This document shows, one piece after another, positions 1 to 64,000 of a stretch of DNA of 64,000 nucleotides. Both the position numbers and the translations under genes were made by a program. How positions within the stretch are numbered: the first letter of the stretch is position 1; the number at the start of each line of letters is the position of its first letter. The DNA is from Gammaproteobacteria bacterium (lineage in GTDB: Bacteria > Pseudomonadota > Gammaproteobacteria > Eutrophobiales > Eutrophobiaceae). The notes below the pieces were generated by a model. The model was not told the origin of the DNA and ran no database searches. It worked only from the letters and a program-made list of their open reading frames with translations. Location of the stretch: assembly GCA_965222155.1 (NCBI GenBank), contig CBDCTH010000004.1, forward strand, positions 1 through 64,000, read 5' to 3'.

Positions 1-3000
1 GAAGAAGTTGTGGTGGTAGACAAGGTATAATGTGTGTTGTGGTGTGTTGTGTTGTGTTAGCCTTCTATTCAGTGTGCTTTCCATGGTGGGGGATGGCTCA
101 ATATATGCTGGTAAATTATAAGCTGTTTACGTTAGGTTGAATCATGGATGAAAGGCAAGAAGAGTGATGGTGATGTAGGATGGTTTCCTTCGTCTCATGT
201 CTGTCGGCTAAATGACAATACCAAGAGCAAGGAAGATACTACGACTGTGCCATTGTCCAGTGGAAACAGCGCACATTCAGCTGACCCTAATAACATGACT
301 AAGACTAAGCCATCAAACATTGACACAAGTTTGTCCAACAACAAGTCTAGGTCTGGGTCTTTCTCTCAGCAGATGTCGCTTCCAGGCCAGGTGAGTGACC
401 CAGCATACCTTGTTGGAATGTCACCATGTCACTGCACGATATGTCTCTTCTTACAGAGTGCTAATTCAGTCGCATCTCCAACTGTCTTCAAATTTCCAGA
501 CGTTGCTATTCCTGGCACGCCAGGAGGGCCCACGCCTTCAAACCGAGCCCCAGCAACACCCCATCCGTAAGGAACCTTTTGTTTTGGCATGGTGTATTAT
601 TGGGATTGTATCTTTCTAGTGGATCAATGAATAGTGCCAAGCCAAAGGTACTATATGACATATAAGAAATAGTGTAGAGTTTGAGATGAGATTTGCTTTT
701 ATTCATCAGAGCTAGAACTGTCACTGTTCTTGAATATCAAACACTGCTTTGCAAGCCTGCATGCATGCATGCCTGTGTAACAGAATAGCTACATATGGTA
801 CCTACAGTCTGCTGAGGTGTAATTGTATCTATGTTGACAGTTGATAATGGGGAAAGGAGGTGACTGGAGACGTACTATCCAAGATATGACAGTCATGAAT
901 CCAGAGGAGGTATCTCTGAGTAACCTGTTGTATTGTAGTTTGTTGGAAGGGTTGTCAAATGCCGTTTCACTCATCAGTTTTTCCAACTGTACTGTACTTT
1001 GATTTGCTTGTCTATTTTCAAGTCATTAGGCCCCCTTTTTGTCTGCTTTTAGCTATAACTTGTGTTCTTTCCAGATGCATCGTCTTAATAAACTGCTGAA
1101 GAAGGACATGAAAGCCAGTCGAATAGCCCGTAGAGGAGCAAGGGTGACATAGCTATGGGCAACTTATAGACGTAGCAATGCAGTTCAGTTTTGTTTATCT
1201 AGGTCAATCAAGTTGCACCAATTCCTATGACATCATCAGCAGAGTAAGACTTCGAATTTGCCTGTTTGCTATGATAGTCAGTTGCCAGTTTAGCAGTGAT
1301 CAGAGCTATGTTTCTTAGTGCATGAACTCTAACTTAATCATGTACAAAGTCACTCAGCCAGTCAGTCAGGGTAGTCTGTTGTTGTTACTGTTATTATGTA
1401 GTTACTGAGCAGCCTATATGATTATGTAGTATGTTGTCTGTGTTTCTACCATGGCTGTATTTGCAGGAAACCTCTTCTGGAAATTGCTGAAGAGTCACCT
1501 GTCTCCCAAACTCCTTCAATACAACAAATCAATCACTGTACGTGTCTCTTACTGTCCACTATGTTTGCTGTTGGTGTGTTATTTATTGTTTGTAGTGAAA
1601 TCTGTTGCATCTGTTTCAATGCCATCGATGTTACAAGTAAGTTTTGTAATGTTAGTTTTTGGTTTGGTTACAGAATCATTTCTTCGATGCATTCTATTAA
1701 TGATTGGTGGACCGAATGCCTGTGACAGGGCATTTCCTAGGATGACACAGTTTGCCTGCTTCAGGGTGTTTGCTTCTCACAGCTGTAAATGCTATGAATA
1801 ATTTTCTTTTCTGTTATTTACTGGAGTTGCAATCGTCAGGCTACTTTTTTGCCTTAATTATTGCTGTCTGATTGGGTGGCAAATATGACTCTGACTTGTA
1901 AAGGCATTCTCAATGGTTGACTTAAACGTTAATTCCAGTCAGATATTTGTGTGTAGATACAATCTGTCATTCCTGTTGATACTGTACATTGACTGTGATT
2001 ATCTGATTGTTTGCTATGCAGCCTGCCATCTCTGTTGAGGCGATTGATGAATTGCCAGAGGAACCAGAAGAGAACACACTTACACAGAATTCAAGCACCA
2101 CTAACACACTGACAGTACCAGGAATGGTAGCTGAACCAAAGCCCAAGAAAAACACTGGTCAGCTCCCTTGTTGGCTCTTGGCTGCCTGAAGTGCAATTTC
2201 TACTTTTATAGCAACAGGAGGGGAAATGCCTGACTGGGTAAAGAAATTCCAAATGGAACACTCTGTCGTTGTTCATGAAGATGGAGTTCGGAAAGGAGAA
2301 AAAGCCGATAGGTGAGATAGATGTACACTGACAACATAGTAGTGAATGATGAAAGGGTGTATGATACATGTAGCTAATGTAAAGAGACCCTTCCACGCAG
2401 ACAACAGTTGATATAGATACATTTCATTAAGCCAGTTAGGATCATGTGACCTTGTGGTTATACTTCACTGGTTGGCAGAAAGAACAGGTGGGAACCAATG
2501 ATGTGACCAATCCACTTGATTACCCTACAAAAGCATTGTAGGCTGGATATCAGCAAACGAGCCTTACACCCATGAAAGTGCTGACCAGTTGTTTCACTGT
2601 TACTGGCTTCCAGTTGAGAGAAGGCACATTTTATTGAGGAAAGTACACTGTTGGTACTTGCAATTCTTGCTGTTTCCAAAGGGACCTAAATATGATTACA
2701 CTTTCTATGTATGGGGGTGGACTGGTTCAGCCACAGAGTCACGTGACACAAGGACTGGCTAACTGGATTAGTTCCATATATAGGCTAAAGTAAATTCTGA
2801 CGTACAGCAGGTACAGTCTTGCTCTCTACAAGAACTTTCCCTGTGGAGGGTTGGTCACCCACCATTTTTGGTCTTGATATGTGGTAGAGGCACAGCTTAT
2901 GGGACTGATCCCTGTAGCATTTCAGCAGAGACTCAGTCTTGCAACATTTCTAACTGTATTTTTGTCTTTCAGTCCTTCCCCTGGATCTCCAGACCGCACT

Positions 3001-3072
3001 TCTCCTGGTTTGAGCCGTAAAAACAGTGTAACTTCCAGTGGACCGCCTTCACCTGTCATAGTTGTCTCATGA
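1..3072 (+). CDS. 3' part of a multi-exon SH3-domain protein with a Ser/Pro-rich tail (5' end outside window)
   Basis: Exons 1-24 and 137-390 splice (AAG|gtataa...tag|GTT) to give EEVVVVDK-VESWMKGKKSDGDVGWFPSSHV, the C-terminal half of an SH3 domain. Further short GT-AG exons follow (about 457-566, 841-909, 1075-1143, 2022-2155, 2973-3072), ending ...SGPPSPVIVVS* at 3072. Family not identified; internal boundaries approximate. Confidence 0.7.
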
Positions 3073-5380
3073 CGAGAGCTGCCTGTTGCTGTAACACAGC
3101 AAGATGCCTACATAATAACTATTTATCACTGTTGTGTAATATAGTAGAGAGGATTAGTTTAAATTGTAAAGATTATTTATAAGCATATGTACTGACTTGA
3201 TGAACAGGTGACAATGAAATGCATATGGCCTATATGTTTCAGGAAATCTCAGCTTTGTTCTAACCAGCACACAGTATCATAAGCAGACTAGGTCAGGGGC
3301 TGATCCAGAATTTGCAAAGGAGTGGCACACAATTGCCCACGTTTACTATGACGCCACTGTACACTGTAATGTCACCATTGACTTTTCCGTTGATGTTGCA
3401 TGTACAAATAAATGCCCAACCAGTTGCTGGAATATTGCTGAAAAGTAGAGATAATAGCTATTTACGTAAGAAGCAGTTCACGCATGCTCAGCTCACCACC
3501 ACAGTGGGTCACCCAGCTGTATTTTGCTAACATTTTTTCTAACGCAATTACAAATACCCAAACGGAATCAGCCCCATATTGACCTTAGAAAGTACCTGTT
3601 CCATTATGAAATCAGATTCCTTTTTGAAGTTGCACTGAAGACAGCAAGTCTCTCTCTCAACAGAATATCTATGTCATCCCATCTCTCCTCTAGAGAATCT
3701 CGGGTGGTTTGTACTTCTCTGACATCGGAAGACTGATTGAGTATTTCTCCACAGAGATATTCTATGTTGCCTCTCTCTCTCTCTCTCTCGAACAAATAGG
3801 AAATAGGTTAAAGGTTGTATTCGGATATTAAAAGTTGAAATGGTGGCTTCTTGGGTATGAGGCTGTGGAGGTTTAAATACTGATGCATTTTCCCACCATG
3901 TGGAGATACATGTCCAATACACAAGTCTATTATATATTGACATATGCATCCCTCCAAAACATTAGTCAGATGCATAAAGATGCATCCTTCCAATACAATA
4001 ATCCATTTCTCACCATTATCATCATATATTTCATATATCTATTTGGTATCATCCTAGACTAATCCAGAATAGTTCCTCTTGGGCACACAAAAAGGGACAC
4101 TACACACAATACAACTACACTGCGAATTCGAATACAACTACACTACAACTACAACACACTATACTTTACCACAAAATCACTACAGCTCTAGCCTTCGAAT
4201 CCACCTACTGAAGTCAGACATCTAACTACTGTAGATGCTATTTCTACATCAATCTTGCATGTTGTTAATTTGCATATCTACAAACTACTAGCTGCCCACA
4301 CTACAGGGACTTGTATTATAGCTGTATGGAGGAACACTGAAGGGATACTGGGATGAACGACGATAATATGTTGATAATTGTTACAGGGACTTTCAACTTA
4401 AGCACTTTGAAAGGTAAAGTTCTACTCATGTGATCTCTCACACACGTGAGCCCACGCACTGCATGTGTCTACCTTTTGTTCTGTTGCAGAGTTTATCCAA
4501 CTCTGACCCACTGAAACAGTGCAGAGAAAGGTCAACAGCATTGGCATTTCCAGTGTCCTTGTTCTGACTATGTATAGCATACTGTGTCCGTTAGGCTAAT
4601 TGAACTTTTGGCTCATAATTAAGGACTGTGAGAATCCTCTTGAAACACTCATAGTTACAGTAGCACCATTGTTTCTACTGCTTGGTGTTAACTAAGACAG
4701 TCGATCACAGCCAACAGGTGTACAGAATGATGGCAATCACTGGTACTATAGCCTACGTGATGATTTTAGAAATGATTTTTATAAAGAAATCAAAAGTGAA
4801 ACAATTACTGAGCAGACTGTGCAGTAACATTGTATGCAAATGGTGCATATTACAACTTCAGTTCCTTGTGGGATTCAAACTTTTGCCATATACTAATATG
4901 GCCACTGGTACAGGTACAATGAAAAGCTCTGCTGTGTCACTGTAAGACTGATAATTTGCTTGCACAGCAACAGAAATTTAGAGACAGAACAACTCACTAA
5001 TATTACCTAAAATCACATTTTCAGGAGGAATATTAAGGGGTTCATCGACAGGGGCTTTCTTCTGGCAAAGACCTCTGGTCACGTGACGTAAGGTTGCAGA
5101 CCCGAAGTTGATGGGGGAACCTCGACCCTGTGGACGCCTAGCCTCGTCCCCAGCTGGAGTGTCCATGTTTGTCATGGGCCAATTAAGGCCCGGATTACTC
5201 CCCTCTCCACTGTCTGGGGAGGTACTGCCTGTTTCTATGATGTATATATAGCATACAATACAGTAGATGGATGACAAACAGAAGTGGAAATTCTTCCTGT
5301 ATGACTGTTACAACAAGAGATGAATCGTTCAATTAACACATACATATTTTCTAAGTTCATCACTCTAGATGCATCTCTTT

Positions 5381-6796
5381 CAGTGCTGCCAACCTTGCTA
5401 AACTAAATTGCGGGAGTTTGCCAGCCGAAATGCGGGAGAATGCGGGAGACTTCAATTTTGTTGGCCGCGCCCACGCTTGCATTAATATCAATGCATAACT
5501 AACGACAAGTTTATCGCTATATATTAATTATCTAACGGGCCCAAACAGTGGGCTCTAACAGATTACCGTACCGCCATGCAGGTCAGAGCTCATCAAACTC
5601 CGCCAGCACGGAGTCCACCGACTGTCGCTAACATGCGTCTACGTCTTCGCGGGTTCTTTGCGATGCTTTTTATTGTACTCGGTTGTAGCCTTCTTTGCCT
5701 TCTCCAGCATCTCTTTGGGCGGGTCAAACTTGATAAAAGAATCAGGAATATGTGTTTTGATGGTCAAAATGCTCGAAAGGGTGCCATCCAAAGATAAAGA
5801 TGATCTGTAGGAAGTTTTATTCAGTCGAACTAGACTAAAAATTCGCTCTTCACCGGCATTAGAATGCGGAAGGACAAGGACAAGGACAAGTTGTGCTATC
5901 CTTGCAAGATTGGCAAATCTTTGCCGACAACCATCGGCAGACTTCATCTTAGTCAAAAAAGCCCAAATAACATCAATACGTGGAAATGCCTCCTTCCTTT
6001 CTTCGTCGCCTTCCTCCACTTGATAATGTGCTCTGGCTGCTTTCCATATGTCACCCGAAATATCGGCTGATTCGAGGAGCTGATAATCTGCAAACTCATC
6101 AAATAGTGCATCCAACTCTTTTGGAGTAAATTTCAGAAATGCACTGTAGCGATTGGCGAAGTATTCTACATCAGTGAAGTTCAAGTCAGCATGTGCCCTT
6201 CCCACAGCTTGCCTATCACTCCTACTTGGACCATCTGGAATTTCAAGCGGTAATTCGTCTGCTGTTCCAAGCGGTAGTTCGTCTGGTGTTTCAAGCGATA
6301 GCTCACTATGCTTTGCCTCAGCCTGTGTCCGTCGTTCTGTTAACAGAAATGTCTGTTCTTCTAGGAAAGTGTGCGCATACACAGTTATTAGCCCGTCTAC
6401 TAGACAACTGGACGTGCTTTCAACAAACATCACCAGACCTTTCTGAGGCCGATTGGGCCAACGGACGATCGCTGTATCGCTCTGCTCTAGTCAGATTTGA
6501 CTTCAAAAAGTACGCGTCCATGATGCCACGTGCACACGTCTAGAATACGGCGATACACGTGACACCGAGATGACGCCACGTGCGTGTCATCGCCTCGTAT
6601 ACCCTGAGGCTAAGAGCAGAAGCACGTGACACACGCGTGTCCTCGCATAATTTATATGACCGGTGCCTCGAGCGCGAAAAACGACCACACCCACCGATGG
6701 TCAGTATGCGGGAGATTTGGTGTCCAATGCGGATAAGCGGGAGATGGGTCCAAATGCGGGAGTCTCCCGCTCAATGCGGGAGAGTTGGCAGGTCTG
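5381..6796 (-). mobile_element. Internally deleted hAT-superfamily DNA transposon
   Basis: Imperfect TIRs CAGTGCTGCCAAC (5381) and GTTGGCAGGTCTG (ends 6796). Subterminal (T)GCGGGAG repeats at both ends. CTCTTT directly flanks both sides. Confidence 0.85.
5639..6433 (-). pseudogene. hAT transposase C-terminal (dimerisation domain) fragment
   Basis: ORF contains W...RFANLARIAQLVLVLVLPHSNAGEERIFSLV, matching the hATC motif (P.SNA..ER.FS). The N-terminal and catalytic parts are missing. Confidence 0.85.
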
Positions 6797-7234
6797 CTCT
6801 TTATTATACAGCCTGATCTGGATTATGCCTCCATAACTTGGAGGATTTCCAAAAGTTATCAATGTGGATGACTTCACCTCCTGGAAGGATGAGCTATTCG
6901 GGTTATTGCCAATGCTAAATCCAGGGGTCATACTCAGTCATTGTTCAAGAGTCTGAAATTTGAAGCAAGAGGCAAAACTCAACTTGCCAAGGCAATTTTT
7001 ACAAGGCAATCAATGGGCTACTACCTCAATGCAATATATGTTTACTTTCTTGGGTGAAGTTTCTCTCAGAAGAACAAGAGGAAGTGAAAGCAAAGCAAAG
7101 CAATCTTTGTCACATGTCCAAGTACAGAAGCTTTTAAGAATAGTTTTCAGTATAGAGGTTCATCTCTCTGGAAACACTTGCCAGTATACCTCAATTCCAT
7201 TGTCTTGGATTAATTAGAGAATTTTACCACTAGT

Positions 7235-7469
<235 letters not shown>

Positions 7470-7499
7470 CTGGCGTTGTCCTGTAAGGACGCGCTTTGA

Positions 7500-8025
7500 A
7501 TAAGGTATTGCAGACTCCCAGCTTGCTAGATTTGATCATGGCCTCCGTCACACCTTGGGGATTATCACTCAGTCTTCGATTTCAGATACATGCTGGCTAC
7601 AAGCCACATTACCGATTCGTCTTGGTGGTTTAGGTTTTCGTGAAACTTTGACTTCATCGTCAGCTGCTTTCCTGGGGAGTTGTCATTCAAGCCGCCAAAT
7701 AATTGTTCGTCTGTTACATCAAGGCACAGCCTCTCCACCACCTTCAACCCTCCGAATTTCTGGTGAAGAGGTTGCCAGCAGTTGTTTTAACAATCATCTC
7801 GGCTATGAAAACAATTCAGATAATCCGAACCCTTCAAGCAATTCTCAGAAATCACTTCAGGCTCAAATAGATAACAAGTCATTGTCACTCTTGAGAGACA
7901 TTTGCAGCATCAGAGGTCAAGCCAGACTCAACACGATCTCATCAATCCATGCTGGTGCCTGGATTAAGGCTATTCCCAACGAAAAGCTTGGCCTAGCAAT
8001 GCAGCTGCATGACAACAACATTTAA
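7500..8025 (+). mobile_element. Fragment of a CRE-like (RLE-type) non-LTR retrotransposon, post-RT region
   Basis: Translation WLQATLPIRLGGLGFR...ARLNTISSIHAGAWIKAIPNEKLGL matches the recalled CRE-clade motifs QA.LP...GGLG and ARL......AGAWL.A.P. Confidence 0.75.
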
Positions 8026-8989
8026 AATTATGACATATTGAGCCTCTCAACAGTACATAAAGTAATCACAATTGTAATTTGATTGCAAAAGCTGTGTAAA
8101 CTATAACAGGAAGCACATGCAACATCAAATAAAAATAAATAAATAAAAGCCGCCTGCCCACACCAACTTGTACAATGAAAGTTCCCTTAAACAACTTATT
8201 TTATTGGTGTGGCTATTTTGGCTTTGTACTCATCGTGGTAGAAATAATACCATGAATCAGGGCAGGTGCACAACTAAAGAGTGAGAAGCTTAAATTTGGC
8301 AAACTGCAAGAGCTGGCCATCGTTCAAAATATATGGACATGCTTGATTCAAATTCAATCGACCATTTGTGCCAGTGCAAACTGTACACTTGCCACATGTT
8401 TGGTCTCCAATGCAAGGCCAGTGATGACTGGTAGATATCAAGGTGTGTGTCAAGAACCTAGGCTTGACTTTGTTCACCTTGGGTCAGTCTTGAAAATAGA
8501 GTACTGAGCTGACAGACGTAAGAACAACTGCAAAGCAAACAATCTTTGATACACTTCCTCACCTACAAATGGCAAATACAGACCTGGATAAAATTATATA
8601 AGGACAATTAAATGATCCACTTTTCAAAAATACTGCAAGACTACAGATCAGGCTAGCATGCTTTGATAAAATAATTTGGTGCACATGCGCTTTCTGTCTG
8701 GACACTATTTTGCTTATAACGTGGTTCTAATCACTGCAATTTGAATCTGATTCTCATAGGGATTACTAGACTTCTTCAATGCTTTGTAGTGATGGCTGAA
8801 TCCAGTGCTATATTGCTAGCAAAGGGAGAAAATGGCCCTTGATCAGGACCATATGTAGTTCACTCTCATATACCATTCATATATCTATTGAGAAAAGTTC
8901 ACATCCTTGAAAGGACTCGGATAACAGTTGCTAGAGATCATCTTGACATATGGATGGGGCCAGGATTGAAATACAGAAGTACTTACTGT

Positions 8990-11900
8990 AGCAGTCATGG
9001 GGATACCTTATGTGTGAAAGTCCTGTTTGGGTGACTCGATCACGGACCAACCATACATCGAAGGGCGCCCAAGCACAAAGGGAGTGCTCATGAAGGTGGG
9101 TTTGCGAAAGGCAGTTGCAGGTCAACAAGGAAAGTGGCAGGAATTCGAGAGAGATAAGTTTGATGAGGTGTTAGACCAACTTCTGGCAAGGGGATGCGCC
9201 AACTACTCCACAAAGGCTACTGCACTTGCACCATCCCTTAATTAAGAGGATGGAAATTTCATCAGCACAACATAAAGTCAGCCAGAAGGATTCTGAGACC
9301 AGTGCAGCTGCTTCGGCGATGCCGGCATCGATGGTAGCAGATGATGGCTGTGAAATCACAATGGGCCTCGACGAGTTCATGAAGGTTCTCGAATTTTCCA
9401 AAGCTAAGGAGGCGGATTTCATGCAGCATGCATAGGCGCCGGAGCCGGTCCGGCCATGGCCGGACCGATTTCCAAAAAGTGTACTTCCACCACGAGCTGT
9501 TTGCCACAGACTTCCGGTCTAATAACTATAGCCGATTAAATAAGTAATATATTTATTCCTGCTTCACCCCCATAAAGGAAGCTTAGGAATATTGCCGGCG
9601 GGATGTTAACTCATTGACGACGATCTCTCCAAGTTGAAGTTCTGTAATAGACACGGATGAAGCCAGAAACTTGGTACCCGGATGCGGAAGAAGTATCGTC
9701 TCTGCTTCCTGTTCATGGCTTCAGTTTCAGGCCTTCCCGAAAAGCCACATCAGCCAGTCGAGTTTAATTTCCCACAAAGAACATTTGGGTATCAGAAGAT
9801 CGCACGGTCTTTCCAACCCACGTGGTACAAGATACATAGTTATTGCTTGATGATAACACTTCAGGCTTAGTACAATAGCACCCACGAGACGATATCTTAG
9901 GAGTGCAAGGAATCGTTACTCAGAAGCATTGTAGTCCGCATGCACAAATCACGTGATAGATCACGCCCTCGACAACGCCTTTTAGCGCGCGTTAGGCCGG
10001 ACCGGGTCAGATATGCTTCCGGCGCCCCTGGCATGTAGAGAAGCTTCAACTTGAGAGGTCGGCTATTGTCACTCTGATGGATCGTGGAGGACAAGAACAG
10101 TACCTGTCAATACACGCAGCTCTGATGGCAGATAGCAAGGCCAGGCTATCTTGTGGTTATTGATATCACCAAGCCACTCGACGAGAAAGTGAATGTTTCA
10201 AAGTTCCGTCGTGAGGAAGGTGGAGTCATCGAGCAGCAGCGAGAAACAAAGACAAGAGCAGCCACTCTTCGCCACTGGATTGCTGCCGTTGAAGCTGCAC
10301 ATCCACCCGGTGCACCATCGCCTCAACAATTCCTAGGGAAAAGCCATGGAGTCAAGCGACCTCCTGCCGTCTTCATTGTCATCACCAGAAAGGATCAAAT
10401 TGAGAATCTCAGCTCGGAATTCGTCCAGATGCAGGAGCAGCTGCTACGTGATGTGATCAGTGAAAGTGAACATTTTGCTGATCACTTGGTTCCGTGCCAG
10501 AAGGATCCATGGAATGTTCTGTTTTACGTGGACAACACCAAATCTGGCAAGGGAGATCCGTCGAGCAGTTGCAGGATATGATAGTGGAAATGGCCCAAGC
10601 TCATTCTAATGAAGGAGAGGGCACACCACTGACATACGTCATGCTAGAATTAGGTCTCAACAAGGTCAGCCGAATAGCCAGCAATCAAGGCAAGGTGCTC
10701 GAGCTCAGCAATGTCTTCGGATTGGCCAAACTAGTATGTGAGCTCTCCCCTGGTAGAGAATGCACCACTGCCCTCAGATACCTTAGCAACATGGGAGCCA
10801 TCTGTTTCTATCAGGAAGAGCCCGGTCTAGAGAAGCAGATCTTTACTGATCCGCAATGGCTGGGTGATGTGATGTCCACGTTTGTCACCGTCCTTAGTCA
10901 AGAAAATGTTCCTCCAACGTTGTGGCACGACCTAGCAAAGCTCCAACGTGAAGGTCTGATGACCTAGAATCTCGCAACGTATCTCCTACATAAAGCTAAA
11001 GTGGATGTGTCAGTTCGAGGTCCGATCTTGCGAGTATTGCAGCTGTTCAACATCATTGCTCCATCTCTCAAGTCTCCCACCCATCCAGAGGCCTTTGTAA
11101 ACGTGGGTGATGATTTCTTCGTCCCATCTATGGTGCTTGCAGAATACAGCAAGCCCCCTGCTTATGGGCCGGCCATCAGTTCACTTTCGGTCGCCCCGCC
11201 TCTGTTTCTGTGTCCAAAGGGTTTTACTGCCTTCCTGAAACCTCTCTTTTATCGGCTCATATCTCGTCTGGTCACAAGATACCAGTATCGACCCAATGTC
11301 AGACGTCATCAGGTTATCCTTCATCTTCCTCCTTACCTCGAATTAGAGATGGCTTACACAACGTCAGCAGTGATCGCAACCGTCTATTCTGCCGATCCTG
11401 CTAATCCCCCACCGTTGACAATATTACGAGAACACTGCAGATTCCTGAAGGGATTCTTAGTAGAACAATTGAATCAAGCTAAACGACGTGGCATGGACGG
11501 CTTCCAGTTTGAGGTGTGCGTCCACCCAGTCGGAAACGAAGTAGACTATGAAGAGCTGGCGTGCATTGACAACTACCCGAGCAACCCTCTTATCAACAGA
11601 CGAGATGACCTATTGGCTATGACCCAGTGTCCAATGCTCGATTTATGGATTGATGAAGATCAATGTGAAGGTATAATGGCTATTCAGATTTGCTATAAAG
11701 TGTTTAACTAATAAACCTATTTGGCCTCTATAACTGCTAGTGTGTTGTGGACGTTCATTTTCCTGTTTGTTACATTTGTAATTACCAAAGCCACAGCGTG
11801 TAATTGCAGACAATAGTATATAGTCCCTGTGGGAGACAACATCTTGAAGGCGATTCCGTGGAGTCTTGGTGTCTATCTTCGTTGGTATTAAATGTAAGAA

Positions 11901-12678
11901 AGACTTGACAGCATCTCATTGCAATAGAGAATTTGGAAGTGGGACCTTTGTGTATAGCTCAGAGCTTGGTTGCCTGACGATCTTGTAGTAAGAATTTTAC
12001 CGTGCTCAAAGAAATATCATACCGACGATAATGACGAGGCAGCACATACATACGATCGCGTGTAAATCAAACGGATCTATCTGGGTTCTTGGTTGTAGAC
12101 TATCTGTCATAGTTTTTTGTATAGCGACTGCAAACAGTTTTATAGCTGTTTGTTATGTTAGTGGATGTCGATTTCATAAATGATACACATACTATGAACC
12201 TGCCGGACCGGATAATGTTTATATAATTGCTAATTAAATATCTTGAATAAAAGGCTAACTAACATAAAGTGCTCATGTCAGAAGATGAATAGATTTTGTG
12301 ACAGGTGGAGAGACTGGTACACTGTTGTCACCCTTACGGGCAGAACAAGCTGACGCTCCTTCAATTGCCGCTGAGGCTGACGGCAAGGTAGAATCGAGAC
12401 TCCTTGTGTCTGTTGCTCAGAAAATTGCTGGTGTTTGGGAGGAGATCGCTGCATGGCTCTCGCCAGAGCTGTTCTCTACTTTGAAGACGAAAGAGATCGA
12501 ACGGGATCACAGCAGCTCATTCTCTCGAGCTCGAGCAGTTCTCGAAACCTGGAGCCGTGAGGTTGGCAGCAAAGCTACTTGTCGACGGCTAATCCAATCA
12601 TTGTGCCAAATGGGGCAAAGAGCAGTGGCAGCTGAAGTATTTGGTTCCGAGTTGGTTCAGTTTGTTCAACCAACTTGA
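8990..12678 (+). pseudogene. Disrupted ROCO-type gene: Roc GTPase + COR + C-terminal Death domain
   Basis: Roc motifs PSTKGV (G2), LMDRGGQEQYLSIH (G3, about 10070-10120) and VFIVITRKD (G4). COR motifs ALRYLSNMGAICFY...IFTDPQWL and LQLFNII...FFVPSMV. Intron 11671-12304 precedes a Death-domain exon (IAGVWEEIAAWL...AVLETWSR...LIQSLCQMGQRAVAAEVF). Lesions: damaged P-loop region, frameshifts near 9230, 10140 and 10560, in-frame TAG at 10965, and a MITE insertion. Confidence 0.8.
9431..10030 (+). mobile_element. Non-autonomous hAT element (600 bp) inserted in the Roc domain
   Basis: TIRs CATAGGCGCCGGA / TCCGGCGCCCCTG, subterminal GGCCGGACCG repeats and flanking duplication GCATG. The internal remnant LPEKPHQPVEFNFPQRTFG...RSFQPTW resembles the N-terminus of ZMYM1/TTF-type hAT transposases. 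Confidence 0.85.
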
Positions 12679-14109
12679 TATGACAAGCTGATACAATGAC
12701 CGTTCCTTACTGTCTAGCTTCTAAATTGCACAGTACAGTAACTGAAACGATGTTATTTCACCTAGCCAAGAATAGAAATCGTTTGCTTATAGCCCAAATC
12801 GCAGGCTACCTTCTGTGTCGTAAATAGTGTTTGAAGGATTCTATTCGTTTCAAGTTAATATTATTAAAGACGTTGAAAATATAATACCTACCTCGACGCA
12901 TGACATATTCAGGGAGTAATTGGATTGTGCAACTTTGTAGAAAGATTACTTGTTCGCTCACCATTCGATTGGCTTTCGTTTGTCATGTATAGTGACCTTT
13001 TCTCAACACAACTGCATGGTTTTCGAAAGCAGCCAGCATGTCTACATGCTATAGCATCTTTGGAAAGTCTGTAGAATACGTCTCCAACGACCAATGGAGA
13101 AGCCGTGATCGAGCGTATAATTATAAGCCTCGATACCTGAATCCACCGCGCTATATGGGTTACTTCTCACCCAAATATGATACTAGTTGGTTTTTGAATG
13201 AACTGATCTCGAGAATTCAGTTCAGTTTGTATGAATAGAAGAAATACATCTTGTCAGTCTATATGCTAAACTAGTCCAATTAAAAATGTCCATTTATTGT
13301 TAGACTGTACTACTGTCTACTTTTTCAGACTAAGTTACTCCGGAAACTCGTTTCACTTGCGACCAGAACTGCTAAAATGCGACTTGAAACTTGCGCGTAG
13401 AAGGTTCGCTATTGTAGGAAAAACATTGTCTACTTTCAGTAAGTACAAATTATCATACGTCGCTTCACCGGGCCACCCTATGTGTTACCTCGGTACTTTC
13501 ACTAAGCTCCCAGACGTTTTACCTGTCTAAATTTTACATGCAGTAGTAGACCCAGGAATGGGCTTGTTCCCAAGTCTGAGACGTCCACGTCTATAGTCTT
13601 CTGTAGCATCATGGATTGCGGTGCTTCTAGAGGAGGTGAATGGTTGTCTCGATCTCTAAGAAAGCTGACTAAATATCTATAGACTATAGATAAACCTAGT
13701 GATGTAAATTACACAAATATCGAATTGCAGCTTTAATCTGTTGGCATTTTATCGTCAAGGCTCGACTAAACCAGTGGTGATACGAGTGAAACCGGTCCCG
13801 GAAATACTTCCTCTAATGATTACTGACTATTGACCTATTCTGTTCATACACAGGAAGGAGATTATTGGACCTGCTAGTTCGGATTCTGAATAGGTCTCCC
13901 CATCGCTGCTCGGTCCCAAACGCGGAAAGAGATCTGTACAGAAATAGTTAAACTTGAAGTCTTCGGCACTTGTGCTATTTCTATTTTTGACTCAATATAG
14001 GGAAGAGCCGGAACATCAACTGGCAGAGCCACTTCAGAAGTCTGTCAAAGTTCCAAACGACACAGAGAATGAGCTGAGTAGATTTTCAGAACAAATTTTA
14101 AAACTGCGG

Positions 14110-15190
14110 GAAATACCCTAGCTGAAGACAATTTTCCAAACTTTCAGGTCACAATCACAATCACATAGCCAACACTCTAACCATGCAGAGTCGTGTGCGA
14201 GCGGTTACGCCAAGTGACCACTCCGAACGGATTCACTATCGACCAGGCCATCCGCAGACAGGGGTCGACATGTACAACTCCGAACATCCGTCTATTTTGA
14301 CTGTAGGTGCTGTGGCGGGGAGACAACGAGTCGTATGAAGTGTTTGGCGATCTGTTCGATCCAATTATTGCTGCCAGACACAACGGCTTTCAAAACTCCG
14401 ACACACAAGACCGACCTCGATCTTGCTCACCTCCAGTGTGACGTAGATGAACTGGATCGCGACTACGTTCTATCCTGTCGCGTTCGCACCGGTTGTAGCA
14501 ATCGCGGTGTCTGCCTGCCACCGTTTTGTACTCGAGGAGATCGACGTACAGTAGAGTCCAAAACTGCTCTCAATTCTCTGGACGGCGAGTTTGAAGGAAA
14601 TTACTATCTCATAGTGGGAGTGACCGAAGAACAACAGCGGCCCATCGACATCCACTCCTTGTTCGACACCGTATCCCCCTTGCTCACTGCAGCTGCATGC
14701 AATAGCTCGTGACTGGCATGACGCTCGTGGTATCTGGTACAACAACCAGAACAATATAGGTCAATGAGGAAGATCACTTCAGAGTGATCTCCATGGAGAG
14801 CAGAGGAAACATGAAAGGATTCTTTACGCGCTTACGAAGGTCTGTGCCGCTTTGAGGAGACCATAAAGATAGCCATGAATTCATGTGGAATGAGCACCTA
14901 TAGGCTTCATCGTCACATGTCTTTCAAACTTGGGAACCGGCAGACGTGCACGTCAAACTACCTCTTCTCTCGCAAGACAGAGGACTTTCTGGTCTGTTAG
15001 AGGCAAAGCGCTTGCAAAAGCAAGTCACTGCGCCGGGGATGAGTGGACACCTCCACTAACCACGGGTGCTTGACGTTTCAATCAGCGATCGGTTGGGGTT
15101 TACCGAGGTGGAGTTGGTCCAACGAGTCGTCAATGGTGTGGCGAAACTCTGCCACGGAGAAGCAACTGGTTCCTTTGACGATCTTGTCTA
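14110..15190 (+). pseudogene. Intronless (processed) creatine-kinase-type phosphagen kinase pseudogene
   Basis: Pieced across frames: [114 protein letters not shown]. Many frameshifts and no introns over ~1.1 kb. Confidence 0.9.
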
Positions 15191-15613
15191 AAATCTAATC
15201 AACCGAAGTTTGAAATCAAAAGACTGGCTGTCTAGTTAACTAAAATCTATATAACCATACGCTCTTCCGTTTCTCCTGCCAGGTTGAATCGATTCCGATG
15301 ATTAATTATTACACTGCAGCACAAGTCATTTTCTCTAGACATATATTAATTTTATATATACGTATGGTGGCCGGTTTCAATGTTTCATTTTTCATTTCAG
15401 CGGCTGTCGAATTGGTACGAAGCTTGTCCATGCATGAAGAAGGCGACACTGAGTCCGTATGGACCTTGGGGAAGTACCTTGAAGACCTCAAATCTTCCAC
15501 TCTACCACCAACTGTGTCCAGGTTTGCAAGAGCCCTTGGTCCCGATGCAGTCTAACAGTTTGTCTTTCACATGCATATGCACATGCAGGTGCAGAGAGAG
15601 TGGCCACGGGCTA

Positions 15614-18462
15614 CAGTGCACCGCATCTTGTCAGCAGACTATAGGTTTAATTCGATTTCTCCGCAACGGAGGATCCGACTGAACTGAAAACGTAGTGACA
15701 GGTGGGCATGTTATTAGGAAAGTTGCACATGGGATCGGTTTGGCAGTTTCGCGTAGTCTTGCTTTGTGAACGTCTGCAACGTGGGCGTGGGTCGCTAAAA
15801 GTGTTAGGCAAATTTCCGATCAGTTTGACTCTCCAGAAGCTAATCGATGCAGCCCATCGTGGATCAATAGGCTCCCTTTCTACTTGTGGTATTAGAATTC
15901 TGGAAATCTACATGTAGCGGGAGAGACAGGTGAGAAACTGATTACGACCGGTGCTCACTCGCGCTACCCTACATGACAAAGGACGGCGATCCGTGCTCTC
16001 TAAATCTGTAAAAGAGAACTTCTGTATTTGGGCAAACTTCAGAATTTTTCCCAGTCTTCCAGCTACTCGCAAACTCGAGCTAACAGTGCTTCCACCGTTG
16101 TCACGTGATTTGTCAGAGGTGGGCGTGGCGCTTAGCCTCCTGTTTCTCGGCATGATCTTCTAACGAGCTCTCTCTGGGGCAGTCAATGCACCAACGATGG
16201 GACTAACCAACTATGCTACTGGTGAGTGATGAAAGGATCAACGTCAGGATCTGTGACTTCCGGCATTGGTCGTCGGAGCCGCCGATCCAGTAACTTCCTG
16301 ACTGCGAATGACGGGTCGAAATGGACTGCTGGGGTTCCTATTAACATTTCTACACTGTCTTGGACAACCATGCACATGCCGAAAGTCAGGATCGATAGGG
16401 ATCGATGCAATGAGTAGGCGTGGTTGGAGTCATCTAGCTGTTTGCTGTACTATGAGCTCTCAGCTTCGAAACTATAGTTTCATCAGATGCACAGGAAACA
16501 TCACATGCACGTGGAGATGGGCAGAAGCAGGATTGCTGGTCATGTATTAGCATAAATTGAATAATTTTAATTTTAATTAGACTGCGTGCAAAGGAGCTTC
16601 TGATTTTATTTTTGCCGACTCCTCAACAACTTCTAATTCGCAATCCCTGTAATTCTTACTGTAATTTCCTTCTGCAGAATTAGTACTTGCCATATGCCTC
16701 AATACACTGACAGCAAACTGAAATACTGCTACAGCCTCAAGTGAAGAGATTAATGGTTTCGTTACTAATGAGTCAGAAACTGCAAGGGAAGGAACAGCAA
16801 TAAGTTCATGAAACAGGTTGTTAGGGCAGTGTCCATCTTTGAATCAAAGTACCCAAAAGCTCAAGCTGAATTTATCCTTGATCAAAGCCCGTGCCACAAG
16901 AAGCTCCCAGAAGATGCTCTGAACATCCACAGTATGAACGTGAATCCAGGCAGAAAACAACCACAGATGAGAAGCACACAATGGAATGGAAAAGAGCAGC
17001 TGATCGCTTTGCCTGACAGTAAGCCCAAAGGAATGAGGTTAGTGCTCCAGGAAAGAGGCATTGATACTTTTGGCATGAATTCTGAGGACATGAGAGAAGC
17101 TTTGAGTACGTTCACTGATTTTCAGAACCCAAAGACAATTGTAGAGGAGTATATAGAAAGCTGTGGACACATCTGTTTATTCTTGCCCAAGTACCACTGT
17201 GAAATAAACCCCATTGAACGTGTCTGGTGCAAGGCAAAGAAGTTCACAAGACCACACTGCACTTACACCTGCCAGCCTTGCGAAGAGTGATCCCAGAGAG
17301 TCTAGCAACAGTGACAGCTAGTAGATGACATCAGAAAGTATTCTACAAAGACAAGAGACTATGAGAAGGCTTACAGGGATGAAAAAATTGGAGCAGCTGT
17401 TGAAGAGGCTGTAAAGATCTACAAATCTCATCAACGCGTGAATTTCGATTCATCAGCAACATAATGAATTAGTATTCATCGTCAGTTTCAGTCAGCCATC
17501 CCCTGCATATACCGAAATCATTATGGGGCACGCGTCTACCCATCTCCACGAGATGTGCCCTGGGTATTCGCTGGAACTGCAGCCTCGGTGCTGACAGCGA
17601 ATAGCAGAGAGATAGACATCTCTCATCATGTATAAGTCCTGATTCTTCTTGGTATACCCCACCCACGCCCAGTCATTGCATCAGTAGCTGACTTTCGGCA
17701 TGTGCATGGTTGTCCAAAACAGTGTAGAAATGTTCATAGTTACCCCAGCAGTCCATTTCGACCCGTCATTCGCAGCCAGGAAGTTACTGGATCGGCGGCT
17801 CCGACGACCAATACCGGAAGTCACAGATCCTGACGTTGATCGTTTCATCGCTCACCAGTAGTATAGTTGGTTAGCCCCAGCGTTGGTGCATTGACTGCCC
17901 CAGAGAGAGCTCGTTAGAAGATCACCAGGAGAAACAGCAGGCTAAGCGTCACGCCCACCTCTGATAAATCACGTGACAACCGTGGAAGCACTGTAGCTCG
18001 AGTTTGCGAGTAGCTGGAAGAGTAGGAAAAATTCTGAAGTTTGCCCATATACAGAAGTTTTCTTGTACAGATTTAGAGAGCACTTATCGCCGTCCTTTGT
18101 CATGTAGGGTAGCGCGAGTGAGTACCGGTCGTAATCAGTTTCTCACCTGTCTCTCCCGCTACATGTAGTTTTCCGGAATTCTAATACCACAAGTAGAAAG
18201 GGAGCCTATTGATCCACGATGGGCTGTATCGATTAGCTTCTGGACAGTCAAACTGATCGGAAATTTGCCTAACACTTTTAGCGACCCACGCCCACATTGC
18301 AGACGTTCACAAAACAAGACTACGCGAAACTGCCAAACCGATCCCATGTGCAACTTTCCTAATAACATGCCCACCTACCACCACGTTTTCAGTTCAGTCG
18401 GATCCTCCGTTGCGGAGAAATCAAATTAAACCTATAGTCTACTGTCAAGATGCGGTGCACTG
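15614..18462 (+). mobile_element. IS630-Tc1-mariner superfamily element with ~775-bp TIRs, internally deleted
   Basis: 15614-16389 and 17688-18462 are high-identity inverted copies (termini CAGTGCACCGCATCTTG / CAAGATGCGGTGCACTG). TA on both flanks (15612-13 and 18463-64). Confidence 0.95.
16808..17465 (+). pseudogene. C-terminal DDE transposase fragment (second D to E spacing 111 aa)
   Basis: FILDQSPCH...PKGMRLVLQERG...LFLPKYHCEINPIERVW. Frameshifts after about 17270; the tail reads ...AVKIYKSHQRV. The first catalytic D and the N-terminus are absent. Confidence 0.85.
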
Positions 18463-19687
18463 TAGGCCAATTGCAAGGTGTCAAGCTTAAGGACAGATAG
18501 GAGTCCAAGCGGTCCAAGAGGAAGGAAAAGTCTCATTCGCAAGGTCAAAAGGGTTCCTTACAACTGGAGCGGGGTTGTTTCGCAAAAACATCACCACCAA
18601 AGTTGAAAGAACTCCATATACTCGCTGACAGCAGTGAAATCGGAGGTTCAAAGCGGATGTGGCAACACTGATCAGGCAGGAAGAGTACTGAGTCTCCTAG
18701 AACTAGATAACCTGTCTAATCTCTCCTGTATGCAGCGTCAGCCATCGGAGAACGCAGATTCGAATGAGGTCAATACTTTCGAAAAGTAAGAAACTTCGTG
18801 AACGTAGTGAATGGACCGAATCACTGAGACAATGTCAATTAAACTTACCAGCTGCAGAAAACAATGTGCTTCAAGGAGGGGTCAAGTAGAGTACACTGGT
18901 CAACCGTTTACTCAATTTAATCTGATCCATACAATTTTCAGCAAGAAACAGCCCAAATTAGATTAGAGCACAAATACCGATAGGGATTCGAATGCTAGAG
19001 CAGACAAGCTATGTATTGACAAATACCGAGACCCAGCGAGAACCTATGTATACGTATATTCATCTGCATACCAATCAGAGTTCTGGTATGGGGAAGACCA
19101 CAGCAAGCTTAAGCTCTTGAGTCACTGACAGATGGGCATACATATTCTTAACATAATTCATCATAGATTAGACTGCTACACCAATATCCCTGTGTGAGAG
19201 GAATGTTCAATCTCATACAACTAAAACTGAGCATTAAAGCAAATAACACCAATGTATCTGAATGTAAAAATATTCTGGTTTATCATGGTCAATGCCCAAC
19301 ATATTGAGGCAAGTCAGTGCTGCATCCTCAAAGGTCTGACTGTAGAACCTTGGTGGCGATTGATTATGCATGAAAGACTTCACCAGAGTCTTCACTCTAC
19401 TCTTATGTGCATCTGCATCAATCCCTGACTGTTGCATGCATTTACTGTTTATGTTCTAGCACCACCAAGTTCACACTGTCCGTTTCAATTGCACACTATG
19501 AGTGGAAGGGAAACTCTCTCAGCCTGGGTGTTTGACTTTTAAAAAAAGCTGACTGTCCACGTGGCTGCACAATATTAATTCTTTAAAGGACTTATCAAAC
19601 TAGGTTGCTGCTGTTCAGCTGTGGCTAAAGAAGTTTGTCAGTTACAGTTGCTAAAGCTGGTCTAGCATATACATTGTCAATTAACGT

Positions 19688-22600
19688 TTACAGTTGATGC
19701 TCATTGCTACACTGATGTACTGAAATCAAAAAGTTGTGGAAAATCTCTACAGAGTTGTAATACAACCTGCCGGTCAGCCTTGCCTTCACTTAAGCTTGCC
19801 TCATCTTCTAGGATGTTCTGGAAACAACCTGAGATATCAGACAATCTGTGTTGGTGTTCAGCATAATTTGAATTTCCAATGATGTCACGCAGTAAATGAA
19901 GGTAGTGAGATCGGTTCTAGCACGCAATACCATTACAAACCTTCCACAGACAGTTGTACCAAACTTACTTGATCTCCAGCTGCCAGGTCTGACAACTGTC
20001 TAACGATGATATCAATGAGCACCATAAGGTCAGTTGTAAAGAACAACCCTGATGTCTTCTTGTTGGAAAAAATATCATGAAGAATCTTCAGTCCAGAATT
20101 TGGACACAGGGGAGTGAAAATTGCCACTGGATCGTCTGTCATAGAAAGACCATGCAATAATATTAATGCCCATACAGTGTTAGTGACAAAACTTCAGGGA
20201 TGTCTGTAACTTTGAACGTCATAACCAACAAATGACTTTTTGCTGAGCCTTCTACCCCCTACCTCCTACCTAAAACAAAGTGGTATGCACAAACACGTGG
20301 TATGCATGCGCACAAACACGTTGTTTGCACAAAACGTGTTTGCCATTGTCATTTGCATCACAACTGATTGCTGAAGGATTTGTGATGTTATGGCAGGAAT
20401 AACTCAATAGGCTTCGAAATCAATGCCCTTCAGGTAGATTTATGGAAGAGCTTGTCTAACACCCAATGCCCAAGACAGAATGCTTGAAAGGAGCTTCTAG
20501 CCGGTGGACTACAGTTGTGGTTGTCAGAAGCAACATTATTTACCAAACTTGTTTCCTGTGAACCACTCCTGCATACACAAATTACTGCCTTGATGCCTCA
20601 ATGGCTCTTTTGCATTCACAGGACAGATTAAAAATATTGGCTGCCACTAAGTATGCTATAGTAGTGGCATCTGTCTGCAGATGCTCATGAGCATTGCCAA
20701 CGAAAGTGTACTTTACCTGCCTCCAGAAACACAGGGAAGGCAGTTACAAAAGGCATGTCTGATTCAAAGACTGCAAGTCAGTACAGACCAGCAATTTTCT
20801 ATTATTCTAAGTTCCTGAATGAAGTAGCTATAGTTACCCTATCCGTCATGATAATGAAATACTGTTGTTTGTTGATTACTTTTGACAATTCTGAATGGTC
20901 CCTTAGCCATTCACCAGTTCATCTGAGTCCATGACAGATTACTTTAAAGTACCAGTTGCACTCTCTGTAATTAGGCTAGTTAGATACATGACATGGTAAC
21001 CAACATCAAAAACATGTCAAAACTGCTTATCATTTAAGAAGACAGCAAATAATTCAACTGAAAATAACATTATTAGTAATGATTGGCAGCCACATATGAG
21101 TGTACAGTACTGTGTGTGCATACATCAGGTTTTACAGGCACCAATGGTTGAAGACAGAAAACAACAGTGCTGCAACAGACTAGATGCAGCTAACAAGCCT
21201 TGATCAGCCAAAATGAACTACTCTTGCCTGGGGCTTGTGCACAGACACAATTACATCCCTGTACTTTTAATCGAGGGTACCAGTTTTTCTAAAAGATGGA
21301 GTTAGGGATCATTTAATCACCAATTAATTCCCTCAAATACATGGTCACTGTACCAAATGCTGAGCAGCAGAAAGACTACAGATGGTGAAGTCTCAACTAC
21401 CTTGTGTTTCTGGTCATAACTGTATGTCTGCCTGTCTCTCGAGGTGTTCCCTCCACAACTGCCCACTAACCTTCTCTGTTCACCAATATCAAAAGCTTCT
21501 CACTGAACGTCTTTGCTGTGCCTCGATGTGACAGAACACGCATTATGCTGTTAGCAGACCAATCTACACCCACGGCAGTTTGGAAAAAAGTGTTCTTGTT
21601 ACAGTTTATCAAGTGAGTTTACCTTTAAAGTGAAAATTGAAGGCCAAAACAAGATGAGTGAATGAGTCAGCAATCTGATCCTCCTCTTCCACATCAGGTG
21701 GATTTTCAATAGTCTCCATTAGGAATTCAATAAACTCATCATTCCACTGATCTACATATATGTAATGAAAAAGATGACAAACAAACAAAGACTACTTGGG
21801 CATTCTAGTGCAGTGGTTGATGGGTTGAGCATGGGTTGAGCATGGGTTGAGCATGGGTTAGAGCATTTTGGTAATGACAAACAAGTAGAACAGGAAGGAA
21901 AGGCGACATTTGCATGTAATTCATCTTACCATATAGTTCCAGTGGGGGTCGTTCACCAGTTGAGAAGATCATGACACAAACAAGAGATGAATAGAGTGCC
22001 TTCTGCACATCTATAACAAGCAACATATATGAAGTGATGTGTCTTCATTAGACTGTAGTACCATTCAAGTCATTTCTTATGTCCCTTGCCAACTCCCTTG
22101 GCAAAACTGATGAAAGTAGGATAGAAATCACAACATGATCCAAACCACATAATGCCCCAAAGACTTTCAGAAGCAACACTCGAATAGGGGAGCGTGTTTC
22201 CTGGAACACCCAATAGTATCAGCAGTTCTGACAACACACAATGCACAATGCGTAGACAACTACAGCAGTATTCAAACATACATTCCATTCTTAGCACCAG
22301 TGCCACACAATTTAGCATCAAGTACATTGTTATGGACACAAAATGGCATTTTATTGCAACAGACAAACAAGCTTATCAGTACTCTAAACATGCAGCTTGA
22401 TGAAGAAATGGTGCTAATGCTATATTGGAGAAGTGCACAAATAACTGATACTGTCTCTGTTGCTACGACCACAGCAAAGAAAGTAACTGCTTCTCATGTT
22501 GCTAAGGTGCCAAGATAGGACCCATAGCCTTCCAGTGAGCTTCAGAATCCTCATCCAGCTCACTTCCCCTTGCATACAAACTTTAGCAAGCCTGGTCTGT

Positions 22601-25600
22601 TTTGCAAATGTGCACGAAAATTCAAAGAAAAGGTGGGTGGTCTTGAATTAATAGGTACAGTTGTGCTAGTGATACATCTTAGTGAACTAACCATCTGAAA
22701 GTAAGTGATCAGGCAGTGCACAGCATCATAATCATCACGAAGCACCATGGAACGGCACACAGTGGGATCTGCATCACCCTACAAAATAGGGGCAAATGGC
22801 AATAGCCAGTCGTTACAACAGACAGTTTACAAGCTTAAGACTACCAGTATTGACAGCAGTTCTTCCAAGTACTCCACTATAACAGCATAGTCATCATACA
22901 GAGCCCAGCTACGCTGCTGTGAATCATCTTTGCAGTCTTTCAGTTCAGACAAGATTACATTGAGCCTGTCACGGTCATGATGACTACCCTCATCATTCCT
23001 ATCGTCTAAACCAGTGCCTGTCTCCTACAGACAGATTATATATACATTTCAGGAAGAATACAGCAGGGCATAAACACAGGTTACAAACAAGCATGCCCCA
23101 AAAATAATTGACAACCCAACTTGTTTTGCCAACCTAAGATATACACCACAGGATGTGGCCCACTATGGTAGAAATAGCTAATCCAAGGCTGTCCAAAGAA
23201 ATTCATTGGGCCAGACAAACCTCGTGTTATGCAGCCAACAGATCTAGAGGGACATTATAACAGAGCACCATAACAGTTCAGTGTGCTAACTGTGTTTTGA
23301 CAACTAAAGCACTTAATAAACATTCCCTTAAAAGCTAATCTGTCCTTTGGTACTAACGTATGAGTGCTCTTTGGATAGATTCATACCTCAGGTGTGCCAT
23401 ATGTGCAGCTAGCACATTCTGAAATCCTAATATTATGGGCAACTACAGGCTGTCTGTAATTACCAATATTCATCATATACTTCACCATACACAACTTTTC
23501 TGTGCATATTGACTCTTCCTACATTTCCACTCATTCCATGCATTTGTACAATGTCTGCTCATGCTGTCAACTGATCCAAATAGTGCGTAATGACAGAATC
23601 TTCTGTAAAGGTTCCGACCCTTGTGAACAGCTGAGCTAAACAGCCAAGTGGTTGCAGAAGATGGCTTACAAAAAGGGTTGCTATCTTGGTCAATATTTAA
23701 CACCTTGAACCCTTCACCTTACAAATGCATTTTTGTTTCTCAAAGATATCAATAATTATGAATGGCTGATAAATGATATGAATACACTGCTTCCTTACTC
23801 TTTCTTTGTCTGTTAACTTGTTCGCTTCAGTCCAGATTTTCCAGGCCATGTCACTATGTATGTGCCTACCTTCGAATTCTTAATCAAAAGCGCTCTGAAA
23901 GCTAGCCATGCATGTGTACCCTCTCACTCAAAATGTGTTCTGAAAGTTGGCCAGCACTGAAACGAAATTGTGGCCAAACCAAGTTTGAAGATGTCACAAA
24001 ATCAACCAGACAATTCAAAACAAAAATTTGTTTCATCTTGGGTTAACAATGTTTAATTAAGAGAGAAATTCATTGACAATACAAAACCACTGATCACTGA
24101 TAAAAGCATCAAAAATAGCAAGACTACAATGTATGTCACTACAAAAAATTGTACTTAGTATTCAATATTAAGAACGATATCTTACACAATTAAAATGTTA
24201 TAACAATTAATGTTTCACAAAAACAAATATGACAACAAACTTGATCAGAGAGTCCAACGCTAACTTGCCAATAGATAGAGAACACAAGGCATGAGAGGAA
24301 AGGGTCATAGCCAAAATACACACACCAGCTGACAGGTTCCATTTAGGAAAAGCAGTAATGTGAGTATGAAACAGGGTGCACCCTCACTTCAGAAGTAATA
24401 GGATCAACTTTCATATGCTTGCAGTTCATCTTCTGAACTTGCACCACAATGAAACCAAGTCAGACAACATACAAGAGACTGTTGGTGGCATAACATGACA
24501 TATCAAATGATTTGCATCCAGAAGATAATGGCTGCACATGCAGTGTGTGATTCAGAAGTATGGTGCATGGTGATTGCATACATGCATATACCAAGGACTT
24601 AAATTTGTCTTCACACTGCCATGTACATATCACAGACTGTTCTGTGTTGGCCAGATCCTTCCCTCTCTCATACAATAGGTATGGACTATTGCAACAGACA
24701 TAGAAATACGTACATAACAGAAATCCCATTCTACACAAGTTACAGTCACTGCTGCACAAAACACCTACAGCACAACTGTGGCAACCATGGCAGCACCTGA
24801 ATTTTGCCCAGTGACAGTAGAATGGGGGAGAGTGGCACCTCCATATCTGGTAGTTTATTTGTGAGGTAAAGAAGCACAGTCTCAACAGCTGCAGCTGACA
24901 GTCCATAATTAAGTCCAGTTCTAAATCAGAACAGAGTCAAATTTCCAAAAATGCTGTAGACTCCACTACAACCGACTGACTTCTCTCTGACAGAATCAAT
25001 CAACTCCCTACCACTGACCATGTCAGCTGAGATGGGAGAGTGCTGCAATCTTCTTCCTGATGGAGATGAGTCCTGTCTTCTTAGATTGCTCATGCTTGCT
25101 AATTCAGGTGAATGTTTGCTATCGGCTGATGCACTTGTCTCAGTCACTGCGTGATCCCCAAACTGATCCATTTGTTGTTCCTCCACGTTTCTTTCATTAG
25201 CTGCTGATTCTTTCACTTCTTTCTTTAGTGATGCTTCCCTTGTGGGTGGGTGTGGAGCTCTTCTTTTCATACTTACACTGACAGTAGAACCTGCCTCAAT
25301 ATTACATTCATCCACAGCAACGTTTGTAGCCAAATCTTCAAATGATGGAGGTAACACAGAGTGCACTGCAACATTGACATTTGATCCTTCTGTGACGTCT
25401 TTGCGCTGAGCGATCAGAGCTCTACAATGAAATAGCAGTTGTAGGTGGTAGTGATACTAATGCACCCACTTTCCAAAAAGCAAAGTTAAGAGTCTTCTAG
25501 TTTTGGAGCACTTAGTCATGGTATCACTTTGGGTCTTTCTGTGAGATGGCTTCAGATTCCAAAAGTCATAATCTTCAACAACCATTGTACTTGAGGCATA

Positions 25601-28600
25601 AAATCACTTACCCTTTCAATGTGCAGCGTGCCCAGGAATGGAAACATGTTCAAGACTGGTGGAAGAAGCCAGCTTGAGCCAATCTGGATATATCTACTGT
25701 AATTACATTTTGGGCATGGCCTCACCCTCTCCTGCTCTTCAGAGGGTCGATACAGGCAGCAACAATTATCAGTATTGTAGCATAAATTGCCTCCTTTTAA
25801 AGGCCAAGCCATAAATCCACTTGTTATATATGCAGGGTAGTATATGCCCAAGTGAGCTCGCTGTGGCAATTGTGTCACAAAAGTTGACCTTCTGTCTCCT
25901 TGCTGCACAACCACTGATGTTTCCTCTATATCACCTATGCTTTTGGAACTTTAGCAACATGTCATGTACATTATGGTGCTGGACTAGATAAGTGCTCTTG
26001 GAAGCCATAGGCATATACTGTAAATTTTAGGTACAGGTACAGTGTTGCCACATGGTTGTCAAGAATCCTCTCTCAAAAATTAATCTTGACTGTCAAGTCC
26101 CTCCCAACTTTCTAAGACCATGTCCACCTCCAAATCTTTTCCCATGAGCAGCTAGCAGATACTACCTCACAATTTCATGATGGACAAGATGTGCTAATGC
26201 TTGAACCTATAATTGTGTTGTCAATTTGAAGTACAACAATGCAATATGCAGGTGATTATAACATGTGTTGGGAAGGGAGAAAAGTCCTATAAGGCTATTC
26301 AAGGGAGTTTCAATGTCAGTCACTTAGCCTAAAGGAAAATTGCACAGAGCTGTTTCTTGCAAATGAATGGGATGTCAGTACCATTTGTACCAAAGGTATA
26401 GCATGTTCTTAGCTATCTTGTCTGGCCACAGAATTGCAGCAACAGAGCCATGCCATCCATGGCAGGGCTGTCAATCCATTTTCACCCAATTTATAAGAGA
26501 AATGGCACAGCTACACTGATTCTAGTAGTAGAACCAGTTTCCACATCTTAGGAATGCTGCTGTGCAAAAAGCCACTCATCTTAAAGGGCAACTCCCACAG
26601 AAATACAAGTGATGTTCAGATGACAGTAATAACTGTTTTAATCTCATTAGTAATACTTTAAAAATTTAAGCCTCTGGTGGGGGACCATGGAGCTCTGAGT
26701 TTAGGGGGTGTCATCCCGGGTAGTGCCATCCCGGGTAGTGCCATTGAATGATGACATAGCCATATCTTTCTTGCACACCTTGCTGTATAGGCCCCAAAGA
26801 ATGGTGTACTGGATTGCATTGCAGCATTGTCATATTCATGTTCAAAACTGTAGGGACGCTCTAGATGACACACTGCAATTACATTGTCTATGCATGTCAC
26901 TAATTGAATTTAGCTAATCCAGACTGAAGTGGATCAAAACAACCCCCGGAGGTGAATCAGTTCGTGCGCAGTGTGGCCATAGTTCTATGAGAGAGGGAAT
27001 CTATTTCAACCAACGATGGTTGAAAGGGACAGACCAAAACTTCACAGATGTATTCAGAAGGTACTTTTGGGCATTCTTAGCCTTACACTAGGCCCTAGCA
27101 AAGCTGACATTTTCTTCTTAGCAAAGATGTAGAACTCTTGCAGCCTTGCACACCACACAATGCACAGTTCAGGCTTCATGACCCTGGTTTTATCTGCCTC
27201 ATCCACAAGGGTGTCAAGAGAAGTGTGTCCTTCTTGGTCTCAGGGAAGAGGCAGAAGACTCTTCCTTCTGACCAGAAGAGGTGATAGAGGCAGATTGAGT
27301 CTTCCAAGCATTCTTTTGTTTCTGTGAAAGCTGCTGGCATGTGCTCTGGTAAGTTATTGAGAAGTACAGTAGGTACCTATAACATTGATCTCTTGCAACG
27401 ATATTCTTTGCCTAGGTTGTACAACATTGAAACCTGTCCTAGACACCAATTGAAACTAATGCATTGGATATATCAAAGTTACCAATAAGATGTAAAAACA
27501 GACAGAATGCCATCAGGGTCAGAATAGGAATATCTTGCTTCAACCTGCTTTGTTTGACCTCCAACAGTTAGGACTCTTCTACTTCTACCACGACTCTATT
27601 AGATTTTTTCTGCTGCCTGTTTGGTACGGGTTAAATAAAAGAGTGAAAAGAGTTAGACCTCTGCTCCATAGCTCATATTTAACACTACAACTGGGTAGCT
27701 GGCATACTATGAATTAAACAAGAGACTCTAACAACTATACGGTTGAATGTGTCAAACAGAAAGTGAAGCTTTACCTTCACTTCCGATCAGGAATTCAATG
27801 TCAAACTTCCCAGTCAACTAAGATGGATGGATGGATGGATGTATAATGTGTGCACCAAAACAATCTTCATGTCTCACCTGAGGGCTCCTTTCTGATCAGA
27901 TGTGTACACACCACCTGCTGCAGTAGCAGCAATATGGATGTCTTCAATAGATTTGTCTATGGACTGCAACAGCTCTGCTTGCCTATCGGCTGATTGGTCT
28001 ACTTGCAGTGGCAAGCAACTGGCAGTCTGATCATTGGGTGAATTGCTAGGAGATCTACACACATCATCAAGAACAAGAACAATGAAACAACCACAGTACC
28101 ATACTATTAAGATAACAACATTGTAATATTACTAAAAGTAATTGCACACAAAAAAGCTAGGAAAACTGCAATGAAAATCCCCTTTACGGCACTTAACTGC
28201 ACCTCTTTTTAACTTTAGATGATCTCTTTTCTTTATCTGTTGCACTGGATGTCTTTTTACTCACAGCTTTCAAGCTATCCTTGCTATCCTTAGTCTTTCG
28301 CCTGTCTCCTCTTGCCGGTTCTAAGTACTTGGCTGGTACAAGCCCAAATTGACCAGAAGATGTTGTGACAGTCCACCACTCATTACTGTCTTTAGATACA
28401 ACTGTAACCTGAAAACAGAGAACATACACCAACAATAATTTAGCCCATGTTAGGCTAGGAGTCTCTGCAAGATGGAAACTGCATCCACAGAGGAAAAGTG
28501 GCCATCAAAGCAACAGAGAGCAATTATGTTTAATGTTATCATTTAAGTTATCACTCAATCTTCAAATCACAACTACACTGATTTGCCTAACTCAAGCAAT

Positions 28601-31254
28601 ACTTTGTTGTATTATCTCTGGACTTTGCATTGCTATGACATTCCAAATTTCATCGTTCAACTCAGTCTTTCTCAAGCTCTCCTAAATGCACTGGTTGTTC
28701 GACACTCCATAAACACTTTGCTTCATGTCAAGTCGTTGGGAGAATCTTCTGTGCTTCCCAACCCTGTCCATGTGCATTGTAAAATTGGAAAAATAATAGC
28801 TTGCACAATGGGTACACATGTACCACTCCTAAACTCTAAAATTCTGGCACTGAGCCAGAGCAGTCACCTACATGATTCCAACTGGCCATAGTCATAATAC
28901 AGGATGCTACGTACACTATAGCTATTGCAAAGTAAAATGTCAGTATCTTCAACTGTAACAGTTCACTACTAGTTCATTATCTCATTATCACCATCACCAT
29001 CGTCGTCATCCTCATCATGGTCTCTCTGCCATCACTGCTCCTGCCATTAACACTACAGTTGCTGTCATCATTATTGAAACACCTCCAGTTGGGCCATGTC
29101 AGCAATGGTGCATCTGCATTTGGTTGCTTGCCCTAGCCACGTGCTTGCTGGTTGCATGGGGTCTCTGATTGTAGAAAGTTACTCACTCTTGTGGATATTG
29201 CACAGGAACAATTGATGAAGTAATGTCTACTCAGTACTTTGTAAGACCACTTCTCTCTTTGAGACACTGCACAATGTGGCTATGATGATGAGTAAAATTC
29301 TCTAAATCTACTGGACACAAAACTTCCCAGAAGCTAAGGATGGCAGCTTCCAATTTGAGCTAGTTTGACAGCTGTTTTCCATAGCTGGATGGCAGATTTT
29401 TTAGAAGAGATGTTGCTTGATCAGCTGTTATGGCACCAACTCTGACACTACTCCACTGCTGGCAGTGTGAGAATATCCAAAGAAGGGAAGATGTCATTGG
29501 TAAGAAATTTAAAGTAGCCTAAGGCATCATCATGCAGGTTGTTTTGTCAGTGATTTCAATGGCATCAGTTGTCAGATCACCTGAATTTGAGGTGCTGAAG
29601 TGCAGGAATGGTGTTGTGCTTTGATGGTGTGAAGTCTGTTTCATTGGTCTTACTTGAGCTCGCATGAGCTACAGTACTTGCTCATGGGTGATGGTTGATG
29701 GACTCTCTAGCTTCCAGTTTCCTAATGTCAAACCCATGACAACTGCTCTGAAACAGGAATAAGTCGACTTATATTCTGTTGCACTGGGACCAGCACCATG
29801 AGAACACAGGTACCTGCTGCTTCTCAGACTTAGACTGCATAACTGACAAACAAATACGAATTCAGCTGCACACTAGTGCGCCTTTATTAGCCTAGGTATT
29901 CTTGATGTAGCCCTGTTTACAAATTAGCCACAAAGTAGAAAATTTTGATTTTGGCACATTTTTTAACAACCAACAGATGTGTTTCAATAATTATGACCAC
30001 AACTGTACATGTGTATACTATCGTCACATGTCTGCAGTAGCATACAGTAACGTGTTATGGCACTGTGTATGGCAACTGTGTCTGGTTGCAAGTTGATATA
30101 ACCAAATGGCAAGACCTGGATGTCACTCTGTAGGTAGGCAGCTACTAGCATTTTCCCTTTTGGTGACAGTGCTAGGGTTTGGGGAAGTAAAACTCATCAG
30201 GCGGTCTTGATTTTGCATTATAACAATAGCCTTGCATGCATCCAATGCTGTCATCCCTAAGGTTCTATACCAACCACAGTCAACTTCACTCAACTCTCCT
30301 AGCATCCGGGTGGACTATAGATTCTATTTGTCACCAGTTCCTGTGAAGAGTGGTGTTGAAACAGGATATACTGGTACATCTGTTCATATCCAGTTGAGAT
30401 AGGGTAGAGACTATGAGAGAACCAGCCACTCAGCAGAGCCCCGTACCTTAATTTGTCACATTGTGCCCTAATTTTATGCCCTAATTCAGTTGTTTGATCC
30501 TGCATTGATCTATTTCACGGTATCTTAAATCTGCGTGTACACCAGCAGTCTGTCCCAGGTTCAGCTCGGTTTCAATCCAGCTCAACCCACGTCCATTACA
30601 TGGCTTCACAAGCCAGTTCTTACTCAATTGATGGAGCTCCAAGCATGGTCAATGTCACAGGCATCAAATGTGCATGCTTGAGTTGTTTTCTCCTGCCTCT
30701 TCCAACTTACGGCCAAAAGACCTAGAAGAGGCCACGTGACTCTTCTGGCAAACTCAGAGGAACTGCATGAGGAAGTAAGGGGCAAGGAAAGAACAACAAC
30801 CAGAACCGGTTCTCTGACTCTTCTACTGTATACCGTATAATACGTAGCTAACCTCTTTCAGGAGAGCGGAAGAAACGCGGCCCTAGACAGTCCTTCCAAG
30901 AACATTTTATAGTAACTGTTGCCATGGAAATACCTTATCTCCCCGGCAACAAGAGAGCTGCAGAGCTCCTGTTCCTTCAAAATCATATTTCAGACGGTAA
31001 GACGCCTCATTGTCTTCTTCACTTTCTATCTATGGTCACAGAAATTGATGAAACTATCTACGACGACAGGTTGTTGACATCAAATTTACTGGTTGAAGAT
31101 AATTGGCGGGGGCAAATCCGATGCGGCCGTCTCTACTGCTCTTCACCTTCCACCAGTGTTTGTTGGATGAGTCCAGAAGAATGAAACGTTCGTCGGCCGA
31201 CAGGCTGAGAGTTCTTTCAGCTTCGCCTTTGAAATCGTATGCCGCACGATACAT
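19688..31254 (-). CDS. NCKIPSD: NCK-interacting protein with SH3 domain (SPIN90/WISH/DIP), multi-exon
   Basis: ATG at 31254, then SH3 MYRAAYDF...WW...GFAPANYL. Exon near 22850-23020 gives [28 protein letters not shown], then [11 protein letters not shown]...LITYFQM. Later exons give [12 protein letters not shown] and KILHDIFS...[20 protein letters not shown]. Last exon ends ...NEHQL* at 19688. These match recalled SPIN90 motifs. Confidence 0.92.
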
Positions 31255-31692
31255 TAGATTGAGCACGCATGCGTATAAGTCGTCTGGACCGGATTTCTCC
31301 TTTGGATCAGCGCCCGAATTTCGCGCAAAGTTTATGTATTAGCTTCTGAGTTTTTATTCTGCGTGCGTTTGCATTTTATACAAAAGGTAGCCGGCATGCA
31401 CTTGAATGCGTATGAATGTACAGATCTAGATCTAGATCTAGCTGTCTGCCTCTATAGAGGCAGACAATCAGTGTTCACGCTGCTAAAATTTGTCAAAACG
31501 TAGTCTATTTGTTTGTAACAGGAATTGTACAACAGTCTAGCTATAGCTACAGTAGTGAGTGGTCCATGTACATGTACGTGTAGGATGCTAAATCTGAGAA
31601 GTAACATGCATCATGCATATGCATTGCAACTGTTCATCTTCATGTCTTAGTCTAAAATCAAAATCAGAGAACTGTTGCAGATCGAGACTTAG

Positions 31693-42932
<11,240 letters not shown>

Positions 42933-43123
42933 TCTCTAACACCGGCATTACCTGCGCGCTACGGAAATAAACTTTGTAGCGTGCGCGCACTCGACTACGC
43001 CCAATTGCGCTGGCGTCATGGCAACACATTTAAAGTAGCCAATCAAGATACGAGTAGACACAGCGTCATCAACTTCACTGATAGTTGTTGTCTTGTGGGT
43101 GTTAGTGCGAGTTTCGTCTTCCT
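42933..43123. promoter_or_regulatory. Putative bidirectional promoter between MAPKAP1 and FAM72
   Basis: 191 bp between divergent ATGs. CpG-rich, with two CCAAT boxes (near 43001 and 43039), TGCGCGCA/TGCGC motifs and an ETS-like CGGAAA. Confidence 0.65.
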
Positions 43124-44637
43124 ATGAATGATCCGTTGTGCAATATACCATCAGCCTTCTTGTCCAAGGCTGTCTTCAACCTGTACTGTGTGCACTGTGA
43201 TCGCACGCTTTGTCGACGGGGAATGAAGGCCATTTTATTAGCCGACACAAACGTCGAGCTCTTTTCAACAGATATACCCCCTACAAGGTGAGAGGAACGT
43301 TTAGTGCGGCTGGTAATGTCGCGGACTAATATCGCTTGTTCAGTGTTGTTGTTTGCTGTGCTAGAGGTGTGCAGCTCGTCGGAGACGACTATGTGACGAA
43401 GAACTGTGCGTGCTGTATCAGAGATATCGCTTGCAGGGGATGGTGAGTTGTTAGCCTTCTATGCGTTTCCTTTTTTAACCAACAAAACGGGTGGGCAACT
43501 TCAAAAAAATTTGTCGCCGAATTATGTATGACGTCACCCGCCGGCCATACTTATAGTCTAAGTGCGTGCTGTCGGCAATAAGTTGTCAGAGGCCAACAAA
43601 ATCTCGCCATGCATGCAACGTTGTGATTATTTACGTCTACTAGCTGGTATAGGTTGACAGTATCTAGACAAAGAACCACGTACTGTACACCCTTTTGTGG
43701 TACTGTTGCAAAGAAACTGGTGCATGATATTTGATAGATTGTGTATTTACCACCAGTAAGTATGACAAAATCAGAGCACATTTGGCACTATCGAGTTCAT
43801 CATCTAGGTTCTGATTTTGTTGTTGCTAGATGCCTGTACACGCATTCATGGTTGTTGGGGTAGACAGCTGGCATGCATGGTCACCTTGTGGCCATGCAAC
43901 CAGTTTTGTTGCTCTCTTTATCAAGTTTTGCTTTTGGGTCTCTTCAGTATACCGAGTTCATCCAAATAAGTCCTCGAGGGCAAGGGGCTTGCTTATTTAT
44001 GTATGGGTCTTGAAACTTTCACAGCACTTTTGTGGCCCCCATAATACCCACTCTTAGCCAGTGTAGATTGTTTTCTGCAAGCTCAGTGTAAAATGGAGCA
44101 TTGGCAGGTACAGGATTGATTGATGAACTAATAGTAGCAGCTGCTTTACGCATGTACAAAACCATCACCCCTGTCCTTGATGGTGCCACAGCACTTATGA
44201 TATACACCATGCTGAGTTGGCAAGGATAGGGTCTCCAAACATCCATGCAGTAGAGAACATTATTCTTAGAATGACACTCTGATTTACATTAATCGTTGTT
44301 GATCCCTCTGTCTGTATGTCACCTTTTCACTGGTGTACAGGAAAGCAGATTTCTAAACAAGTTTTGATTGACTGCACATTCGGTAGTACTAACATAAGAT
44401 TTCTGTTTCAGTGGCAACATAGCTGGTTACCATGTGACCCTACCATGCAAGCCATGCCTTCGTGCATGTAATAATGGTCACTTTTGGATGTACAATGCAG
44501 GCTGTGTGTGGGCAGAGGAACGGGTGGATATGACAGGCACATGTGTACTGACATGGGCAAATCTGGAACCTTATGTTGGTGAGGGAAAGGATAAGCTGAA
44601 AGCAAGCATCAACTGTGAATTAGAGGGACTGAGATAG
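43124..44637 (+). CDS. FAM72A: FAM72 family protein, 3 exons (43124-43287, 43365-43442, 44412-44637)
   Basis: Spliced: ...[89 protein letters not shown]...LTWANL. This matches recalled FAM72 motifs, and splice phases are consistent. Confidence 0.95.
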
Positions 44638-45882
44638 AGTTAGTTATACTGGAGTAATGCTACAATGTAGTTGATTGATACAATTTTACGTGCTTATCTT
44701 CTTACAGTAAATGAACTTGAGTTTCAGTTTCAGTCTGAGAATACCATATTGCCTACTGCAGAGAATACACCTTACTGTATATTCTAGGGTCTAAGCCCAG
44801 GGGTCTTTTTAGAGAATTTTGAGTAGAGGGTGACAATGAGATCAGTTGCTGGGGAATAGGGTTTCTCTTGTCAAGCCACTAGATTATCCACTATTGAGAT
44901 CCATGATAACTGAGTCCAAACAGTGATGTACTGTATGCACTGTTTCCATTAAACCTTTGTGAGTGCATGACCAGTTATCACCTACTAGTGTAGGCCAGGT
45001 TCAGGAAGTCCCAAGGGTCCCTGTTTCCTAGCAATAGGGATTCCTGTCACCCTGTAACCTAACTTTTCCAATAAGTGCATGTAACAATATGGCTTGTCTC
45101 TTTACTAAACCATTATAGCCTTAGGTGACAGCAAGAGTGAGGAGTATTATGACATTCAACTATGAAAATGTAGGGATGGCATACACTGTAAAAGGGAAAC
45201 AGGTACGTAGTTACAAATGTGAGCCATTTTAGATCTTTTCTCCTTTAACCCACCTGAGTTCTGATGTAGGGACTAGGTAGGAAAGAGTCAATATAATGAA
45301 ACACAAACAAAACCTAGGGTTACCAGGGGGAATCATGTATTACTTTCTCACTTTGGAGACTGTTTTTGTTGAAATTACAATTTATCCCAGAATTTGGCTC
45401 CTTTGTTGAAGTGATTTCGGCGTTTCCTGGGGTTGGAATGTCCGGAAAACAGAAAAAGCAACAGTCCCTGAGAGATCTGGTCTTTTTTACCCTGACACCA
45501 TTGCTTCTTGGATTTCTTTTGTGACTTTGCCTCGAAAACTTGCCAACATCAAAGAATTTCTGTTGTCAGTGACATTTTCAGTCTGTTATTGGGAATAGCA
45601 CACAAATTAGGGTACGAAGCAGCACAACAAGACAAGATCATAGGCCAGATCTCAGGTCCTCAACACTTCTTTACATTAAATTGGGTTGATCCACTGTGTC
45701 TGAAATCACTACAGTACGTACTTGTAGAGATGTATTACATGAATGGGTAGAACAATAAATTCAATAACTCTCAACAAAATGAATGAAAATCACACCACAT
45801 AACACAGGGACATCAAACTATTCAACATCCATTTAGCCTGTCATGCTAACTTCTCATAAAAAATCTCTGTGCAACCTGCCTA

Positions 45883-55021
<9,139 letters not shown>

Positions 55022-55141
55022 CGCTTATCTCAAAATATACGGGACATTCAGTTGCACGTGCAATGTCAGCTCGATTGGTATCACGTAAATATACACGTGC
55101 CTCCCTCGACACTGGAGGGGAACAGTAGTAGCCAGTGTACA

Positions 55142-55219
55142 TGTAGTAGCTGTACATGTGACAGAATTATTTCGGGTAGCCAGGTGTAGTAGCTGTACAT
55201 GTGACAGAATTATTTCGGG
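55142..55219. repeat. 35-bp direct repeat x2 upstream of SRPK
   Basis: TGTAGTAGCTGTACATGTGACAGAATTATTTCGGG at 55142 and 55185. Confidence 0.9.
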
Positions 55220-56122
55220 AAGGTCACATGCACGGTGATATGGATGACCATGGCCATAGATAATTTATTCGGAGTGGGAGGGATAGCTTCCGGATTGTAA
55301 CTGTTACACCACAGATCAGGAATCCTCTTCCATGAAGCTGAGTGACCGTTCGGATGAGTCAGTATAGTGCTAATTGATTCGACATGTACATTTAACATGG
55401 AATCTCTTGTCTGCAACACTGTCAGAGGCTACAAATGAGTTTTACGACAAAAACCGTCAAAGTGTGGAACTTTAGCTGGAAGGATTATTGCTGAAAGTTA
55501 TAGTGTCACTTGACCTGCTTCCAGCATATGGTGTGACATATGGTAAGTTGCATGGGTGCGGGCATTACTTTAAATTTACTTGGCATGGTCTCTGAAAGCA
55601 GCAACAGATGAGCAAGCAAAAGCAACATCAGGACATTTGGAAGAAGGACTTCTGGAGAAAGATGTGGAAACAGAAACAACGTTAACAGTAGTCATGATAG
55701 TGATGATGATATCAAAAGTGAGGATTCAGTATTAAACTTTGTGGTCGAGATAAAGAGATGGAGACTCTTGTCCAGACCACATTGCCAGTCAACAGATTGG
55801 GGAGACCATGTATTTTTCTTTTGTCCAATACAACTTACAAAGGGAAGAACAAGGTTACAATCCTTTGGTGCCAGGGTTGATGATCAAACAGATCATCAAT
55901 TTACGGTTACAATGTATGATCCTGTGAAGGACATCGTGATTGTAACCAGAAAATGACTGCAGGCGTCTCAGTCTCCTATTTGGAAGAGCATTGTGTTGTG
56001 GGGAGTATTACACCACGGGGTATTTGAATAGAATTCTGTGAACATATTCAATATCATGAAATGTCAAGTTGCAAAAGGAACATGGCATATGCACTCTTAG
56101 TAATTCTGTAACATTACTATAT

Positions 56123-57117
56123 GAAGGGCTGAGTGCAAAAAGGGCCTATGAGCCAAATAATAGTTATTGAGTAAAACTACTTTAAAGTGCAAGTAAAGCT
56201 TCTTCAGCATAATTTAACTCTTTTAAGACGAAGTAGAATCCATTTGGTAGCATTTTTATTCCCCTATCCACCCGTGCATGCCTAACCCCCTACTGTGCTT
56301 ACGTAAACATGTCAGAATTTATATTAATGTTCAACGTCACGCCTTGGAATCGGACCCATGAGAAGTAGCTGCTGTCAGACCGTCATAGAATGGCACGTAC
56401 TGCGGAGGAAGGTATGGAATCATCTTCCGAAGGTCTCCCAACTTCAGAGCCTTAATCGGATTCCCAGCGGGGTACTTCTTCCGTAATTGGCGTGGGAATA
56501 TCGCTGGCTCTCTTCGTGATGTTTACCTTTCTCCATGGTTCGTCTTCTGAATAGCTGAATCGAAGCCAAATGACGCCTGGATGTTTGACAGTTGTTTTTT
56601 TCCCATCAATAACCTCTTCCCCTTCTCCGTAATTTATCCAGAGTGCTTTGCTTTTTACCACCAGGTAGATATTCTGCTGTTGATAGCTTCCTGTTTCGTA
56701 AAAGGCCTTGCAGATCCGCTCAGCTTCTTCGGATGAAACCTTACGACGGCATTCTTTGCCGCAGCGACAAGTTATGGCTTTCACCGTTCTTTTCTCGACC
56801 GTTCTTCCTTCAGAATCCACGTGTTCTTCTCCCGAGGCTTTCAGTCTCTTCCTCTCGTTCCTCTCCCACGAGTCAGGATTCCGCAGACGCTTCCTTCCTT
56901 TCCTAACAGTGGTTTCCATTTTAAATACGGGAATGTAGCCAAGTGCGCTAAGTATCACGTGACCTATCGGAACAAAAGCTGCTCTCCCTCCGTAGATTCT
57001 CAACCAACAGGTACGAAACTTTGGATTATGGTAGCTAGAAAGTAGACCTATTAGTTTTCGGGTCTAACTCGATTTCGGAAAAAATGTCGCATAGGCCCTT
57101 TTTGCACTCAGCCCTTC
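56123..57117 (-). mobile_element. Sola1-like DNA transposon deletion derivative
   Basis: Perfect 28-bp TIR GAAGGGCTGAGTGCAAAAAGGGCCTATG with 4-bp ATAT (AWWT) on both flanks. The ORF fuses a transposase N-terminus (RKRLRNPDSWERNERK...CRCGKEC...FY...QNIYL) to a C-terminal tail (K..DLRKMIPYLPPQYVPFY) and has no catalytic core. Confidence 0.8.
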
Positions 57118-57531
57118 ATATATACTACATGATCATGAGCAGTACTAGTACTGTAGGGAAACATTTGACGTCATAGGTATCTCTAAGGTCACAAATACCA
57201 ATAAAATTTCGTTGAGGGGGTCAACTCATATGAAAACAGGTGTAAATCAAGTAGCTGTCTTTTATTGGTCTATACACAAAAATACCTGTCAGAATTTAGT
57301 TGTAGCAGTTTTGGCTAGGTCAAATTTAATTGTACTGTGCCTTAAGAATTTAGTTGCACCATTTAAGACTTTGGTGTACATGACACAGAAAGTCTTTCCT
57401 AGAGCGTTTGCACTAGTTGGTGATTGCTCACAATAAAAGTCACTACTTGGTAGAAGCTACTTTCTCCATTCAACATATGGCATTGGGTAAAAATGTGTAC
57501 TTTTGCACTTACTTGAACACAAGTTCTAAGA

Positions 57532-60500
57532 CTAAGATTTAACAGTAACTTCCTTAAAATTGGGATTTCTAGTTGGTTTCCACTGCTGTAGCCTAGCAAT
57601 CTTTTTGAGCAGAGTCTTCCAGTAACATGACACTTCCTTCAGTGTCAGATGATTGGCTACAAAATTGTAGCCCCTGAAAATGAATACACACAAAATACAT
57701 CACTTGAATTGTTCACAACATGGCAGAGCCACACAGACACCTTTCTGCAATGTCTTGAGCAACTTGATCATTCTCACGAGCAAACTCCAGCAGCTCCCTA
57801 ATTATACACGACACAACAGCAGAAAATGAACCAACTCATTGCTTTATTATTAACCACTATACAAGCTTGCTCTTAATTAAGAGCCATAAGATATGGACCC
57901 AATGGACTATCCAAGCCGGGATGATCCTAACTAACGCTAAAAAGCCCAATGTGGTACAAAGCATAAGATTAATTTCTTAATTGTGAGTTCCAAGTGTGTG
58001 GAAGGTTTGTCATGAGTGCAGTGTTATTTTCTGTACTAATACTGGTGCTCTTACTCTCTTGATGATGTACATAGCTGGGTTGTCCACTCACCTTGCTTCT
58101 CCCAGGCTAACAGAAACCGGGATGTAGTGAACCCATGGTTTCAATTCTGGGTAGAAAAATTCAATCCACTCATCACCAACATGAAACACAAGAGACTTGC
58201 ACAAAAACAAATGTTTGAAACGAAAACTGGCAGCAACACCGCGGAAATTAAAGAGATACCTACCAAAACAGAAGCCAATAATACTACTTCACACATAAAT
58301 GACAGCTACACAGTCACTGACTTGTAATTACAATGATCTTCCAGTTTCACTTCCTTGGCTGGTGGGGCACCAAGAGTATCCTAGGAAGTCCATACATTGA
58401 CAATGGCAATGGCTATACTACTTAAGTCTACACAACCATACACCATCAGACTTCCAAGCTTGGTTCTTTGTGTACGAGGCATTCACAAGGTCTGGCTCTT
58501 GTCGAGACAACAGAATGAGAGGGTCTCGTTCAGCAGTTGTTCTGTTGTATGTTATACACATTAGTTTGACATACATAGCTGGTATTAAAAGTCAACATCT
58601 CACCTTGAACCAATGAAGAACCCTTTAGGCTCTTTCTTCTCCCATGGCCACACAATAGCTTTTCTACAACAAATGTGAGCTGCAAGAAACTACAAGAAAT
58701 GTACTGCTTGCTGTTACACAAACTTCATGAGAAGATCTCTCTGCACATCCCAACGTCCCAATCCTGTGGGATAGATAGGCCATACAGCAGGACCTCCCTC
58801 CCAGAACGTCCATGCTGGGTACATGATGTCTTTCTCACGGGGAGTTTTGCTGAATGACATGACAGGCAGCGGCTTAGTCCTTACAGGCACCTTGACAGAG
58901 AAACCAGCTGCATCATCATTAGGACCTTTACATGGGATTGACAGACTACTTTTGGATAATCTTGTACATTGATTATAAGTTCCATGTCTGGCAGACGGTC
59001 CAGTAGTTCCACAATGAAATGTTCAATACCAGAACATCTACCACAAAACAGTAAATTACTAATAAAATGAAAAGTGAATTATTCCTATGGAAATTTGTCA
59101 TTTAGAATACAGCAAACATTTAGAGAACACATGCCCATAATACAGTGGCACACCCACATGGCCACTAGCTGAATTTCAACACCCTGGAATTCAGATACAG
59201 TATGCAGGGTCTGGGAACAAGGCTACCTCTATCCTGGTATCATTCTATGTATTGTTTTCTACACTGCCACACTGGAGAAGTTAATTATTTAAGGTACTGT
59301 ACACTGTAACCATTTCGCTTTTTCAAAAATGTTACAAAATAATTTGCTGATTACCATATACTGTCCACTGTGACCTCCTAGCCTTATCCCCAGCAGGAGT
59401 GGCAATGTCCATCCCTGGCCAAGGCCCTGATGACAGTCATCTACGCCTTGGCCAGTGATGGACATCAACACTCCAGCTGGGGACGAGGCTAATGACCTCC
59501 TGCTTCAGCTAAAACTTACAATTTAGAATTTTCTCAGAAATTTGTTGTCCAAATGTACATACAAGTTGTAGGGACACCCAATGTAACCCCACTTTCATGC
59601 ACGAACTCTAGTTAGTCTTTTATGCTTTCATGGCAGTTTTTCTGCTCTTCTGTTACCTGTTCTTACCCACACTCTGATTACAACCTCATCGGGTCATTTC
59701 TGTCATAGTTTAATTCAACCTAATTCTCACAGAACTCACTAGACTTTGTCAACGTTTTGCAATAAGGGCAGAATCCAGTGCCGTAGTGGTTCATAATAGG
59801 AAAATGGCACCTGATCACAACCACGCCCACTTTCATATACCATTCAGGTTTCTTCATGTTGGAGCAATTTTACATCCTTGAAACAACTCAGATGATACAC
59901 CCAAGAGGTCAGCGTACCATAACAACAAGATGTATTAGCAGTTTGCCACTGCACAATTTTATTATAACAACAACAGCATTCCTCTAATTTGTGTACGTAC
60001 AATGAATACAAATTACTTGCCCAATGTAACATACACTGTATTGCAACGCAATATTTTCAAGCTCACAAATGTTAATCACAATGAAGATCCTGAATAAGCA
60101 AAAACTCCCTGCTAAGTCAGTATTATGGTAATGCCTGCTCCTTCTGCATAATACAAATTAAGACTATCTGTTATGGATTGACCAAGGAGCAATTTGCCAG
60201 ACAGACACTGTTAGTAGCCTCGTCCCCAGGTGTTGGTTGATTTTGGTCCCATCCAAAGCCCAGATGGTCTCATCTCTACAATGTTATGGAGATGAGGTCA
60301 TCCGAGCTTTGGCTGGGGATTGAAATCAACACAATGTCTGGGGCAAGGCTAAACTGGTAGTGGTTCAAGCATTACTAAATCAAATCTATGTAATACCTCT
60401 TTTATTACACTAAAAAAGTGACTGATGCCAATGCAAATTGTTTGTTTAGGTTTAGAGCAGAACGTAGCAATGTGTGGAACTATGTAGTTTTATCCCAAAT

Positions 60501-61350
60501 TCAGGTCTATATGTACATTTGCAAAAGCCTCATTCGGAGGTGTCCTTCCAAGGCATTGTGGCATTCCTCAAATTTATGGCAGTCACTACAGAATTATTTG
60601 CTAAATAACTTCCACATCAATCACCTCTCCTCAAGGGCATTCTACTACATTTCATGGAGGTCTAGAATTTTGCTAACTGAAAATCATATAATGCCACACC
60701 ATGCCAATCAACAGCCCACCTGAAAGGAAACATGCAGTCGTTCTGTCTGTATAGCCTGTGCTTGATAATCTGGTAGTGCACTCCTTTGGACACTGCTTCA
60801 TCAAAAACTTCTTTGCTAATGCCATCCTTCCAAATGCTTAGATCTTCCTCAATCACAGACGAATAGCATCCACCATCACACTTTTCAGTAGAACATTCCT
60901 CGTACAGAGAAACAGCCTCATTAATATTCTTCATGTACTTCTCCCAATGGCCATCTACACAAAACAATTAGATGACAAAAATGGATATCATCCACAAAGT
61001 TAGAAGAGCCGCAGATGGATCAACCAGTACAGTATACATAGAAGACCAATGAAGATATTCATCCACTGTACTTCTAAAATGAACATGCAGGACAAAAACG
61101 TTGACTTCCTTAGTGAAACTTTTTAGGTAGCTCTATAATATATCCTCAAAAATACGTGTTCACCAGCGTTAGGCGACGTTAACGCGCGCTAGACATGCAG
61201 CTTACGTTTGGAATATTTGCCAGTCACTCGGCTTTCAGCCTCATCTATGCAGCTTCCAGCTTCGTCTCTGCGAGTACAGTGGCCTCCTTCTGATTCGCCC
61301 TTGCAACACACCAATAACAAGAAGAAACAGACAGCCACAGGCATTGACAT
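57532..61350 (-). CDS. POGLUT1: Protein O-glucosyltransferase 1 (Rumi, CAP10/GT90 family), multi-exon
   Basis: Signal peptide [18 protein letters not shown] (alternative ATG at 61368). Then [30 protein letters not shown]...[93 protein letters not shown]. Stop at 57532. Confidence 0.96.
59379..59491. mobile_element. Short hairpin MITE of a TAGCCTCGTCCCCAG-terminated family (other copies 60215-60351 and from 5139)
   Basis: Termini TAGCCTTATCCCCAGC / GCTGGGGACGAGGCTA with internal inverted symmetry. The same terminus occurs at 5139 and 60215. Confidence 0.75.
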
Positions 61351-61402
61351 CCTGTCACTACCACGCATGCGCACAATAGAGACACGTGTCACAAGAACGA
61401 TT

Positions 61403-61456
61403 GTATTTATCAGACTACCAGGAAGTCTTTACCTGGCAATCGTCATTACACAATAC
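61403..61456 (-). promoter_or_regulatory. SECIS element 2 (distal) in the 3' UTR of the selenoprotein gene
   Basis: RNA: GUAUUGUGUA-AUGAC-GAUUGCCAGG-UAAAGACUU-CCUGGUAGUC-UGAU-AAAUAC. AUGA/GA core, fully paired 10-bp helix II, apical AAA and helix I GUAUU/AAUAC. Confidence 0.88.
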
Positions 61457-61515
61457 ACCCTTGCAATTTGTTCATTCTAATTCTGTACACTACAAAAGAC
61501 CAGCTTCTCTGGCAT

Positions 61516-61577
61516 GTCACTAACAATCAGACATTCCTGCCGTGTGGGGTTTAACAGAAATGCATCATCAATGTGAC
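61516..61577 (-). promoter_or_regulatory. SECIS element 1 (proximal) in the 3' UTR of the selenoprotein gene
   Basis: RNA: GUCACAUUG-AUGAU-GCAUUUCUGUU-AAACCCCACAC-GGCAGGAAUGUC-UGAU-UGUUAGUGAC. AUGA/GA core, 11-bp helix II with one bulged C, apical AAA and helix I GUCAC/GUGAC. Confidence 0.85.
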
Positions 61578-61633
61578 CATAGCCATAAAAACTGGTTAAA
61601 AGGTACATCATATTCCAAAGTCATCCCAGCCAT

Positions 61634-63301
61634 TTACTTTGCTCGAAGTTCTCTCCACTTTTGCCGTATTTTGAGGCACTGCTGTTTGATATTTGCATTC
61701 CACATAACACCAATAGCCAAAAGAACAAACCCGGTGTACGTCAGTATTACAGTGAAGAGAATGCCAACTGAAGTGAGGCAATGAACATTTTCTGATTCAC
61801 AGCCAATACGGTACTCAGCTGAGCCCTACAACAACACAAAATGGTGGTTAACATACAGGTACAGGTCTGACAAACAGTGGGAAGTGTCAGCTGTGCTAGA
61901 AAGAGCTGGAGGATGACAATGCACTAAAAGAGGCTGGAGTCAACATTCCCCTGGCATAGCCTCCTCCTTGAGCTTGTCATTCCGGATACTCTCCAGGGCA
62001 TGTTGACAAATAGTTCGACCAGTTCATTCATTACGCCATCACAATTTCAGAGCCAGCGTTGATGGACAGTCTTAAACTCTAGATCAACACACCATGCTTG
62101 AAAGAAGTTGGGCACTAACAGGTGAGTCAGTTTTCAAGTTTCCCTAACCAGGCATACTACACTCCTAAACCATTGCAGTGGTCTGTCTTTCACTCTCATC
62201 AGGCAACTAGGTGTTTCTCAAGGAATTCATGTGCTACACCTGATCAGTGCAAGTCAATTTCTGAAATGTGATCATGACTCATGGTTAGGGAGGTAAAGGG
62301 GGTCTGTCAATGTTGTGTTCAAATTAAAGGGAGGGTAAGAATTAATCCAAACATTGTTCAGACTTCAACATTTTATATATGTCCCCCAAACCATTTCTGT
62401 TTCACAAACATTGATTTATCACTAACCACATTACTAGTACTCTAGCCAGTGACGACTACCATTTCCAGTTACAACGTGTCAAGTACAGCATGGATGAACT
62501 ACATATAGGAAATGCACACAGCATAAGTTCAAAACAGTACATCTTTTTATGGTCCTATACGCTTTCGCTTCAGCTGTAGTAAGCAAATTGAATTTCAGTA
62601 GTACATAAACAAAAGATAAGAGAGACAGGGATTGCTCCTCTAAAGAGTTTTGTTGAAGCTGATATTCTAGCGTAAACAACTTTGAAGATTACTCATCAGC
62701 CTTTTGGAGGGATTACTCTGTACACTAAACGGCTGCTACAGCACCACTGTGACGTCACGTACACAACATGGGGACAAAAAGACCTGTTCATTACCATTCC
62801 ATTCCTCATGCTACTAGGCCAAAGACCACCGTCCTGCAGCACGTGACGCAGCGGTTCCGCCATGATGAAGATGGACGCCAACACGACGAGAATGAGAGGC
62901 CCGTATTTGTCTGGCCCTTTCCTCTGCCTCGCTTTGTAGATAATGTAGATGAGTAGTAGCAACAGCATAGTGGCTGTTATGACGATGCCCACTATGTGAC
63001 CAATTGACCGCGCTGCCGCCGTCACCGTCCCCGAAAAGAGGCCAATGACCAGCGCGGGCCAACATCATGCGCCAATAAGAGCCGGAATAGAGAAGATAAG
63101 AGTCAGGATAGAGATGACCAACCCTCCTTTGCCTCCCTTCTTCTTCCTCATTTTCTTTCCATCTTCTATCTCCTTATCGAACTGCGACCCGCTGTTCACG
63201 GTGCCAGCCTTCTCGCCGAACAGAGGCGTTGTCTCGCTTTCTCAGTCACCGCATTCCACGTCTGATTCGACCTTCTTGCCTTCGGACGGCATGGCACTCA
63301 T
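61634..63301 (-). CDS. Multi-pass membrane selenoprotein (MSP-like) with two in-frame UGA/Sec codons; exons 63301-62795 and 61825-61634, 232 aa
   Basis: ATG in good context (AAACAATG). Exon 1 reads MSAMPSEGKKVESDVECGD[UGA]ESETTPLFG...KGGLVISILTLIFSIPALIGA[UGA]CWPALVIGLF...YGPLILVVLASIFIMAEPLRHVLQD...NGM. A phase-0 GT-AG intron follows. Exon 2 reads GSAEYRIGCESENVHCLTSVGILFTVILTYTGFVLLAIGVMWNAN...KWRELRAK-TAA. The UGAs at 63242-63244 and 63065-63067 are the only interruptions, and two SECIS hairpins lie downstream. Confidence 0.88.
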
Positions 63302-63718
63302 TGTTTACTTCCAGAAACGTAGGTCTTTCGCAAATATGATGATGCAAAGATGCAATGAGCAACCGGAAGGCAAGTCACAAGACGAGTCACAAGACTGTCT
63401 CAAGTTGCTAGCAATACCTGCCCGTATGACATGACATTAGGAGGCGTGGCAAATGCGATTGAGCCCAAGTAATAAGGGACCGTCCGTAATTGCCGTATTT
63501 TTTAGTAGAGAGATAAACCAGGGTTAGTTGAAATTATTTGTGGGCAGCCATATGCATGTAAACAGTGCTTTCTTGTCTCAATTTTTACTAGCTAGCTACA
63601 CAGCAATTATTAGTTCAGTACAAACGTTAATTAACGTTTCAATAGCAGTCTGTAAATTATAAGTAAGCATTCCAATTTCAATGTCATACCCAGCTGCATG
63701 AGGGGAAAGTATGGTGTT

Positions 63719-64000
63719 CTAGGCCACATTTCCTCTCATACTGTCTATACCTACATGCCCTGCTAGACGACTCACCATGCCAGCAATATTTCCAGCCAAA
63801 CTAGCAGTCGCATTTTGTTCTTGACCTGTTCGTACTGTTGAACTGTATGAGGAAAGAAACAATTCCCTCACTTGGTCTAATCTCTGCCTTCTACTTGGAA
63901 CATTGTGTTCAATTTCTCTGCAACACAACAGCAGTGGAACAGGTGAAGCATGAACGCATGCAGGTAGCAACTTACAGTGTTGGAGGAGTGATACCATACT
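63719..64000 (-). CDS. Possible terminal exon of a gene continuing beyond the window
   Basis: Open frame runs from the window edge to TAG at 63719 with protein-like composition; no recognised motif. Confidence 0.35.
   Translation of the reverse strand, partial: SMVSLLQHCKLLPACVHASPVPLLLCCREIEHNVPSRRQRLDQVRELFLSSYSSTVRTGQEQNATASLAGNIAGMVSRLAGHVGIDSMRGNVA

Follow-up and report, generated by a model that had tools for sequence, protein, structure and literature searches.

MSP is a predicted membrane selenoprotein with two selenocysteine (Sec) residues, and the accessible part of its description reports it from Ostreococcus, Chlamydomonas, Volvox and Dictyostelium, and so from unicellular organisms only (Lobanov et al. 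2007, Genome Biol 8:R198). A 2020 algal survey encountered MSP almost only in its Sec form, and MSP-type proteins are listed among "predicted selenoproteins", their function being not known. The accessible portions of the MSP literature searched do not mention two SECIS elements or domain fusions for MSP, and the protein is mentioned neither in an Archaeplastida paper, nor in a fungal preprint, nor in a 2012 survey of invertebrate selenoproteomes. In the literature searched, we found no report of MSP in an animal. Here we describe a gene from a 64,000-nucleotide stretch of DNA (hereafter the window) that shares several traits with MSP: its product is predicted to be integral to the membrane and to contain two Sec residues, its SECIS elements are eukaryotic, and its family exists almost only in the Sec form. 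MSP is found in marine green algae, and the family described here is abundant in metagenome contigs. The two differ in that MSP was reported from unicellular eukaryotes only, whereas the window gene lies in animal-like DNA.

Other known systems resemble the window protein in part. Thioredoxin reductase has a C-terminal Gly-Cys-Sec-Gly centre, a vicinal Cys/Sec pair capable of forming a selenenylsulfide. The window protein also carries a vicinal pair, and one of its relatives (P0146) has a TrxR/GR-type flavoprotein domain; however, the order in the window protein is Sec-Cys, the pair terminates a membrane helix instead of lying in a flexible soluble tail, and no flavin or NADPH domain is present. 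The CxxU redox motif is shared with the Rdx family (SELENOW, SELENOT and SELENOH; PF10262), but here it is a bare C-G-D-U in an acidic, disordered-looking tail, and the window protein gave no match to Rdx. DsbD/CcdA, DsbB and VKOR (with thioredoxin fusions) are membrane thiol-disulfide relays. Like them, the window protein is small and helical, has a redox pair beside a proline at a helix end and a conserved pair of loop cysteines, and belongs to a family recurrently fused to thioredoxin-fold partners; unlike them, it uses Sec, and no Pfam or fold match connects it to them. It does not belong to these families, and the likeness would be one of mechanism only. SELENOK, SELENOS, SELENOI and SELENON are likewise membrane-anchored eukaryotic selenoproteins of uncertain or redox function, but they contain one Sec apiece, as a rule close to the C-terminus, and their topology is unlike that of the window protein; none was among the matches of any search made here. 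SELENOP, which is secreted and transports selenium, resembles the window gene in that several Sec codons are served by a pair of SECIS elements within a single 3′ UTR (two SECIS elements are mentioned in Jiang 2012). It combines a thioredoxin-like domain with a Sec-rich tail, and shows no likeness in sequence or architecture to the small four-pass membrane protein of the window.

Gene model and transcript contigs

The selenoprotein gene is a 232-codon frame on the minus strand, running from the ATG at 63301 to the TAA at 61634 across one GT..AG intron. An ORF and translation check recomputed this frame as the initial annotation had drawn it, its sole interruptions being the TGAs of codons 20 and 79. 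An in-frame TAA (63307–63305) lies directly upstream of the start codon (63301–63299), which is the first ATG to follow it and has an A at position −3. Coding exon 1 (62795–63301, minus strand, 169 codons) specifies an acidic N-terminal tail with C17-x-x-U20, a first membrane helix (TM1), then the U79-C80 pair with a short helix behind it, and finally TM2 and TM3. The first candidate Sec codon (codon 20, 63242–63244) lies in the motif C-G-D-U, in the context V-E-C-G-D-U, and the second (codon 79, 63065–63067) in G-A-U-C-W-P at the end of TM1. A phase-0 intron of 969 nt (61826–62794; donor GT 62794–62793, acceptor AG 61827–61826) is followed by coding exon 2 (61634–61825, minus strand, 63 codons plus the TAA at 61636–61634), which specifies an outer loop with the C178-x6-C185 pair, TM4 and a basic C-terminal helix. 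The conserved blocks of exon 2 (C..E...CLS, TY.GF and WNANI) align with homologues, one of which (P0023) reads ...RNGM|GSAEYR... over the same exon junction. Apart from the two TGAs the frame is intact, and it aligns with homologues to its last residues.

Transcript evidence came from run X3, in the form of contigs rather than reads, and from the same study as the runs possibly behind the assembly. We call this run RNA-like because it contains an exon–exon joint and a poly-T loose end; its type is not on record, and none of the runs listed was an RNA-designated run with this locus. Two X3 contigs join 61825 directly to 62795, the splice that the initial annotation had asked to see in sequence data, and both TGAs are unchanged in this run. 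One X3 contig spans 62832–63263, including the codon-20 TGA, with zero differences, and the codon-79 TGA is covered with zero differences by contigs of X3 and of X4, a run from a second study. Both TGAs are also covered without differences by contigs of X1 and X2, as they are in X3. Contig depth was ~1300–1700 on exon contigs versus ~58 on the intron contig, values that are no measure of expression rank. The ATG end (63264–63301) has no X3 contig cover, leaving the start codon and the 5′ end without transcript support.

At the 3′ end, an X3 contig covering 61389–61826 continues as 23 T (plus strand) before 61389. This loose end hints, in a single contig, at the poly(A) tail of a minus-strand RNA, which would give a 3′ UTR of 245 nt (61389–61633) with both SECIS elements inside. 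The sequence AUAAAU (61405–61410, minus strand), located in the 3′ arm of the second SECIS element and 16–21 nt before the apparent RNA end at 61389, is a possible variant poly(A) signal.

Sec codons and SECIS elements across the family

To define family loci in DNA, we used the degenerate pattern G-A-[TGN]-C-W-P-A-L-V-I-G, which accepts any TGN at the second site. The pattern recovered 72 metagenome loci, and the open codon was TGA in all 72, never TGG and never TGY. At the N-terminal place that matches codon 20, 46 of the 72 loci have an in-frame C-x(2-6)-TGA; 12 others carry, instead of the short motif, an Rdx domain with a CxxU of its own, and the remaining 14 have neither, some being cut at the 5′ end and others apparently complete. 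Cys occupies the second site in five protein homologues (P0005, P0011, P0035, P0056 and P0085), the only Cys forms among the stored proteins that cover the site, and this near-exclusive Sec form matches what is reported for MSP. The alignment of Sec with Sec or Cys that the initial annotation had proposed as a check is therefore found at site 2, with the N-terminal motif present in the majority of loci at site 1. In the window protein, the acidic run before the Cys and the P-L-F after the Sec agree with the family consensus ...C..U...PLL. We conclude that the family is large and mostly of marine eukaryotes, that its hallmark is the vicinal Sec-Cys with which the first membrane helix ends (motif IPALIGA-U-C-WPALVIG), and that in most members a short C-x(2-6)-U motif near the N-terminus supplies another Sec.

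Protein databases give a different picture of the same sites. Of the 30 protein homologues that extend over the second site, 24 have a W printed there, and many also show W at site 1. The initial annotation had held that homologues with Trp would speak against its claim; this is what the proteins seem to show, but not what the DNA shows. As the 72-locus census gives TGA and never TGG, the printed W is most likely TGA translated as Trp by gene callers, with the qualification that the census loci differ from the W-bearing database proteins, whose own DNA was not among the loci read. Truncation, which the initial annotation had predicted for ordinary gene callers, is also evident: the models of the closest relatives, P0003 and P0023, start after the second TGA, and about 55 of the 150 representatives listed in a profile search of 1.84 billion representatives (read from the table) begin just after site 2, the mark of gene calls cut at a TGA. 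The homologues come from metagenome and metatranscriptome contigs, with one from MMETSP, and neither three word-index protein searches nor the profile search returned a match with an informative name. A protein-cluster search with P0005 scored 0.90 at best, and the clusters that it returned were all labelled "hypothetical protein"; one from Mucoromycota, at 0.87, is a lead only.

Two hairpins follow the stop codon, as the initial annotation had stated, and both contain the AUGA, AAA and UGAU motifs. In SECIS element 1 (61516–61577, minus strand), AUGA is followed by 12 nt, AAA and then UGAU, with a larger apical loop; in SECIS element 2 (61400–61454, minus strand), 12 nt again separate AUGA from AAA, which here sits in the apical loop, helix II is 10 bp long, and UGAU follows. 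Against Rfam SECIS_1 (RF00031) on the coding strand, they scored 27.8 bits (E 0.015) and 26.7 bits (E 0.029), respectively, neither reaching the curated gathering cut-off of 35 bits. Element 1 folds at −25 kcal/mol (z −2.39) and element 2 at −27.8 kcal/mol (z −5.32), and 0 of 200 shuffles of the latter folded as well. Both lie within the X3 contig 61389–61826 that ends in the poly(A)-like loose end, so that the apparent transcript, in this one contig, extends past the hairpins; a transcript ending before them is what the initial annotation had named as contrary to its claim. When the whole 64-kb window was scanned with SECIS_1, element 1 was the only match listed (E 0.3); element 2 was not listed, and no match was listed outside this 3′ UTR. 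A constrained-fold detector yielded eight matches on both strands of the window (128 kb), two of them, elements 1 and 2, in this 245-nt UTR. Its background matches at 34488 and 60687 (minus strand) were rejected as SECIS elements, their folds being unlike SECIS; a first, rigid detector had been discarded because it missed element 1.

In the 3′ UTRs of homologues, the constrained-fold detector found SECIS-like folds in 21 of 52 sense sequences versus 1 of 52 antisense sequences and 3 of 52 coding controls; the detector is crude, and finds such folds in only these 21 of the 52 homologue UTRs. Two homologues, L023 and L061, have two separate SECIS-like folds each. L023 also reaches 37.2 bits with Rfam SECIS_1, above the cut-off, and was the only locus with a match at E ≤ 1 among the 20 of 72 searched. 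A MAFFT alignment of three SECIS elements was structurally inconsistent and gave no basis for a covariance model.

These data bear on what the two TGAs mean. Read with the standard code, the frame has two breaks, and database gene models are truncated, as expected if the TGAs were ordinary stops of a decaying pseudogene or assembly errors. Against this, contigs of X1, X2 and X3 reproduce both TGAs and X4 that of codon 79, exon-joined contigs exist, the frame is otherwise intact and conserved to its end, all 72 homologous loci have the TGA, and SECIS elements are placed where they are needed; we regard decay or error as extremely improbable. We give equally little credence to an altered genetic code in which TGA means Trp. 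The printed W residues fit such a code, but Trp in the window gene is TGG at all four of its occurrences while TGA is confined to two redox-motif sites, the five exceptional homologues have Cys and not Trp, TGG is absent from the 72 loci although it would be expected of a real Trp position, and SECIS-like elements are enriched in sense 3′ UTRs. A less radical possibility is that translation starts downstream of codon 20 (e.g., at Met51), which would place the first TGA in the 5′ UTR and leave one Sec, at the second UGA. The 14 loci without an N-terminal Sec motif, several with apparently complete N-termini, and the stretch 63264–63301 without RNA-like contig cover are compatible with this. It is nevertheless improbable, since 46 loci of widely differing organisms share the in-frame C-x(2-6)-TGA in this position near the N-terminus, the acidic run and P-L-F fit the consensus, and ATG 63301 is the first after the in-frame TAA, with A at −3.

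The locus thus combines an in-frame UGA in a conserved frame, alignment of that UGA with UGA or Cys, and SECIS elements in the 3′ UTR of the same transcript, the marks of a selenoprotein gene. We are close to certain that it is a real, Sec-decoded gene, although Sec insertion is read here from sequence; for codon 20 specifically, the evidence suggesting decoding is the conservation of the motif in homologues. The two hairpins of the 3′ UTR would direct both UGAs to selenocysteine. The initial annotation's central claim, an overlooked membrane selenoprotein gene with two Sec codons and two SECIS elements that ordinary gene callers cut short, is supported by the invariant TGA, the Cys-form homologues, the spliced contigs that carry the TGAs and the truncated models of P0003 and P0023.

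Membrane architecture and putative redox function

Hydropathy analysis gave four hydrophobic stretches in the window protein. An AlphaFold2 model of the Cys-form homologue P0005 (mean pLDDT 74.8) is built around four long helices; a short helix follows the C-C pair, and a further one forms the C-terminus. The region corresponding to Sec-Cys is of low confidence (pLDDT ~58–67). Searched against the PDB with Foldseek, this model returned nothing at E ≤ 0.001 (best E 0.11, TM at most 0.28), and the CorA chains that were its best matches (TM ~0.2) were rejected as fold relatives. No Pfam family reached its cut-off on either exon; BaxI_1 (21.1 bits, cut-off 26.2) and DUF1218 (17.2 bits, cut-off 25.3) were not accepted.

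Several relatives are fused to domains of known redox type. Rdx domains occur in L002 (51.2 bits) and L072 (52.8 bits), a glutaredoxin domain in L009 (61.8 bits), thioredoxin domains in P0107 and P0084, and Pyr_redox_2 with its dimerisation domain in P0146. Among 146 representatives, the tally was three thioredoxin, two glutaredoxin, one Pyr_redox and one ricin lectin domain. Both termini are predicted to be cytosolic, because the number of helices is even, the loop at 125–131 and the C-terminus are basic, and domains of NADPH redox systems are fused at either end. The nearly invariant R98, H102, R152, H153 and D157 and the loop pair C178/C185 would, by the same topology, share the side of U79-C80.

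The thioredoxin, glutaredoxin, SelW-like and thioredoxin-reductase-like domains of the relatives suggest a membrane selenol/thiol relay. In such a relay, the Sec-Cys pair in the membrane would cycle between a selenol/thiol and a selenenylsulfide state and would be recharged by a thioredoxin-type module on the membrane side of both termini. The module would be a SelW-like, glutaredoxin, thioredoxin or thioredoxin-reductase-like domain in relatives, and would have shrunk here to a minimal N-terminal CxxU peptide. We consider this redox-relay mechanism somewhat more likely than not. A TM1 that spans the whole membrane would put the Sec-Cys pair opposite the N-terminal CxxU, and a direct exchange between them is not obvious. 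In a bolder and rather unlikely version, the protein would use Sec to conduct electrons through or inside the membrane, as the selenium equivalent, kept by an animal, of DsbD/CcdA or VKOR. A cytosolic thioredoxin-type donor (here the CxxU peptide) would reduce the membrane-embedded Sec-Cys pair, which in its reduced form would serve the conserved outer-loop cysteines or a substrate in the lipid phase. If true, this would represent the first animal member of a family held to be unicellular only, or a family never described.

Family assignment and host of the gene

The window belongs to a chimeric contig, of which it forms the eukaryote-like end, joined to bacterial DNA, in an assembly filed as a prokaryote that contains ~72 kb of eukaryote-like DNA. 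The best tRNA-Sec match of the assembly (79.4 bits) lies on a different stretch of it, contig C12, with bacterial-type composition. That the bacterium acquired these ~72 kb by transfer is unlikely. Within the window, a Death domain scores 28.1 bits, above the Pfam cut-off of 22.6, and is adjoined by a COR-A-like exon (32.1 bits, below the cut-off of 35.3); a DDE_3-like transposase remnant, kilobase-scale introns and a low ORF density complete the picture. To our knowledge, Death domains are largely confined to animals. The initial annotation's reading of animal-type DNA is thus supported by the Death domain and the COR-like exon, the early-branching animal that it named being a candidate host, with the proviso that the DNA is the end of a chimeric contig in a prokaryote-filed assembly.

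We consider an animal origin of the gene likely. The competing view, that the gene belongs to some non-animal eukaryote, e.g., a protist associated with the bacterium, is an outside possibility: short-form homologues ~45–57% identical to the window protein come from metagenome contigs, and the assembly is filed as a prokaryote, yet the Death domain above its cut-off, the COR-A-like exon, the DDE_3-like remnant, the long introns and the sparse ORFs point away from it. Membership in the MSP family is probable, the likeness being drawn through published descriptors. It could be instead that this is a real two-Sec membrane selenoprotein of another family, never described in print. The protein searches returned no informative name, no Pfam family reached its cut-off, and no relevant paper in the literature searched contains the string UCWP; but the family matches three published descriptors of MSP (membrane location, two Sec residues and the near-exclusive Sec form) and is abundant in metagenome contigs, and a second, undescribed two-Sec membrane family that is so common would be surprising. 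We find a separate family doubtful.

The explanation that we prefer, and judge likely, is an intact, transcribed, two-exon nuclear gene for a 232-residue, four-pass membrane selenoprotein, probably of the MSP family. The finding carries a practical warning, as database entries give Trp at both Sec sites or open downstream of the second TGA, and as the eukaryote-like gene is joined to a bacterial contig within a prokaryote-filed assembly. The fusions to SelW-like, glutaredoxin, thioredoxin and thioredoxin-reductase-like domains provide the first testable functional hypothesis for the family, and the set of animal selenoproteins would grow by a member expressed from animal-like DNA.

Gene model and matching contigs

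On the minus strand, a reading frame opens at an ATG at 63301, just after an in-frame TAA (63307–63305), and runs to 62795, where a GT follows; it resumes at 61825, preceded by AG, and closes at a TAA at 61636–61634. The spliced frame comprises 232 codons and contains TGA at two of them only: codon 20 (63244–63242), in the context V-E-C-G-D-U, and codon 79 (63067–63065), in the context G-A-U-C-W-P. Tryptophan is written TGG, four times, within the same gene. Two matches to the Rfam model SECIS_1 lie on the coding strand within 245 nt 3' of the stop, SECIS 1 at 61577–61516 (27.8 bits, E 0.015) and SECIS 2 at 61454–61400 (26.7 bits, E 0.029), each below the curated Rfam cut-off of 35 bits. Frame, splice sites, both TGAs and the two hairpins agree with the initial annotation.

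The hairpins have in common AUGA, 12 bases, AAA and a 3' UGAU. The first folds at -25 kcal/mol (z -2.39) and the second at -27.8 kcal/mol (z -5.32), a value equalled by none of 200 shuffles. A SECIS_1 scan of the whole window listed the first hairpin (E 0.3) and not the second, and no match beyond the 3' UTR of the gene. A constrained-fold detector built for this analysis gave eight matches on both window strands, two of them inside this 3' UTR.

Four public sequencing runs (X1–X4), none of them recorded as RNA, have contigs matching the region. The comparison used contigs, not reads, over 61200–63500, and expression cannot be ranked from their depths. In X1 and in X2, a single piece without differences spans the whole region; these two runs may have supplied the assembly itself. 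X3 comes from that study too but looks like cDNA, as seen from an exon joint and a contig ending in a T-run. In two X3 contigs, 61825 is followed immediately by 62795; the 969 bases missing between them begin with GT and end with AG on the minus strand, and neither X1 nor X2 has this joined form. Another X3 contig matches 62832–63263 with zero differences, both TGAs included. The contig covering 61389–61826 continues into a plus-strand run of 23 T, a single contig end that hints at a poly(A) tail on a minus-strand RNA, 11 nt past SECIS 2; AUAAAU lies 16–21 nt before this apparent RNA end. X4, from a second study, covers 62940–63100 without differences, including the second TGA, and 63264–63301 is covered by no X3 or X4 contig. 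An RNA check of the splice and the TGAs had been proposed; in the cDNA-like X3 contigs the exons are joined at the predicted borders and both TGAs are unchanged. We conclude that the gene is genuine and expressed and that it encodes a selenoprotein, carrying two Sec codons and a pair of SECIS elements.

Selenocysteine or tryptophan at the TGA codons

A protein search with exon 1 returned 22 proteins, mostly of ~240 residues and encoded on ~1 kb contigs. At the second site, the alignment has W in 18 of 21 covering rows and C in two, the remaining row being the window's own sequence. One homologue, P0023, is 84% identical to the window product and spans the RNGM/GSAEYR junction; its gene model and that of P0003 both start past the second TGA, in line with the initial reading of a selenoprotein gene broken by standard annotation.

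Tryptophan at the Sec positions of homologues had been named as evidence against selenocysteine, so the DNA of the critical codon was examined. The pattern GGN GCN TGN TGY TGG CCN GCN YTN GTN ATH GG, which leaves the third base of that codon free, retrieved 72 metagenome loci. The second-site codon is TGA in all 72 (TGG, TGT and TGC in none): W is printed in the stored proteins, but the DNA reads TGA. Stored proteins that cover the site number 24 with W and six with C, the latter made up of five true Cys forms and the window's own sequence. Searched with a profile, 1.84 billion representatives yielded 562 matches at E <= 0.001. The second Sec site falls at profile position 70, and among the 150 matches listed ~55 start within a few residues past it, as gene calls truncated at a TGA would be expected to look.

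An N-terminal C-x(2-6)-TGA is present in 46 of the 72 loci, with a spacing of 2 in six loci (as in the window gene), 4 in 29, 5 in nine and 6 in two. In twelve other loci the CxxU is part of an Rdx domain, and 14 have neither, some of these being cut at the 5' end and others seemingly complete. Of 52 sense 3' UTRs from homologue loci, 21 contain SECIS-like folds, versus 1/52 antisense and 3/52 coding controls. Loci L023 and L061 have two separate folds each, as the window gene does, and the L023 SECIS scores 37.2 bits with Rfam. Given the invariant TGA, the Cys forms, the N-terminal motif and the SECIS-like folds of sense 3' UTRs, selenocysteine at both codons is the only reasonable reading.

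Genomic setting

The assembly (G000), filed as a prokaryote, has 12 contigs that total 4.55 Mb; its completeness is given as 100 and its contamination as 7.28. Contig C4, of 622,150 bases, includes the window as C4:1-64000. Its first ~72 kb have a GC of ~0.42, an ORF density of ~0.1 and almost no long ORFs; beyond ~72,000, GC abruptly becomes 0.52–0.60 and ORF density ~0.8, as in bacteria. By this change in composition, the DNA around the selenoprotein gene is eukaryote-like and continues into a bacterial contig, most likely through a chimeric assembly join of host and bacterial DNA. On the plus strand, exons within 10126–12678 code for a Death domain, which at 28.1 bits exceeds its cut-off of 22.6, and for a COR-A-like segment, which at 32.1 bits stays below its own; transposase remnants also occur in the window. 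ROCO/death-fold genes are typical of animals, and the Death domain, the COR-A-like exon and the transposase remnants together make this DNA animal-like.

Several other features were observed in these sequences. A neighbouring gene (61206–61367, minus strand) starts at most ~25 nt past the apparent poly(A) site, and its first exon codes a signal-peptide-like start; an X3 contig that covers this exon departs from the window sequence at 61206, where an adjoining GT points to a splice donor. At 40387–40503, each strand of a palindromic hairpin scores against Rfam mir-1278 (43.6 and 40.3 bits, cut-off 61); an inverted repeat is a more probable reading than a microRNA gene. In homologue locus L053, a partial bacterial SSU rRNA (782–1265, 142 bits) adjoins the selenoprotein gene, so this contig is chimeric. 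A tRNA-Sec match of 79.4 bits lies at 608210–608298 of contig C12, which is of bacterial type (GC 0.53, ORF density 0.86); if that match is bacterial, the bacterium would have its own, separate Sec system.

Family, architecture and a putative redox relay

In the passages of Lobanov et al. 2007 (Genome Biol 8:R198) that treat it, MSP is a predicted selenoprotein of the membrane that has two Sec residues. They report it from Dictyostelium, Chlamydomonas, Volvox and two Ostreococcus species, 'only in unicellular eukaryotes', and give a 75Se band for the Dictyostelium protein. Passages of a 2020 algal survey give it as almost exclusively a Sec form, and a 2020 review counts it among predicted selenoproteins. 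The family of the window gene agrees with every published MSP descriptor, and the matches from our protein homologue searches include no named MSP member. Judged by these descriptors rather than by alignment to a named MSP, the window gene is likely a member. The literature searched, namely openly available papers in their main text, holds no report of MSP in animals and no paper combining selenoproteome, MSP and Amphimedon; passages of a 2012 survey of six invertebrate selenoproteomes do not name it. The gene is probably a new, animal-like member of this known, uncharacterised family.

The window protein has four hydrophobic stretches by hydropathy and no Pfam family at its cut-off. An AlphaFold2 model was made of P0005, a natural Cys-form homologue, from 54 aligned sequences (mean pLDDT 74.8; a low ~58–67 around the first helix and the C-C pair) and mapped onto the window protein; a PDB fold search with it gave no match. 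The model has four long helices, a short helix that follows immediately on the C-C pair (U79-C80 in the window protein), and a C-terminal amphipathic helix. In the window protein, TM1 (residues ~58–79) leads into U79-C80 and the short helix (~81–89); TM2 (~95–125) is followed by a basic loop, K-A-R-Q-R-K, and TM3 (~131–159) closes with L-R-H-V-L-Q-D, which is invariant; the cysteines of C178-x6-C185 lie in the loop before TM4 (~188–211), and a basic tail follows. Because the helix count is even, the positive-inside rule would place both termini in the cytosol, with the Sec–Cys pair, R98, H102, R152, H153, D157 and the loop cysteines on the opposite side. Long forms of 400–560 residues (e.g. 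L001, L021, L052, L056) carry an insert in the TM3–TM4 loop rich in Cys and N-x-S/T sites, which would suit an extracytoplasmic, disulfide-bonded, glycosylated loop.

Fusions to thiol-redox modules recur among the homologues, at one end or the other. N-terminal Rdx/SelW-like fusions occur in L002 (51.2 bits), L072 (52.8 bits) and proteins P0190, P0191 and P0194; the Rdx domain has its own CxxU in L002, L005, L008, L020, L028, L036, L045, L057, L060, L064, L069 and L072. Where such an Rdx-fused locus is complete, its two in-frame TGAs belong to different selenoprotein modules; according to passages of a 2020 algal paper, GST-MSRA was the first case of two selenoprotein genes being fused. C-terminal partners are glutaredoxin (L009:931-2355, minus strand, 61.8 bits), thioredoxin (P0107 and P0084, 86.4 and 74.6 bits) and, in P0146, a pyridine-nucleotide disulfide oxidoreductase with dimerisation domain of thioredoxin/glutathione-reductase type (189 bits). 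Pfam on 146 representatives (E <= 1e-5) found thioredoxin in three, glutaredoxin in two, the Pyr_redox set in one, ricin lectin in one and no other families. The short C-x(n)-U motif at the N-terminus is missing from the forms fused to Rdx or glutaredoxin, so that it and the thioredoxin-fold modules look interchangeable.

These patterns lean towards the membrane Sec–Cys pair being a selenenylsulfide redox centre that a thioredoxin-type donor at the termini would recharge, a role that the bare CxxU peptide would fill in the window gene. The donor side would be cytosolic, whereas the pair would stand at the far end of TM1. The membrane thiol-redox systems DsbD/CcdA, DsbB and thioredoxin-fused VKOR offer a working likeness only, not membership. 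The finding would gain interest if the family proves undescribed or a transmembrane Sec relay is shown, and the domain fusions give the family a testable redox-relay function.
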